Source: Acidimicrobiia bacterium (GTDB taxonomy: Bacteria; Actinomycetota; Acidimicrobiia; Spongiisociales; ZC4RG35). Taken from it: DNA of 64,000 nt. This document shows, piece by piece, positions 1 to 64,000 of this stretch; the first letter of the stretch is position 1, and the number at the start of each line of letters is the position of its first letter. The translations under genes were made by a program, and so were the position numbers. The DNA is taken from positions 319,020-383,019 of the forward strand of contig OZ242000.1 of assembly GCA_965204615.1 (NCBI GenBank), given 5' to 3'. Below the pieces are notes generated by a model. It was not told where the DNA came from. It ran no database searches and was given only the letters and a program-made list of their open reading frames with translations.

Positions 1-1975
1 TGGCGGTGGCCTCCTCCACGATGGCGGGGCCGTCGATGCAACACCCCGGTGTCAGGGTCTCCCGGTTGTAACGGGAGGTGGGGTAGGAGCCGGTCGAGAA
101 CAGGACCGGCGTCGTCTTGGACGGGTCGTTGCCCGGCCGGTCCGGCCGGTAGTTGGCCTGGAGGAGGGGCCGTCCCACGTCGCCGAGCGCGGTCAGGCGC
201 AGGGTCACCGTCTCCATGGAGGCGCCCGGGTTGGAGTGGCCGTACCGGGTGCTGTAGGTGTCCTCGAAACGCGAGCGCAGGGTGGTGAAGGGATCGTCGA
301 GATCCGGCGAGGCGCCGTTGGGCAGGGTGACGGTCAGGGTGTGCTCCTGTCCCTGGTAGCGCATGTCGAGGCGCTGGATGAGAGAGATCTGCTCGGAGCC
401 CACTCCCTCTCCGAGCAGACTGGCCACGGCCACCTTCCCGAGCCGTGCGAAGCGGGCGTGCAGGTCGTCTGTGTCCAGGTCCGAAAAGTTCCGGAAGAAC
501 GCCTCGCTGAAGTCCTGGCGGACCGCCGACTGCAGCATTCCCCAGGCAGAGAACCCGCCGGGATCGGGGGGTACTATCACCTCGGCGATCCCCAGCTCCT
601 GGGCAAGCGCCACGGCGTGCATGGGGCCCGCACCCCCGAAGGCCACCAGGCTGAACTCCCGCGGTTCGATCCCCCGTTCCACGGTCAGGGTCCGGATCGC
701 CTGGGACATCTTGGCGTTGATCACCTGGATGATCCCCAGCGCCATCCGGTTGCGGTCCAGGTCCAGCTTTCGTCCCAGTTCCTCGAGGGCAACGTCGGTC
801 GCCTCCGTGTCGAGGGTGAGGTTGCCTCCCAGGAAGTAGTCGGGGTCGATCCGCCCCAGAGCCAGGTTGGCGTCGGTGACGGTGGGCTGGGTCCCTCCCC
901 GTCCGTAGCAGACCGGCCCGGGCCGGGCGCCGGCGCTCTCGGGTCCCACCCGCAGTCCCCCCGCCTCCAGGTAGGCCAGCGACCCCCCTCCGGCGCCGAT
1001 GGTGTGGATGTCCACCACCGGCATCAGCACCGGCAGACCCTCGAGGAGAGCCGAAGGGGAACTGTCGGCCTGCCCGGCGGTGATCAGGCTGACGTCGAAG
1101 CTGGTTCCGCCCAGGTCCACACAGATCAGGTTGGGCCGCCTGAGCACCTCCGACAGCGCCACGCCGCCCGCCGCTCCGCCCACCGGACCGGAGAGGAGGG
1201 TCTGGAGGGGCCGCTCGGAAGCCGCCCTGGCGGAGATGACCCCGCCGTTGGACTGCATCACCCGCAGGGGCGCGGGCATGCCCTGGTCGGCCAGCCGGGT
1301 CGACAGGTCCGCCATGTAGCGGGAGACCGGGGGAGCGATGTAGGCGTCCATCACCGCCGAGGCGGTGCGTTCGTACTCCCGCCACTCGCTCGCCACCTGG
1401 TGGGAGAGCGACAGGGAGACTCCCGGGACCAGGTCCGAGATGACTTCGGCCGCGGCCTTCTCGTGGTCGGGGTTCTGGTAGGAGAACAGGAAGGCGATCG
1501 CCACCGAACCCACCCCCTCGGCGCGTATCCGCTCGGCCGCCCGGCGGAGATCGTCGGCGTCGACCGGCGTCAGTTCGTTCCCCTGGTAGTCGAGCCTGCC
1601 GCCGATGGGGATGATGTCCCGGCGGGGGAGGAGCGGGAGAGGCTTTCGGTAGCGGATGTTGTACATGTCGAGGCGGTTGCCCCGGGCGATGCGATAGACG
1701 TCGCTGGCGCCGGCGGTGGCCAGCAGGATGACTCTCTCGCCGGACCTCTGCAGGAAGGCGTTGATCCCCACGGTGGAGCCGTGCACGAAGGACCCGACGT
1801 CTCCGGGCTCTTCGATCACCAGGCCCAGGGCGTCCATCACCCCCCCGGCCAGGTCGTCCGCCCGGCTGGGCGCCTTGGCGGTGGAGTACCTGCCCGTTCC
1901 GGGGTCGTACACGACCACGTCGGTGAAGGTGCCGCCTATGTCCGTGGCAACGCGGAGGTCTAGCTTCGTTTCCAA
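1..1975 (-). CDS. hydantoinase/oxoprolinase A-subunit family protein (HyuA-like); 3' end runs off the window
   Basis: Own reverse-strand translation; it is absent from the ORF track because there is no stop inside the window. It reads TTG(1975) ETKLDLRVATDIGGTFTDVVVYDPGTG ... ICVDLGGTSFDVSLI ... DIHTIGAGGGS ... VAFGGAGPMHA. It is collinear with the HyuA paralog at 23913..25952. The track ORF 236..1963(+) is its antisense shadow. Confidence 0.8.
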   Translation of the reverse strand, partial: METKLDLRVATDIGGTFTDVVVYDPGTGRYSTAKAPSRADDLAGGVMDALGLVIEEPGDVGSFVHGSTVGINAFLQRSGERVILLATAGASDVYRIARGNRLDMYNIRYRKPLPLLPRRDIIPIGGRLDYQGNELTPVDADDLRRAAERIRAEGVGSVAIAFLFSYQNPDHEKAAAEVISDLVPGVSLSLSHQVASEWREYERTASAVMDAYIAPPVSRYMADLSTRLADQGMPAPLRVMQSNGGVISARAASERPLQTLLSGPVGGAAGGVALSEVLRRPNLICVDLGGTSFDVSLITAGQADSSPSALLEGLPVLMPVVDIHTIGAGGGSLAYLEAGGLRVGPESAGARPGPVCYGRGGTQPTVTDANLALGRIDPDYFLGGNLTLDTEATDVALEELGRKLDLDRNRMALGIIQVINAKMSQAIRTLTVERGIEPREFSLVAFGGAGPMHAVALAQELGIAEVIVPPDPGGFSAWGMLQSAVRQDFSEAFFRNFSDLDTDDLHARFARLGKVAVASLLGEGVGSEQISLIQRLDMRYQGQEHTLTVTLPNGASPDLDDPFTTLRSRFEDTYSTRYGHSNPGASMETVTLRLTALGDVGRPLLQANYRPDRPGNDPSKTTPVLFSTGSYPTSRYNRETLTPGCCIDGPAIVEEATA

Positions 1976-2919
1976 CAGGCTACGCGATGCTCGGCTTCTA
2001 TCTCGACCAACTCCTGGGGAGTGTCGGCGCACACGTCCTCGGCGATGGGGCACCTTCCGTACAGGGGACAGCCCGGCGCCCGGTCCAGGGCGGAGGGCTG
2101 CTCACCCAGCAGGTGGACATGGTCGGTCTTGTAGTCGGGATCGGGTCGGGGCGCTGCCTTGAGGAGCGCTTCGGTGTAGGGATGGCGGGGGGATGAAAAT
2201 ACCTCGGCGGCCGGTCCCGACTCGACCACCTTGCCCAGGTACATGACTGCCAGGTCGTGGGCGATGTAGCGGACCACGGTCAGGTCGTGGGAGATGAACA
2301 GATAGGAGATGTTCATCTCCTCCTGGAGCGACTGGAGAAGGAGGAGGATCTGGGACTGCACCGACATGTCCAGAGAGGAGGTGGGCTCGTCCAGCACCAC
2401 CAGCGCGGGGTTGGTGATCATCGCCCGGGCGATGCCCACCCGCTGCGCCTGCCCTCCGGAGAGTTCGTGGGGATACCGGCGGGCGTGCTCGGGACTGAGC
2501 CCCACCCGCTCCAGCATGGCCGCCACCGGGTCGGTGGCGTTCTGCATGGACATGTTCTCGTGCAGGATGAGCGGTTCGGCCACGGTGCGCCCCACGGTCT
2601 GCCAGGGTGACAGCGAGTCGTAGGGGTCCTGGAAGACGATCTGCATCCGTCCCCGCATGTCCTCCAACTCCGCACCCTTCATCCCGGTGATGTCGGTGCC
2701 CTCCAGGCGTATCGACCCCCCGGTGGGGTCGATCAGGCGCAGGATCAGCCTGGCCAGGGTGGTCTTTCCCGATCCCGACTCGCCCACCACCGCCAGGGTC
2801 CGCCCCGGGGTGATGGAGAGGCTCACGTCGTCGACCGCCCGCAGGTCGGCGTGGCGGAAGGTGCCCGTCTTGATCCGGAAGATCTTGGTGAGATCCCGGA
2901 GAGCCAGGGTGTCCGTCAT
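1960..2919 (-). CDS. oligopeptide/dipeptide ABC transporter ATP-binding protein (DppF/OppF-like)
   Basis: Trimmed from track ORF 1960..3231 to the internal ATG at 2919 ([14 protein letters not shown]...). Walker A is GESGSGKTT, signature LSGGQAQR, Walker B LVVLDEPTS. A C-terminal oligopeptide-type extension is present. The start overlaps the upstream stop as ATGA. Confidence 0.9.
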   Translation of the reverse strand: MTDTLALRDLTKIFRIKTGTFRHADLRAVDDVSLSITPGRTLAVVGESGSGKTTLARLILRLIDPTGGSIRLEGTDITGMKGAELEDMRGRMQIVFQDPYDSLSPWQTVGRTVAEPLILHENMSMQNATDPVAAMLERVGLSPEHARRYPHELSGGQAQRVGIARAMITNPALVVLDEPTSSLDMSVQSQILLLLQSLQEEMNISYLFISHDLTVVRYIAHDLAVMYLGKVVESGPAAEVFSSPRHPYTEALLKAAPRPDPDYKTDHVHLLGEQPSALDRAPGCPLYGRCPIAEDVCADTPQELVEIEAEHRVACWKRS

Positions 2920-3875
2920 GCCGGGACCACCTCGGATGTGAGGGGATGATGGCAGAATGCGAACTGCCCTTCGATGTGAACCAGCGGAGGATCCTCTCCG
3001 AAGCAGTCGTCGTCGGCGCGGAAACAACGCGGCGCGAAGGCGCAGGGGGCAAGTTCCTCCCCGGGGTTGGGAACCCGCCCGGGAATCTCCTGGGGGGTGC
3101 CGCCCGAGTCGAGGGAACCGGCGATCGAGACCAGTTGATTCGCATAGGGGTGGAGCGCCTCCCGGTAGATCTCCCTGGTGGTCCCCAGGTTGATGACCCG
3201 TCCCGCGTACATCACGGCCACCCGGTCGCACACGTCGGCGACCACTCCCAGGTCGTGGGTGATCAGCATTCCGGCCGCGTTGTGCTCGAGGATCACCTCT
3301 CCCAGGAGCTTCAGTATCTCGGCCTGGATGGTCACGTCCAGGCCGGTGGTGGGCTCATCGGCGATGATGAGTTCGGGCTCGCCCGCCAGGGCGATGGCGA
3401 TGCAGACCCGCTGGCACATCCCTCCCGACAGTTCATGGGGATAGGACCGGTACACCCGCTCGGGGTCGGTGATGCGCACCGACCGGAGCAGGCCGAGCGC
3501 CTCTTCCTTCGCCTGCTTCCGGGTCATGCCGCGGAGGCGACGGAGGGTGTCGACGATCTGTTTGCCCACCCGGAAGACCGGGTTGAGGCTCCCCCGGGGA
3601 CGCTGGGGCACGAATCCGATCCGGTGTCCCCGCGCCAGTTGGCGCGCCCTGGCCGGAATGAAGTCCTCCCCGTCGAAGGTGCACGTGTCGAAGGAGACCG
3701 TGGCGGCGGCCGGCAGAAGGTCGAGGATCGAGCGGGCGGTCATCGACTTTCCGGCTCCGGTCTCGCCCACCACGCCCAGTATCTCTCCCGGTCTGACCTG
3801 CAGGTCCACGCCGCGAAGAATCTCCAGTCCCTCGATCTCGACCTCGAGCCCGGTGAGTTCCAGGAGGGCGCTCAT
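2916..3875 (-). CDS. oligopeptide/dipeptide ABC transporter ATP-binding protein (DppD/OppD-like)
   Basis: Walker A is GETGAGKSM, signature LSGGMCQR, Walker [17 protein letters not shown] overlaps occur at both ends of the gene. Confidence 0.9.
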
Positions 3876-4714
3876 CGTGACTTCCTTCTGGTCGGCTCAA
3901 CCAGGTCGGCGATCGACTCTCCGATCAGGCTCAGGGAGAAGATCGTGACGGCGATGGCTATCCCGGGGAACACCGAGATCCACCAGCGTCCTCCCACCAC
4001 CATCTCCTCGACGCCCTCGGCGATCATCGCTCCCCATTCGGGGTCGGGAAGCGGGACTCCCAGGCCGATGAATCCCAGCGCGGCGGTGAGGAGGATCGCC
4101 CAGCCGCAACTGATCGCCGCCTGGGTGACCACCGTACCCACGGTTCCCGGCGCTATGTAGCGGAACATGATCCGAGTCCGGGAATTGCCCACCGCCCGCC
4201 CGGCCTCCACATAGGAGTGCTCCCGGAGGGAGCGGACCTCGGCTCGCACCAACCGGACGAAGGTGGGAACCCCGACGAAGCCGATCACCAGGATCAGGTT
4301 GAACACCCCTTCGCCCAACGCGGCCAGCACCCCCACCGCCAGTATGAAGGCGGGGAAGGACTGGATGACGTCGAGCGCCCGCATGGTGAGCGAGTCGACA
4401 CGCCCTCCCAGGTATCCGACCACCAGCCCGATGGGATGGCCGATCACTATCGAGAACAACACCGCAGACATGGAGATGACCAGGTCATACCGGGCCGCGA
4501 AGACCACCCGGGCGAAGATGTCGAAGCCCAACCTGCCGGTGCCGAACCAATGGTCGGCGGAAGGAGCCAGGAACTGGGTTCCGAAGTCGATCGCCAACGG
4601 GTCGTTGGGAGCGATCCACGGCGCGAATATCGCCACGCCGATCATGCCCCCGAACATGATCAACCCGACCACCAGGCGGCGGTCCCAGTTGCTTTTCGTG
4701 GTTCTGGTTGTCAT
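3872..4714 (-). CDS. ABC transporter permease (DppC/OppC-like)
   Basis: Trimmed from 3872..5146 to the ATG at 4714 (MTTRTTKSNWDRRLVVGLIMFGG...). It is multi-TM with a BPD-type transport motif region. There is an ATGA overlap with the upstream permease stop at 4711. Confidence 0.88.
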   Translation of the reverse strand: MTTRTTKSNWDRRLVVGLIMFGGMIGVAIFAPWIAPNDPLAIDFGTQFLAPSADHWFGTGRLGFDIFARVVFAARYDLVISMSAVLFSIVIGHPIGLVVGYLGGRVDSLTMRALDVIQSFPAFILAVGVLAALGEGVFNLILVIGFVGVPTFVRLVRAEVRSLREHSYVEAGRAVGNSRTRIMFRYIAPGTVGTVVTQAAISCGWAILLTAALGFIGLGVPLPDPEWGAMIAEGVEEMVVGGRWWISVFPGIAIAVTIFSLSLIGESIADLVEPTRRKSR

Positions 4715-5721
4715 TTCAACCTCACCCGCGGATCGACAATGGACTGGAGCAGGTCGACCAGCAGGAACACCAGCAGGTAGGTGATAGCAGACAGGAGGAC
4801 AACGCCCTGGATGGCGGCATGGTCGGTCCTCTCCAGGGAGTTGTAGGCGTACAGACCCACTCCGGGCCAGGAAAACACCCTCTCGATCAGCACCGCTCCG
4901 CCGATCATGTACCCCGAGATCAGGCCGGTCATGGTTATGGCGCCCGGCAGGGAGTTGCGAAGAACGTACTTCAGGTACAGGGGAGCGCCGCGCAGACCGG
5001 CGGCCCTTCCGAAAGCGATGTAGTCGGATTGGAGGACCGACAGCGTGGCGTTGCGGGTGAGCCTCGTGATGGGTGCGATGGCTGGAAAACCAAGTGAGAT
5101 CATGGGCAGGATGACGTGTCCCAGCGCGTTTCTGAAGGTTCCCCATTCTCCCTTAACGAGGGAGTCGAACAGGTAGAAGCCGGTTGGGCCGTCAGGAGGG
5201 ACAGCCCCGAGGTCGAGGCGACCGACCGGCGGGGGCGCCCAGCCAAGGAATACAAAGAAGATCATCACCAAAATGAGGGCCGCCCAGAAGTCGGGGATGG
5301 CCACCCCCAGGGTGGAGATGAATCTTGAGAATCTGTCGATCAGCTTGCCTCTGCGGACCGCGGCCCACACACCCAGCGGGAGAGCTATCGAAAGGGCAAA
5401 GGCCAGGGCGAAGATCACCATCTCCACGGTGGCCGGGAGGCGATTGCGGATGTCTTCGGCGACCGGGAAACCGGTGCGCAGCGAGAATCCCAGGTCACCC
5501 TGGATCAGTCCCTGCATGTAAACCCAGTACTGGTAATAGAGGGGCTTGTCGAGTCCCAAACTGACCCGGATCGCCTGCACCTCGAAGTCGGATGCCTGCA
5601 TCCCGGCGTAGAGCCGGGCCGGGTCTCCGGGGAGTCCCCGGGATACGAGGAACGCAACCATGGTGACGCCAATGAGAATTGGGACCAGCGCAATCAACCG
5701 CCGGACGATGTAGGAACCCAT
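4711..5721 (-). CDS. ABC transporter permease (DppB/OppB-like)
   Basis: The N-terminus MGSYIVRRLIALVPILIGVTMVAFLVSRGLPGDP is classic for DppB/OppB-family permeases. Confidence 0.9.
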   Translation of the reverse strand: MGSYIVRRLIALVPILIGVTMVAFLVSRGLPGDPARLYAGMQASDFEVQAIRVSLGLDKPLYYQYWVYMQGLIQGDLGFSLRTGFPVAEDIRNRLPATVEMVIFALAFALSIALPLGVWAAVRRGKLIDRFSRFISTLGVAIPDFWAALILVMIFFVFLGWAPPPVGRLDLGAVPPDGPTGFYLFDSLVKGEWGTFRNALGHVILPMISLGFPAIAPITRLTRNATLSVLQSDYIAFGRAAGLRGAPLYLKYVLRNSLPGAITMTGLISGYMIGGAVLIERVFSWPGVGLYAYNSLERTDHAAIQGVVLLSAITYLLVFLLVDLLQSIVDPRVRLK

Positions 5722-5813
5722 CAGTGCTTCCTCTGGTGGTAAAGGACAAGCCGCCGGGCCAGGTCAACTGACGCGGCGGCTTGTCCGGCTTTCAAGTAGG
5801 TACTACCGGGTGA

Positions 5814-7688
5814 TCAGGGAGTCTTGGTCACGTAGTAGTAACGGTTGATTTGGTCGGGTCGCCAGATGAACCCCTGGATGGCTTGCGAGGAAGCCACGAT
5901 CAGGTGAGGCTCGGCCAGCCATACGGCGGGAGCATCCTCGAGCATGAGCGCCTGGACGTCCTTGTACAGCTGGATCCTCTCGGGCTCGGCGGGGCTCAAC
6001 AGCTTGGCGGCTTCGAGCTTCTCGGTCACCAGGTCATTGGAGTAGTTGCTCCGCATGGCGTATGCATCCACTTCCCAGAAGAGCTCCATGTGGTACTGGG
6101 GCTCGTTCACCCAAGAACCGGACCCGAAGTAGAACAGGAACATGTCCATCGGATTGATCCTGGCCTCCAAGGGGTCGGTCTTCGAGGAGTCCTCGGCGAA
6201 CACATTCTCGTGGAAGTCGCCGGCGCTGAGCCTGACGATCTCGAGGTCGATCCCGATCTGGGCAAGAGAGGCCTGCACGACAATGGCCAGCTCAGGAGCG
6301 AAGGCCAAGGTTCCATCAATGTAGAGCTCCAGGGTTTCGCCGGCGTATTCCGACTCGGCCAGCAACTCACGCGCCTTGTCCAGGTCCTGGTAGTAGAACG
6401 GAGCATCCGGGTCGAAGGTCGGTGTGGTCGACGGAATCGGCCCACCGCCGCGGCTGGCGGCGCCGAAGTACACGCCCTCCAGGACATCGTCGTAGGGGTA
6501 GGCGTAAGAAATCGCCTGGCGTAGCTTCACATCGTCGAATGGATGCCTCGTCGGGTTCATGTACATGACCGCCTGGTTGTTGCCGCCCACCGTCGTGACC
6601 TTCACGCCCTGTTCCCGGAGTTCGGGAATGGCCGTGACCGGAACAGCTTCGGCGAAGTCGATCTCACCGGCCGCCAACAATGCAGCCTGCTGGGCCTCGT
6701 CGGGGATGATCCTCAGGATGACCCGCTCCGCCTGGGCCGGGCCGAGGAAGTAGTCGTCGTTGCGCCTCAGGGTGACCTGAACGCCCGGGTCGACGTCCTC
6801 CAGGTAGAAGGGCCCGGTGCCGGTGTCGATGGTCTGCAGGAAGTCCCTGGCCCACGGGTCGTCGGTGGTGCCCTGCTGGCTGAGAACCTCGGAGTCATAA
6901 ACCGTGACGCCGGCGTTCGAGAGCACATGCAGGGGGAACGGGGTGGGATACAGGAAGTCGAAGCGGATCGTGTAGTCGTCGATGACGGTGATCACATCGG
7001 AGATGGTCTCTTCGTCACCGTAGTCATACAGTGCGATCACAGCATGGTCGAACCAGCCACCCACACGGTCCTGGTGCAGGGCCGCTCTCTCGAAACTCCA
7101 CTTCACGTCATGGGCGGTCATCTCGCGCTTGGTGTGATTGAACAACACGCCCTGACGCAGGGTGAAGGTCACCGAGGTGCAGTCCTCGTTGAACTCCCAG
7201 CTCTCCGCCAGCAGTCCCTGGGGACGGGCGGAGTCGGCAACCAGCACCCCGTCCTCGTTCTCATCGAGGTGGAAGGTGATCAGCTGGTCATACATGTTGG
7301 CCGCCAACTCCGATCCGCGAGCCTCGAAGTTGAGTCTCGGGTCGATGTTGGGCACGTCACCTGAGTAGGCCTTGATGATCGTCAAACCGTCGACCGGTTC
7401 CACGCCTCTGGGAGGAGCGGTTTCCACCGGCGGAGCACAACTGCCCGCCATCAGTTCCTCGCCCGTCAGGACGGTGGTGGTGGTCACCTCTTCGGTGGTG
7501 GTCGTCATCTCTTCTTCCGGCTCTTCCTCCATGGCTGCGGTGGTGGCCGGCGCCTCCTCTGCTGCTGCAGCCGTGGTTTGTGGAGCCTGGGTCGCGGTCG
7601 GCTCAGCCTCGTCGTCGTCCGCCCCGCAGGCTGCGACGATCAGAGCCAGTACCAACAGCGTGGCTATCCATACACGCGTCTTAGTCAT
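5814..7688 (-). CDS. ABC transporter substrate-binding lipoprotein, family 5 (peptide/nickel type)
   Basis: Signal peptide plus lipobox LIVAAC, followed by a low-complexity T/E/A-rich linker. The body has an SBP_bac_5-like length and composition. It is the first gene of the operon with the four transporter genes downstream. Confidence 0.9.
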   Translation of the reverse strand: MTKTRVWIATLLVLALIVAACGADDDEAEPTATQAPQTTAAAAEEAPATTAAMEEEPEEEMTTTTEEVTTTTVLTGEELMAGSCAPPVETAPPRGVEPVDGLTIIKAYSGDVPNIDPRLNFEARGSELAANMYDQLITFHLDENEDGVLVADSARPQGLLAESWEFNEDCTSVTFTLRQGVLFNHTKREMTAHDVKWSFERAALHQDRVGGWFDHAVIALYDYGDEETISDVITVIDDYTIRFDFLYPTPFPLHVLSNAGVTVYDSEVLSQQGTTDDPWARDFLQTIDTGTGPFYLEDVDPGVQVTLRRNDDYFLGPAQAERVILRIIPDEAQQAALLAAGEIDFAEAVPVTAIPELREQGVKVTTVGGNNQAVMYMNPTRHPFDDVKLRQAISYAYPYDDVLEGVYFGAASRGGGPIPSTTPTFDPDAPFYYQDLDKARELLAESEYAGETLELYIDGTLAFAPELAIVVQASLAQIGIDLEIVRLSAGDFHENVFAEDSSKTDPLEARINPMDMFLFYFGSGSWVNEPQYHMELFWEVDAYAMRSNYSNDLVTEKLEAAKLLSPAEPERIQLYKDVQALMLEDAPAVWLAEPHLIVASSQAIQGFIWRPDQINRYYYVTKTP

Positions 7689-7849
7689 CTTTCCTTCCTT
7701 TGCTTTGCTTCCATGCTTACTTGCTAGTCAAGGTGGCCGCCTGAGGCGGAAAGCTCATCAAGCAGCACACCGGGATTAGCCTAACACGGCCTTTCCACGG
7801 GGCGGGACGGGGGGAGGGATAAAAGCGGGGGTTTGGCGCCCACTCTGGT

Positions 7850-7855
7850 TACAAT
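7850..7855 (+). promoter_or_regulatory. candidate -10 hexamer TACAAT upstream of the first SLH gene
   Basis: The sequence tggtTACAATttcgg lies about 60 nt upstream of the ATG at 7916, in the divergent intergenic region. No convincing -35 was found. Confidence 0.25.
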
Positions 7856-7915
7856 TTCGGCTTGGTTCCTGAGCGGGCGCCGGGCATCTCGACCAAAATC
7901 GCAGGTGTTTCAAAC

Positions 7916-10177
7916 ATGACAACTCACTTCTCCACCCACTTCCGTCGGCCGATCGCGTTGCTAGCCGGGCTTTCGCTGGTAGTCGGCCTGTTCATGATCA
8001 CCCCTGCCACCACCAACGCCCAGTCCGCCGATCCCGCACCCGACTACCTGGCCTCTTTCGATGCCTGTCCCGAGGACGCGATCGGAGACGCCGACTTCGC
8101 CGATGTGCCGGGTCGACATGAGAACGCCTCCGACATCAACTGCATCGCCTACTACGGCATCACCAAGGGAACCTCCGCCACCACCTATTCGCCTGACAAT
8201 CCGGTCATCCGCGAGCACATGGCGCTGTTCCTCATCCGGTTGGCCAAGCTGGTGGACATCTACGTTCCCCCGCCCGGGGACACGCCCTTCACGGACATCG
8301 CCGATCTGTCGGAGGAGTCCCGCGACACCATCAGCCAGATTTATCAACTGGGGATCACCATCGGCACCAGCGCCACCACCTACACGCCCAGTCGGAACGT
8401 GAGCCGCGGCGAGATGGCGCTGTTCCTGCAACGCCTGATGGACCAGATGGATGTGGTTGCGGACGGCAGGGACCTCTACGGATACATACCCGATGACGTC
8501 GACGACAACGACCTGGACGCCGACATCGAGGCGCCCTGGCGGGACATAGACAACGTGCCCTTCGCCGTGAACGAGGCGGTCACCGAACTGTACGAACTGG
8601 GGGTGGCCACCGGCTTCGGTGGTTCTGCCCGCCAGTACGCCCCCAACCGCGACATGTCACGGGCGGACATGGCGGCCTTCATGGCGGCGATCCTCGATCA
8701 CTCCAACCTCCGCCCCAAGGGGGCCAACATCCAGGTGACGCCCACCCGGGGCGCAGACGATTACGACATCACCATCATGGTCTCGGCCCGAAGCGACACC
8801 TTCGTGCCCCTGGAGGACCAGGCGGTGGACTGGTTCTACACCGACGACGCCGAGGGAGGCCTGGAGAGGAACGGGGAGTGTGACATCTCCACCATCCTGG
8901 GCAACGGTGACTGCCAGTGGGACGACGACGACGATGAGACCGACCGGGACGGGAACTTCTTCGAGGAGGTCCGGGCCACCGCGGGGGAGACCATGACCTT
9001 CTACGCCTGGATCGGGCGCCGCAACGGAGACGATTTCGACGAGGACAGCGTCGACCACTCCAAGGCGGTGGCCCGATCCGAGAAGGGGCCGAGCAGTCTG
9101 CTGGTGACCCACGATGTACCTGTCAACGCTTGGCGGATCGGAGGGGACGGCGCCTGGATTGTGGACATGGATCGCCGTTCCTCGGTCGAGTTCACCATCC
9201 AACTCCGGGACGAGTCCGGCGTCATCCTGGAGAGGGAAGGGGTGGTAATCGACATCGAGGTGAATAGCCGGGAGATTCTGCTGGACGCCGACAACGTGGA
9301 CGGCGACAAGCCCGATCCCGACATGGATCAGCTTAGGCGGGATCCCCGCGACACCAGCACGGTGGTGACCGACCGCAGGGGCGAGGCCACGTTCGAACTG
9401 GACGGTCCGTCGCGGAATGAACGTCTGGACGAGGTCACCATCGAGACCGACTGCTGCACGGAAACCATCGAGATCGCCTGGAGCGAGGCAGACCCGGTGC
9501 TGGTATCCGCTAAACCGTCCTTCAGGCTCTATCAGTCTGCCGGAACCAACAAGAAGGTCAGGTTCACTGTCGAATACAACCTGTACGATCAGTACGGTAA
9601 CGCTCTCCGGGGTCACACCTCCCGCTACACGGGAAGGCAGGACGACGTGGATGAGGATCTAAAGTACGCGCTTTGCTCGGTGGCCGAAAGAGATAGTGTA
9701 CACACAGCGACTTGCGGTGCTGATACTGCACCCTCTACGCCCTCGTGGAGCAGGGGCCGGCTTCGTTCCACACTTGAGACTACCGACCCACTCCCCGATG
9801 GGACGGAGCACTTCCTCTTGATCAAACCCAACATCACCAGTGGCACGAGCCCCAACGTCATCATGTACGCGCAGCCTCAAGTCGTGTGGGTAGTGAAGGG
9901 CGCAACGGACCATAAGGAATTCGACCTACTCGAAGGGGACTCGTTTGCTGAATCTGCTGACGCCGATCTTACTGACGTGGACTTGTACCCTGACGACAAC
10001 AAGTTCCGTACCTTCTTCACACTGTGGGACTATGACAGCGGCGACCGCTTCCAAGCCAGCGGCGAGGAAATCAGCCTGCAGGAATTCGAAGAGCAATGGA
10101 AGAACGATGTAACCGATATAGGGGACATCGACATCCTGCTGTACGGTTCGGGCTTGAGTTTCTTCCTGATCAAGTGA
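7916..10177 (+). CDS. secreted protein with three N-terminal SLH domains and a large uncharacterised C-terminal region (paralog A)
   Basis: Start moved to the ATG at 7916 (MTTHFSTHFRRPIALLAGLSLVVGLFMITPATTNA, a signal peptide). The three SLH-like units are FADVPGRHENASDINCIAYYGITKGTSATTYSPDNPVIREHMALFLIRL, FTDIADLSEES...GITIGTSATTYTP..VSRGEMALFLQRL, and a third ending SRADMAAFMAAIL. Confidence 0.85.
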   Translation: MTTHFSTHFRRPIALLAGLSLVVGLFMITPATTNAQSADPAPDYLASFDACPEDAIGDADFADVPGRHENASDINCIAYYGITKGTSATTYSPDNPVIREHMALFLIRLAKLVDIYVPPPGDTPFTDIADLSEESRDTISQIYQLGITIGTSATTYTPSRNVSRGEMALFLQRLMDQMDVVADGRDLYGYIPDDVDDNDLDADIEAPWRDIDNVPFAVNEAVTELYELGVATGFGGSARQYAPNRDMSRADMAAFMAAILDHSNLRPKGANIQVTPTRGADDYDITIMVSARSDTFVPLEDQAVDWFYTDDAEGGLERNGECDISTILGNGDCQWDDDDDETDRDGNFFEEVRATAGETMTFYAWIGRRNGDDFDEDSVDHSKAVARSEKGPSSLLVTHDVPVNAWRIGGDGAWIVDMDRRSSVEFTIQLRDESGVILEREGVVIDIEVNSREILLDADNVDGDKPDPDMDQLRRDPRDTSTVVTDRRGEATFELDGPSRNERLDEVTIETDCCTETIEIAWSEADPVLVSAKPSFRLYQSAGTNKKVRFTVEYNLYDQYGNALRGHTSRYTGRQDDVDEDLKYALCSVAERDSVHTATCGADTAPSTPSWSRGRLRSTLETTDPLPDGTEHFLLIKPNITSGTSPNVIMYAQPQVVWVVKGATDHKEFDLLEGDSFAESADADLTDVDLYPDDNKFRTFFTLWDYDSGDRFQASGEEISLQEFEEQWKNDVTDIGDIDILLYGSGLSFFLIK

Positions 10178-11130
10178 CGGTCGTCGACGGGGTCTGCCCC
10201 CTGATGACCGACCCGGATCACTGGGACGGTTGGATCGAGGGCGGGGTTGACATTGCGGTTCCCACCGCGGCCAACTGGGAGGGTCCTGCCGAAACCGAGG
10301 ACACTCTGGACCAATGGGACCGGTGGTTGACCGAAGATGATCGTTTGATCGCGGTCAATGAACCCTCCGACTTCGACCAGTTTCCCGTTGCCGGGAAGCT
10401 GGGAGTGATTATCCACTTCCAGAACACCCTCCCCTTGGGTGACGATCTGGCCAACTACGAGCGGTTCTACCAGAAGGGCCTGCGGATGGTCCAGATCTGC
10501 TACAACCGGACCAACCTGGTGGGCGACGGATGCCTGGAACCCGGAGACGGCCCGCTGACCTCCTTCGGGCGAGATGCGATCAGAGAGATGAACCGGTTGG
10601 GAATCGTGGTTGACCTATCTCATACCGGCCGCCGCACCACCATGGACGCCATGCGGGCCTCCTCGACGCCGCCGGTGTTCTCCCATTCCAATCCCTTGGC
10701 GCTGTGCAAGAACCGCCGCAACATCGACGACGAGCAGATCAGGGCGGTGGCCGACCTGGGCGGACTGGTTGGAGTCAACGCCTACCCGGCCTTCGTCACC
10801 CAGGGCGGCATCGGCGCCACGGTCTCGGACCTGGTGGACCACATCGACTACCTGGTGGACCTGATCGGACCAGACCAGGTCGGCTTAGGCCTGGACTTCT
10901 GCTTTCTCAGCCCCGAGATCCACGCCGAGATGATCGCCTCGGGCGAGTGGAGCATCGAGGACTACCCCGACGACTCCGGCACCTACCCGATCGGCCTGGA
11001 GACGCCCAGACAGATCCCCAACATCACCAACGAGTTGATCAAACGGGGCTACCCCTCCGACGCCATGGCGGGAATTCTCGGCCACAACTGGATAGCTCTT
11101 TACAAGAGAGTGTGGTCCGCTAAGCAATAA
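10174..11130 (+). CDS. membrane dipeptidase (peptidase M19) family protein, atypical N-terminus
   Basis: M19 motifs seen: FYQKGLRMVQICYNRTNLVGDGC, LTSFGRDAIREMNRLGIVVDLSHTG, PPVFSHSNP, RRNIDDEQIRAVADLGGLVGVN. The start was set to the GTG at 10174, which overlaps the upstream stop as GTGA. The ATG at 10203 is an alternative start. Confidence 0.8.
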   Translation: MTVVDGVCPLMTDPDHWDGWIEGGVDIAVPTAANWEGPAETEDTLDQWDRWLTEDDRLIAVNEPSDFDQFPVAGKLGVIIHFQNTLPLGDDLANYERFYQKGLRMVQICYNRTNLVGDGCLEPGDGPLTSFGRDAIREMNRLGIVVDLSHTGRRTTMDAMRASSTPPVFSHSNPLALCKNRRNIDDEQIRAVADLGGLVGVNAYPAFVTQGGIGATVSDLVDHIDYLVDLIGPDQVGLGLDFCFLSPEIHAEMIASGEWSIEDYPDDSGTYPIGLETPRQIPNITNELIKRGYPSDAMAGILGHNWIALYKRVWSAKQ

Positions 11131-11181
11131 AAGTCGGCTGGGCCCGGCTTATAGGCCCCGGGTTGTTGTTATTAATTGCCT

Positions 11182-13467
11182 ATGGCAACTCACTCGACCC
11201 GTTGGAGTCGTTCGATGGGGTTACTGGTAGCCCTGTCTCTCCTGGCCGGCCTGTTGGTGATCAGCCCGGTCCCCACCCACGCGGCGGATCCGGCGCCCGA
11301 CTACCTTGCCTCCTTTGACGCCTGCCCCGAGGGGATCATCCCGAACGCAGGCTTCTCTGACGTCCCCTCGGACCATCCGAATGTTCGGGACATCGACTGT
11401 ATCGCCTACTACGGGATCACCAACGGCGCCGCTGCTAACGCATACTTGCCGGACGGGCCGGTGACCCGCGAGCACATGGCGCTTTTCTTGGTCCGCTTGG
11501 CCAGGCTGGTGGGCATCAGGGTTCTCCCCGGTGCGGACACTCCTTTCGAGGACATAGCGCACCTGGGTGAGGAGTCACAGGTAGCCATCCGCCAGATATA
11601 CCGGCTGGGGATAACCGTGGGTACGAGCGCTACCACATATACGCCAGCCCGGAACGTCAGCCGCGGCGAGATGGCTCTGTTCCTGCAGAGGCTCATGGAC
11701 CTGATGATCCCGGCGGCGGACGGGCGCATACCTTTCGGCTACACACCGGATGACGTCAATGACAACGACGGGAACTTCGATGTCGGATCTACGTTTCAGG
11801 ATCTGGAGACGGTTCCCCATTCCGTCTACGCCGCGGTGACCCAACTGTATGAACTGGGAGTCGCAAGCGGCCTCTCCGCCAACACATACGGCCCTGCCGC
11901 CGAGATGACCAGGGCGACCATGGCCGAGTTCATGGCTGCCATATTGGATCATTCCAATCTGCGTCCCGAAGGCGTGCTGGTGCAGGTCACGCCCACAGAG
12001 GGCTCCGACGATTTCGAAGTCATGATGATGGTCTCGGTTCGCGATGAGAAGTTCGCTCCAACCGAAGGGGTGGCCGTCGACTGGTTCTACACCGCCGATC
12101 CCGAAGGCGGCCTGCAGAGCGACGGTACCTGTGACGCCCAGAAGATCCTGGGTGACGGCGACTGTGTCTGGGACAGCGACGAAGACGAGGCCACCGACCT
12201 CGACGGGAACGTCTTCGCGGACTTCGACGCAACGACGGGAGCGACCATGAGCATCTACGCATGGGTTGGTCGCAGGGATGGGCAGAGATTCGACCGGGAC
12301 ACCGCCAACTTCTCGGTGGCCACCGCCAGGTCGGAGAAGGCGGCCGACAGCCTCTCCGTTCGGCACGACGCTCCCGCCAACGCCGCCCGGATAGACGGCG
12401 ACAGGGCGTTGATAGTCGATCTGGACCGGCGTTCATCGGTGAAGTTCGCCATCCAACTCCTGGATGACGAAGGCGCCCACCTGGAGCGAGAGGGCGTGGC
12501 GGTGCAGGTAGAGGTCGACAGCCGGCCGATCAGGGTTGACGCCGATGATGTGCGCTCCGGCCGGCCCGATCCGGACCTCTTCAGCCTGGGACGCGACACG
12601 AGTAGCGACACCACGGTGCTCACCGACAAGACCGGCAGCGCCACCTTCGACCTGAGGGGTCCGACTGGCGACGAACGCCTGGACACGGTCACCATCGGCG
12701 CGGACTGTTGCACCGACCAGACCCACCGGATTGCCTGGAGCAACGGTGAGTCGGTGCTGGTGGCAGCCTCGCCCGCCTTCGACCTCTACCAACGGCGGGA
12801 GGGCGACAGCATCGAATTCAAGGTCGAATACCACTTGGTAGACCAGTACGGAGAGACCCTTCGCGGCACCCACCCCCGTTACACGGGAAGGCCCGACACA
12901 GACGTGGACGCAACGCTGAGCTACCAACTCTTCCACGCTCCGGCACCCGGCGCCGACGGCACCTACACGGTCAGCGGGGTTACCGGCGTCGCCGGGACTC
13001 CCAGCATCAAGATCAGCCGTAAGGGTGTGATCGCCGACGTCGAGATCGAGATCCCGGCTGCGTACCGGGACGGTAACGACTTCCTGGTCAGAGTCGACGC
13101 ACAGATCTTCAGTGACAGAGACGGCGACGGCCACCTGGACTCGAACGAGGTCCGCTACGTGGACGAGGCTGTGATGGTGTGGATAGTGACCGACGCCCGC
13201 AACGAGAATGATTTCACCCAACTCCAGGGTCGCACCATAACCGCACCTGGTCTCAGCGTCAAGGAGGTCGAGTTGTACCCCTCCGGTGACAGTTACCGAA
13301 CCTTCTTCACCCTATGGAGCTACGACCCCACCCACAGGTTCCAGGCCAACGGCAAATTCGTCGACATCGACACCTTCGAGGAACTATGGAGAAGCCAGGT
13401 CCACCGCATCGGCGACCTGGACATCCTCATCTACACCTCCGGTTTCAGCCTGACAGTCATCAAGTGA
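11182..13467 (+). CDS. secreted protein with three N-terminal SLH domains and a large uncharacterised C-terminal region (paralog B)
   Basis: The N-terminus MATHSTRWSRSMGLLVALSLLAGLLVISPVPTHA is a signal peptide. The protein is collinear with paralog A from DPAPDYLASFDACPE through to the C-terminal RTFFTLWSYD..RFQANG...GDLDILIYTSGFSLTVIK. Confidence 0.85.
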   Translation: MATHSTRWSRSMGLLVALSLLAGLLVISPVPTHAADPAPDYLASFDACPEGIIPNAGFSDVPSDHPNVRDIDCIAYYGITNGAAANAYLPDGPVTREHMALFLVRLARLVGIRVLPGADTPFEDIAHLGEESQVAIRQIYRLGITVGTSATTYTPARNVSRGEMALFLQRLMDLMIPAADGRIPFGYTPDDVNDNDGNFDVGSTFQDLETVPHSVYAAVTQLYELGVASGLSANTYGPAAEMTRATMAEFMAAILDHSNLRPEGVLVQVTPTEGSDDFEVMMMVSVRDEKFAPTEGVAVDWFYTADPEGGLQSDGTCDAQKILGDGDCVWDSDEDEATDLDGNVFADFDATTGATMSIYAWVGRRDGQRFDRDTANFSVATARSEKAADSLSVRHDAPANAARIDGDRALIVDLDRRSSVKFAIQLLDDEGAHLEREGVAVQVEVDSRPIRVDADDVRSGRPDPDLFSLGRDTSSDTTVLTDKTGSATFDLRGPTGDERLDTVTIGADCCTDQTHRIAWSNGESVLVAASPAFDLYQRREGDSIEFKVEYHLVDQYGETLRGTHPRYTGRPDTDVDATLSYQLFHAPAPGADGTYTVSGVTGVAGTPSIKISRKGVIADVEIEIPAAYRDGNDFLVRVDAQIFSDRDGDGHLDSNEVRYVDEAVMVWIVTDARNENDFTQLQGRTITAPGLSVKEVELYPSGDSYRTFFTLWSYDPTHRFQANGKFVDIDTFEELWRSQVHRIGDLDILIYTSGFSLTVIK

Positions 13468-13888
13468 AATCGCCGACAGTTATCCAATAACTGACACCCG
13501 CCGGAACAACCCCTCCCAAACCCGCGAAACCCATCACTAACCCGCGAAAGCCCTCCCGTTTCTCCTCACCCCAGGGCCCAACCACCGCCTCCATTGGTCG
13601 AAACTGCGAACCTCCGGTCCCGCCAGGGGTGCGTCTTTGACGGTTATGACCTCGTCTCTCATGTCACGATCCTGGTGACGTCCGACCCGGATCGGAAGGT
13701 GTTTGTGACTCCTATGGGTATGCGCGAGGGATGGGACATGTGGTGCCTGCAACCGCCGGTTGTCTTTCGCGGGCGGGTCCCGATTCTTCATTTTTCCTGT
13801 TCCCCCGCACCCGACCACCTGCCCGCCTGGGAGGTGGCCGAGGCGGTGGGCAGTTACGATAAGGCCGCAACGCCCAAGGAGGAATGAA

Positions 13889-14929
13889 TTGCGTAGAGTC
13901 CCCACTACGTCAGCAGCAGGCGCCGAACTGGTGCCAATGTTCCGAGACCACATGGAACTGTGCGGGGTGGGCCCCGGGCAGACCGTTATGGCTTTCACCA
14001 ATACCCACAGCAACCCGGCCTACATCACCGCCCTGATGGGAGCGGTCGGGGTGCTGGGTGGAGACTTCTTCCAGATCATGGTGGCCGCCGACGACTCCTG
14101 GATGAAGTCGCGCACCATCGTCGACGCCTGGAAGGGATGCGATCTGGTGGTGGGATTCCTGGCCAGCATGGGATCGCACTGGATCTACTCCGACGCCCAC
14201 AACGAGGCCCTGGAGGCCGGGGTTCGCAGCCTGATGATCGAGGAGCCCGAAGACCACCTGCGGCGCCTGTTCCCGCTTCCCGAGATCCGCAGGCGGGGAG
14301 ACAAGAGCGTCGAATACATGGCGACATCCGACATCATGCGGGTGTGGTCGGAAGCCGGGAGCGACTTCTCGGTCCGCTACACCGGTCGTCCGTTGGGATC
14401 CCAGTACGGCTACACCGACACACCGGGCCGGTGGGACCACTGGCCGTCGGGACAGTGCGGCGTCGCCCCCCTGGAGGACTCGGCCGAAGGGACGCTGATC
14501 GTCGACGCCGGTGACGCTCTGCTCCCGATGGGCAAATACGTCGAGCAACCGATCCGCATTGAGATGCGGGAGGGGAGCATCATCTCCATAGACGGGGGCG
14601 CCGACGCCCGGCTGATGAAGGACTTCTTCGAGAATGCCAAGGACAAACGGGCCTACGGTCTCTCCCACATCGGGTGGGGGTACGAGCACCGGGCCAACTG
14701 GAACGCCCTGGGCCTTCGCTTCTGGGAAGGCGGGGGAGTGATGGACACCGAGAGCTATTACGGCAACATGCTGATCGCCTTCGGGGCCAACTTCTTCCGC
14801 AAGCTGGGCGGGAAGAACCGGGCGAACTTCCACTTCGACATCCCCACCCGAAACCATTCCATCGCCATCGGGGACACCCAGATCATCGATCGGGGGAGCT
14901 TTGTGGTTCCCGGGTTCGAGTTGGAGTAG
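13889..14929 (+). CDS. 2,5-dihydroxypyridine 5,6-dioxygenase (NicX)-like protein with an M29 aminopeptidase-type fold
   Basis: Start set to the TTG at 13889, 6 nt after AAGGAGG. The motifs YGYTDTPGRWDHWPSG, DSAEGTLIVDAGD, YGLSHIGWGY, YYGNMLIAFGAN and HFDIPTRN match my recollection of Pseudomonas NicX, including the His/His/Asp iron-ligand positions. Confidence 0.85.
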   Translation: MRRVPTTSAAGAELVPMFRDHMELCGVGPGQTVMAFTNTHSNPAYITALMGAVGVLGGDFFQIMVAADDSWMKSRTIVDAWKGCDLVVGFLASMGSHWIYSDAHNEALEAGVRSLMIEEPEDHLRRLFPLPEIRRRGDKSVEYMATSDIMRVWSEAGSDFSVRYTGRPLGSQYGYTDTPGRWDHWPSGQCGVAPLEDSAEGTLIVDAGDALLPMGKYVEQPIRIEMREGSIISIDGGADARLMKDFFENAKDKRAYGLSHIGWGYEHRANWNALGLRFWEGGGVMDTESYYGNMLIAFGANFFRKLGGKNRANFHFDIPTRNHSIAIGDTQIIDRGSFVVPGFELE

Positions 14930-14932
14930 GCC

Positions 14933-15688
14933 ATGCGACTGAAAGACAGAGTGGCGGTGGTCACCGGGTCCTCCCGATCCATCGGGAGGGCCATCGCCCT
15001 CGGGTACGGTGCGGAAGGCGCCAAGGTGGTGGTCAACTACGTAAGCGACCAGGACGCGGCCGACTCGGCGGTGGCCGAGATCCAGGCGATGGGGTCGGAA
15101 GCCATCGCGGTGCAGGCCGACACTTCCTCGTCCTCGGATGTCGCCGGCCTGATGTCGGCTGCGGTGGACCGGTTCGGGAGGATCGACATCCTGGTGAACA
15201 ACGCCGGAATCCTGATCAGGACCCCCTTCCTCGAGATCGAGGAGTCGGAGTGGGACCGGATTCTCGAGGTGAACCTCAAGGGATTCTTCCTGTGCTCCCA
15301 GGCGGCCGCCAAACAGATGGTGAGCCAGGGCGACGGCGGCGTGATCATCAACATGTCGTCAGCGGGTGACACCCTGGCGGGCCGGGACCTGACCCACTAC
15401 TGCGTGGCCAAGGGTGGTGTCCGGATGCTCACCCGCCAACTGGCCTCCGAACTCGCCCCCCACAGGATCCGCGCCAACGCCATCGCACCGGGTCTGATCG
15501 AAACCGACCTGAACCGAGAAGACCTGGCCGAACCGGAGTTCCGAAACTACCGCCTGTCGATGATCCCCCTCGGAATCATCGGCGTCCCCGAGGACATAGT
15601 CGGAGCGGCGGTGTTCCTGGCCTCCGAAGACTCCCGGATGGCAACCGGATCCACAATCTACCTGGACGCCGGCCAGACCATCGCTTGA
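14933..15688 (+). CDS. short-chain dehydrogenase/reductase (SDR), FabG-like
   Basis: The cofactor motif is TGSSRSIGRAIA. Also present are NNAG and the catalytic Y..AK region (HYCVAKGG). The gene starts 3 nt after the preceding stop. Confidence 0.9.
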   Translation: MRLKDRVAVVTGSSRSIGRAIALGYGAEGAKVVVNYVSDQDAADSAVAEIQAMGSEAIAVQADTSSSSDVAGLMSAAVDRFGRIDILVNNAGILIRTPFLEIEESEWDRILEVNLKGFFLCSQAAAKQMVSQGDGGVIINMSSAGDTLAGRDLTHYCVAKGGVRMLTRQLASELAPHRIRANAIAPGLIETDLNREDLAEPEFRNYRLSMIPLGIIGVPEDIVGAAVFLASEDSRMATGSTIYLDAGQTIA

Positions 15689-15748
15689 AGCGAGGCCTTT
15701 GAGGGTTCTCAACCTTCGGCAGCGGGCAGTGGAAAGGGCTGAATGCGG

Positions 15749-17503
15749 TCACGGCGTCGTGGCGTGGGCGGCTCTTGTTGCTATTTCGTCCAGGACTTCA
15801 ATGACATCTTGATGAACCTCGGGAGGACTCAGGTAATCGACCAACCGGTAATAGTTCTTCTTCCTGAGGAGGATGGGCAGTCCCATCTCGTTGAAGAATC
15901 TCTCCAGGACCGGCGCCAGAAAATTGTCGCTGATTTTGGTGTCGATCCAGAATTGGTGCTCCAAGTCCTCCAGCGCCACGGGAGGAGTCAGGTCCGCGAC
16001 GGCACCCTCCATTGCATCCTGCCATCGCTTCCCTTCCGGGTCCTCGAAAAGGGTTGTTCCGCGTGGTTCTTTGGATGAAGACCCAACCGATGCCCGTCCG
16101 CTCTGCTCGGCGTACCGACGCAGAGTCTCTGTAGGCAGAAGGTAATTCTCAATCTCCCGTCGAGGCCACATGTGTTCCGCCAGATCACCTCTCGACCTGA
16201 GGTCATCCTGACCGAGGCGGTCAAAGAGGGCATAACCCAGCAGATCGGTCTTCGCTTCCCTTAACCCATAGAAGTGTGAACGGGCGTTGCCGGGTTTGTC
16301 GCCGACGTAGTGAACGAAGGGACGTTCCAGGTAGTGGCGAGCCTCGTGCCTGAGAATTGTGGCGAAAGCGAGCAACAGGTCCACGTCGGTTGAACCCTCC
16401 ACGTAGAGAACAAAACCGGTGATCTCGGCTTTGTAATAGTCTTCGAACCTTATGTCTCGCAGAGCTTTCAACACTTGAGCCTTCTTCTCGACTCGATGAG
16501 GTGCACCCACGAAAGCCACCAGGGCATCATGTTGAGCTGCTTCATTCAGAATCACTTCGGAGTGGGAGGCACAAATGACCTGGGTGCCGTTCCTGGCTGC
16601 AGTTTCCCTTAGCACGTGATAGATCTCCCGCTGCCTGAGAATCTCCAAATGTGCGTCCGGCTCGTCCAGTAGCAACACGCTGTTCTGGTTGAGGTCGATG
16701 AACGCCAATAGCAGCAAGGTCTGCAACATTCCTCGGCCTGCGGAAGAGAGATCCAATTGCGATCCGAATCTGTTGGCGTATGTAACCTGGACCTCCCCAC
16801 GTTCGGGAATGAGCCGCGGTCGGTTGAGGCGGACACCAAAAAGAGAGGCTATCCGGCTGGCAAGTGCATCCCAACGCTCTTGTCCGTCCTGGAGTTCGGT
16901 AACCCTGAAGCAAAGGTTGCGCAGCACTTCAGCAGTGCGACCCTCTCCTATGCGGACATCTATTGCGCCCGGGTCCAGTCGGGTCTCGTTGGAGGCCAAC
17001 CCTGACATAGGGTTGAGAAGCGCCAGCTTCGGCCACAATTCACGGGGTAGCACCGGCATTCGTTCCGTACCCTCGGGATTCCTTCGCAATGGTCGGCAAT
17101 AGAAGCTCTCCTCGTTGGTGTAGTCAAACTCCATTCCGCACGACCATTGCTGCCGGCCGGTAAGCCCTTCCACTATGACTTCTATGCGGATGTTCTCAGT
17201 ACCTCGGCGCTCATCGTCACGATAAGTCCTGCGGACGCGTAACTCCCGCCACAGAAGGCGCGCTGAGGGAACGGGCACCGGTAGCAGATCTCTGCGGCCG
17301 GCGGCTACCCCGGGACGCTGTGGAGGTGCCGAGTCGCCTCGTTTCTCTGTCCATCGCCTCAGTCCCAAATCCCAGAGGGCGAGAGCCTGCAGGGCCGAGG
17401 TCTTGCCGGAGTCGTTTGGGCCGACGAACACCACCGGGTTATCCAGTTCGATTTCCGCATCTGCCAAACCCTTGAAATCGCGGACGATCAATTTCGTCAG
17501 CAT
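15749..17503 (-). CDS. ABC/AAA-type ATPase fused to a DUF4435/Toprim-like C-terminal domain (OLD / PARIS AriA-AriB-like)
   Basis: Trimmed from track ORF 15749..18553 to the ATG at 17503 (MLTKLIVRDFKGL...). Walker A is GPNDSGKTS, signature-like LSSAGRGMLQ, Walker B VLLLDEPDAHL, and an ASHS H-loop follows. The C-terminal half carries LYVEGSTDVDLL, LFDRLGQDD and RREIENYLL. GC is visibly lower than in the neighbouring genes. Confidence 0.85.
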   Translation of the reverse strand: MLTKLIVRDFKGLADAEIELDNPVVFVGPNDSGKTSALQALALWDLGLRRWTEKRGDSAPPQRPGVAAGRRDLLPVPVPSARLLWRELRVRRTYRDDERRGTENIRIEVIVEGLTGRQQWSCGMEFDYTNEESFYCRPLRRNPEGTERMPVLPRELWPKLALLNPMSGLASNETRLDPGAIDVRIGEGRTAEVLRNLCFRVTELQDGQERWDALASRIASLFGVRLNRPRLIPERGEVQVTYANRFGSQLDLSSAGRGMLQTLLLLAFIDLNQNSVLLLDEPDAHLEILRQREIYHVLRETAARNGTQVICASHSEVILNEAAQHDALVAFVGAPHRVEKKAQVLKALRDIRFEDYYKAEITGFVLYVEGSTDVDLLLAFATILRHEARHYLERPFVHYVGDKPGNARSHFYGLREAKTDLLGYALFDRLGQDDLRSRGDLAEHMWPRREIENYLLPTETLRRYAEQSGRASVGSSSKEPRGTTLFEDPEGKRWQDAMEGAVADLTPPVALEDLEHQFWIDTKISDNFLAPVLERFFNEMGLPILLRKKNYYRLVDYLSPPEVHQDVIEVLDEIATRAAHATTP

Positions 17504-17532
17504 TGGCCGAAGTCTAGGTGAGGCCAGGGGGG

Positions 17533-18759
17533 CTATTTGGTCGCCTGATCGGCCCAGTCCGATACGATCCTGACCAGCACCCGGGTGGCCCGGTGCATGT
17601 CTGCTGCGTCCACCCACTCGTTGGGGCCGTAGAAGTTTCCACCCAGGGCGCCGAATCCCACGGCCGCCGCGTTCAGGCAGCGGATGGGGAAGCGGATGTC
17701 CGAGGCGACATGAGCCGGATACAGGTCGGGGGTGATCCCGGTCTCGACCGCGATGGCCGAGGTCGTGGCACTCACCAGTGGATGATCGGCAGGGGTCTCG
17801 GCGGGGTTGGACTGCAATCCGAACCGCCGGGTGGACAACGCTCCCGCATCCAGGGCAACCGCGTCCAGGCTCTCGTGAATCTCGGCAACCGTGCCCTCGC
17901 GGAACCAGATGGCGCCCTCCGCCACTGCCCGTTCCGGCAGCACGATCGGATCGGTGCCCGCCGCGACCCGGTTCACCGAGCACAGCACCCCTTCGCGCTC
18001 GGCCCACCGGTCCACCTCGTTCAGTACTTCCCGCATCCGGCCGAAGGCGTTGGCTCCCAGGCGCGGATCCTCGGAGAGAGGGGTCCGGATCTCCACCGGG
18101 TCGGGCCGGCGTCCCGCAGTCTCGACGCGGAAGTTGAAATACCCCCGGGTGGCGACCTTGAAGTGCGCCATCCCCTTCCCGGTCTCGGCCGGATGGCAGT
18201 AGATGGAGGTGTCCACGTCTCTGACCGCGGCCATGGCGGGCAGGGTCCCCAACCCGCCGCCCAGCTTCCCGTGCACCAGTCCGATCACCAGCCGCACCCC
18301 ACGCAAGGAGGGGAGCAGGGCCCGGGCAGCGGCCAGCACCGACACCACCCCCGCCTTGTCGTCGGCGGCGCCCACGCCATAGACCCGCCCTCCGGTCTCC
18401 GTGGCCTGGTAGGGGTCGGTCTCCCAGCCCAGCGGATCGGGGTTCTCGGTGTCGATGTGGGCAAAGAGCAGGATGCCGGGCCCGTCGCCGGCCGATCCGA
18501 CCACGCTCACCATCCGTTCCGGCTCGGCGCGGACCGGATGCGGCGGGGACCACTCGGGATGACGCTCCAATTCCGCTATCCGGGGAGTGACCAACTCAAC
18601 GCCCATTCCCAGCTTCTCCACCTCCTCGGCGCACAACTCGTGCACATCGGAGGCTTCGCCGCGGACGCTGCGCCGGGACACCAGGGCCCCGAGCAAGTCT
18701 CGCTCGTAACCGGTCAGTTGGTCGACGGCCTCCAGGGCGGCGCTCGGATCAGCGGTCAT
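17533..18759 (-). CDS. M20 family metallopeptidase (ArgE/DapE/ACY1-like)
   Basis: Motifs LLFAHIDTE and YGVGAADDKAGV (a metal-binding Asp motif) are present. Length and domain order are typical of M20 peptidases. Confidence 0.88.
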   Translation of the reverse strand: MTADPSAALEAVDQLTGYERDLLGALVSRRSVRGEASDVHELCAEEVEKLGMGVELVTPRIAELERHPEWSPPHPVRAEPERMVSVVGSAGDGPGILLFAHIDTENPDPLGWETDPYQATETGGRVYGVGAADDKAGVVSVLAAARALLPSLRGVRLVIGLVHGKLGGGLGTLPAMAAVRDVDTSIYCHPAETGKGMAHFKVATRGYFNFRVETAGRRPDPVEIRTPLSEDPRLGANAFGRMREVLNEVDRWAEREGVLCSVNRVAAGTDPIVLPERAVAEGAIWFREGTVAEIHESLDAVALDAGALSTRRFGLQSNPAETPADHPLVSATTSAIAVETGITPDLYPAHVASDIRFPIRCLNAAAVGFGALGGNFYGPNEWVDAADMHRATRVLVRIVSDWADQATK

Positions 18760-18823
18760 GGGACCAATCCTTGTACGGTCCGTGATAGCCTTTCATGTCG
18801 TGGAAACAGTGGGCTCGGGTTCC

Positions 18824-21484
18824 GTGAATGGAGAGACGAGTAAGCCGGCTCCTGCGGATGCGCTGATAATCGGCCACTATGGATTCCGCAACCTCGGGGA
18901 TGAGGCCATCCTAGCCGGGATGTTGAGCCTGCTGCGAGGGGCGCTCCCCGGGGGCAGATGGGTGGTGGCCTCGGGCGATCCGGACGACACCCGGCGCCGG
19001 CACGACGTTTCGGCCGTGGACCGGACCGATGTGCCGGCCATGATGTCCGAGGCCTACCGGTCCCGGATGGTGATAGTGGGAGGAGGCGGCCTCCTCTCCG
19101 ACCACTGGGGGTTCAGACCCGAGTACGCCCTCAGTCGCGACGCAGGGGACATCCCCGGCTATCTGGGTCCGGCGCTGGCCGCGGCCGCGGCGGGTAGGCC
19201 GGTATTCGTGTGGGGGGTGGGGGTTGGTCCCTTCCATGATCCCCGCTCTCCCGGGTGGGTCAGGGCGCTGGCGGAGGTCTCCTCGTCTTTCACGGTTCGC
19301 ACCGACCGGGACCGAGCCGAGCTCGAGTCGCTCGGCATCACGGGTTCGGTGGTGGTGGGAGACCCCGCCTGGCTTCTCGGACGGGCCGAGTTGCCGCCCG
19401 ATCTGAACAGAGAGATCTCCGACCTTCCCCGACCCCTGCTGGCCGTGGCTCCCCGCTCCTGGGGGACCGAGGAGGCCCAGGCCGAGCGGGAGCGAAGCCT
19501 CGCCCGGGCCCTGGACGACTTCTGTCAGGAGAACGGGGGAGCGGTGCTGTTCGTCCCCATGCAGGAGTTGGGATCCGACGACTTCGATGACCGGCGTTGC
19601 TGTGAGCGGATCGCCGAACTGATGCGGGTGGCCGACACGCACACGGTCCCCCCCGATCTCAGCGCCGGGCAGGTGATCACAGCGCTCGGACGATCCGACA
19701 TGGCCCTCAACATGCGTTTGCACGGGACCATTCTGGCGGCGATCGGCCGGACCCCCTCGGTCTCGATCGCCTACGACTCCAAGGTGGCCCGCATGGCCGG
19801 CGAGATCGGTCTTGGCCCATGGTGTCTTGCTGACGAGCCGGAGTCGTGGGAACGATTGCCGGAAGTACTCGGAAGCCTCTGGGAGGACTACGCCGACCAA
19901 TCACACATGATGTACGAGTGGACAGAGACGATGCTGGCCAGGGCCCGTCCCATCCTGTCCCTGGTGGGCGAAGCCATTCGTCAGGGGTCGCAGGTGGCAC
20001 CGCTCACCGAGCACCAGGAGATTCAAAAGGAGATCACCCTGGCGCTCACCCGCAATCTGTCGGGGACACAGGTCGTGCTGGACGAGAGCCGGGCGGACAA
20101 TCTGGACCTCCGCAACCGGATCATCCGGGGAGAGGACGAGCTGCAAGCTGTCAGGGACCAACTGCAAGCTGTCAGGGACCAGATGGAAGCTGTCAGGAAC
20201 GAAATGCGGGCCGCGTTGCAGGCCGCGTACGATCAGCATGCGCACGCCGAGCGAAGGGGGGATCTGCTCCAGTTGGAACTCGACGACCTTCGCCAGACCC
20301 GCGCCATGAAGCTGGTCACCAGATACTGGAGGATCCGCCACCGGCTCCGCGGGAGAGTGTCCGGCGCCGAGGCAGAGAGCCTTCCGGCATCCCGTCCCGG
20401 ATCGCCAATCCCCGAGAAGGTGACCGATCGGATTGCCGGCAGCAGGGGAGTGGTGGTCTTCCTGCTCAACATCGAGTGGTACATCCACCTGTTCCAGCGG
20501 CCCCAGCAACTCGCCCAGGCCTTCGCCCGTCTCGGATACACGGTCGTCTACGACAACTCGAATCAGAGCCAGCCCGGTTGGGAGGAGATAGAGCCTCGCC
20601 TGTTCCTGTACAACGGACCCCAGGAAGTGTTGCATGAGTTGCCGGATCCGCTGGTGTGGGCGCTCACCTACAACTGGGAGCGGGCATCCCGTTATCCGGA
20701 GGGTACGAGGACGGTCTATGACTGGATAGACGAGATCGATGTCTTCGACGGCTACGACCTCACCAAGTTGAGGAGGCTCCATTCTCTGGGGCTGGCCGAT
20801 GCGCGCACGGTCACCGCCAGCGCCCGGACCCTGCTGGAGCGAGCCGGCCGACACCGCCCCGACACCCTCTATCTCCCCAACGCCGTCGAGTTCGAGCATT
20901 TCGCCGACTGGGAGGTCTCCTCTCCCGCTCATCCCGTCCTCCAGCGGTTCCTGCGAGAGGGCAGGCCCATCGCCGGCTATTACGGCGCCATAGCCCGCTG
21001 GCTGGACTACGACCTGCTGACCGAAGTGGCGGCCGAGAGAGAGGATTGGAGCTTTCTGCTGATCGGCCCGGCCTACGACCAGAGCACCAGGCGCCGTCGC
21101 CTGTTCACCCTCCCCAACGTGGAGTGGATCACCGCCCAGCCATACCAGGACCTGCCCCGCTGGCTGCAGTCATTCGATGTGGCGATGATCCCCTTCGTCG
21201 TCAACGAGATCACCGAGTCGACCTCCCCCCTGAAGCTGTTCGAGTACTTTGCGGGCGGCAAGCCCGTGGTCAGCAGCGAGATGCCCGAGGTGGTGGCGTT
21301 TCCGGAGGTGCGCTCCTACGCTGACGCCGCGGGGCTGTCCGGGGCCCTGGACGCGGCGCTGGCCGACTCGAGGAACCCGGAGGTCCGCAATCGCCTGCGC
21401 CGGCGGGGGGAACAGAATTCCTGGCTTGCCAGGGCCCGGACACTGATGGAAAGCTTGGATAGAACGGAACAAGGAGAAAGATGA
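18824..21484 (+). CDS. fusion protein: polysaccharide pyruvyl transferase (CsaB-like) - coiled coil - GT-B glycosyltransferase
   Basis: The N-terminus IIGHYGFRNLGDEAILAGMLSLL is a PS_pyruv_trans hallmark. The central heptad-like region includes LQAVRDQLQAVRDQMEAVRNEM. The C-terminus carries SPLKLFEYFAGGKPVVSS, typical of GT1/GT4. The start is uncertain: the track ATG at 18758 would overlap the divergent M20 start, so the GTG at 18824 was chosen. Confidence 0.8.
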   Translation: MNGETSKPAPADALIIGHYGFRNLGDEAILAGMLSLLRGALPGGRWVVASGDPDDTRRRHDVSAVDRTDVPAMMSEAYRSRMVIVGGGGLLSDHWGFRPEYALSRDAGDIPGYLGPALAAAAAGRPVFVWGVGVGPFHDPRSPGWVRALAEVSSSFTVRTDRDRAELESLGITGSVVVGDPAWLLGRAELPPDLNREISDLPRPLLAVAPRSWGTEEAQAERERSLARALDDFCQENGGAVLFVPMQELGSDDFDDRRCCERIAELMRVADTHTVPPDLSAGQVITALGRSDMALNMRLHGTILAAIGRTPSVSIAYDSKVARMAGEIGLGPWCLADEPESWERLPEVLGSLWEDYADQSHMMYEWTETMLARARPILSLVGEAIRQGSQVAPLTEHQEIQKEITLALTRNLSGTQVVLDESRADNLDLRNRIIRGEDELQAVRDQLQAVRDQMEAVRNEMRAALQAAYDQHAHAERRGDLLQLELDDLRQTRAMKLVTRYWRIRHRLRGRVSGAEAESLPASRPGSPIPEKVTDRIAGSRGVVVFLLNIEWYIHLFQRPQQLAQAFARLGYTVVYDNSNQSQPGWEEIEPRLFLYNGPQEVLHELPDPLVWALTYNWERASRYPEGTRTVYDWIDEIDVFDGYDLTKLRRLHSLGLADARTVTASARTLLERAGRHRPDTLYLPNAVEFEHFADWEVSSPAHPVLQRFLREGRPIAGYYGAIARWLDYDLLTEVAAEREDWSFLLIGPAYDQSTRRRRLFTLPNVEWITAQPYQDLPRWLQSFDVAMIPFVVNEITESTSPLKLFEYFAGGKPVVSSEMPEVVAFPEVRSYADAAGLSGALDAALADSRNPEVRNRLRRRGEQNSWLARARTLMESLDRTEQGER
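20141..20203 (+). repeat. 21-bp in-frame tandem repeat, about 3 units, inside the coiled-coil linker
   Basis: The units are ctgcaagctgtcagggaccaa / ctgcaagctgtcagggaccag / atggaagctgtcaggaacgaa. They encode LQAVRDQ LQAVRDQ MEAVRNE. Confidence 0.9.
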
Positions 21485-22665
21485 TGTGGTTGACCGATGC
21501 CAGGGTGGTTGATGTCGAGAGAGGGGAGGTCCTCGACGGGGTGAGCGTGGAGGTCTCGGGGGAGAGAATCGGCGCCGTCCAGAAGCAGCCGGGCGCTGGC
21601 GAGCGGATGAGCATCGATGGACGGTACCTGGTTCCCGGGCTCATCTCGGTCCACACCCACCTGTCGGTGGTGTACCCCTTCTCCTCCATCGACCTGGCCG
21701 AGAACCCGGGGCTGACCGTGCTCCGCGCCTACCAGAGGGCCCAGGACGCCCTCCGGGCCGGGGTGACCACCATCCGCTGCGTCCATGAGCAGAATCGAGC
21801 CGACATCCTCCTCGCGCAGGCGGCCCGGGCGGGCTGGGCCGATGTCCCCCGGATCGTGGGCGCCGGCCGGGCGCTCTCCACAACCGGTGGCCACGGCGAC
21901 GGGCACGGCTCCGTCCTGGCCGACGGGCCGGAGGCATTCCGGGAGGCGGCGCTGGCCGAGTTGGACGCGGGATGCTCACACATAAAGGTGTTCATCACCG
22001 GGGGCATAGCCGCGTTGGGGGAGACTTTCGATGAGCCGGAGATGAGCCTCGCCGAGATGCAGGCCACGGTGAACGCGGCTCGCCAGCACGACGCCTATGT
22101 CGTGGCTCACGCCGGATCCTCGCTGGCGATCAACCGGGCGCTCGACGCCGGCGTCCGCTCCTTCGAGCACGCCTACGACCTGGACGCCGAGACCGCCGGT
22201 CGGATGGCTTCGGAGGGGGTGTTCCTCACACCCACCCTGTGTGTGACCCGTTCCCAGGAGTGGATGCGCTGGAAGGGATTCGAGGAGTTCCAGATCGAGA
22301 CGTCCCTGGAAGTGGGGCCCATGCACCTGGCGAGCATCCGCCGGGCCGTAGCGGCCGGGGTGACCATGGTCAACGGCACCGACTATCCGCCCGGAGATCC
22401 GATCGAGGACACCTCGGTGGCGGTGTACGAGATGGGCCTGATGGAGGGCGCGGGGCTCCATCCCCGGCTGGCGCTGGCCGGCGCCACCTCCAACGCAGCC
22501 CGCCTGCTGGGACTGGAGTCGGAGATCGGCACCGTTGAGCAGGGCAAGGTGGCCGACCTGGTGGCGGTGGAGCAGAACCCCTTGGAGGATCTGTCGGCGA
22601 TGCGGAACATCTCGCTGGTGATGCAGTCCGGCCGGGTCCTGCGCGACGACCGGCAGGCTTCCTGA
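21481..22665 (+). CDS. amidohydrolase superfamily protein (metal-dependent hydrolase), copy 1
   Basis: Motifs are GLISVHTHL (HxH), HIKVFITGG, YVVAHAGS, FEHAYDL and NGTDYPPGD. There is an ATGA overlap with the upstream gene, and AAGGAGAAAG lies just upstream. Confidence 0.9.
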   Translation: MMWLTDARVVDVERGEVLDGVSVEVSGERIGAVQKQPGAGERMSIDGRYLVPGLISVHTHLSVVYPFSSIDLAENPGLTVLRAYQRAQDALRAGVTTIRCVHEQNRADILLAQAARAGWADVPRIVGAGRALSTTGGHGDGHGSVLADGPEAFREAALAELDAGCSHIKVFITGGIAALGETFDEPEMSLAEMQATVNAARQHDAYVVAHAGSSLAINRALDAGVRSFEHAYDLDAETAGRMASEGVFLTPTLCVTRSQEWMRWKGFEEFQIETSLEVGPMHLASIRRAVAAGVTMVNGTDYPPGDPIEDTSVAVYEMGLMEGAGLHPRLALAGATSNAARLLGLESEIGTVEQGKVADLVAVEQNPLEDLSAMRNISLVMQSGRVLRDDRQAS

Positions 22666-22700
22666 GGGCTACCTCCCCGGCAAAAGAGAAGGAAGTTCAA

Positions 22701-23882
22701 ATGTGGTTGACAGACGCCAGGGTGGTGGACGTCGTCCATGGACGGATCCTGGACGGCGTCAGCGTGGAGATATCGGGGGAGAGGATCGGGGCCATCAGCA
22801 GGCGCCCGGGTGCGGGGGAGCGGAGGAGCCTGGGCGGACGCTATCTCGTTCCGGGTCTCATATCGGTGCACACCCACCTGTCGATGGTGTATCCCTTCTC
22901 GGCCATCGACGAGAGCGAGAACCCCGGGCTCACCGTACTCCGAGCCTACCGGCGGGCCCAGGACGCCCTCCGGGCGGGAGTCACGACCCTCCGATGCGTT
23001 CATGAGATCAACCGGGCCGACCTGCTGCTGGCCGAAGCCGCGGCGGCCGGTTGGGCCGATGTTCCCCGGATCGTGGGCGCCGGCCGGGCGATTTCCACCC
23101 CGGGAGGCCATGGCGACGGGATCGGCAGCGCCTTGGCCGACGGACCGGAGGCCTTCCGGGAGGCGGCGCTGGCCGAACTGGACGCCGGGTGTTCCCACAT
23201 CAAGGTGTTCATCACCGGCGGCATCGCCAACCTGGGGGAGACCTTCGACGAGCCCGAGATGAGCCGAGAGGAGATGCAGGCCACCGTCGCGGCAGCGGCC
23301 GAGCGGGAGACCTACGTGGTGGCTCACGCCGGTTCGTCGCTGGCCATCAACTGGGCCCTGGACGCCGGTGTCCGGTCCTTCGAGCACGCCTACGACCTGG
23401 ATGCCGAGACCGCCGGTCGGATGGCTGCCGAGGGGGTGTTCCTGACTCCCACACTCTGCTGTACCCGCTCCCAGGAATGGATGCGCTGGAAGGGATTCGA
23501 GGAGTTCCAGATCGAGACGTCCCTGCAGGTGGCGCCCATGCACCTGGCCAGTATCCGCCGGGCGGTGGCGGCGGGAGTCACCCTGGTCAACGGCACCGAC
23601 TATCCCCCCGGGGATCCCATCGACGGAACCTCGGTGACGGTGCACGAGATGGGCCTGATGGAGGGTGCGGGCCTCCATCCCCGGCTGGCCCTGGCCGGCG
23701 CCACCTCCAACGCCGCCCGACTCTTGGGATTGGAGTCGCAGATCGGTACTGTTGAGCAGGGCAAAACGGCCGATCTGGTGGCGGTGGACGAAAACCCGTT
23801 GGCGGACGTGTCCGCGATGAGAAACATCTCCCTGGTGATGCAGTCCGGCCGCGTGGTGCGGGACGACCGGCCGGCTCCCTAG
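22701..23882 (+). CDS. amidohydrolase superfamily protein, copy 2 (tandem paralog)
   Basis: It is collinear and highly similar to copy 1 along its whole length (MWLTDARVVDV...GLISVHTHL...). The intergenic gap is 35 nt and contains GAAGGAAG. Confidence 0.9.
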   Translation: MWLTDARVVDVVHGRILDGVSVEISGERIGAISRRPGAGERRSLGGRYLVPGLISVHTHLSMVYPFSAIDESENPGLTVLRAYRRAQDALRAGVTTLRCVHEINRADLLLAEAAAAGWADVPRIVGAGRAISTPGGHGDGIGSALADGPEAFREAALAELDAGCSHIKVFITGGIANLGETFDEPEMSREEMQATVAAAAERETYVVAHAGSSLAINWALDAGVRSFEHAYDLDAETAGRMAAEGVFLTPTLCCTRSQEWMRWKGFEEFQIETSLQVAPMHLASIRRAVAAGVTLVNGTDYPPGDPIDGTSVTVHEMGLMEGAGLHPRLALAGATSNAARLLGLESQIGTVEQGKTADLVAVDENPLADVSAMRNISLVMQSGRVVRDDRPAP

Positions 23883-23912
23883 CAGCAAACCCTTCCCATA
23901 GAGTGAGAGAGC

Positions 23913-25952
23913 ATGACTGAACGCAGATACCGTCTGGCGGTGGACATCGGCGGCACCTTCGTGGACGCCATCTCCTATGACGAGCGGACCGGAGAGATCG
24001 CGGTACGCAAGGCCCCCACCACCCCGGCCGCGCCCGCCGACGGTGTGATCACCGCCACCCGGGCCACCAACGCCTCCCTGGAGGAGGCCTCCGTCTACAC
24101 CCACGGCACCACCCTGGGGCTGAACGCCATTCTGGAGCGCAAGGGGGCGGTGACCGGCATCATCACCAACGCGGGCTTCCGGGACATCTTCGAGATCGCC
24201 CGCGGTGACCTGCCCCAGGGATCGATGTACGACTTCCAGTACCGACGGCCCGAATTGCTGGTGAAGAGACGTCACACCGTTGGGGTCCCCGGGCGCATGG
24301 ACCACCGGGGCAAGGTGGTGACCGAACTCGACCATCAGGCGGTGATAGAGGCCGGTCGCATGCTGTCCGAGCGGGGCGTCGAGTCGGTGGCCGTCTGCTT
24401 TTTGCACTCCTATGCGAACATCGAACACGAGGAGGCCGCCAAGAGCATCCTGACCAAGGCGTTTCCCGACCTCTCCATCTCGGTCTCCGTCGACCTGGTC
24501 AGGGAGTACCGCGAGTACGAGCGGACCTCGACCGCGGTGGCGGATGCCTACATCCGGCCCATTCTGGGCCGCTACCTCACCGACCTGGAAGACCGGCTCC
24601 GGACCAGGGGCTTCGACGGTTCCTTCCTGATCATGCGCTCCGCGGGCGGGGCGATGACGTCGGAGATCGCCCGGGTCTCCCCGCTTCTCACCGTCTACTC
24701 GGGCCCGGCGGGAGGCATAGCCGGAACCATCGGCCTGGGAGAGGCCACGGGCCGTTCCTCTCTCATCTCCTTCGATGTGGGAGGGACCAGCCTTGACGCC
24801 TGCGTGATCGTGGACGGGGCGCCCACCGAGGTCTATGAAGCCGAGATCGAGAACCTTCCGATCCGCATCCCGGTGTTCGACATCCGGACCATCGGCGCGG
24901 GAGGGGGTTCCATCGCCTGGATGGACAAGGGACTCCTGCGGGTGGGACCCAGGAGCGCGGGGGCGGTTCCCGGACCGATCTGCTACGGGCGGGGAAACAC
25001 CGAGCCGACCGTGACCGACTCCGCGCTGTGCCTGGGCTACCTGGCGGCCGATGAGTTCCTGGGAGGAGAGATGAGCCTCGACCGGGATGCCGCGCTTTCC
25101 GGCATCACCGAGAAGTTGGCCGAACCGCTGGGCATGTCCACCGAACGCGCCGCGGCCTCGGTGTTCGATGTGCTGCTGGCTCGCACGGTGGGCGCCATCC
25201 GGGAGATCACCGTGGAACGGGGACTGGACCCCAGGGAGTTCTCGCTGGTGGCCTTCGGAGGCGCCGGACCGATGCTGGCGCCCCTGCTGGCCAGAGAGAT
25301 GGAGCTGCCCGAAGTGGTGGTCCCCGCCGCTCCGGCGGTGTTCTCCGCCTGGGGGATGCTGATGTCCGACCTGGAGTACGACCTGGGACAGACCGTGCTG
25401 ACCATGCTGGACGACGCCTCCCTGGCACAGATGGAAGGCGTGTTCGCCCAGATGGAGACCGAGGCCGAGCAGGTGCTGGCCGCCCAGTCGGTCCCGGCCG
25501 GGAGGCGGGTGTTGCTCAGACGGTTGGATCTGCGTTACAACGGCCAGGAGCACACCCTCTCCGTCGACCTGGAGGAGGGCGACGACACGGACTCGGTGGC
25601 CGCCAAATTCCACGACCAGCACCACGAGCGGTACGGGCACCGATTGAACGAGAGCATTCAGATCCTCACCGCCCGGATCAGAGCGGTCGGGCTCCTGGAC
25701 AAACCCTCCAGCCACGTTGCCTCCCAGGGCGCCCCTCGATCCGACGGCGTCTCAAGCAGGGTCGGGGAGCGTCACGCCTTCGACTTCGCCACCCGGGAAC
25801 GTCGCCTCTTCCCGGTCCACGAACGAAGCCTCCTTCAACCAGACGTAGAGGTCGAGGGTCCGGCCATCATCCGCGAGCCCACCTCCGTCACCATCATTCA
25901 CAGCGACCAGACCGCGGTGCCCGACCAACTCGGAAACCTGGTGGTGAGATGA
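23913..25952 (+). CDS. hyuA: hydantoinase/oxoprolinase A subunit (HyuA family)
   Basis: Motifs are RLAVDIGGTFVDAI, SFDVGGTSLDACVI, TIGAGGGSIAW and VAFGGAGPMLAP. There is an ATGA overlap with the next gene. Confidence 0.92.
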   Translation: MTERRYRLAVDIGGTFVDAISYDERTGEIAVRKAPTTPAAPADGVITATRATNASLEEASVYTHGTTLGLNAILERKGAVTGIITNAGFRDIFEIARGDLPQGSMYDFQYRRPELLVKRRHTVGVPGRMDHRGKVVTELDHQAVIEAGRMLSERGVESVAVCFLHSYANIEHEEAAKSILTKAFPDLSISVSVDLVREYREYERTSTAVADAYIRPILGRYLTDLEDRLRTRGFDGSFLIMRSAGGAMTSEIARVSPLLTVYSGPAGGIAGTIGLGEATGRSSLISFDVGGTSLDACVIVDGAPTEVYEAEIENLPIRIPVFDIRTIGAGGGSIAWMDKGLLRVGPRSAGAVPGPICYGRGNTEPTVTDSALCLGYLAADEFLGGEMSLDRDAALSGITEKLAEPLGMSTERAAASVFDVLLARTVGAIREITVERGLDPREFSLVAFGGAGPMLAPLLAREMELPEVVVPAAPAVFSAWGMLMSDLEYDLGQTVLTMLDDASLAQMEGVFAQMETEAEQVLAAQSVPAGRRVLLRRLDLRYNGQEHTLSVDLEEGDDTDSVAAKFHDQHHERYGHRLNESIQILTARIRAVGLLDKPSSHVASQGAPRSDGVSSRVGERHAFDFATRERRLFPVHERSLLQPDVEVEGPAIIREPTSVTIIHSDQTAVPDQLGNLVVR

Positions 25953-27679
25953 GCGACGGTCCCACCCTGGACGGCGCCACCGTGGAGGTGATCCGTCACT
26001 ACCTGAACTCCACGGCCGAGCAGATGCGCCGCACCCTGGTCCGGACCTCCTTCAACCCGGTGATCTACGAGGTACTGGACTTCGGCATCTCCATATATGA
26101 CCGGGACCGCCGGCTGATCTCGGAGTCCTCGGGGATTCTCTCCTTCCTGGGCGCCAATGACTTCGCCATACACCAGGGCGTCGACAGGGTGGGCGTCGAG
26201 AACCTGCACCCCGGCGATGTGGTGATAATCAACTATCCCTACTGGAGCGGCGCCCACGCCGCCGACGCCATGCTCTTCACCGCCCTGTTCCACGAGACGA
26301 GCGACCTCCCCGTCGCCTACCTGGCGGTGCGCGCCCACTGGATGGACCTGGGCGCCAAGGACCCCGGCTACGTGCTGGACTCCACCTCCATACACCAGGA
26401 GGGTCTGATCCTGCCCGGCGTCAAGCTGATCAACCGGGGAGAGGTCGATCCCCAGATCATGGCGATCCTGAGGTACAACTCCCGGATGCCCGAGACCATC
26501 ATCGGGGACTTCAACGCCCAGATCTCGGCCATGCGGGTGGGAGAGCGGCGCCTCCGCCAGATCTGGGAGAAGTTCGGCCTGGACACGGTCGAGGAGGCGA
26601 TCGACATGATCATCGAGCACGGCGCGCGGACCGCCTCGGAGGCGGTGCGGGCCATGCCGGACGGGCAGTGGTCGGCGCACGACTGGCTGGACGATGACGG
26701 GGTCTCCCACGACATGATCAGGATGGCGGTGACGGTCACCATCGACGGGGACCGGTTCACCGTCGACTACGGCGACTCCGACCCGGGCGTGCCCGGTCCG
26801 GTGAACATTCCGTTCGGAAGCACCCTGAGCCAGGCCAAGAACGTCTTCAAGTCGCTCACCACTCCGGAGACTCCCGCCAACCACGGGCACTATCAGCCCC
26901 TCGAGGTGCTCTGTCCGCCCGGGAACCTCTTCCACGCCATCTATCCGGCTGCCACCTACACGCTCTGGTCGGCAATGGTGTCCTTCGAGCTGATCAACAA
27001 GGCCCTGGCCAAGGGGATGGATCACATCGCGGCTTCCTCGGGTTCCGACGAGCCGGGTTTCATGTCGGTGGGGATCCACCCCGAGACAGGCGAGATGTAC
27101 TCTGTGAGCAACAACGAGGGGATCGGCTGGGGCGGCACGCCCACCCACGATGGATCCAACGCCCTCCAGCATCTCTCCACCACCTCGGTCCGCAACACCT
27201 CGCTGGAGGTGTTGGAACACAAGGCGCCGATCTTTCACCAGCGGCTGGAGTTGCGCCGGGACTCGGGCGGGGCGGGACGCTGGCGGGGAGGGCTCGGGGT
27301 CTGCCGTGAGGTGAAGTGGCTGCACACCGGTGAGCTTCTCTCCATGAAGAAGAAGACCAAGACCCGCCCGTGGGCGCTCCGGGGCGGCCATGAACCGGAG
27401 ACCACCAACACCATGATCGTCTGGCCGGACACCGACCGGGCGCACCGGGCGCGGATGGAGCGGTTCACCATGCAACCCGGGGAAGGCTTCCGCAACTTCT
27501 CGGCGGGCGGGGGAGGATGGGGCGATCCCCTGGACCGGCCCATCGAGTTGGTGCGCGAGGACGTCCTGGACGAATACGTGTCGCCCGAGCATGCAGAGGA
27601 GGTGTACGGCGTGAGGGTGGAACCGGACGGGACCGCCGAGCCGGTCGGGAAGCGACTGGACCGCCGATCCCGGGAGTGA
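25949..27679 (+). CDS. hyuB: hydantoinase B/oxoprolinase subunit (HyuB family), copy 1
   Basis: Motifs are [48 protein letters not shown] and [15 protein letters not shown]. Confidence 0.92.
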   Translation: MSDGPTLDGATVEVIRHYLNSTAEQMRRTLVRTSFNPVIYEVLDFGISIYDRDRRLISESSGILSFLGANDFAIHQGVDRVGVENLHPGDVVIINYPYWSGAHAADAMLFTALFHETSDLPVAYLAVRAHWMDLGAKDPGYVLDSTSIHQEGLILPGVKLINRGEVDPQIMAILRYNSRMPETIIGDFNAQISAMRVGERRLRQIWEKFGLDTVEEAIDMIIEHGARTASEAVRAMPDGQWSAHDWLDDDGVSHDMIRMAVTVTIDGDRFTVDYGDSDPGVPGPVNIPFGSTLSQAKNVFKSLTTPETPANHGHYQPLEVLCPPGNLFHAIYPAATYTLWSAMVSFELINKALAKGMDHIAASSGSDEPGFMSVGIHPETGEMYSVSNNEGIGWGGTPTHDGSNALQHLSTTSVRNTSLEVLEHKAPIFHQRLELRRDSGGAGRWRGGLGVCREVKWLHTGELLSMKKKTKTRPWALRGGHEPETTNTMIVWPDTDRAHRARMERFTMQPGEGFRNFSAGGGGWGDPLDRPIELVREDVLDEYVSPEHAEEVYGVRVEPDGTAEPVGKRLDRRSRE

Positions 27680-27685
27680 TTCGCC

Positions 27686-29419
27686 ATGGATGAGATGGCC
27701 GCCCGTCCGGCGCTGGACGGCGCCACGGTGGAGGTGATCCGCCACCATCTCAACTCCACGGCCGAGCAGATGCGCCGCACCCTGGTTCGGACCGCCTTCA
27801 ATCCGGTGATCTATGAGGTGCTGGACTTCGGCATCTCCATGTACGACCGGGACCGGCGGCTGATCTCGGAATCCTCGGGACTGCTTTCCTTCCTGGGCGC
27901 CAACGACTACGCCATCGGAAAGGGTGTGAATAAGGTGGGCATCGAGAACCTCCACGCCGGTGACGTGGTGATTCTCAACTATCCGTACTGGAGCGGCGCC
28001 CATGTCTCCGACGCCATGTTGTTCGCGCCGGTGTTCTGGGAGGGGAGCGACCTGCCGGACGCCTACCTGGCGGTGCGTGCGCACTGGATGGACCTGGGCG
28101 CCAAGGACCCCGGTTACGTTCTGGACTCCACCTCCATGCATCAGGAGGGTCTGATCATGCCGGGTGTCAAGGTGATCAACCGGGGAGTGGTGGACCAGCA
28201 GATGATGGCGATCCTGAGGTACAACTCCCGGATGCCCGACACGATCATCGGGGACTTCAATGCCCAGGTGGCAGCCCTGCGGGTGGGAGAGCGGCGTCTG
28301 CGCCAGATCTGGGAGAAGTTCGGGCCGGCCACGGTGGACAGGGCGGTCGAGGCGATCATCGAGCACGGCGCTCGGACCGCCCGGGAGGCGGTGCGGGCCA
28401 TGCCGGACGGCCAATGGTCGGCGCACGACTGGCTGGACGACGACGGCATCTCTCACGACCTGATCAGGATGGCGGTGACGGTGACCATCGAGGGGGAGAG
28501 GTTCACTGTGGATTACGGAGACTCGGCCGAGGGGGTGCCCGGGCCGGTGAACATGCCCTACGGGAGGACCCTGAGCATGGCGAAGGCGGTGTTCAAGTCG
28601 CTCACCACTCCCAACACTCCCGCCAACCACGGACAGTACCGCCCGCTCACCGTGGTCTGCCCGCCGGGCAACCTGTTCCGAGCCGAGTACCCGGCGGCCA
28701 CCTTCACGCTGTGGACCGGCATGGCGTCCTTCGAGTTGATCCACAAGGCCCTGGCCCGGGGAATGGACGAGATCGCCGCCTGCTCGGCTTCCGACGAGCC
28801 GGGGTTCATGGCGGTGGGGACCCACCCCGACACCGGGGAGATCTACGCGGTGAGCAACAACGAGGGCATCGGATGGGGCGCCACCCCCGATCACGACGGC
28901 GCCAACGCATTGCAGCACCTCGCCATGACCGCGGTCCGCAACACCTCCATGGAGGTCCTGGAGCACAGGTCTCCGATTTTCCATGAGCGCCTGGAGTTGC
29001 GCCGGGACTCGGGCGGGGCCGGCCGATGGCGGGGAGGCCTGGGAATCTGCCGGGAGGTCAGGTTCCTCGCCACGGGCGAGATGCTGTCGATGAAGAAGAA
29101 GACCAAGACCAAGCCCTGGGCGCTCCGGGGTGGCCACGAGCCGGAGACCAACGCCATGATCGTCTGGCCCGGGACCGACCGGGCGCACCGGGCGCGAATG
29201 GAGAGATTCACCATGCAGCCCGGAGACCGGTTCCGCAACCTGTCGGGAGGCGGCGGCGGATGGGGCGATCCCCTGGAGCGGTCCCTCGATTCGGTGCGAG
29301 AGGACGTCCTGGACGAATACGTCTCGCCGGAACAGGCGGAGAGGGTCTACGGCGTGAAGGTACAGCCGGAGGGGACGGCGGTTCCCACCGGGGCGCGCCT
29401 GGACCGCCGGTCGATCTGA
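27686..29419 (+). CDS. hyuB: hydantoinase B/oxoprolinase subunit (HyuB family), copy 2
   Basis: It is a full-length collinear paralog of copy 1. It starts 6 nt after the copy 1 stop. Confidence 0.92.
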   Translation: MDEMAARPALDGATVEVIRHHLNSTAEQMRRTLVRTAFNPVIYEVLDFGISMYDRDRRLISESSGLLSFLGANDYAIGKGVNKVGIENLHAGDVVILNYPYWSGAHVSDAMLFAPVFWEGSDLPDAYLAVRAHWMDLGAKDPGYVLDSTSMHQEGLIMPGVKVINRGVVDQQMMAILRYNSRMPDTIIGDFNAQVAALRVGERRLRQIWEKFGPATVDRAVEAIIEHGARTAREAVRAMPDGQWSAHDWLDDDGISHDLIRMAVTVTIEGERFTVDYGDSAEGVPGPVNMPYGRTLSMAKAVFKSLTTPNTPANHGQYRPLTVVCPPGNLFRAEYPAATFTLWTGMASFELIHKALARGMDEIAACSASDEPGFMAVGTHPDTGEIYAVSNNEGIGWGATPDHDGANALQHLAMTAVRNTSMEVLEHRSPIFHERLELRRDSGGAGRWRGGLGICREVRFLATGEMLSMKKKTKTKPWALRGGHEPETNAMIVWPGTDRAHRARMERFTMQPGDRFRNLSGGGGGWGDPLERSLDSVREDVLDEYVSPEQAERVYGVKVQPEGTAVPTGARLDRRSI

Positions 29420-29436
29420 CCGCCCGCGGGGATGAG

Positions 29437-31161
29437 GTGAGCAGCGCCCCCACCCTGGACGGCGCCACCGTGGAGGTGATCCGTCACTACCTGAACTCCA
29501 CGGCCGAGCAGATGCGCCGCACCCTGGTTCGGACCGCCTTCAATCCGGTGATCTATGAGGTGCTGGACTTCGGCATCTCCATGTACGACCGGGACCGCCG
29601 GCTGATCTCGGAGTCGTCGGGGATACTCTTCTTCCTGGGCGCCAACGACTACGCCATCGGAAAGGGCGTGGAGAAGGTGGGTGTCGAGAACCTCCATCCC
29701 GGCGACGTGGTGATTCTCAACTACCCGTACTGGAGCGGCGCCCATGCCGCCGACGCGATGATGTTCGCGCCGGTCTTCCGCGAGGGAAGCGACCTTCCCG
29801 ACGCCTATCTGGCGGTGCGGGCGCACTGGATGGATCTGGGCGCCAAGGACCCCGGCTATGTGCTGGACTCCACCTCCATGCACCAGGAGGGACTGATCCT
29901 GCCCGGGGTGAAGTTGGTGCGGAGGGGAGAGGTCGACCCGCAGATGATAGAGATACTGAGGTACAACTCCCGGCTGCCCGTCAACATCATGGGGGACTTC
30001 AACGCGCAGATCGCCGCCCTGCGGGTCGGCGAGCGGCGTTTGCACCAGATCTGGGAGAAGTTCGGCCCGGCCACCGTGGACAGGGCGATCGAGGTGATCA
30101 TCGACCACGGCGCCCGGACCGCCCGGGAGGCGGTGCGGGCTATGCCGGACGGGCGGTGGTCGGCGCACGACTGGCTGGACGACGACGGGATCTCTCACGA
30201 CCTGATCAGGATGGCTGTGACGGTTACCGTGGAAGGGGAGAGGTTCACGGTGGACTACGGCGACTCCGACGGCGCGGTCCCCGGTCCGGTGAACATGCCG
30301 CTGGGATGCACTCTGAGCCTCGCCAAGAACGTGTTCAAGTCGCTCACGACTCCCGACACCCCCGCCAATCATGGCCACTATGAACCGCTGGAGGTGATCT
30401 GCCCGCCGGGCAACCTGTTCCATGCCGTCTATCCGGCGGCGACCTACACGCTCTGGACCGGGATGGCGGGGTTCGAGCTGATCAACAAGGCCCTGTCGCA
30501 GGGGGTGGAGGGGATCGCCGCCTGTTCGGGTTCCGACCTGCCGGGATTCATGGCGGTGGGGACCCGTCCCGGGACCGGGGAGATGTTCCTGGTCAGCAAC
30601 AACGAGGGACTGGGCTGGGGGGCCACTCCCCACCACGACGGAGCGCACGCCTTGCAGCACCCCTCCACCACCGCGGTGAGGAACACGTCGGTGGAGGTGA
30701 TGGAGCACAACTCGCCGCTCTTCCACCAGCGGCTGGAACTGCGCCGGGACTCGGGCGGCGCCGGCCGCTGGAGGGGAGGGTTGGGAGTCTCCCGTCAGGT
30801 AAAATTCCTGACCGGAGGTGAAGTGTTGTCGATGAAGAAGAAGACCAAGACGAAGCCATGGGGGCTTCGGGGCGGGCACGAGCCGGAGACCAATGCCATG
30901 ATCGTCTGGCCCGGGACCGACCGGGCCCACCGGGCGCGGATGGAGCGGTTCACCATGGAGCCCGGAGACGAGTTCCGTAACCTGTCGGCGGGCGGGGGAG
31001 GGTGGGGCGATCCCGTGGACCGGCCGATCGGGTTGGTGCGAGAAGACGTGCTGGACGGGTACGTCTCCTCCGGGCAGGCCGAGCGGGTGTACGGCGTGAG
31101 GGTTGATCCGGAGGGAAACGCCACTCCCACCGGGGCGCGCCCGGACCGCAAACCGTCCTGA
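29437..31161 (+). CDS. hyuB: hydantoinase B/oxoprolinase subunit (HyuB family), copy 3
   Basis: Track ORF 29026..31161 was trimmed to the GTG at 29437 ([25 protein letters not shown]...), which aligns with the N-termini of copies 1 and 2. The upstream extension overlaps copy 2. Confidence 0.88.
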
Positions 31162-31174
31162 CCGCGGCGATGCG

Positions 31175-34015
31175 ATGACTGCCGATTCCATCCTGATCAG
31201 CGGCGCCAGGGAGCACAACCTCAAGGACGTGACCGTTGAGCTTCCCCGCAACGCGTTCATCGTCCTGACCGGCCTGTCGGGGTCGGGCAAGTCGAGCCTG
31301 GCCTTCGACACCATCTACGCCGAGGGGCAGAGGCGCTACGTGGAGTCCCTGTCGGCCTACGCCCGCCAGTTCCTGGGGCAGATGGACAAACCGGACGTGG
31401 ACTTCATCGAGGGACTCTCGCCGGCCATCTCCATCGACCAGAAGACCGCCAGCCGCAACCCCCGGTCGACGGTGGGGACCGTGACCGAGGTCCACGACTA
31501 CCTCCGGCTCCTGTATGCCCGGATCGGGATTCCCCACTGCCCGAACGACGGCGAGGTGGTGAAGCGACAGACCCCCCAACAGATCGTGGATCGCATCATG
31601 GAGTTGGACGACGGCGCCCGGTTCATGGTGCTGGCTCCGGTGGTGGAGGGACGAAAGGGCGAGTACCAGGCGCTCTTCAAGGACCTGGTGCGCCAGGGTT
31701 ACAGCCGGGCGCGCGTCGACGGCGAGGTTCTTCCCCTGGACGAGGACATCCGGCTGGACCGCTATTACCAGCACACCATCGAGGTGGTCGTGGACCGGCT
31801 GGTCAACCGGGTCGGGATGCAGGAGCGACTCACCCAGTCGATCGAGACCGCCCTGGGACTCGCCGAGGGAAAGGCGATGGTGGACGTCATCGACGGTCCC
31901 ACCCTGAGCTTCAGCCAGCATCTGGCCTGCGACGTGTGCGGGTTGTCCTTTTCCGAACTCGCCCCCCGCAACTTCTCCTTCAACAGTCCCTACGGCGCCT
32001 GCCCGACCTGCGCGGGGATAGGCGCCCGCTACCAGGTGGCAGACGACCTGGTGGTGCCCAACGACCGGCTGAGCGTCAGCGAGGGGGCGATCGCTCCATG
32101 GTCCTACCAGTACAGCGGCTATTACACCCGGTTGCTGGACGCGCTCTCCGAAGACATCGGGTTCAGCCTGCAGACCCCGTGGAGGGACCTGCCGGAGACG
32201 GTGCGAAAGGAGATCCTCCACGGGAACTTCCGTCGAAAGCTCCGGGTGAGCTATCGCAACCGCCGGGGGCGCCGCCGGGTCTGGAGCACTCGCTACGAGG
32301 GGGTGATCCCCCACCTGGAGCGGCGCCACCAGAACACCGGGTCCGACTCCGCCCGGGACTCCTACCGCCAGTACATGCGCCAGGTCCCCTGTGACGAATG
32401 CGGGGGCGCCCGGCTGGGCGAGATCTCCCGCGCGGTGACGGTGGGGGGAGTGAACATCCACTATCTCTCCGAACTCTCCCTGGGCGGGGTGTTGGACTTC
32501 ATCGATGGCATCGAGCTCACCGACCGGGAGGCGACCATCGCCGAGCGGGTGCTGAAGGAGATCCGTTCCCGGATCTCCTTCCTCCTGGACGTGGGACTCG
32601 GTTATCTCACCCTGGGCAGGTCGGCGGCCACCCTGGCGGGAGGCGAGGCGCAGCGGATTCGCCTGGCCACCCAGATCGGCTCCGGCCTGGTGGGCGTGCT
32701 GTACATACTCGACGAGCCGTCGATCGGCCTCCACCAACGCGACAACCAGCGGCTGATCGAGACCCTGACCCGTCTCCGGGACCTGGGGAACACATTGGTG
32801 GTGGTGGAACACGACGAGGAGACGATCCGCTCCGCCGACCATGTGGTGGACATCGGCCCGGGGGCCGGGGAGCACGGGGGGAGGATCGTGGCGCAGGGTC
32901 CGGTGGAGGCGGTCTGTGAGGAGCGGTCCTCCATCACCGGCGACTACCTGTCGGGCCGCCGGCTGATCCCGGTCCCATCCGTCCGCAGGGAGGGCAGCGA
33001 CAAGAGCGTCCGGATCGTGGGCGCCGCCGAGCACAACCTGGACCGGATCGATGTGGATTTCCCGCTCGGCAAGCTGATCTGCGTGACCGGTGTCTCGGGG
33101 AGCGGCAAGTCCACCCTGGTCGAGGAGATCCTCTACAAGGCGCTGCTGCGCACCATCTACCGGTCCCGGGTCCTTCCCGGCCGGCACCGGGACATCGAGG
33201 GGATCGAGCACATCGACAAGGTGATCAACATCGACCAGTCTCCCATCGGACGCACCCCCCGCTCCAACCCCGCCACCTACACCAAGGTCTTCGATCACAT
33301 CCGGGCTCTCTACACCAAGGTCCCCGAGTCCCAGGCGCGCGGGTACAAGCCGGGCAGGTTCTCCTTCAACGTGGTGGGAGGGCGCTGCGAGGAGTGCCGG
33401 GGGGACGGGACCATAAAGATCGAGATGCACTTCCTTCCCGACGTGTACGTTCCCTGCGAGCAGTGCCGGGGCAGGAGGTACAACCGCGAGACTCTCCAGA
33501 TCCTCTGGAAGGGACGGAGCGTCGCCGACGTGCTGGAGATGTCGGTCTCCCAGGCGCTGGAGCTGTTCATCCACCATCCTCCCATCGCCCTCACCCTGCA
33601 GACCCTGAGCGACGTGGGGCTGGGGTACATTCGCCTCGGGCAGGCGGCCACCACCCTCTCGGGAGGGGAGGCGCAGCGGGTGAAACTTGCCTCGGAACTG
33701 CGCAAGCGGTCCACGGGACGGACCATGTACATCCTGGACGAGCCCACCACCGGACTGCACTTCGAGGATGTCCGCCGCCTGCTGGGGGTCCTGCACCGCC
33801 TGGTGGACGGGGGGAACACGGTGGTGGTGATAGAGCACAACCTGGACGTCATCAAGTCGGCCGACCATCTGATCGACCTCGGTCCGGAGGGCGGGAGCGA
33901 GGGAGGGCGGGTGGTGGCCACCGGCACTCCCGAAGAGGTGGCGGCCAACCCGGCCAGCTACACCGGCTACTACCTCGACGGGATACTGGCCTCATCCGGC
34001 GCACTGGTCGGCTAG
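31175..34015 (+). CDS. uvrA: excinuclease ABC subunit A
   Basis: Trimmed to the ATG at 31175 ([66 protein letters not shown]). Two ABC modules and zinc-finger Cys clusters are present, and the length is 946 aa. Confidence 0.95.
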
Positions 34016-34191
34016 CCGGGGTTCCGGGGATGGGCCGCTCCACAGTCGTTTGGTGACTGGTTCCGCCTCCCGGTCGCATCCGGCGGCGTGAACCACCCTC
34101 TCATCTGCCCGGCCGATTGTCGGGGGCTGCCGGCCGCCTTGACTGAGTCACCCATTACAGTGGGGGAGAGGCGCGGTCCTTTCGGCTGCGG

Positions 34192-36246
34192 TTGGAGCGA
34201 CCTTTTCTTGGTCTTACGAGTTTGAAGATTGCTGTGCTTGAGGCTGACACCCTGCGACGGAGATTCACTCGCGGCGTGGCCGGTGTGCTGGGAGCCATGG
34301 TCATTGCCGGCGGGTCGATGGGGTTGGGCGGGGTCGGTCCCGTTTCAGGGACGGTGCCGGGGTCGTCGTCGGATGTCGGAGGGGTCTGGGAGGCGGAGAA
34401 GGGGTATTCGGACACCGCGGATGCGGGTGTGCACCGCCCGAATGTGGAGACCCTTCGGGAGAGGGGCATTCTGGAGGGAACGGAGTGTGGCCCGGGAGAG
34501 TTCTGTCCGGGTGATCCCATCCGGCGTTGGGTGATGGCCGTGTGGCTGGTGCGGGCCGTGGACGATGCCGAACCTGATCCGGCAGGGTCGTCGAGGTTCT
34601 CGGATGTGGATGCGGGGAAGTGGTGGTTGCCCTATGTGGAGCGTCTGGCCGATCTCGGGATAACCCGGGGCTGTGCGGTCGAGCCGGCTCGCTTTTGCCC
34701 CTCCGATCCGGTCACCCGCCAGCAGATGGCCTCCTTTCTGGTCAGGGCCTTCCGGTTGGAGCCGGCGCGGGGAAACAGGTTCGTCGACGTGTTGGATGAG
34801 AGCGCCCATCTGGCCGACATCAGCGCCTTGGCGGCGTCGGGGATCACCGCCGGATGTGCCACGGAACCGGCCCGCTTCTGTCCTGACAGCCATACGACCC
34901 GGGCGCAGATGGCCACCTTCCTGGCCCGGGCGCTCGGGATCGCCGCCATTCAGCAAACGATCACGCCCGCCGCGGTTGAATTGTCGGCGCTGGGCGAGAC
35001 GGTGGCACTCAAAGCCGAGTTGCGCAACCGGAGCGGCAGGGTGGTGGCGGGCGCGGAGTTCTCATGGGAGTCCAGCGACGACACGGTGGCCACGGTGAAC
35101 GCCGCAGGAGTGGTTACGGCGGTGGGCAACGGCACCGCCACGATCACCGCGGACGGAGGGTCGGCGTCGACTACGGCGACGGTGGCGGTGGCACAGAGGA
35201 TTGCGGCGGTGGCGGTGGAGCCTGCCACCCTGAGGTCCGCCAGGGCGGGCACGCAGGGCGCGGACACGATCATGGCCACAGCATTGGACGGCCGAGGGTC
35301 ACCGGTCGTCAACGCAAGGTACCGATGGTCGACCGACCGGCACTCGGGCTGGGTCTACCCTCCTCAGGGCACCACGGACGCCCGGGGGCGCTTGCAGGCG
35401 TCCTGGGTGGCGGGCTGGCCGGGGGAGGGCGCCCTGTCGGTCACCGTCGAGAACCGGTTCTCTAGGGTGACCGAGGAGTTGACGACGCTGTCCACGACCC
35501 ACGGCAACCCTCCGGCGGCACATGCCTACATGTGGATCAAGAACCGGACCGCCGGTGCGGGCTATTCGATCGACATGACCCCACTGACCGACCCGGCGGG
35601 CACCTATTACGCGGCGATCCATTGGGACGGCGGTTACACGGGCCTGCAGAGCGGCGGGGACCGTTTCGACCGACAGCTTCAGTTCTCGGTTTGGAACGCC
35701 CCCGGGTACGGCGACGCCGAGCTCATCGACAACGCAGGCGATGTCCTGTGCACCCCATTCGGAGGCGAAGGAACCGGAATCAATTGCGAACTGCACTATC
35801 CGTGGAACGTGGGATCGACCTATCGCTTCGAGGTCACCGAGGAGGAGATGAACGGGGGTAGCGCGATAACCCTGCACGTGACCGACCTAGCGTCGGGACA
35901 CAGGCGCCTGGTGGGAACCATACGCTTCGCCAGGCGCGCGAACTTCACCTCCTTTGGGATGTTCGTCGAGGACTTCACGGTCAAGGCGCCGCACTGTCTC
36001 GCCCGGCAGGTCCGCAGCGCGGCGATCCGCCGCCCGAGAGCCTGGATCGACGGCGAGTGGGTGGTGCTCTCCGAGATGTCGCAGGGGTCTCTGGGCATAA
36101 GACCCGACGACCCGTGGAACCCCGGAACGCCGGGCTGTGCCAATTACGCCGTGCGCCAACATGAGGCAGGGCTGGAAATAGTGATCGGAGGGGACACCGC
36201 CAGCGACCCCGACGGGCCGCGTTCATTCACCATCCCCCTGGACTGA
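34192..36246 (+). CDS. secreted SLH-domain protein with a Big_2-like Ig domain and a DUF3472-like C-terminal domain
   Basis: Three SLH-like units are present, for example FSDVDAGKWWLPYVERLADLGITRGCAVEPARFCPSDPVTRQQMASFLVRAF. A Big_2-like segment reads SWESSDDTVATVNAAGVVTAVGNGTATITA. The C-terminus reads YYAAIHWDGGYTGLQSGG...QFSVWNAPG. The N-terminus has an RRRF Tat-like motif. The exact start is uncertain. Confidence 0.8.
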   Translation: MERPFLGLTSLKIAVLEADTLRRRFTRGVAGVLGAMVIAGGSMGLGGVGPVSGTVPGSSSDVGGVWEAEKGYSDTADAGVHRPNVETLRERGILEGTECGPGEFCPGDPIRRWVMAVWLVRAVDDAEPDPAGSSRFSDVDAGKWWLPYVERLADLGITRGCAVEPARFCPSDPVTRQQMASFLVRAFRLEPARGNRFVDVLDESAHLADISALAASGITAGCATEPARFCPDSHTTRAQMATFLARALGIAAIQQTITPAAVELSALGETVALKAELRNRSGRVVAGAEFSWESSDDTVATVNAAGVVTAVGNGTATITADGGSASTTATVAVAQRIAAVAVEPATLRSARAGTQGADTIMATALDGRGSPVVNARYRWSTDRHSGWVYPPQGTTDARGRLQASWVAGWPGEGALSVTVENRFSRVTEELTTLSTTHGNPPAAHAYMWIKNRTAGAGYSIDMTPLTDPAGTYYAAIHWDGGYTGLQSGGDRFDRQLQFSVWNAPGYGDAELIDNAGDVLCTPFGGEGTGINCELHYPWNVGSTYRFEVTEEEMNGGSAITLHVTDLASGHRRLVGTIRFARRANFTSFGMFVEDFTVKAPHCLARQVRSAAIRRPRAWIDGEWVVLSEMSQGSLGIRPDDPWNPGTPGCANYAVRQHEAGLEIVIGGDTASDPDGPRSFTIPLD

Positions 36247-36547
36247 TGGGCCAAGCAGCAATCCGATAGACCGCAGCAAGTTCCGTAAGCAAGCTGCCCC
36301 ACGCAGGGAATCTGGACTGCCTTTTCGTGAGGGAAGCGCCGGGGACCTTCTGTACAACAAGAGTTCGTGGATGCTCAGCACCCGGGCCTGCATGTTCCTT
36401 GGTTCTGGCAGAACCGGGTTGGAGCACATACACGGTTGACACTCACCCGTGATGTATGCGGGAGGCCGATCTTTGAAGAGAACCAACCCGGTCGGGAGAT
36501 GTACAGAGACAGCGAGTATCCCTGAATCCCCCCGGCATTCTGGGAGG

Positions 36548-36694
36548 CTACTGCTGGTGCGCCTCGGCGTGCCACTTGTCGAACAGCTCCCGAATGATCT
36601 CGTACACCCGGGCCGGCGGGGGAGCGTCGGCGTGCCACTTGTCGAACAGCTGATGCAGTCGCTGTTCCTCTTCTGTTTCCGGCTGTTCACCCAT
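36548..36694 (-). CDS. candidate 48-aa small protein with an internal repeat (below the ORF-track size cut-off)
   Basis: Own translation: MGEQPETEEEQRLHQLFDKWHADAPPPARVYEIIRELFDKWHAEAHQQ*. An AAGGA lies about 8 nt upstream. The third-codon position is strongly G/C in this frame. No family was recognised. Confidence 0.35.
   Translation of the reverse strand: MGEQPETEEEQRLHQLFDKWHADAPPPARVYEIIRELFDKWHAEAHQQ
36565..36651. repeat. perfect 24-bp direct repeat, two copies (36565..36588 and 36628..36651)
   Basis: The sequence cggcgtgccacttgtcgaacagct occurs twice with a 63-bp period. That period is in frame, so it encodes the duplicated LFDKWHA segment on the minus strand. Confidence 0.9.
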
Positions 36695-37080
36695 TGCGGC
36701 GTCCTTTCGGTAAGAGGGTGTCTGAGGGGGATCCGCCCTTGACGAAGTGCGGAGGCCAAGAGGGCGAGCCCCTCAGGAGGGGTAGCCCGAGTCGGAAAGG
36801 CCATTTGGATCTGGACCATCCTAAAATGGCGTTTCCCATGCCGGCCATTTTACCGAGGCGCCCGGGAGGGAGGCCCAAAATCGGGGGTGCCTGTCTGCGG
36901 CGTTCTCTCAAATAACATCGGTGACCGCGTAGCTACTGGGGATATCACCCTTGGCGTGTCCCTGTACGTCATGGTGGGTACCATGACCCCTATTGCGTGT
37001 TGGACCTGGCCGGGGGAGTGGCAAGGAGCGGAGTGGCTCGGCCGTTGGGACCATGGTGACAAACCGGTGAGAAGGGAACT

Positions 37081-37896
37081 ATGAGGATGGTAAGGATTGT
37101 CTGCTGGAACATTGCAAAGAGACAGGCCGCTTGGCGGTTCCTGCTCGGCTCCGACGCGGACATTGCCCTTTTACAGGAGACGAGTTTGCCGCCTGACGAT
37201 GTGGCCGGGCGGGTCGAGGTGGATCCGGCGCCGTTTCATGACGCTGATGGGTACAGGTTCTCGCGGGCGGCCATCGTCAGGCTCTCCGATCGGGTACGGG
37301 TGGAGTGGTTGGAGCCTGTGCCGATTACCCAGGCCAAGGGGGGTGATTTCGTTGAGAGTCAGCCAGGCTCCATCGCGGCCGCCATCATTTCCGCACCGGG
37401 CATCAGACCCTTTGTGGCCGCTTCGATCTGTGCGGCATATGACAAGGTGCATCGATCCATGGGCAAGGCCAACATAGTCGACGCCTCAGTGCATCGGATC
37501 ATCTCTGACCTGTCGCTGCTGATCGGGCACCAGAACAGACACCGCATCGTGGCGGCAGGTGATCTCACCATCTGGCATGGCTTCGCAAGCAACGACTATT
37601 GGAAACGGCGCAACGACACTGTCTTTGATCGCATGGACGCCATCGGGCTTCCTCTGGTCGGGCCACAGCATCCTCACGGGCGGCAGGCCGATCCTTGGCC
37701 GACCTGGCTGCCTGGGGATAGCCTCAATGTTCCCACCTACTACAACATAGGCTCATCTCCCGCCTCAGCGACGAACCAGCTTGATTACGTGTTCGCCTCA
37801 AAGAGCATGACGGAGTCCGTAGAAGTGCGAGCGCTGAACAGTGTCGAGGAGTGGGGACCTAGCGACCACTGCAGAATAGAAATCGTGGTTACCTGA
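37081..37896 (+). CDS. endonuclease/exonuclease/phosphatase (EEP) family protein
   Basis: The N-terminal RIVCWNIAKR...DIALLQE, the mid-protein AAGDLT, and the C-terminal QLDYVF...WGPSDHCRIE follow the EEP catalytic motif order. GC is lower than in the flanking genes. Confidence 0.8.
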   Translation: MRMVRIVCWNIAKRQAAWRFLLGSDADIALLQETSLPPDDVAGRVEVDPAPFHDADGYRFSRAAIVRLSDRVRVEWLEPVPITQAKGGDFVESQPGSIAAAIISAPGIRPFVAASICAAYDKVHRSMGKANIVDASVHRIISDLSLLIGHQNRHRIVAAGDLTIWHGFASNDYWKRRNDTVFDRMDAIGLPLVGPQHPHGRQADPWPTWLPGDSLNVPTYYNIGSSPASATNQLDYVFASKSMTESVEVRALNSVEEWGPSDHCRIEIVVT

Positions 37897-38146
37897 GCGG
37901 CGGCCGAGGACCGCAGTATTCGCGACTCGTCCGATGGCCCAATGACAGAAGTGAGAATTCATGGGTAGACAGCCTTCTCAGCCGCGCCATCCACATTGTC
38001 TCACAATGTGACGGGGTTGCGAATTCACGCTTTGCCCCCTCCATCTTGGAATGTGCAGCGTGAACCAATCCGGGTTGATGGCACGGGGGAGGTGCGTCCG
38101 CGTCGGGTAGCTCCTTAACCCACCCGTCTCGGTATTCTGCCAGCCC

Positions 38147-38698
38147 ATGGATGCGCCCTACTTTCTCTACACGGACGGCGCTGCTCGAAGGGGTAGTCCC
38201 GGCCCCGCAGGAATAGGAGCCGTGCTCTACAGGGGTGATCCTGGTGACAACCAGCATGTGGACACTCTGGCGCGGAGCATCGGCCGGGCCACCAACAACG
38301 AAGCTGAGTATCGAGCAGTCATAGAGGGCCTGAGGATGGCAAGACACCACGAGCCCCGCCGTTTGGTGTTGCGCTCCGACTCGAGCTTGGTGATCAACCA
38401 ACTGTCCGGGAAAGCCCGGGTGAGAGCACAAAACCTCAAAGCACTCCACAGGGACGCAAAGGACCTGATCGGGAGCTTTCCCGAACAACCAGAGTTGGAG
38501 GACATACCGAGATCCTGCAATCGCGTTGCGGACCGGCTAGCCAATCTGGCGCTGGACCTTTTCCTGCCGCCGCCTGGTTTTGCTGTGGCAGAGGCGACCT
38601 TGGGCGATCTCAAGATCTGTGCTCACCCTGATGAGCGAACACCAGCCGAACCTCGGGTTCCCGGACCTCCGGCGCATACCTGCCAGGTCTTCCCATAA
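38147..38698 (+). CDS. RNase H (RVT_3 / RNase HI-like) family protein with a roughly 50-aa C-terminal tail
   Basis: Motifs are LYTDGAARRGSPGPAGIGAVL, TNNEAEYRAVIEGLRMA, LRSDSSLVINQL and NRVADRLANLA, which follow a D-E-D-D pattern. There is no fused phosphatase domain. Confidence 0.8.
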   Translation: MDAPYFLYTDGAARRGSPGPAGIGAVLYRGDPGDNQHVDTLARSIGRATNNEAEYRAVIEGLRMARHHEPRRLVLRSDSSLVINQLSGKARVRAQNLKALHRDAKDLIGSFPEQPELEDIPRSCNRVADRLANLALDLFLPPPGFAVAEATLGDLKICAHPDERTPAEPRVPGPPAHTCQVFP

Positions 38699-38989
38699 TC
38701 CCCATCCTCTCAAGATAGAAATCCTCCGGGAAAACCAGGGCGGTTCATACCTCGGCGAACGTTGGCGTCTTGTCTCATTTGATGGTGCCGTCTTCTTCGA
38801 TTGTTCGGGGACTTTTGAGCGCCCGCTTTCGCGCCTGGGCGGTGTGGCTGCCGGGTAGTCACCCAGGTCAGGGGTGGTTATGATTCCGATGATGCGGACC
38901 CGTTGGGCCCATGGCTTGGAAAGGCGTCCTTCGATGGGTGGTTTAACATGCAGGGACAGGTCGTGACCACCTCACCTGGAAGTTAACGG

Positions 38990-40816
38990 TTGGACCGTCC
39001 CCCCTCCATGGAGATCCCCGACGCTCCCGGGGCCTACATGTTCCGGGACGCCCACGGTCGGGTGATCTATGTCGGGAAGGCCAAATCTCTGCGGAAGCGG
39101 GTGGCCTCCTACTTCGGGCGGGAGTTGCACCCTCGCACCTCGGCGATGGTGGAGTCGGCCCGCGACGTGGATTGGATCGTGGCCTCCTCGGAGGTGGAGG
39201 CGATCATGCTGGAGTACTCCCTGATCAAACAGCACCGGCCTCGTTTCAACATCAGGCTGCGGGACGACAAGAGCTATCCTTACCTCGCCATAACCCGCTC
39301 CGACCGGTGGCCCCGGGCCCATGTGATGAGAGGACGGAGGCGCAAGGGGACCGCCTACTTCGGCCCCTACGCCCACACCTACGCGATCCGAAAGACTCTC
39401 GACCTGGTGCTGCGCACCTTCCCGGTGCGTACCTGCTCCGATTCGCTGTTTCGCCGCCAGCAACTCGAGGGCCGGCCCTGCCTGCTCTTCCACATAGAGA
39501 AGTGCTCGGGGCCCTGTGTGGGCGAGGTGACGGACGAGGACTACCGGAAGGCGGTGGATGGGCTTTCGTCGTTCCTGCAGGGTGACATCGACCGGGTGGT
39601 CGAGGAGATCACCGACCGGATGAACCGGTCGTCGTCCGCTCTGGAGTACGAGGCCGCCGCCCGGTACCGGGACCGGCTGGCCGACCTGGAGAAGGCCCTG
39701 GCCCGCCAGGAGATGGTGACCGACCGCCGGGAGGACTTCGACCTGATAGCCGAACACGGCGACGAGCTGGAGACGGCCATCTGGGTGCTGTTCGTCCGGC
39801 GGGGGAGGGTGGTGGGCCGGATGGGGTCGGTGGTGGACCGGGTGGAGGAATTGAACCGGCGGGAGCTGGCCGGGTCAATCCTCCGGGAACTCTACGGTGA
39901 TCGCTCTCCGCCTCCCCTGGTGTTGGTTCCCGACCTGCCGCCCGATCCCGAGACCTTTCGAACCTGGCTGTCCGAGAGGCGGGGGAGGACCGTGGAGTTA
40001 CGGGTCCCCAAGCGGGGAGGCAAGCGCCGGTTGATGGAGACGGCCGGCGCCAACGCCCGGGAGATGTTCGGCCGTCACCGCCTCCGGCGACAGTCCGACC
40101 ACAACGCCCGGGCACGGGCGCTTCGCAGCCTCCAGGAGGTGCTGGGCCTGCCCGAGCCGCCCCTGCGGATCGAGGCATTCGACGTCTCCACCCTGATGGG
40201 CACCCACACCGTGGCCTCGATGGTGGTGGTGGAGGACGGTCTGGCCCGCAAGTCCGAGTACCGGCGCTTCAAGATCCGGAGAGTCAGGGGACAGGACGAC
40301 TTCGCCGCCATGGAGGAGGCCATCCGAAGGAGGTTCAAGGCCTACCTGGCCAGCCGCGACCTCCCCGCTCATCAACAGACCCGGTTTCGATATCCCCCTT
40401 CCCTGGTGGTGGTCGACGGCGGCGCGGGGCAGCTGGGGAGGGCGGTCCGGGTGCTGGACGAACTGGGGCTGGACATTCCCGTGGTTGGGCTGGCCAAGCG
40501 GATGGAGGAGGTCTACTTTCCCGACGCGGCCGAGCCGCTCCGGATCTCCCGCCGGGCCGAGGCACTCTATCTGCTCCAACGCATCCGGGACGAAGCTCAC
40601 CGGTTCGCGGTGGAATACCACCGTAAACTCCGTTCCAAGGGGATGGTTGACTCTCTACTGGACGAGGCGCCCGGAATCGGTCCGGTTCGAAAGCGGGCTC
40701 TCCTGCGCAGGTTCGGTTCGCTCCGGAGGCTCCGGGAGGCGAAGGTCGAGGAATTGGCCGAAGTGGTGCCCACCGCGGTGGCCGATGACCTCTTTCTGCT
40801 GTTGCGGGGAGAGTAG
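38990..40816 (+). CDS. uvrC: excinuclease ABC subunit C
   Basis: The GIY-YIG N-terminus reads PGAYMFRDAHGRVIYVGKAKSLRKRVASYF. A UVR domain, an endonuclease V-like region and a C-terminal (HhH)2 region are present. The TTG at 38990 or the ATG at 39008 could be the start. Confidence 0.93.
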   Translation: MDRPPSMEIPDAPGAYMFRDAHGRVIYVGKAKSLRKRVASYFGRELHPRTSAMVESARDVDWIVASSEVEAIMLEYSLIKQHRPRFNIRLRDDKSYPYLAITRSDRWPRAHVMRGRRRKGTAYFGPYAHTYAIRKTLDLVLRTFPVRTCSDSLFRRQQLEGRPCLLFHIEKCSGPCVGEVTDEDYRKAVDGLSSFLQGDIDRVVEEITDRMNRSSSALEYEAAARYRDRLADLEKALARQEMVTDRREDFDLIAEHGDELETAIWVLFVRRGRVVGRMGSVVDRVEELNRRELAGSILRELYGDRSPPPLVLVPDLPPDPETFRTWLSERRGRTVELRVPKRGGKRRLMETAGANAREMFGRHRLRRQSDHNARARALRSLQEVLGLPEPPLRIEAFDVSTLMGTHTVASMVVVEDGLARKSEYRRFKIRRVRGQDDFAAMEEAIRRRFKAYLASRDLPAHQQTRFRYPPSLVVVDGGAGQLGRAVRVLDELGLDIPVVGLAKRMEEVYFPDAAEPLRISRRAEALYLLQRIRDEAHRFAVEYHRKLRSKGMVDSLLDEAPGIGPVRKRALLRRFGSLRRLREAKVEELAEVVPTAVADDLFLLLRGE

Positions 40817-40821
40817 GCGCC

Positions 40822-41715
40822 ATGGCAGAGACGCCCCCTCCCGTGTCCGAGCGGCAGCCGGAATTGCTGCTCCTGACCGGCATGTCGGGAGCGGGGCGGG
40901 GATCCATGGCGCGGGTGCTGGAGGACCTCTCCTACCGGGTGATAGACAACCTTCCCCCGGCCATGGTCCTGGAGGTCGCCGCGACGGACAGACGCCTGGG
41001 GCAAACCGCTCCCCTGGCGCTGGTGATCAGGTCGTGGGATGCGGCGGTCGGACCGGAGGCGGCGATCGGGCGGGCGATCGAACGGCTGGACGGCTCAGGG
41101 ATCAACTCCTCGGTGGTGTTTCTGGACGCCGACGACCCGGTGTTGATCCGTCGCTATGAGGAGACGCGGCGCCCCCACCCTCAGGGTGGTGAGAGTCTCC
41201 CGGCGGCCATCGCCGCCGAGCGGGCTCTGCTCTCGGGGCTGAGGGCCGCATCCGATCTGATCATCGACACCTCCGACCTCAACATCCACCAGTTGCGAGA
41301 GCGGGTGGTTGCCCGATTCGGGGAAGAGGGAAAGGCCCGGCCGATGCACATCTCCATGGTCTCCTTCGGCTTCAAGAACGGGCTTCCCCGCGACGCCGAC
41401 CTGGTGTTCGACATCCGCTTCCTTCCCAATCCGCACTGGGACCCCGATCTCCGCCCCAAGACCGGGGCCGACCCGGAAGTGGCGGCGTTCGTCCTGAACA
41501 ACCCCGACACGGAGGGCTTTTTGGGAAGAGTGGTGGAGTTGCTCCTGTTCCTTGCGCCTCGCTACCGAGCGGAGGGCAAGTCCTATCTCACCATCGCCGT
41601 GGGATGCACCGGCGGCCGGCACCGCTCGGTGGCCGTGGCCAGCGAACTCTCCCGTCGACTGGCTCACCACCGGGTGGAAGTCTCCGTCTTTCACCGTGAC
41701 GCGGGTTCCGGCTGA
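40822..41715 (+). CDS. rapZ: RNase adapter protein RapZ (P-loop NTPase)
   Basis: Motifs are LLLLTGMSGAGRGSMARVLEDLSYRVIDNLP and the C-terminal GCTGGRHRSV. It sits immediately after uvrC, as is usual in actinobacteria. Confidence 0.9.
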   Translation: MAETPPPVSERQPELLLLTGMSGAGRGSMARVLEDLSYRVIDNLPPAMVLEVAATDRRLGQTAPLALVIRSWDAAVGPEAAIGRAIERLDGSGINSSVVFLDADDPVLIRRYEETRRPHPQGGESLPAAIAAERALLSGLRAASDLIIDTSDLNIHQLRERVVARFGEEGKARPMHISMVSFGFKNGLPRDADLVFDIRFLPNPHWDPDLRPKTGADPEVAAFVLNNPDTEGFLGRVVELLLFLAPRYRAEGKSYLTIAVGCTGGRHRSVAVASELSRRLAHHRVEVSVFHRDAGSG

Positions 41716-41790
41716 TTTCTCGACTCCATAGTCCGGTGACTGAAAACCTGGGCGCAGGTATTATCGGATGCGTATCTGGAAGGACCGAGA

Positions 41791-42144
41791 TTGGGACTGT
41801 TGAAGATCGCTCCGGAAGAGAACGTCCCCCTATGGGTGGATGAAGAGAACGAAATGATACGAATTCCCGGTACCCGTTTGAAGTTGGAGACGGTTATGTG
41901 GGAGTACTACCGGGGACTCATAAGACCGGAGGAAGTCGTTTACTCGTTCGACACATTGACGGTGGGGGTAGTTGAACGGATACTGGAGTGGTACCACACC
42001 CGTCGGGAGGAGGTGGACGCCTATATGAAGTGGACTCTGGAGAGGGACGCGGCCGTACGAGCCCGGTTTGAACCCATTTTCGAGGAAGTCAGGCGTCGCA
42101 AAGAGGACGAACGGCGGCGCCGGTCACAGGCTCATCCCGTTTAG
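41791..42144 (+). CDS. DUF433-like protein (putative antitoxin)
   Basis: The segment IRIPGTRLKLETVMWEYYRGLIRPEEVVYSFDTLTVGVVERILEWYHTRREEVDAYM fits the DUF433 pattern: a GTR motif followed by a helical tail. It starts at a TTG preceded by GGAAGGA. GC is lower than in the flanks. Confidence 0.7.
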   Translation: MGLLKIAPEENVPLWVDEENEMIRIPGTRLKLETVMWEYYRGLIRPEEVVYSFDTLTVGVVERILEWYHTRREEVDAYMKWTLERDAAVRARFEPIFEEVRRRKEDERRRRSQAHPV

Positions 42145-42153
42145 CGGCGGCTA

Positions 42154-42516
42154 TTGATTCGCTTCGTCGCGGATGAAGACTTCAATGGACGGACCTTGGC
42201 GATTCTCCGCAACCTCTCAGCATTGTTCGAAGTGGAGATCCACGTTAGCCGTGTCCAAGATGTGGGGCTGATGAGCGCCAGTGACTCGGCCATTCTGGAT
42301 TGGGCGGCGGCGAATCGTCGGATTTTGCTAACGCACGATCAAAGATCCATGGCACCCCACGCCGACATGCGCGTCCGGAGGATGCTACCTACTCCGGGTG
42401 TGTTCATGGTACGGCAGCATCGCGCTCCCAACGAGCAGGCTTACGCCATTTTGGATGAGGTGACTCTCCGCATCCATGAGGGAAGGGAATGGGATAACGA
42501 GGTGGTCTGGCTCTGA
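42154..42516 (+). CDS. DUF5615-like (PIN/Mut7-C-like) protein (putative toxin)
   Basis: The segments MIRFVADEDFNGR and GLMSASDSAILDWAAANRRILLTHDQ fit the DUF5615 pattern. It starts 9 nt after the DUF433 gene stop. Confidence 0.7.
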   Translation: MIRFVADEDFNGRTLAILRNLSALFEVEIHVSRVQDVGLMSASDSAILDWAAANRRILLTHDQRSMAPHADMRVRRMLPTPGVFMVRQHRAPNEQAYAILDEVTLRIHEGREWDNEVVWL

Positions 42517-42524
42517 TCGGAACG

Positions 42525-43706
42525 ATGGCCGACTATCTGACCCTCGATGACGTGAGGACCGGCGGGTGCCGGGTGCTGGTGCGCGCCGACCTGAACGTGC
42601 CCCTGCACGGCGGGGAGGTGGCTGACGACTTCCGGATTCGCGCCGCCCTGGGGGCGGTGACAGAGCTCCGGTTCAGGGGATCGGTGGTGGTGTTGTGCAG
42701 CCACCTGGGCCGACCCGAGGGCGCCGACCCCGCCTACAGCCTCGCACCCGTGGCCCGGCGTCTGGAGGAGTTGGGGGGTTTTCCGGTGCTCCACCTGCCG
42801 GCCCTGGTGGGACGAGATGTGACCCGGGCGGTTGGTGGCGCCCAACCGGGAGACGTGCTCCTTCTCGAGAACACCCGGTTCCATCCCGGGGAGACCTCCA
42901 ACGATCCGGATCTGGCGGCCGGGCTGGCGGAGTTGGCGGATCTGTTCTGCCAGGACGCCTTCGGATCGGTGCATCGCGCTCACGCATCCACGGTGGGGGT
43001 GGGAACCCGGCTGAGGTCGGTGGCCGGCCCGCTGCTTGACCACGAACTGAAAGCCCTGGGACAGCTGCTCGAAGATCCGCCCCGGCCGTTCGTGGTGGTC
43101 CTGGGCGGCGCCAAGATCTCCGACAAGTTGGGGGTTCTGTCAGCCATGGTTGAGATCTGCGACGTGCTGGCGGTGGGGGGAGCGATGTCATTCACGGCCC
43201 TCATGGCCGAGGGATACTCCGTCGGCGCCAGTCTCTCGGAAGAAGGGATGGTGGCAAGGGTGAAAGAACTCCTCGAAGGACCGCGGGGCGGAAGGGTCCT
43301 CCTCCCCGAAGACGTGGTGGTCGCCGGAGAGTTCCGAGCCGACGCCTCTCACCGGGTGACCGGCGCCCGGAACATAGGCGACGACGAGGTGGGCCTGGAC
43401 ATCGGCCCCGGCGCGGCCCGCCGCATCGCCGAGGTGTGCGAGGGCGCGGGGAGCATCTTCTGGAACGGACCGATGGGAGTGTTCGAGTGGGAGGCGTTCC
43501 GGGCGGGAACCGAGACGGTGGCCAGGGCGGTTGCCTCATCGGGCGCCTTCTCCGTGGTGGGCGGTGGTGACTCGGCGGCGGCGGTCCGGTTGCTGGGGCT
43601 GGATGACCAGGTGTCGCACCTCTCAACCGGTGGGGGAGCGAGCCTTCGGCTCCTGGAGGGAAAGCCCCTTCCCGGAGTGGAAGTCCTGGGCAAGTGGGTA
43701 CGGTAG
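42525..43706 (+). CDS. pgk: phosphoglycerate kinase
   Basis: Motifs are VLVRADLNVPL, SHLGRPEG, LENTRFHPGE, FWNGPMGVFE and the STGGGASL C-terminal hinge. Confidence 0.95.
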   Translation: MADYLTLDDVRTGGCRVLVRADLNVPLHGGEVADDFRIRAALGAVTELRFRGSVVVLCSHLGRPEGADPAYSLAPVARRLEELGGFPVLHLPALVGRDVTRAVGGAQPGDVLLLENTRFHPGETSNDPDLAAGLAELADLFCQDAFGSVHRAHASTVGVGTRLRSVAGPLLDHELKALGQLLEDPPRPFVVVLGGAKISDKLGVLSAMVEICDVLAVGGAMSFTALMAEGYSVGASLSEEGMVARVKELLEGPRGGRVLLPEDVVVAGEFRADASHRVTGARNIGDDEVGLDIGPGAARRIAEVCEGAGSIFWNGPMGVFEWEAFRAGTETVARAVASSGAFSVVGGGDSAAAVRLLGLDDQVSHLSTGGGASLRLLEGKPLPGVEVLGKWVR

Positions 43707-43714
43707 GAGAGCAC

Positions 43715-44485
43715 ATGGCCGCCAAGAGTTTGATCATCGGCAACTGGAAGATGAACCTGACCCACCTGGAGGCGATCGCGGTCGTCCAGAGACTCTGGTA
43801 CCGGCTGGACCCCGCCGACTTCGATCGGACCGAGGTGGTGATCGCCCCTCCTCTCACCTGCCTGCGCACCATCCAGACTCTGATCATGGCGGACCGGATG
43901 CCCTTCGGGCTGGGCGCCCAGCATGTCCACTGGGAGAGGGCGGGAGCGTACACAGGCGAGGTGTCGGCGGGCATGCTTGCCAAACTGGATGTGAGCTATG
44001 TGATCGTGGGGCACTCGGAGCGGCGGTCGATGTTCGGGGAGACCGACGAGTTGGTCCGAAGGCGGGTGCGGGCGGTGCTGTCGGCGGGGATGACCCCGGT
44101 GGTGTGCGTGGGAGAGACGCTCTCGGAGCGGGAGTCGGATGAGACCGAGATGGTGGTGACCGCCCAGTTGCGGGGGGCGCTGCGCCGGCTCACCTCCGAG
44201 CAGCGGGCGTCGGTGGTGGTGGCCTACGAACCGGTCTGGGCGATAGGCACCGGGCGCCACGCACTGCCCGACGATGCCGGGATGGTGTGCGAGTTGCTGC
44301 GCAACACGGTGGCCGCCATGGGAGGCACCGAGGCGGGGGAGCGGGTCCGGATCCTCTACGGCGGCTCGGCCAACCCGGGCAACATCGCCGCCTTCATGGC
44401 CAAGACCCACATCGACGGAGCACTGGTGGGTGGCGCCAGCCTCGACCCGGACACCTTCGCAGCCGTTGTCCGCTACTGGATGTGA
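43715..44485 (+). CDS. tpiA: triosephosphate isomerase
   Basis: Trimmed to the ATG at 43715, which follows GGTAGGAGAG. Motifs are IIGNWKMN, VIVGHSERR, VAYEPVWAIGTG and YGGSANPGN. Confidence 0.93.
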   Translation: MAAKSLIIGNWKMNLTHLEAIAVVQRLWYRLDPADFDRTEVVIAPPLTCLRTIQTLIMADRMPFGLGAQHVHWERAGAYTGEVSAGMLAKLDVSYVIVGHSERRSMFGETDELVRRRVRAVLSAGMTPVVCVGETLSERESDETEMVVTAQLRGALRRLTSEQRASVVVAYEPVWAIGTGRHALPDDAGMVCELLRNTVAAMGGTEAGERVRILYGGSANPGNIAAFMAKTHIDGALVGGASLDPDTFAAVVRYWM

Positions 44486-45303
44486 TGTGCACAAGGGGTT
44501 GCCAACTGTTGACGGATAGCTGGGTAGTGAGCTGAACGGCGACAACCGGGTGGCTATCCGCCTGCCCACGCCCCTCTCCCATCCTTCCAACACCCTGGGC
44601 CGGGTGACCACCTACCTGCTGTCCGAATCGATAGAGTGGCATCACCTGCACGACGAGTGGAGAATCCAGGCTTCCCGCCACAGGGTCGTTTCCTGCCGCA
44701 TCCACCCTCTCCTCCCGTAAAGGTGGATTTCCTCGCACCCTCAACATCCTTCGCCAACCAGAAGGTAAGTTTTCCGAAGTTCTCCCAAGACAACTAATGC
44801 GTTGGTAGTGGCTGGTAGGACGTAATAACCGGCTGTCAAGGGCCGATCGCGGTCCGAAGGCGGTGCCCACACTTCATCGCCTACGACCAGCAGCGACCAT
44901 CCCACGTTACCGTTCTGCGGTCTTCCTTCTAAAGGAAGCACTTCCCTGCCTTCACATTCCAGGGCTTATGATCGTCCAGCAGCACCTGCTGAACCATGTA
45001 GCGAGTACCAGGAAGCGGTTGGTTGTTGCTGGTGCTTCTGTGCTCAGACAGAAATCCGGATCATCATCGCCTTACCCCTCCCACCTCTTGCTCTTGTAGG
45101 AGTTTCGCCGTCCCCGATTCCGTCGGCGACGCTTCTTCTCAGGCATAGAGGCATCAACGATGACCACGCCGACATGAACCGCCTCAGGCTTCATGGAGAG
45201 GGATGGTTGCCCGACTTCGTCGACGCGGGTTTCTACCGTTGGGGGTCCTTTTCGATCCACCCGATGGCCTCTCGTTATCTGCCCAGTGGTATCGATTAAA
45301 CAC

Positions 45304-45338
45304 CAAGAGGCCGGAAGATGCGCTCTCCCGGCCTCTTG
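45304..45338 (-). terminator. stem-loop terminator candidate downstream of the His-rich protein gene
   Basis: A perfect 11-bp inverted repeat, caagaggccgg (45304..45314) and ccggcctcttg (45328..45338), encloses a 13-nt loop. It lies 24 nt past the stop at 45362. On the minus strand it is followed by gtgtttaat. Confidence 0.6.
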
Positions 45339-45361
45339 TGCTGTCTGGATCGAGTGGGAGT

Positions 45362-45955
45362 TTAGCTTGCCACCTGGATCGTGGTCTTGGCCATCGAGCT
45401 TTTGAACCGACTGCATTTTGCGGCTCCGGCGTTGCGCTTTTTCTCCCGTTTGCACTCGCCTACGGCTTGGGCTTTGATGGTGATGCTGTTGCTGTCACCG
45501 GCGAACTGCACCGTCGGGTTTAGATTGGTGGGGGACACTTTTTCGATGTGTAACCGGTCTTTGGTCGCGGTGTCGATGAAAAGGATGCGGTATCTGACCG
45601 GTTGCTCGCTTCCCTCGGCCGGACTTAGTGAGACCTCGCACCGGATGTCAGTGGCTACCGACTGGCAGGACGCGGACAGACGCGCCAGGGGATCGGGGCG
45701 GTGGTTTTCTTCTTCGTCGTGGTCGTCGTGGTGGTCGTCTTCGGGGCCGTGGCCATGGCCGTGGCCGGTGTCATAGACCCAACCACAGGTCGTGCCAACT
45801 CCGCTCGGATTGGGCAAACACAGCCAAACGATTTTGGTTCCCTCGTGGATGCCGCCGCCGTAAGGGTCGTCCAGGTCCGGGATTCCCTGGGCTGCCGCCG
45901 GAATGGCTGGCACCACCAGGACGGTGAGCAACAGAATCGATACAAGGCGTCTCAT
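45362..45955 (-). CDS. secreted His/Asp/Glu-rich protein (putative metal-binding), family unknown
   Basis: The signal peptide is MRRLVSILLLTVLVVPAIPAAAQG. The acidic His tract is TGHGHGHGPEDDHHDDHDEEENH. An AGGAG lies 9 nt upstream of the ATG. A Fur box lies upstream and a hairpin downstream. Confidence 0.7.
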   Translation of the reverse strand: MRRLVSILLLTVLVVPAIPAAAQGIPDLDDPYGGGIHEGTKIVWLCLPNPSGVGTTCGWVYDTGHGHGHGPEDDHHDDHDEEENHRPDPLARLSASCQSVATDIRCEVSLSPAEGSEQPVRYRILFIDTATKDRLHIEKVSPTNLNPTVQFAGDSNSITIKAQAVGECKREKKRNAGAAKCSRFKSSMAKTTIQVAS

Positions 45956-45997
45956 GGACCTAACTCCTAGGGGGGAAGATTGCTAAATCGATGAGAA

Positions 45998-46012
45998 TGA
46001 TAATCATTATCA
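45998..46012. promoter_or_regulatory. Fur-box-like operator, a perfect 7-1-7 palindrome TGATAATCATTATCA
   Basis: The sequence is gagaaTGATAATCATTATCAgt. It matches the TGATAATnATTATCA 7-1-7 motif exactly and the 19-bp GATAATGATAATCATTATC consensus at 18 of 19 positions. It lies 43 to 57 nt upstream of the minus-strand ATG at 45955. It overlaps a possible TTGGAC-17nt-TTATCA promoter. Confidence 0.65.
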
Positions 46013-46900
46013 GTCTGGTTGTCCAAGTTGGGACCGTTTGAGGAGTTCACAGGGTCGACCATGCGGGACATCATCGGCGGTTTGTTGGACGTGGCTCGTG
46101 TCAAGATGGGGTCCTTGCCGGTGGACCCGGAACCACCCACGGTTCTCCGACGGACCTCCCGGAGGGATTCAACAACCTCCTCCAAGTCCCACACCGAGTC
46201 GCTCACGGGTTCCCGAACCACGACAACCACGCATCCTCAAGAGTTCTCGCAACATAACCCCCCACACAGACCACGGCGCGCAAACCCGCGAAGTCGGGCG
46301 GCCTCCACCTGTCGGACCGCACCATCGCCCGCCGGCCCCCCGATGGTCAACTGGCACCTCTCCTAGGATCAGCAGGGCCACGGGACCACCAACAGTTATG
46401 ACAGGAGACGCCTGCGGGTCCGTTCCCGCCCGTGAATAGCGCCAGGTCAGGGCCCTCCCGGAGCCAGGTCACTTGGATCAGTAGTTTGCGGGTCGTGTTC
46501 GGACCCGAATTTGGCGGGTGGTTTGGTGTGTTCCCAGTTCAGAGGGCATACGGCGTCGATAGTGTGACCCCTACATTCGGGAGTTTGGGCACTTCAGGGC
46601 TGGGTGATGGTGGCTTTGTCCCAAGTGCGGGTGTCGACTCCGATGACAGTGAGGGTCCGGGCTTGGAGGGAGGTTCGTCGGTGTGATGCTGGGGGCTTGA
46701 TCGTCCGACACGGCGGGTAGGGCTTTGCTCCTGTCACCTAGATGGCCCGGGAGGTGTTGCCGCCCGCCGTGTTAGGGCGCTGATGTGGTCTTCTGATAGG
46801 AAACATGCACACTGCTTGGTGGCTGGTCCGTAAGGTGGTTGAAGGCAACCGCGCCCATGGGACGATCCGAGATTGGAGTCCTGCTGAAAGGAACACCGTT

Positions 46901-46992
46901 GTGAACCCGGTGAGGGTTGATGCGTTCGTCGGGGTGGACATGGCCAAGGGCGATCATTGCGCTCAGGCGATCACCTCCGATGGTGAGGAATC
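46901..46992 (+). pseudogene. IS110-family transposase N-terminal remnant (about 30 codons)
   Basis: It reads GTG NPVRVDAFVGVDMAKGDHCAQAITSDGEE. This resembles the canonical IS110/DEDD transposase start (hydrophobic-x-G-[IV]-D-x-[AGS]-K-x-x-H ... D-x-x-G). AAAGGA lies 9 nt upstream. Similarity ends abruptly at 46992, where the duplicated segment begins. Confidence 0.4.
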
Positions 46993-47217
46993 CAGAAAGA
47001 AGACGAGTATGAGGATGACTCATCCATTGAAGTGGTGTTGGTCGGCTCGGACTCAATAGAGTCGGTCAAAGCGACCCACGGACGGTATTTCCCGGAGAAG
47101 CCGGTCACCAACGGTTGGCTCGCGGATCATGGGCTGGTACGCGAAGCCACTGACGAGATCAAAGCTACTCGTCAGGAGTCATTACCCTTCCTGAGTGCCC
47201 AACTACCAAAGAGCTGA
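46993..47217 (+). pseudogene. 5'-truncated paralog fragment of the 47223..47534 gene
   Basis: Positions 46993..47151 are a near-identical copy of 47331..47489. The in-frame remnant (track ORF 47032..47217) encodes VLVGSDSIESVKATHGRYFPEKPVTNGWLADHGLVREAT and then diverges. Confidence 0.5.
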
Positions 47218-47222
47218 GCACC

Positions 47223-47534
47223 ATGAGCGATCCCATTTTGCATTATTTGATTGTGTTCGACCGTAAGACCCTGACGCGTGAGATTCTTGAATTCGGTGAG
47301 GACATTCAAGCCGCTTTGGCTGCGTATGCCCAGAAGGAAGACGAGTATGAGAGTGACTCATCCATTGAAGTTGTGTTGGTCGGCTCGGACTCAATAGAGT
47401 CGGTAAAAGCGACCCACGGAAGGTATTTCCCGGAGAAGCCTGTCACCAACGGTTGGCTCGCGGATTATGGGTTGGTACGGGAAGCCACTTCTGATCCCTC
47501 CCTCCTTGGCGAAGCCGCCCCCGCAAGGGGATAA
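47223..47534 (+). CDS. hypothetical protein (103 aa)
   Basis: The protein begins MSDPILHYLIVFDRKTLTREILEFGEDIQAALAAYAQKEDEYESDSSIEVVLVGSDSIESVKATHGRYF.... It is intact and has a fragmentary paralog just upstream. No family was recognised. Confidence 0.6.
   Translation: MSDPILHYLIVFDRKTLTREILEFGEDIQAALAAYAQKEDEYESDSSIEVVLVGSDSIESVKATHGRYFPEKPVTNGWLADYGLVREATSDPSLLGEAAPARG
47331..47489. repeat. 159-bp direct repeat, copy B (copy A is at 46993..47151)
   Basis: Aligned by eye, there are about ten mismatches over 159 bp. Similarity stops sharply at both ends. Confidence 0.9.
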
Positions 47535-47586
47535 AGCAGCTTCTGCTGTCATCCACAGGACCTGACTTCCGGTAGCCTGTTTGCTG

Positions 47587-48333
47587 ATGTATCGGATGGT
47601 GTTGCTTCGTCACGGTGAGTCGGAGTGGAATCTCTCCAACCTGTTCTCGGGTTGGACCGATGTCGACCTGACACCCCGGGGTGAGGAGGAAGCCCGGGCG
47701 GCGGGACGGCTGATGCGCGAGGAAGGGCTCTCCTTCGACGTGGTCCATACCTCGGTGTTGCTCCGGTCCATCCGCACTGCCGAGTTGGCTTTGGCGGCGA
47801 TGGGGATGGCCTGGCTCCCGGTGGTGAGGCATTGGCGCCTGAACGAGCGCCACTACGGCGCTCTGCAGGGACTCAACAAGAAGCAGACCTCCCGGGAGCA
47901 CGGCGCCGAGCAGGTGCATCTGTGGCGCCGTAGCTATGACGTTCGGCCCCCCGCGCTGGATCCGGACGATGCCCGACACCCCCGGAATGACCCGGTGTAC
48001 GCCGATCTGGCTCCCGACGTGCTGCCCGCCGCCGAATGCCTGAAGGACGTGGTGGCCCGTGTCCTTCCCTACTGGCACGACCGGATCGTCCCGCAGCTGC
48101 GCCGGGGACTCGTCCCGTTGGTGGTGTGTCATGGGAACAGCATCCGCGGGCTGCTGAAGTACCTGGAGGACATCTCGGAGTCGGAGATTTCCTCTCTCAA
48201 CATCCCCACCGGGATTCCCCTGCTCTACGGTTTGGACGCCGACTTGAGCCCCGCGGGTTCAAGGTATCTGGGCGATCCCGCCGCGGCGGCGGAAGCCGCG
48301 GCTAGGGTTGCCGCCCAGGCCGCGATAGAATAG
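47587..48333 (+). CDS. gpmA: 2,3-bisphosphoglycerate-dependent phosphoglycerate mutase
   Basis: Motifs are [40 protein letters not shown] and [10 protein letters not shown]. The starts at 47581, 47587 and 47596 are all in frame. Confidence 0.92.
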
Positions 48334-48338
48334 ACCCC

Positions 48339-48575
48339 ATGGCTATCTTGCAAGCGGTGGTGATCGGGGTCCACGTGCTCCTCTCCCTGGGCCTGATCCT
48401 CCTGATACTCCTGCACTCCGGGCGAGGCGGCGGCCTCTCCGACGCATTCGGCGGCGGCATCGGGGCCTCCATGGGCGGTTCCACGGTGGCCGAGCGCAAC
48501 CTGAGCCGTCTCACCGTGATAACGGTCCTCGGCTTCACCGTGACCACCATCGCCCTCATCTGGATCCTGGCCTAG
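48339..48575 (+). CDS. secG: preprotein translocase subunit SecG
   Basis: It is 78 aa with two TM segments flanking a Gly-rich loop (LLHSGRGGGLSDAFGGGIG). It sits in the position usual for actinobacteria, downstream of the glycolytic genes. Confidence 0.88.
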   Translation: MAILQAVVIGVHVLLSLGLILLILLHSGRGGGLSDAFGGGIGASMGGSTVAERNLSRLTVITVLGFTVTTIALIWILA

Positions 48576-48598
48576 CGCTCCAGACAGTCGCGTTTACG

Positions 48599-49492
48599 GT
48601 GACGGAGAGTTTCACCGACTGGACAGTCCTTCACAATCCGGGGGCAGGTCGCGGACGGGTATCCCCGCAGCAACTCTCCGACCTGTTGGTTGACCGGGGG
48701 TTGAAAGCCCGGGTCGAGTCGGTCCGATCCCCGGAGTGGATGGCCGAGCGGGTGGTGGAGGTGGTCTCCACGGAGGGAAGGGTGGCGGTGTCGGGAGGTG
48801 ACGGCACTCTGAGCCTGGCGGTGAATGCCCTGTGCGGACAGCAGTGGTCGGAGCCGCCCCGGGTGGCGATGCTGCCCAGCGGGACCGCCTGCGACTTCAT
48901 CCGCACATTCGGGCTTTCCCGCAACCTTGAGGAAGCGGTCGGCCGGTTGGGGAGCCCCTCCTGGTACGACATCGACGTGGGATGCCTCGAGGGAGCCTGG
49001 GGAACACGCTTCTTCGTCAATGTCGCCGAGGCGGGAGTGGGTGCCGCGGCGGCCGAAACCGCCGGGAGGCTTCCCGGGTGGGTGGGGGCGGCCCGCTATG
49101 GACTGGGGTTCGCAGCCCGTCTGCCCCGATTCCCCCGCGCCACGGTGAGAGTCAAGGGACCCCGGCGGGAATTGGTGGCCGACGCCCTGGCGGTGATCGT
49201 CGCCAATGCCCAGTTCTTCGCATGGAAGTGGAACATCGCTCCCAAGGCCAACATGGTGGACAACCGCCTGGATGTCCAGCTCTTCACTCCCAGGAAGTAC
49301 CAACTTCCGGTGGCGGTGCCGAAGATCATCAAGGGGCTGCACCTCTCCGAATCCTGGGTGCAGCGGAGAAGCTGGGAGAGTTTCGAGGTGTCGACCGATC
49401 CTCGGTGGCCGGTTGAGGCTGACGGGGACATGGTGGGTTACACGCCGATGAGAGTCTCCAGCCGGCCCGCCGCAATTCGCTTCAAGATCTGA
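48599..49492 (+). CDS. diacylglycerol/lipid kinase family protein (DAGK catalytic domain)
   Basis: Motifs are LHNPGAGRG and VAVSGGDGTLSLAVNAL. The length is typical of YegS/BmrU-like lipid kinases. It starts at a GTG. Confidence 0.85.
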   Translation: MTESFTDWTVLHNPGAGRGRVSPQQLSDLLVDRGLKARVESVRSPEWMAERVVEVVSTEGRVAVSGGDGTLSLAVNALCGQQWSEPPRVAMLPSGTACDFIRTFGLSRNLEEAVGRLGSPSWYDIDVGCLEGAWGTRFFVNVAEAGVGAAAAETAGRLPGWVGAARYGLGFAARLPRFPRATVRVKGPRRELVADALAVIVANAQFFAWKWNIAPKANMVDNRLDVQLFTPRKYQLPVAVPKIIKGLHLSESWVQRRSWESFEVSTDPRWPVEADGDMVGYTPMRVSSRPAAIRFKI

Positions 49493-49521
49493 GGGGTCCG
49501 CCGTCGACACGGCGGGTGCTC

Positions 49522-50685
49522 CTACCTCCGGGTGAGGGTGCGGCGGAGGGACAAGGACGCGAGGAAAGTCAGCACCACGCCCATCCCCACCAGCACCGCC
49601 AGGTTGTCGACGATGCCCACCAGGGACCCCTCCCACTGCAGGTCCCGGAAGCCCAACATCGCCCACCCCTGGGGAGTGAACCTGGCGACGGTCCTGACAG
49701 TGTCCGGCAACACCTCCAGGGGCACCATCGCTCCACCCAGCGCGCCCAATACCAGTCCGGAAGTCACCCCGATGCCGATGGTGGCGGCCTCGGCCAGCCG
49801 GAAGGATCCGAGCAGCATGCCCGCCCCCGCTCCTGCCAGGGACAGGGCCATCACCAGCAGTATCGATCCACCCAGGTTCGACCAGCTCACCCCGAAGATG
49901 GCCAGGCTCAGGACCATGATGTAGACGCCCTGGAAGAAGGTGATGCCGAACTGGCCGGCCACGTATCCCGAGATCAGGCGGGGAATGGAAGTGGGAGTGG
50001 AGACGATGCGGGTGTCAAGGCCCATCTCCCGGTCGCTCACCATTGCGGTGGCCCCGGTCAGGGCAGTCAGGAACATGAACAGGACCAGATTGGATGCGGC
50101 CCCGCCGTCAAAGCGGCCCATGTCGGGAGGAAAGAGGGATTCCCCAACCGACTCGGTGACCACCGTTGTCACCACGACTTGATCAGTCAGCACCCTGGCG
50201 AGCGGGAAGCTCTGCTGGAACCCGACCCCCAGGGCGTCGACGGCAAATCGCGCGGCGCGGTAGGGAATCAGTTCCTCGGTCACGGCCTGCCTGACGGTGG
50301 CTTCAAGCTGAGGACCCAAGCCTGCGGCAGCGGACACGAAACCGATCAGCACGGGCTGTCCTACGGCCATTCTTGCCGCCAACCGGGGAGGGAAGACCAC
50401 TCCCGCCGAGATGAATCCCCGCTCCACGGCGGTCAGCATCTCCGTCTCCTCCTCATAGAACACCAACTCCAGAGCCTGGTTGTCGGCCAGGTTCTCGGTG
50501 ATCTGGTCGGTGATGGACTGGCTCGTCTCTCCCGAGACCCCCAACTGCACCCTTCCGCCTCCGCCTCCGAACTGGATCCCGATGATGAACACCATCACCA
50601 CCGGGAAGATGAAGAAGAAGAACACGGAGGCCGGCTCCCGCAGGATCCTTAGCACGTACACCCAGCCGATCGAGAGCGTCTTCAT
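49522..50685 (-). CDS. ABC-2 type transporter permease
   Basis: It has an N-terminal TM segment, a large extracytoplasmic loop and a C-terminal cluster of TM helices. There is a 4-nt overlap with the upstream permease. Confidence 0.85.
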   Translation of the reverse strand: MKTLSIGWVYVLRILREPASVFFFFIFPVVMVFIIGIQFGGGGGRVQLGVSGETSQSITDQITENLADNQALELVFYEEETEMLTAVERGFISAGVVFPPRLAARMAVGQPVLIGFVSAAAGLGPQLEATVRQAVTEELIPYRAARFAVDALGVGFQQSFPLARVLTDQVVVTTVVTESVGESLFPPDMGRFDGGAASNLVLFMFLTALTGATAMVSDREMGLDTRIVSTPTSIPRLISGYVAGQFGITFFQGVYIMVLSLAIFGVSWSNLGGSILLVMALSLAGAGAGMLLGSFRLAEAATIGIGVTSGLVLGALGGAMVPLEVLPDTVRTVARFTPQGWAMLGFRDLQWEGSLVGIVDNLAVLVGMGVVLTFLASLSLRRTLTRR

Positions 50686-51866
50686 GTCCGCAGGGTCCTT
50701 CTGGCGCCCAGAACACTGATGGAGAGGGTGACAACCCCGATGCAGGTCAACACCACCAGGGGAAGTGCGACCACCTCCAGGCCTCCGCCACCGCTCAGGT
50801 CACCCAGGCCTCTCATGAACCAGGCATGGGGAGTCGCCAGCGAGAGGGTGGCGAGGAAGGAATCGCCGCCGGCGATCGGGAAGAAGGTGCCTCCCAGGAT
50901 GCCCATCGCCACCGCCACCACCGATTGGAAGTTCTGGGCCTGCTCGGCGGTGCGGGCCCACCCGGCCACCAGCGAGACTATGCCCGAGGATGCCCCGACC
51001 GCGGCCACCACCAACAGGGCGGTGAGCGGCAGGTCCACCCAGTTGGCGCCCAGCAGCAACCACGAGAAGAGCATGAAGAAGCCCACGCTGCCCACCCCGA
51101 CGGCCAGGGAGAGAAGGAATTTCGCGGCAAGAATCCCTCCCGGCCTTACGGGACTGGACAGCAGCCTGGCCAGGGTGTGGCGTTTACGCTCCTCCAAGAG
51201 GCTGAGCAGGCCGGCCCCCACCACGAACATCATGAAGAACATGGCGGCGCCCGCCGAGTAGAAGGTGGCCCCGTCCAGTTGCCGGACTTCGGCCTCGAGC
51301 GAGGCAAGCCGCGCGGGAGGAGGAGTCCGGGAGGCCGCCAGCCCTATCTGTTGCATCTGGTCGGCGCCGAACCCTCCCAGAATGGCCACCGTCGCCGCGG
51401 CGGCGCTGGCCGAGGCGACCTCCAGGGAGAACTCTTCGGCGATGGAGCCGGCCACACCTGCCACCACCGGCGAGGCAGGATTGGCCACCACGGTCACCCG
51501 GGATGCCGATCCCTCGATGATCGCCTGGCTGAAGCCATCGGGGATGAAGAACCCCGCATCGACCTCCCCCTCTTCCACCGCCCTGTCCAGAGAGGGACGG
51601 TCGCGATGGAAGGTGACGTCGACCAGGCCCTCTGCTTCCAACTCCGCCATGGCGATCGAGAAGCCCTCCGAGATGGGCCCGCCCGCGTCGGCGTTCGCAA
51701 TGCCGAATTCGAAGACCACCGCCTCTTCGGTTTGGAAGAAGTTCCCGAAGGCCAGGCTCAAGGCGGCGGCGATGGCCAACGGGGCGATCAGTCCGAACAC
51801 GAAGATGGTCCGGTCGCGGACCTGCTGACGCAGGTCCTTCAGGACAATCCAGGCGATGTCCCGCAT
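50682..51866 (-). CDS. ABC-2 type transporter permease
   Basis: It has the same architecture as the 49522..50685 paralog. It lies 3 nt after the ATPase gene. Confidence 0.85.
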   Translation of the reverse strand: MRDIAWIVLKDLRQQVRDRTIFVFGLIAPLAIAAALSLAFGNFFQTEEAVVFEFGIANADAGGPISEGFSIAMAELEAEGLVDVTFHRDRPSLDRAVEEGEVDAGFFIPDGFSQAIIEGSASRVTVVANPASPVVAGVAGSIAEEFSLEVASASAAAATVAILGGFGADQMQQIGLAASRTPPPARLASLEAEVRQLDGATFYSAGAAMFFMMFVVGAGLLSLLEERKRHTLARLLSSPVRPGGILAAKFLLSLAVGVGSVGFFMLFSWLLLGANWVDLPLTALLVVAAVGASSGIVSLVAGWARTAEQAQNFQSVVAVAMGILGGTFFPIAGGDSFLATLSLATPHAWFMRGLGDLSGGGGLEVVALPLVVLTCIGVVTLSISVLGARRTLRT

Positions 51867-51869
51867 CCG

Positions 51870-52844
51870 TCAGTCCCGGAGGGCGCGTCCGGTGAGGTGC
51901 AGGAATACCGCCTCCAGGTCCGGCTCTTCGACGCGTACACCGCTGACCGTAACGTCCGAGCGGGTGAGCGTCTCGAAGATGCGGGGCAGAAGGGGAGTGG
52001 CGTCATCCACCAGTAGCTCCATCCCTTCGTTGGTCGGGCCACCCTGGTGCACCCCCTCCAGGGCCGTGATCCGAGCGGCCACCTCCGACAGGTTCCCTTC
52101 GGCGGTGACCAGCACCCGGTCCCTCTCGCCCACCAGTTTCACCAACTCCGTCCTGGTTCCCTCCGCGATCAACTCGCCGTGATCGATGATGCCCACCCGG
52201 TCGCAGAGTCTCTCCACCTCCTCGATGTAGTGGGTGGTGTAGAGGACGGCCATGCCTTGGCGAGTCATCTCCGCCACCTGGTCGAGGATGCTGGCCCGGG
52301 ATTGAACGTCCACCCCCACGGTCGGTTCATCCAGTACCAGCAGATCGGGTTGGTGCAGAAGCCCGATGCCGATGTTGAGACGGTGCCGCATGCCGCCTGA
52401 GAATTTGATGGTCTTGTCGCCCGCTCGATCGCTCAACCCGGTCAGGTGGAGCACCTCCTCCAGTCGCTGCGTCAGTCTCTTCCCTGAGAGTCCCTGCATA
52501 CGACCGAAGAAGATCAGGTTCTCGCGGGCGCTCAACCGGTCGTAGAGAGCGACCTCCTGGGGAACCCATCCTATGTGGGACTTGACAGAGGTCGTGGCGG
52601 TCGTCAATTCCTTGCCGCACACCGCAACCCGACCTCCGTCGGCCGCCAGCACCCCGGCGATTATCTGGATGGTGGTGGTCTTGCCGGCGCCGTTCGGTCC
52701 GAGAAGGCCGTAATTCTCCCCGGGGGCGATCTCGAAGCTGATTCCCTTCACCGCCTGGAGTTGGCCGTAGCTCTTATGCAGATCCGCAACCTGGAGAACC
52801 GGGTGGGAGGAGCTTGGCTCCTGGGGGGTGAGCGGAGAAGTCAC
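51870..52844 (-). CDS. ABC transporter ATP-binding protein (DrrA/ABC-2 exporter type)
   Basis: Walker A is GPNGAGKTT, signature FSGGMRHRL, Walker B LLVLDEPTVGVD. It starts at a GTG. Confidence 0.92.
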   Translation of the reverse strand: MTSPLTPQEPSSSHPVLQVADLHKSYGQLQAVKGISFEIAPGENYGLLGPNGAGKTTTIQIIAGVLAADGGRVAVCGKELTTATTSVKSHIGWVPQEVALYDRLSARENLIFFGRMQGLSGKRLTQRLEEVLHLTGLSDRAGDKTIKFSGGMRHRLNIGIGLLHQPDLLVLDEPTVGVDVQSRASILDQVAEMTRQGMAVLYTTHYIEEVERLCDRVGIIDHGELIAEGTRTELVKLVGERDRVLVTAEGNLSEVAARITALEGVHQGGPTNEGMELLVDDATPLLPRIFETLTRSDVTVSGVRVEEPDLEAVFLHLTGRALRD

Positions 52845-52896
52845 AGTGGTAACTTCTCACCGTTGGCTGCCAGAATCTCGAACTTCCTTCGAATGG

Positions 52897-52911
52897 GTTT
52901 GTAATACAAAC
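52897..52911. promoter_or_regulatory. 7-1-7 palindrome GTTTGTAaTACAAAC, a candidate operator upstream of the ABC-2 exporter operon
   Basis: It is a perfect inverted repeat 53 to 67 nt upstream of the GTG at 52844. On the transcribed strand a TATAAA -10-like hexamer lies immediately upstream of it. Confidence 0.4.
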
Positions 52912-53261
52912 TAGTTTATACTGCTAGGCTCCAGATGCCAAATCAACCAAGGCCCATCCGCGGCGATTGTAGCTCAGGATGAATGGCGCCGCCTTGGCTG
53001 AGGGTTCCATGTGGATGGGCGTTGCCTTCTTCGAAGCGTGACCAAGCGGTTCCGGGACACCGTGGCGCTCGGTTCGATGTCAAAGTGGAGGGTGGCGGGT
53101 TGACAGCCCTGTCGGGACCGAACGGAGCCGGAGTGACAACCGCTTTCCGATCGACCATGGGGCTGTGCCGTCCCTACCAGGCTCTGGTTACGGTGATGGA
53201 TTGCAGGGGTGGGTCCCGGCAAGTGCCGGCGTTGAGGGATGGACCCTTGATCCGGTCTTCC

Positions 53262-55724
53262 CTAAGGGACAGGCAGGGGTGACCAACTCGGACTGAAGTC
53301 GTCTCGTTCGGTGAGTGTCACCTGTCCCGTACCGTCGGAGTTCACGATGAAGATCCCGCCCCGCGAGAAAGATCGGCTGTAGGCGATGCGGGAGCCATCC
53401 GGTGACCACACCGGAGCGGTGCCCTGGTCGGTGGTTATCTGTCTCCGGTCCGTGCCGTCAGCGTCTATCACCCCGATCCCGGTTCTTCCGCCCTGAATGG
53501 TTTCATAGGCGATTCGAGTGCTGTCGGGTGACCACGCAGGAGACCTCGAGTAGTCCGACGCCAGTTGCCTCTCGTTGGCTCCGTCGACGTCTATCACCCA
53601 AAGGCCCCAGTTTATAAAGGCGATACGGGTTCCGTCCGGCGACCATGAAGGCTCGGTCCCGTAGCCGGCCGTGAGTTGGCGCCGGTTGGTTCCGTCGGCT
53701 TCCATGATCCAGATGCCAGAGTCTGTGTAAGCGATGCGTGTGCTGTCGGGTGACCAGGTTACGTCCGGATAGGTGTACTCCCTTCCGAAGAGACGTCGTC
53801 GATCGGACCCGTTGGCATTGATGACCCAAAGCCCTTCGATGTTCGAATAGGCAATCTTTCGGCTATCCGGCGACCAGACCTGCTTCCCGTCGGATCGGCC
53901 GACGGTGAGTCGTTGCCGCCGATTGCCATCGGAGTCGATCACCGATATCCCGGGATCGAAGAAGTGATTGTGACTGAAGGCAATGTGCCTGCCGTTGGAC
54001 GACCACACGGGATTGAAGTCGTAGGGACCGGGAGTCAGTTGTCGTTCATCCCTGGAGTCAACACCTATGGTGAACACCCGGTAACCGATGTCTCTGGTGT
54101 AGGCGATGAGGGTGCCGTCCGGGGACCACGTCGGATCCTCGCCATGATGATCGGTGGTGAGGCGTTTCCGGTCGGTTCCGTCGGCGTCCATCACCTGAAT
54201 CCCGGATCGCGGCTCGCTGTAGGCGACACGTTCGCCGCCGGGGGAGAATACCGGCCCGTATCCGTCATGCGAGGTGAGCCGCAGGCGTCCGGTACCGTCT
54301 CGGTTCATGACCATCACTCCGTAGCCTTCGTAGATGATGCGGGCGCCGTCCCGCGACCATTGCGGATTCTGGCCGTCGTCATAAGTGAGTTGTTGTATGC
54401 CGGTGCCATCCGGGTTCATGATGTAGATCCCACCGTCGTCGCTTGTGGGGTTGTCGTAGGCGATCTTGGTTCCGTCGGGTGACCAGACGGGACTAGCCCC
54501 TCGGTTGCGGAGCAACTGCGAGGTGGTGCCGTCCGCGGCTGTCACGTAAATCTCTCCACCTGTTCCTTCAAAGACGATCCGGCTTCCGTCCGGAGACCAG
54601 GAGGGGTTTCTTGCTCTGGTGGCGATCCGGGAGGTGTCGGTGCCGTCCGCCCTGGCCAGGTATAGCCTGTAACCGTCAGAAAAGGCCACCTGGGAGCTAT
54701 CGGGTGACCACACCGGATATGCTCCCTCATCGGCAAGCTTCACCTGGTTCGTGCCGTCAGCGTCCATCACCCAGATTTGGCCCTCTCGGACGCTCCGGCT
54801 GTATTGATCGGGCTGAAACAGCGGGATGTGAAACGATTCCGTGTAGCTGCGCCGGATATAGGCGATCTTGGCGCCATCAGGCGACCAGGCCGGCTCCCAG
54901 CTGTCGGATGTGGTAAGGGGCCGTTGGTTGGTGCCGTCCGCATTCATGACATAGATACGGGTCCCCATGTTGCGGGTGAACGCAATGCGCATTTGGGGCG
55001 AAGCAGGTTGACGCTCAGTCTGGGCGCGGACCAGGAAGGACGCCATCTCTGCGCGGGTCACGCTTGCGGTGGGACAGAAGCGCAGGGGATCGAGGGCGCA
55101 TCCCCTAGTGATCCCGGAGTGGGCCAGTGAGTCGATGTCGTTGGCGTGGGGATCGTTCCGAGTGTCCGTGAAACCTGCCGACTCAGCGGGAGCAAGGGTG
55201 TAGGCACGAGTGAGGAAGGAGGCCATTTGACCGCGGGTCACATGGTCGTCGGGGCAGAACCGTGCGGGATCGGTAGCGCACCCTCTGGTGATGCCGAGAG
55301 TCGCAAGATGGTCGGCAAATGGGGCCCACCAGAGGGTGTGGTCCACATCGTCGAAGACATCACCGCCGGACCCGAGGTTGAAGTTCTGGCCTAGGGCCCG
55401 GATGAGCCACACCGCCATCACCCAGCGTTCGAGGGGTTCATTGGGGCAGAACCGCCTTATTCCGCACTCTGTTCCGATCAGTACATCTTGACGATCGAGA
55501 GCCTCGATGGCAGAGGCATGTGACGGCGCTTCATCGATGTCGAGAAACCTGCTGTCATGGGTTGTGTCCGCCGACTCCGAGGCACCGGTCAGAGCTGTCG
55601 GAGTGAGCAGACCCACGGACAGGAGGAGGGCCGTGAAGATCGTGCCGTACCTCTTAGGTGACGGCGACAGGGATGCTTGGTTCTCTGATGACTCCCGTCG
55701 GCGACTTGTCCATGCCATATTCAT
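53262..55724 (-). CDS. secreted SLH-domain protein with about 13 PD40/TolB-type beta-propeller repeats
   Basis: It has an N-terminal signal or TM segment. Three SLH-like units follow, for example FDDVDHTLWWAPFADHLATLGITRGCATDPARFCPDDHVTRGQMASFLTRAY. After these come repeated blocks of W-S-P-D-G-[ST]-[KR]-I-A-[YF] followed by ADGT..R.LT. Confidence 0.88.
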   Translation of the reverse strand: MNMAWTSRRRESSENQASLSPSPKRYGTIFTALLLSVGLLTPTALTGASESADTTHDSRFLDIDEAPSHASAIEALDRQDVLIGTECGIRRFCPNEPLERWVMAVWLIRALGQNFNLGSGGDVFDDVDHTLWWAPFADHLATLGITRGCATDPARFCPDDHVTRGQMASFLTRAYTLAPAESAGFTDTRNDPHANDIDSLAHSGITRGCALDPLRFCPTASVTRAEMASFLVRAQTERQPASPQMRIAFTRNMGTRIYVMNADGTNQRPLTTSDSWEPAWSPDGAKIAYIRRSYTESFHIPLFQPDQYSRSVREGQIWVMDADGTNQVKLADEGAYPVWSPDSSQVAFSDGYRLYLARADGTDTSRIATRARNPSWSPDGSRIVFEGTGGEIYVTAADGTTSQLLRNRGASPVWSPDGTKIAYDNPTSDDGGIYIMNPDGTGIQQLTYDDGQNPQWSRDGARIIYEGYGVMVMNRDGTGRLRLTSHDGYGPVFSPGGERVAYSEPRSGIQVMDADGTDRKRLTTDHHGEDPTWSPDGTLIAYTRDIGYRVFTIGVDSRDERQLTPGPYDFNPVWSSNGRHIAFSHNHFFDPGISVIDSDGNRRQRLTVGRSDGKQVWSPDSRKIAYSNIEGLWVINANGSDRRRLFGREYTYPDVTWSPDSTRIAYTDSGIWIMEADGTNRRQLTAGYGTEPSWSPDGTRIAFINWGLWVIDVDGANERQLASDYSRSPAWSPDSTRIAYETIQGGRTGIGVIDADGTDRRQITTDQGTAPVWSPDGSRIAYSRSFSRGGIFIVNSDGTGQVTLTERDDFSPSWSPLPVP

Positions 55725-55775
55725 GTTCGCGCGATGGCGGATAAGCGTACTTCACAGCGGATGACTGTGTTGCCT

Positions 55776-56477
55776 TCAGGCGGGGGAGTGGAGCAACTTC
55801 CGGAAGAGTTCTTCGGTACGGCCGGTGAACAGCATCGATCCCACCGCCACGAGCCAGAGGAAGAAGGCTCCGCCCACGAGGGGGTGGACCCCTGTGGCGG
55901 AGTCGAACCAGATGAACTGCATCGCCAGTCCGAGGGCGCCTGACACCGGCGCGATGAAGCGAAGGGCTCCTCCTGCCTTCCACTGAAAGCGGGAGGCCAC
56001 AACCAAAGCCAGTCCCGCCGATGCGAAACCGATCTTGCCACTGAGCCAGCGGACGAGCGCCGAGAATTCAATCAGGGGACTGCTCTCGGGGGCGGCCACC
56101 GCCAGGATCACCGCGCACAACCCCGAAACAGCCGTAAAGGCACCGGAGGCGAGAAACAAGGCGGGAACTCCCGGGGACCCCAGGCGCAGGCGGATGATCC
56201 AGGTCCGCAGCAGGTACCAGGCGGCTGCTCCGAGGGTGAGCCCGGACAGGAGGCGCGCTGCCCCTCCCAGGCCGTAGAGGACAGGGTGGCGGGATATTGC
56301 GTCCAGCGTATCTTGGAGTGATGGTTGAAAGTCGGCGTCCGCCGTGACACGGGTCAGTGCTGAGACTGCCGTGATCAAAGCCGTCAGCACCAGGAGGGCT
56401 CCGGCGATGCGGGCGGCCGGGTCTCGCTCGGATGTGGCGCCGGTTACTGGGGATTGGGGCTGTTGCGATCCTCGCAC
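55776..56477 (-). CDS. integral membrane protein (DUF4386-like), function unknown
   Basis: It has about six predicted hydrophobic helices. Composition and third-position GC are consistent with coding. Confidence 0.7.
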   Translation of the reverse strand: MRGSQQPQSPVTGATSERDPAARIAGALLVLTALITAVSALTRVTADADFQPSLQDTLDAISRHPVLYGLGGAARLLSGLTLGAAAWYLLRTWIIRLRLGSPGVPALFLASGAFTAVSGLCAVILAVAAPESSPLIEFSALVRWLSGKIGFASAGLALVVASRFQWKAGGALRFIAPVSGALGLAMQFIWFDSATGVHPLVGGAFFLWLVAVGSMLFTGRTEELFRKLLHSPA

Positions 56478-56592
56478 GAAGATTTAGACTATCTGTATTT
56501 GCTTAAACAGTCCAATCCCGGCGAGTGGTCGATCACGGGATGTCCGTTTCCCGGGCGGCGGAGGATGTGAGCCCGACCTGGGTTCTGTGCGG

Positions 56593-57606
56593 TCAGAGCG
56601 CCGCGGCCCTGGACTCGAGTACCTGGTGGGCGCCACCGTACGCGGCTGTCTCGGGCAGCAGGCTCTTGGGGACCTTGCAGGTGACGGTGTAGACGGTGTC
56701 GCAGACGTTTGCTATCGGAGTCAGAGCAGCCTGTGAGACGAGTTGGTAGGCGTCCATGGTGGAGAGCTCGAGAAGAGACGCGATCCACCGCACCATCTCG
56801 GTGAGGGCGATGCGGAAGGCGTCCTCCAGGGGTTTGGTGGAGCCGGTGGTGATCAGATAGTCGTCCGTCTCGAGTCGCGGCCAGGGGGTGTAATCGCCGC
56901 GGATCACATCGACGACCAGGACCGTGTTCATCGAACACTCCACCGCAACTCCGCACGCCTCGCCCTCTCCCTGCCGGGCGTGGCCGTCGCCGATGCTGAA
57001 CAGCGCTCCCGGCACGTTCACTCCCAGATAGCAGGTGGCGCCGGCCCGCATCTCCGGGGTGTCCATGTTGCCGCCCCAGGCGCCGGGGGCGAGAGAGTTT
57101 CGAACCTCGTCCATGGCGGGAGCAACCCCGACCGTTCCATGCATCGGATCCATGGGCAACGGCAGCCGCAAGTCGCCGTCGAGCGCCTGGTAATAGACGA
57201 GCCGATCCTGGTTGTCGAGGTCGTAGACCCAGGTCCGCTCGTCCAGCGGGGGCTGCAGCGTGGCGGTGTCACGGCTGCTCGTGAGGGCGCCGAAGAACGG
57301 GAAGGTGGCGCTCACCCCCCAGGACTCACTGGGCTCGATGCTGATGAAATGCACGGCCAGGGTGTCTCCGGGCTCTGCGCCCGAGATGTAGAAAGGGCCG
57401 GTCTGGGGATTGATGAAGCGGAGGTCGCACACCTGGGAAGGAAGGTCGGAGGTGGTGCGGACGCGTCCGGCAAAACAGTCTCTGGTGGCCGTGGAGAGCA
57501 TTTGCCCGGGTTTCAGTTCAGCGACCGCCTCGGCGCCGCCGAAGGTGTAGACCAGGCTTGAGAGCGGCGCATCAGGGTCCAGCGGGAACTCGACGAATTC
57601 AACCAC
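56593..57606 (-). CDS. acetamidase/formamidase family protein
   Basis: Motifs are NPQTGPFYISGAEPGDTLAVH, HGTVGVAP, GGNMD and GALFSIGDGHARQGEGE, a pattern typical of the FmdA_AmdA family. Confidence 0.88.
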   Translation of the reverse strand: MVEFVEFPLDPDAPLSSLVYTFGGAEAVAELKPGQMLSTATRDCFAGRVRTTSDLPSQVCDLRFINPQTGPFYISGAEPGDTLAVHFISIEPSESWGVSATFPFFGALTSSRDTATLQPPLDERTWVYDLDNQDRLVYYQALDGDLRLPLPMDPMHGTVGVAPAMDEVRNSLAPGAWGGNMDTPEMRAGATCYLGVNVPGALFSIGDGHARQGEGEACGVAVECSMNTVLVVDVIRGDYTPWPRLETDDYLITTGSTKPLEDAFRIALTEMVRWIASLLELSTMDAYQLVSQAALTPIANVCDTVYTVTCKVPKSLLPETAAYGGAHQVLESRAAAL

Positions 57607-57657
57607 GGGCGGGCCTACCCAGGTAGCAAATCCGGCGGATCGTCACACTCGAAGATG

Positions 57658-58926
57658 CTAACAAGTCCCCGGTCGGGACGGCCTTGCCGGACGGTCCGCG
57701 ACCAGGGCGGCCAGCACCGTGGTGATAGGCACGGCCGCCACCAGGCCGATCGATCCGCACAGTGTACGGACGATCTCCACGGCGATAATCTCGGAGTTGG
57801 CAACCATCACCAGCGACTGGTTGGACACGGCCAGCAGCATCAGGAGGGGAAAGCTGGCGCCTGCGTAAGCCAGGAGCAACGTGTTCACGGTGGAGGCGAT
57901 GTGTTCCCGCCCCACGCGGACTCCGGATGCAACCAACTGCCGGGTCCCCAGAGCGGGGTTGCGATAGTGGAGTTCGGCCACCAGCGCTGCCTGCGTCACC
58001 GTGATGTCGTCCAGGGCGCCGAGGGCGCCCAGCACCGCCCCGCCCAGGATCAGGGAGGCGAGATCGATGCCTCCGGTGATGAAGGGGAGAGTCAGGGCCT
58101 CCTCGCTGGCGAGTCCCGTGAAGTGGGCGAACTCGAAAAAGGCCCACGACAACACCAGAGTGAGCCCGAGCGCGGAGAGCGTTCCGGCCAGGGCGACGGT
58201 CGTGTTGGAGTTGAATCCGTGGATGAGATACAGGCTTACGAAGGCGATTGCAGAGGCGGCCACGACCGCCACCAGCAGGGGATCGTTGCCGTCGAGTATC
58301 GACGGCGCCACGAAGGCGACCAGCACGGCCACCGTGCCGGCCATTCCCAGCAGGGCCAGCACTCCCCGGCGCCGCCCGAGGGCGATCACGAAAACGGCGA
58401 ACAGCGCGGTGAGCCAGGCGAGCGGGCTTCGCCGGTCGGCGTCGGCGTAGAAGTAGAAGTCGGTAGCCGGTTCGTAGCCGAGGATCAACTTCTGGTCCAC
58501 CACCAGGTCGGGCACCGTGGCGGCGAAGGAGAGGTCGAACTCGGTCAGCGCCACTACTTCTCCCTGGGCGGGACCCTCATCGACCACCACCGTCACCTGG
58601 CGACAGAAGTGGGGATTGTCGTCAGTGGAGTAGGAGCACGGACCGTCGCGGACCTCCTGGACGGTGGCGCCGTACCGCTCGGTGGCAAGCCCGATCTCCG
58701 CCGCGCTCTCGGTGGCGGACTCCAGTCCTCTCTCGGTGGGCCACAGCGCCGCCGTCCCGAATGCGGTGGCCATGGCGGTGATCAGCACGAAGGCCAGCAC
58801 CGCCTGCAGCCCGCGATGGGACCTCCAGGCGCTCCATCCGCTGTCCAGGCGGTGTCGGCCCGGATTACTCGGGCGGGGGTACTCCTCCTTCCCGCCCGGT
58901 TGGTCGTCTTCTCTCACCATCCACAC
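57658..58926 (-). CDS. YibE/F family membrane protein
   Basis: After the first TM segment there is an N-terminal extracytoplasmic domain, followed by a multi-TM core. The segment DDITVTQAALVAEL...REHIASTVNTLLLAYAG is typical of YibE/F. The exact start is uncertain. Confidence 0.85.
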   Translation of the reverse strand: MWMVREDDQPGGKEEYPRPSNPGRHRLDSGWSAWRSHRGLQAVLAFVLITAMATAFGTAALWPTERGLESATESAAEIGLATERYGATVQEVRDGPCSYSTDDNPHFCRQVTVVVDEGPAQGEVVALTEFDLSFAATVPDLVVDQKLILGYEPATDFYFYADADRRSPLAWLTALFAVFVIALGRRRGVLALLGMAGTVAVLVAFVAPSILDGNDPLLVAVVAASAIAFVSLYLIHGFNSNTTVALAGTLSALGLTLVLSWAFFEFAHFTGLASEEALTLPFITGGIDLASLILGGAVLGALGALDDITVTQAALVAELHYRNPALGTRQLVASGVRVGREHIASTVNTLLLAYAGASFPLLMLLAVSNQSLVMVANSEIIAVEIVRTLCGSIGLVAAVPITTVLAALVADRPARPSRPGTC

Positions 58927-59113
58927 GAGAGATTAGGAGACAACCACCTCCTATTCCGTTCCGCCCTGTTTGGCTGCGGCGCCGGATCGACCCTTCCCCG
59001 GTCCGGACGCGGTGGGGGAGAGGTGAATCGAGAGCGCACCGGTAACCCTGAAAGGGAGCCGCTTCCATGGGCTGATATAGTCCCCGGAGAGGTCATCGAC
59101 CAAGAGAGTTGAG

Positions 59114-60757
59114 ATGCCGGCCTTAGCCTACGCGAAGGGTGACACAGTCAAACCGTTGTTGGGGGAGACCATCGGTCGGAACCTCGAGGAGGTGGTCGCC
59201 CGGTTCCCCGACCGCGACGCGCTGGTCTCGATCCACCAGGGGATCCACCAGACCTACCGGGCCTTCAACGAATCGGTCGATCGACTGGCCATGGGTCTGC
59301 TCCGCCTCGGCCTGGAGGTGGGCGACCGGGTGGGCATCTGGAGCCCGAACTGCGCGGAGTGGGTGTGGCTCCAGTACGCAACCGCCAAGGTGGGCGTGAT
59401 CCTGGTGAACATCAACCCCGCCTACCGGACGCATGAGGTGCGATACGTGCTTGCGCAGTCGGGATGCCGAGTGCTGGTCTCGGCTCAGCATTACCTGTCG
59501 TCGGACTACCGGGCCATGGTCTCGGAGGTCCGGGGCGATCTTGATGGCCTCGAGCAGGTCATATTCCTCGAGACTCCGGAGTGGGATTCCCTGATGGAGC
59601 CTGCCGACGATGGTATGGAAGAGGTCCTCTACGAACGGATGGCGGGCCTGCACCACGACGACCCCATCAACATCCAGTACACCTCCGGCACCACGGGGTT
59701 CCCCAAGGGCGCCACCCTCAGCCACTCCAACATCCTCAACAATGCCTTCTTCATCGGCGAGGCGTGCGCCTACACCGAGGAGGACCGGGTGTGCATCCCG
59801 GTGCCCCTGTACCACTGCTTCGGCATGGTGCTGGGCACGCTGGCGTGCACCACCCACGGATCGGCGATCATTCTCCCGGGCCTGGGATTCAATCCGGAGG
59901 AGGTGCTGTCCGCGGTGGAGGGGGAGAGGTGCACCAGCCTGTACGGGGTGCCGACCATGTTCATCGCCGAACTGGCCCATCCCGATTTGGAGTCCTTCGA
60001 CCTGTCGTCTCTTCGCACCGGGATCATGGCCGGGTCGCCCTGCCCGGTGGAAGTAATGAAGCAGGTCATCTCCGACATGAACATGACCGACGTCACCATC
60101 GCCTACGGCATGACCGAGACCTCGCCGGTGTCAACCCAGACCAACACCACCGACACCATCGACAGACGCGTCTCGACCGTGGGCCGGGTCCATCCGCACG
60201 TGGAGATCAAAATCATCGATCCGGGGACCGGCGACACCGTGGAGCGGGGCAGGGACGGGGAGCTGTGCACTCGCGGCTACTCGGTGATGCTGGGCTACTG
60301 GAACGATCCGGAGAGGACCGCCGATTCGATCGACTCCCGGGGGTGGATGCACTCGGGGGACCTGGCCACCATGGACGCCGAAGGCTATGTGAACATCGTC
60401 GGGCGGATCAAGGACATGATCATCCGGGGCGGGGAGAACATCTACCCGAGGGAGATCGAGGAGTACCTGTACGGGCATCCCGCCGTCGAGGACGTCCAGG
60501 TGATCGGCGTCCCCGATGCCAGGTACGGCGAGCAGGTGATGGCCTGGGTCAGGCTGCGAGAGGGCGCCGAGGTCACCGAGGAGGAGATCAAGGACTTCTG
60601 CCGGGGCCGGATCGCCCACTTCAAGGTCCCGTATTACGTGAAGTTCGTGGAAGACTTCCCGATGACCGTCACCGGAAAGGTCCGCAAGGTCGAGATGCGC
60701 GAGGTCTCGGTGGCCGAACTGGGCCTCGAGACCGCGGCCGAGATCGAATCCGCCTAG
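59114..60757 (+). CDS. AMP-dependent acyl-CoA synthetase/ligase
   Basis: The AMP-binding motif is [18 protein letters not shown]. Also present are [17 protein letters not shown] and GKVRK at the C-terminus. Confidence 0.92.
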
Positions 60758-60836
60758 CTGACTCCCGTACCGCCAGGTTGCCCGGCGCAGCCCTGTGAGG
60801 GTCCCGACCCTCCAGTGTGGAGCCTGGAGGGTTTCC

Positions 60837-61613
60837 CTATTTCGAAGACCGTCTCATGTAAAGGTTCTTGTGCCCGCCTATTGCTCTCTCACGAGTCTCG
60901 AATATGTCGGGTTCCGACTTGACGAGGAGCGACAATCGTGAGTAACCGTAGGTCCGAGGATCAAACGCGGGATCCAGTTTGCGGATCTGGGTACCGACGA
61001 TGCTGAGGATCACCCAGCCGTCTTCTTCTGTACCGGTCTCTATAGCGGTCTCCACGGCACGCTCGACCGTGGTGACCCACTTCGAGGGCTGTGAGGGAGT
61101 AATCCGTTCTTCCGGTACTCCCTCCGACGAGGAGAGATTCTCGGTGTAGACAAACACCTCACAGGCGTTGACCAACGAGTTCGGGGTTTGCATACGGCCT
61201 ATCCCCATTACGAAGAGTCCCTCTTCCCGCATGCGGGTAGCCAACCTGGTGTAATCGCTGTCGCTGGAGACTATGCAGAATCCATCAACCGTGCCGGCAT
61301 GCAACAGGTCCATGGCGTCGATTATCAAGGCGCTGTCGGTGGCGTTCTTGCCCACCGTGTACCGGAATTGCTGAATGGGTTGGATGGCGTAGGTCTGCAG
61401 AACCTCTTTCCACCCGGACATGTGAGGTGTTGTCCAGTCCCCGTAAATGCGCCTGGTGTTGATACTGCCGTGCTTGGCCACCTCCGTCAGTATCGGCTGG
61501 ATCAGGGACGGTTGTGCGTTGTCCCCATCCACCAGTAGCGCAATGTGATCGGGGGGCGAGTTCTGCGGTGGCATGGGCGTAGGCCTACTTTCTGGCCATG
61601 GTGGATCACCCAT
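60837..61613 (-). CDS. NYN (LabA-like) ribonuclease domain protein with a C-terminal OST-HTH/LOTUS domain
   Basis: NYN motifs are IALLVDGDNAQ, RRIYGDW, KNATDSALIIDAMD and IVSSDSDYTRLATRMRE. The OST-HTH-like C-terminal segment is GWVILSIVGTQIRKLDPAFDPRTYGYSRLSLLVKS. GC is lower than in the neighbouring genes. Confidence 0.85.
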   Translation of the reverse strand: MGDPPWPESRPTPMPPQNSPPDHIALLVDGDNAQPSLIQPILTEVAKHGSINTRRIYGDWTTPHMSGWKEVLQTYAIQPIQQFRYTVGKNATDSALIIDAMDLLHAGTVDGFCIVSSDSDYTRLATRMREEGLFVMGIGRMQTPNSLVNACEVFVYTENLSSSEGVPEERITPSQPSKWVTTVERAVETAIETGTEEDGWVILSIVGTQIRKLDPAFDPRTYGYSRLSLLVKSEPDIFETRERAIGGHKNLYMRRSSK

Positions 61614-61855
61614 CCTACCAATCCACGCCCGGATTCAGATTGTCCCATAATCAATCTTATGTTAAGTTGTTCCACAACCCAGGTAGCCCGAACCGGAATG
61701 TGGATGATGCTTGGGAGCCTCTGGGGTATGGGGCAGACGACAATTGACAAAGAGAGGCTCCCTGGAGCCGCGGATAGCCCCGGTGTCGGCGCCCGCTCCG
61801 CTGCCTTAGGTCTTTCCTAAGACGCAGACGGAGGGTTGAGCGTTACTCCCGATCC

Positions 61856-63001
61856 TCAGAATGCGGTGGCGCCGTGGACGGCCTCCAGACGATGGATCCG
61901 TTCGTACTGGAGGTCGGAGGTTCCCGCGGTGAGGAATTTGGTCTCCTGAAGCACGGATTCAAGGGAGAAGAGCTTCACGAAGGCATCGCTGGTCGGCTCT
62001 CCCCGGTCGGATGCCGACCAGCACACCATCACACCCGACTTGCCGGCCAGGATGGCTTGAACGGCCACCAGTCCGAATCGACTGGCCAGCATCCGGTCGC
62101 GAAAGGTCGGGTTCCCACCCCTGACGATGTGTCCCAGGACGGTGGCCCGAACCTCGACGTGTTTCATGTCGGCCACCGCATCCGACAATTCCGCCACCAG
62201 GGTCTCCGTGGGGATCTTCACCCCCTCGGCTTTCAACACCAGCACGCGTCTCTTCTGCCGGTGTCCCGAAAGGCTGTGGCGGACCATGCGTTCCAACCTC
62301 TCCACGACTCTTTCGGGCTGCGGGTTCTTCTCGGGGAGCAGGACCGCATCGGCCCCGGCGGCCACCGCCCCCGCCAGAGCCAGATAACCGCAGTCGCGCC
62401 CCATCACCTCCACGATGAAGGCGCGATGATGGGAACGGGCGGTGTCACTTATGCGGTCGCAGGCATCCAGGATGGTGTTCAGAGCGGTGTCGACCCCCAC
62501 CGACTCGCGGCTGTGGCCGAGGTCGTTGTCGATGGAGGCCGGAATGCCCACCACCGCGATCGGGTGTTCCGCCCACAGGGCATGGGCGCCCTCCATGGAT
62601 CCGTTTCCACCTATGACCACAAGAGCATCCACTCCGCAATCATGCAGCGCCCGGGCGGCGCGGCTTCTGTGTTCCGGATCGAAGAAGCGGGGAGAGCGTC
62701 CGGTGCCCAGCATGGTTCCCCCCTGCCCTCCGACCCTGGGAAGCTCGGGGATTGGCCCCAGCCCTCCCGTTTGTGGATCGGGTTCGACGAGGGGTCGGAA
62801 GTTCCCATTGATCAGTCCTTCATATCCCTCTTCCACTCCCACCACTTCTACTCCCGCCGAAGCCGCCACCTGCACGGCCGAGGCAATCGCGGCGTTCATT
62901 CCGGGAGCGTCGCCTCCCGAGGTCAGGACGGCCAACTTGGCGATCTGTGGTTTGGTCGTGTCACGGGGCAAAGGGAACAGGTCGGGGTAGCGGGCGTGCA
63001 A
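61856..63001 (-). CDS. pfkA: 6-phosphofructokinase (ATP- or PPi-dependent)
   Basis: Motifs are LAVLTSGGDAPGMNAAI, VVIGGNGSMEGA, IPASIDND, VEVMGRDCGYLAL and LGHIVRGG. Confidence 0.9.
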   Translation of the reverse strand: MHARYPDLFPLPRDTTKPQIAKLAVLTSGGDAPGMNAAIASAVQVAASAGVEVVGVEEGYEGLINGNFRPLVEPDPQTGGLGPIPELPRVGGQGGTMLGTGRSPRFFDPEHRSRAARALHDCGVDALVVIGGNGSMEGAHALWAEHPIAVVGIPASIDNDLGHSRESVGVDTALNTILDACDRISDTARSHHRAFIVEVMGRDCGYLALAGAVAAGADAVLLPEKNPQPERVVERLERMVRHSLSGHRQKRRVLVLKAEGVKIPTETLVAELSDAVADMKHVEVRATVLGHIVRGGNPTFRDRMLASRFGLVAVQAILAGKSGVMVCWSASDRGEPTSDAFVKLFSLESVLQETKFLTAGTSDLQYERIHRLEAVHGATAF

Positions 63002-63151
63002 GAGGACCAGAACTTCACTTTACCGCCATTGCGGTACCGCTGGCCGCGTCGATTACCGGGCACGAAGTACCCCACCCTCCCCCGCCCTGTTCGAAGGGAC
63101 GCGGCGTGCGACAGCCTGCCGGAGGGTACTCAGGGTGTTAGCCTTCCCGAG

Positions 63152-63814
63152 ATGACGGGTTTGCCGCCTGGGCGACAGGTTGCCGTGTTCGCAGGTGGCG
63201 ACCCTCCCCCGGTGCAGGCCGCCCGGTGGATTCCTCGAGGGACCTTCGTGATCGCCGCCGATTCGGGGCTCGACCACGCCCACCGCTTGGGCTTCGACGC
63301 CGACCTGCTGGTGGGTGACCTCGACTCCGTTTCGCTGGGCGCTTCCGAACGCCATCGGGGCACGGTGGAACCCTACTCGGAGAACAAGGACTACACGGAC
63401 TTGGAGTTGGCTATGGAGGCGGCCCGGCGGAGAGCGGACATGGTGGTGGTAGTGGGCGGTCACGGTGGGAGGCTGGACCACCTACTCGGCAACGCCGAGT
63501 TGCTGGGCGACCACCGCTGGGCGGGTTCGGAGATACTGTGGCTTGCCGGAGAAGACCTGGCAACCGTGGTTCGCCTGCAGGCGACTCTGTGCGGCAAACC
63601 GGGAGACCTGGTGTCCCTGATACCGGTGGGCGGTCACGCCATCGGAGTTACCACCAAGGGCCTGCAGTGGTCCTTGCAAGACGCCACTCTGGCGGCTGGA
63701 AGCACCCGGGGCATCTCCAATCGTTTCACCGAGACCGTGGCGGAACTCATCGTTCGCCAAGGGGTGCTGCTGGCCATCCAACCGGGAGCGGTTCTAACCG
63801 GAGCAGGAGTCTAA
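63152..63814 (+). CDS. thiamine pyrophosphokinase
   Basis: Track ORF 61874..63814 was trimmed to the ATG at 63152, because the upstream 426 codons are antisense to pfkA. Motifs are VIAADSGLDHA, LLVGDLDS, KDYTDLELA and VVGGHGGRLDHLLGN. A C-terminal thiamin-binding beta domain is present. Confidence 0.85.
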   Translation: MTGLPPGRQVAVFAGGDPPPVQAARWIPRGTFVIAADSGLDHAHRLGFDADLLVGDLDSVSLGASERHRGTVEPYSENKDYTDLELAMEAARRRADMVVVVGGHGGRLDHLLGNAELLGDHRWAGSEILWLAGEDLATVVRLQATLCGKPGDLVSLIPVGGHAIGVTTKGLQWSLQDATLAAGSTRGISNRFTETVAELIVRQGVLLAIQPGAVLTGAGV

Positions 63815-63906
63815 CCTTCAACTAGACCCCTGGATCTAAACATTTACTTTACAGTTACGCTGCGGATTGAGGGCAAGAGGAGGCTGTCTCGTGGTCCCCA
63901 GCCCCT

Positions 63907-64000
63907 TCATGAGTAGACGCCCGGGTTCGCGCACCAGGGCACGCGTTCTCCGGCGACTCCGGCAAGGAGATTCTCCACCGCTCGGGTGGCCATGGCCAAT
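63907..64000 (-). CDS. 3' end of an unidentified gene entering from beyond the window
   Basis: The reverse frame reads ...LAMATRAVENLLAGVAGERVPWCANPGVYS* and has high third-position GC. It is too short to assign. Confidence 0.25.
   Translation of the reverse strand, partial: LAMATRAVENLLAGVAGERVPWCANPGVYS

Follow-up and report, generated by a model that had tools for sequence, protein, structure and literature searches.

A standalone OLD-superfamily gene at an M20–SDR junction in an Acidimicrobiia bacterium and its probable role in conflict or anti-phage defence

Gene content and composition of the locus

The window analysed here, a single 64-kb stretch of Acidimicrobiia DNA, carries on its minus strand a complete gene for a 584-aa ATPase–Toprim protein (15749..17503), defined by its open reading frame (ORF) and translation, with the ATG at 17503 and the stop codon at 15749-15751. 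Upstream on the same strand lies an M20 peptidase gene (17533..18759; ORF, PF01546), whose end is separated from this ATG by a 29-nt gap. On the other side, 60 nt away, a plus-strand SDR gene (14933..15688; ORF) is convergent with the 584-aa gene; its assignment comes from orthologues of 88-92% identity with adh_short. These coordinates bear out the M20 spacing and the convergent SDR gene of the preliminary description, and all of the motifs quoted there were found in the protein.

The gene fills a variable, low-GC segment (15689..17532; 57.5% GC) that is bounded exactly by the stop codons of the SDR and M20 genes. The GC content of the gene itself is 57.2%, with 400-nt windows falling to 52.7%, whereas the M20 gene reaches 69.2% against a mean of 64.4% for the 64 kb. 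It is the lowest-GC gene-sized stretch of the window (z = -2.5), and only 0.16% of the sliding windows in the 64 kb have a GC content as low as this. At third codon positions, GC3 is 0.64 in the 584-aa gene versus 0.85 in the M20 and SDR genes alike, and the GC3 of the gene is persistently non-native. The composition of the gene is non-native. The low GC content described earlier is real, although it had been overstated, and the figure of about 75% then given for the M20 gene is too high. Purifying selection is shown to act on the gene: dN/dS was 0.235 against an orthologue with 97% identity and ranged from 0.19 to 0.28, with 0.19 for the C-terminus. Neither att-like repeats nor terminators nor promoters were detected above chance at the flanks of the islet, and no Rfam family was found within the 64-kb window.

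Domain architecture of the 584-aa protein

As judged from its sequence, the N-terminal half is certainly an ABC/SMC-type ATPase. This domain spans residues 1-337 (16493..17503, minus strand, as are all features of the protein) and was recognized by Pfam, PDB profile and Foldseek searches. The Pfam matches AAA_21 (6.8e-23), AAA_15 (1.4e-17) and SMC_N (7.7e-11) are all above cutoff, and the PDB profile matches of this half include Thermus scotoductus OLD, GajA, Rad50 and PtuA. Thermus scotoductus OLD (6p74) is also the best Foldseek match of the full-length model (1e-13) and the top match of the full-length profile. The Walker A motif, or P-loop, GPNDSGKT (residues 28-35; 17399..17422, coordinates verified) begins the longer string GPNDSGKTS at residue 28, and its G28, G33 and K34 do not vary among 64 diverse family members. 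It is separated by a beta-rich and helical insertion, with two helices in the model, from the ABC signature-like motif LSSAGRGMLQ (residues 252-261; 16721..16750), in which G258 and Q261 are invariant. Walker B and the D-loop follow as VLLLDEPDAHL (residues 276-286; 16646..16678, coordinates verified), with E281, P282 and H285 invariant and D280 nearly so, and the H-loop as ASHS (residues 312-315; 16559..16570), with H314 and S315 invariant. The ABC motifs proved invariant in alignments of 52 and 64 homologues, in agreement with the ABC-ATPase half proposed from the first reading, and the domain is predicted to be catalytically competent.

The C-terminal half was modelled with AF2 at a pLDDT of 88.8 and a pTM of 0.86. 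It begins with a Toprim-like core (residues 364-455; 16139..16414), identified from the model, Foldseek, BLASTP and hhalign, whose elements are ordered beta1, helix, beta2, helix, beta3, beta4. An all-helical domain (residues 457-584; 15752..16135), defined by AF2 secondary structure and with K523 and K548 conserved, completes the protein. The same pairing of Toprim and helical domains is found in OLD C-terminal regions (PMC6755086). The seven best PDB matches of the C-terminal model in Foldseek are all OLD-family proteins (E 0.011-0.16), led by the OLD C-terminal regions 6njx, 6nk8, 6njw and 6njv (E 0.011-0.021, probability 0.99-1.00) after which come another chain of 6nk8, GajA and Thermus scotoductus OLD; scores for the isolated domain are marginal (E about 0.01, TM 0.4-0.5). 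A Foldseek search of the same model against viral BFVD returned nothing below E 0.5.

Three conserved motifs were located in the Toprim-like core by alignment and conservation. Motif I, LYVEGSTDVDLL, starts at residue 366 (16373..16408); it aligns with FVIYVEGPSD in the Natrinema OLD and with VLLVEGKTE in P2 Old. Within it, the nearly invariant E369 is the candidate for the invariant Toprim Glu, and the invariant D373, four residues further on, corresponds to E404 of Burkholderia pseudomallei (Bp) OLD and D30 of AriB. The second motif, LFDRLGQDD, starts at residue 426 (16202..16228) and aligns with LFDSD of Natrinema OLD. It is a degenerate DxD, in which D428 is nearly invariant and the +2 position holds Leu instead of Asp/Glu (D-R-L); the second acidic residue is absent throughout the homologue family. 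The third, RREIENYLL, starts at residue 448 after beta4 (16136..16162), and its RREIENY is identical in Natrinema OLD. Here E450, E452, N453 and Y454 are nearly invariant, with E452 invariant in alignment A6; E450 and E452 are candidate metal-B ligands, and their counterparts are T506/E508 in Bp OLD and E122 in AriB. Together, E369, D373, D428, E450 and E452 map in order to E400, E404, D455, T506 and E508 of Bp OLD (PMC6755086), and the acidic set also maps in order to E26, D30, D88 and E122 of AriB (PMC11464382). The catalytic set of OLD proteins comprises the invariant Toprim Glu, a Glu/Asp at +4, DxD, an acidic pair where the helical domain starts, and a Lys; of the residues compared with it, these five and K523/K548 are conserved, and the second D of DxD is Leu.

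Sequence comparisons link this half to proteins of the same kind. A single BLASTP alignment (E 5e-12) to a Natrinema OLD-like_TOPRIM protein, which was reached through plasmid tblastn, covers the signature motif, the Toprim motifs and the stretch between them. With hhalign, the same protein scored 94%, and a Nostoc protein encoded inside a BREX-1 operon scored 84.5% across 102 columns. Pfam gave no match to the isolated C-terminus at E<=10, DUF4435, OLD-like_TOPRIM (PF20469) and DUF3226 included. When 42 family C-termini were searched, OLD-like_TOPRIM matched two, both sub-threshold (best 1.6e-4), and DUF4435 (PF14491) matched none at E<=1; the PARIS detection rule of Rousset 2022 calls for DUF4435 at no less than 27 bits. 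Two family C-terminal profiles (A2 and A6) returned only chance matches from all PDB sequences (Nop58, uS2m and the bile-acid receptor); this search thus connects the family by sequence to neither E. coli AriB nor any solved OLD protein. Alignment of the family profile with the single P2 Old sequence by hhalign was uninformative, covering motif I alone at 0.9% probability. The PADLOC AriAB profile matches the full 584-aa protein with 68.8 bits (9.9e-20), mostly from the ATPase half; the match to its C-terminus alone is weak and confined to the RREIENYLL region (12.1 bits, E 0.014). Among the isolated C-termini, AriAB was detected in 15 of the 42 members (best 5.9e-7) and AriB in three (best 1.8e-6). 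Among sequence profiles, the closest are PARIS-type; among solved folds, they are OLD C-terminal regions.

Given the fold, the pairwise and profile alignments and the conservation of E369, D373, D428, E450 and E452, the C-terminal half is an acidic Toprim plus a helical domain of the OLD/PARIS superfamily. The acidic Toprim-type pattern noticed in the preliminary description was thereby upheld, and the OLD-type similarity that it proposed to look for was found by Foldseek, BLASTP and hhalign. Its association of this half with DUF4435 was not borne out, either for the 584-aa protein or for the 42 family C-termini, and nor was a likeness to AriB at the level of the fold: AriB structures lie outside the top 50 Foldseek matches, and OLD C-terminal regions are best.

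The M20–SDR slot and the homologue family

Five relatives carry the same gene in the M20–SDR slot, with 65-97% protein identity, and a sixth further close-homologue locus has a different genomic context. The slot in three other relatives (L088-L090) is filled by an HNH gene, by an AAA_14 ATPase gene or by small ORFs, and the mobile-type cargo among relatives comprises, besides TA genes, one HNH/DUF222 gene and one AAA_14/DUF4143 gene. By blastn, homology to L088, L089 and L090 ends at ~17520-17540 and resumes at 15684, and no remnant of the 584-aa gene was found at their M20–SDR junction. The M20 proteins of L088 and L089 are 77-78% identical to that of the window, closer than those of the carriers L001-L003. 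Since relatives as close as or closer than carriers hold other cargo at the same junction, the 584-aa gene is accessory. In this lineage, the junction has the behaviour of a small hotspot for defence or mobile genes and is therefore a practical site at which to seek further accessory genes.

The history of the gene is nevertheless not a recent one. Recent acquisition is ruled out by its synteny in relatives at 65-97% identity, and it has diverged about as fast as the M20 gene. In carriers, the gap between the M20 and ATPase genes is at most 29 nt, or the two overlap, and no promoter-like site was found. An obligate partnership with M20 is likewise ruled out, as M20 is adjacent only in close relatives and at 0 of 80 other loci. 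Of the horizontal acquisition suggested earlier, the accessory status and the non-native composition stand, but the event was not recent. The comparison of the junction in related genomes was equally two-sided, the gene being present in five relatives, with other cargo in its place in three.

Full-length homologues with at least 54% identity form more than 120 clusters, and the family as a whole comprises at least 878 clusters at 50% identity. Members at 45-63% identity occur in more than 15 phyla and in one archaeon (a Bathyarchaeota MAG). The distribution is shown to be patchy and cross-phylum, and, on the strength of sequence identity, the value of ~50% across phyla and domains implies horizontal transfer of the family. 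Roughly a fifth of 80 loci have R-M, helicase or methylase neighbours, and about three quarters of the family loci have housekeeping neighbours only; on plasmids, homologues were located within BREX-1 and next to a cluster of R-M and TA genes. As the preliminary description had stated, there is no partner gene in the vicinity: none was found in the 64-kb window or at six further close-homologue loci. A conserved partner was ruled out for the family, in which no neighbour cluster occurs at more than 9 and no neighbour family at more than about 10 of the 80 loci, and UvrD neighbours at just 2 of 76.

Interpretation and known systems

Our findings suggest that the 584-aa product is a single-chain OLD-superfamily protein that stands alone, and we consider it probable that the gene is an accessory conflict or anti-phage gene with a Toprim nuclease module. 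It would be a class-1-like OLD or fused-PARIS-like protein, a kind already known, and it shares its architecture with class 1 OLD proteins and with fused PARIS (AriAB). A function in defence is what we infer from the family and the context, and nuclease activity, a substrate and a trigger may likewise be proposed. In such a scheme, the ATPase half would act as sensor and regulator and would license nucleic-acid cleavage by the metal-dependent Toprim nuclease. The target could be the anticodon arm of tRNA, by analogy with AriB and P2 Old; alternatively, DNA might be nicked or degraded, by analogy with the OLD proteins of Thermus scotoductus and Burkholderia pseudomallei. The predicted outcome is arrest of the infected cell.

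A narrower reading, that the protein is specifically a fused PARIS (AriAB, class 4 OLD) whose AriA-like half senses Ocr-type anti-restriction proteins and whose AriB-like half cleaves particular tRNAs, appears unlikely. AriA, AriA and AriAB are its three best matches in the PADLOC defence library, no defence profiles other than AriAB and AriB recurrently match the isolated family C-termini, and fused AriAB forms are documented (PMC9122126, PMC11464382); in addition, the E-x3-D spacing is identical to that of E26/D30 in AriB. Against these likenesses, DUF4435 is undetected in the protein and in the 42 family C-termini, related proteins match Pfam OLD-like_TOPRIM rather than DUF4435, and the model lacks a long AriA-like coiled-coil insertion. 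Neither AriB nor AriA structures are among the top fold matches of the C-terminal domain, and AriA appeared at E 0.17 in the PDB sequence-profile search.

Less probable still is a cellular, non-defence role as an OLD-like ATPase-nickase in chromosome maintenance, repair or the cell cycle, retained vertically beside M20. Archaeal Cran1 offers a precedent (PMC12796447), and this reading would accommodate the M20–ATPase–SDR synteny in five relatives with its M20-like divergence, the purifying selection, the probable co-transcription with M20 and the housekeeping neighbours of most family loci. It is harder to reconcile with the absence of the gene, without remnants, from the junction in L088 and L089, whose M20 genes are closer than those of L001-L003, and with the mobile-type cargo that occupies the slot elsewhere. 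The persistently non-native GC3, the cross-phylum and cross-domain identity with the horizontal transfer that it implies, and the absence of M20 from all 80 other loci also speak against it. Least probable, in our view, is that the Toprim is catalytically dead or merely binds nucleic acid, the protein being purely an ATP-driven DNA/RNA-binding or SMC/RecF-like factor or else, for genes not linked to it, a regulator or toxin partner. This reading arises because the DxD is degenerate, its second acidic residue being missing family-wide; it is also favoured by the lack of any Pfam Toprim match at threshold and by GajA, an example of how the ATPase domain of an OLD protein can become regulatory after losing hydrolysis (PMC10568477). 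Against it, five other acidic residues are invariant or nearly invariant under purifying selection, as are N453, Y454 and K548, and dN/dS of the C-terminus is 0.19. In Bp OLD, D457 touches metal A only via water and single substitutions are tolerated (PMC6755086), and in the 584-aa protein the ligand that is missing could come from E450 and E452.

Returning to the standalone OLD-type defence protein that we favour, it may, as a tentative possibility, represent a large uncharacterised clade of the OLD superfamily. Traits of such a clade would be a Toprim that escapes every Pfam Toprim model, a degenerate D-x-L and an ExE-N-Y putative metal-B element. To our knowledge, no OLD-type systems are less well understood than the single-chain ATPase–Toprim proteins (class 1 OLD, fused PARIS), and P2 Old was long the sole member with a defined defence phenotype. 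Were the clade real, it would form a distinct OLD class, a self-contained sensor-effector without a partner, and would provide a bacterial example of one OLD-type protein sufficient for defence, occupying an M20–SDR defence hotspot in sponge-symbiont Acidimicrobiia. The sufficiency of a single OLD-type protein for defence has been listed as an open question (Akritidou and Thurtle-Schmidt, 2023). The family is abundant in uncultivated phyla and missed by Pfam Toprim models, and its members are therefore well-defined candidates for tests of one-polypeptide sensing and killing. For annotation, the gain is modest, from 'AAA family ATPase' to 'OLD/PARIS-like ATP-dependent nuclease'.

Several known systems were rejected as identities for the gene. 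Gabija GajA (OLD class 2) was ruled out, the neighbours being M20 and SDR with no adjacent UvrD/PcrA-like helicase. For retron-associated OLD class 3, there is no RT among the neighbours and no Rfam family in the window. For Mad3 of MADS, a multi-gene system associated with methylation, NCBIfam NF047739 gave 40.5 bits against a cutoff of 420, with no MADS genes nearby; for Septu, whose PtuA is an ATPase lacking a Toprim, no PtuA match extends beyond the ATPase half and the PtuB (HNH) gene is absent.

Other comparisons show likenesses of varying depth. [quoted passage not shown] Several PADLOC GajA profiles align over the ATPase–Toprim junction of the protein, which differs from Gabija in having no UvrD/GajB partner in the window. 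Natrinema thermotolerans QCC61759.1, a haloarchaeal plasmid 'ATP-dependent endonuclease', is the closest annotated protein with a threshold-passing OLD-like_TOPRIM; it is 26% identical over a single alignment that starts at the signature motif and ends at RREIENY but has a full DSD motif.

Fused AriAB (Rousset 2022; Burman 2024) joins an AAA_15/AAA_21 ATPase to a Toprim nuclease in one polypeptide, as here, and the spacing of E-x3-D, then D, then E resembles E26, D30, D88 and E122 of AriB. It differs in its DUF4435 match, in its AriB fold, which is not among the top 50 matches of the C-terminal model, and in AriB E90, which has no equivalent here; the 584-aa protein also gives no sign of AriA-type coiled-coil or hexamer architecture. 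A literature search for a tested fused AriAB was unproductive, and the distinctness of fused AriAB from class 1 OLD is unresolved (PMC10568477). Class 1 OLD (P2 Old; Thermus scotoductus OLD, 6P74) differs from the 584-aa protein in sequence, with identity of about 15%, in the Pfam OLD-like_TOPRIM score (64.6 bits for P2 Old, nothing here) and in the DxD, which is reduced to D-x-L here; by secondary structure, the modelled ATPase insertion, beta-rich with two helices, is unlike the OLD dimerisation domain. Motif I of P2 Old (VEGxTD/E) aligns nonetheless, the 584 aa compare with 586 and 528 aa for P2 Old and Thermus scotoductus OLD, and class 1 OLD likewise has an ABC ATPase at the N terminus and a Toprim plus helical region at the C terminus, encoded, as here, by a standalone single gene in variable neighbourhoods.

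A low-GC gene at the M20-SDR junction

On the minus strand, the reading frame of the ATPase gene runs from an ATG at 17503 to a stop codon at 15749-15751 and encodes 584 aa; all seven motifs quoted in the preliminary description were found, with coordinates re-derived by translation, at residues 28, 252, 276, 312, 366, 426 and 448. A longer mechanical ORF, reaching 18553, reads through the M20 region out of frame and was set aside. ORF analysis, PF01546 and orthologues with adh_short likewise bore out the described neighbours: an upstream M20 peptidase gene (17533-18759, minus strand; PF01546) ending 29 nt before the ATG, and a convergent short-chain dehydrogenase (SDR) gene (14933-15688, plus strand) 60 nt downstream. 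The low-GC islet proposed earlier stood for the ATPase gene itself (57.2% GC, with 400-nt windows as low as 52.7%; window mean, 64.4%), whose GC is lower than that of any other stretch of gene size across the 64 kb (z = -2.5, with 0.16% of sliding windows as low), but the "about 75%" given for the M20 gene was too high, the measured value being 69.2%. GC3 was 0.64 in the ATPase gene versus 0.85 in each of the M20 and SDR neighbours. Elsewhere in the window, an ORF-poor region of lower GC (about 58-59%) at 44500-47500, between triosephosphate-isomerase-like and phosphoglycerate-mutase-like genes, contains a 160-nt direct repeat (46992-47151 and 47330-47489; 94% identity, 338 nt apart) that is a duplicated part of a small ORF. 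No tRNA or Rfam matches were found across the whole window.

The ATPase gene is not a recent arrival at this junction. The order M20, ATPase, SDR, NicX repeats in relatives, whose ATPase proteins are 97, 80, 72 and 65% identical; the protein diverges at about the same rate as the M20 protein, and both halves are under purifying selection (dN/dS 0.28 and 0.19 for the ATPase gene vs 0.27 for M20). All syntenic copies still have a low GC3 (0.64-0.70), and GC3 is native-like, at 0.82, in a family copy that Candidatus Spongiisocius carries at a different locus.

The junction is also variable across relatives, as seen in genomes found by M20-orthologue look-up. Two of these, L088 and L089, have M20 proteins nearer to the window's (78% and 77% identity) than the M20 proteins of the carriers L001-L003 are, and lack the ATPase gene at the junction; tblastn found no remnants of it in either, and the slot holds 1.5 kb with small ORFs only in L088 and a DUF222/HNH gene in L089. 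In L090 the slot carries an AAA_14/DUF4143 gene, and a second-site family member (1832-3546, minus strand), 48-61% identical to the window protein and adjoined by hydantoinase and amidohydrolase genes, lies two genes away; a frameshift or an N-terminal truncation may explain why it was detected as two tblastn segments and called as 532 aa. At the nucleotide level, homology between the relatives and the window ends precisely with the M20 stop codon and resumes at the SDR stop codon, and the variable segment thus corresponds to window 15689-17532. The ranking of L002 and L003 is mildly incongruent between the similarity matrices of the M20 and ATPase proteins. In L002, toxin-antitoxin-type genes are inserted after the ATPase gene: DUF433, PIN-like and nucleotidyltransferase (NTP_transf_2) genes lie between the ATPase and SDR genes (11925-12995) with a PemK toxin gene nearby, and the slot therefore gathers toxin-antitoxin-type cargo. 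A by-product of our analysis is this small hotspot of cargo swapping, bounded by the M20 and SDR genes.

One rival reading is a Cran1-like cellular role (PMC12796447). Conservation at this position with native codon usage had been named as the mark of a housekeeping gene; position is conserved in part, with other cargo in L088-L090, and codon usage, judged by GC3, is not native at all, so the reading as a horizontally acquired defence gene is not refuted.

The two halves of the protein

Pfam matched AAA_21 (6.8e-23), AAA_15 (1.4e-17) and SMC_N above cutoff. Searched against PDB sequences, a 52-sequence family profile found Thermus scotoductus (Ts) OLD (5e-11), GajA, Rad50, SMC and PtuA, all confined to the ATPase part, and the full-length AF2 model (pLDDT 80.9) had 6p74 OLD as its top Foldseek match (1e-13), with GajA aligning over its full length. 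Walker A (G28/G33/K34), signature (G258/Q261), Walker B (D280/E281) and H-loop (H314) residues are invariant or nearly so, including in 64 homologues at 34-52% identity; given these motifs and the profile and fold matches, the ATPase half is predicted to be catalytically competent. The loop that was modelled with the least confidence (residues 163-192, window 16928-17017; pLDDT about 40) belongs to the best-conserved parts of the ATPase insertion (PMSGL..E.....G.I...IGEGRT, several residues invariant) and may be a functional loop ordered only upon nucleotide, substrate or partner binding.

Four independent lines (fold, pairwise, profile and defence-library profiles) place the C-terminal half in the OLD/PARIS Toprim superfamily, despite failed direct library searches. 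In the confident AF2 model of residues 338-584 (pLDDT 88.8, pTM 0.86), strands and helices come in the Toprim order, with an all-helical domain after them, and the model's best seven Foldseek matches in the PDB are all OLD family: four class 2 OLD C-terminal entries (6njx, 6nk8, 6njw and 6njv; E 0.011-0.021, probability 0.99-1.00, TM 0.39-0.50), then a second 6nk8 chain, GajA and Ts OLD. Distant fused proteins were recovered by tblastn against plasmids. A Natrinema 'ATP-dependent endonuclease', which matches Pfam OLD-like_TOPRIM above threshold (29.1 vs 23.2 bits), gave one continuous BLASTP alignment to the window protein (E 5e-12), spanning the signature motif, FVLYVEGSTD/FVIYVEGPSD, LFD/LFDSD and an identical RREIENY; by hhalign, the family C-terminal profile matched this protein at 94% (E 1.4e-7) and a Nostoc plasmid protein at 84.5% over 102 columns. 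The fused AriAB profile of PADLOC matched residues 252-460 of the full window protein (9.9e-20). Among the 42 isolated family C-termini, AriAB matched 15 (best 5.9e-7) and AriB three (1.8e-6); the AriAB score of the window's own C-terminus was no more than 12 bits (E 0.014) and came from the stretch between FDR and RREIENY.

The rival that the window protein is strictly a fused PARIS draws on the AriAB matches and has to be set beside the lack of any DUF4435 match in the window protein and in all 42 isolated C-termini. Residues 349-584 alone matched no Pfam family at E<=10, family C-terminal profiles found nothing among PDB sequences, and none of the 42 C-termini matched a GajA or Old model. 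The clade is thus invisible to Pfam's Toprim-type models yet flagged by a defence library (PADLOC AriAB). Overall, the observation in the preliminary description was confirmed and its interpretation partly supported: the OLD/PARIS Toprim placement holds, the DUF4435 assignment does not.

Candidate catalytic residues and proposed mechanism

D373 is invariant in the family, and E369, D428, E450, E452, N453, Y454 and K548 are each at least 90% conserved. Their counterparts in linear order are E400, E404, D455, T506, E508 and K562 of Burkholderia pseudomallei (Bp) OLD (PMC6755086) and E26, D30, D88 and E122 of AriB (PMC11464382), and we infer that they cluster in space. At the second position of DxD (D457 of Bp OLD, E90 of AriB), by contrast, the window protein has a Leu and the family shows no conservation; a catalytically degenerate Toprim, the remaining rival, would have to accommodate the conservation of the other residues.

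The window protein is most likely a self-contained OLD-type ATPase-nuclease. Its ABC domain would bind and hydrolyze ATP and thereby gate the Toprim/helical module, which would cut nucleic acid by metal-ion catalysis, with E369 and D428 as putative ligands of metal A and D373, E450 and E452 of metal B. The substrate may be tRNA anticodon arms, which AriB and, in recent work, P2 Old have been shown to cleave (PMC12409363, PMC12445682), or DNA, by analogy with Ts and Bp OLD.

The wider family and its genomic contexts

At E<=1e-3 the C-terminal profile retrieved 878 clusters, defined at 50% identity; the best 150 are all either proteins of this fused architecture or pieces of such proteins. Of 260 relatives found in a scan of species-representative genomes, the best 80 are at 45-63% identity and span more than 15 phyla, including Acidimicrobiia, Acidobacteriota, Planctomycetota, Chloroflexota, Poribacteria, Proteobacteria, Bacteroidota, Omnitrophota and a Bathyarchaeota archaeon, and identity does not follow taxonomy among them, which implies horizontal transfer. 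The full-length member in the Candidatus Bathyarchaeota MAG (L014, 8001-9719) is 51% identical, a value no lower than in many bacterial phyla; this suggests transfer between domains, or perhaps binning contamination.

None of the 80 loci has an M20 neighbour, and no neighbour family is common to more than 9-10 of them. Recurrent defence-type neighbours are ResIII helicases (about 10 loci), SNF2 (4), N6_N4 methylases (5), UvrD (2), type I S and R subunits and DUF1156 methylases; the others are housekeeping genes. At L009 (4273-13371), same-strand genes for a 1190-aa SNF2/ResIII helicase (NOV_C domain) and a 981-aa DUF1156 DNA methyltransferase flank the family gene, and a multi-gene restriction-like system may have recruited the ATPase-Toprim protein there. 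On Nostoc sp. ATCC 53789 plasmid pNsp_c, the pglX and pglZ genes of an annotated BREX-1 system enclose a distant homologue of 625 aa (L092, 2501-4378; 25.8% identity, without a Pfam Toprim match), which suggests OLD/PARIS-like accessory genes within BREX operons; another distant plasmid homologue has as neighbours an R-M pair, Dcm/PmeII, and a RelE/Phd module.

The architecture and this kind of protein are already known and the clade is uncharacterised. The family offers a clean candidate set for asking whether one OLD-type polypeptide is enough for defence. Its genomic pattern is that of class 1 OLD genes, which are standalone, vary in context and occasionally lie in defence islands (PMC10568477).
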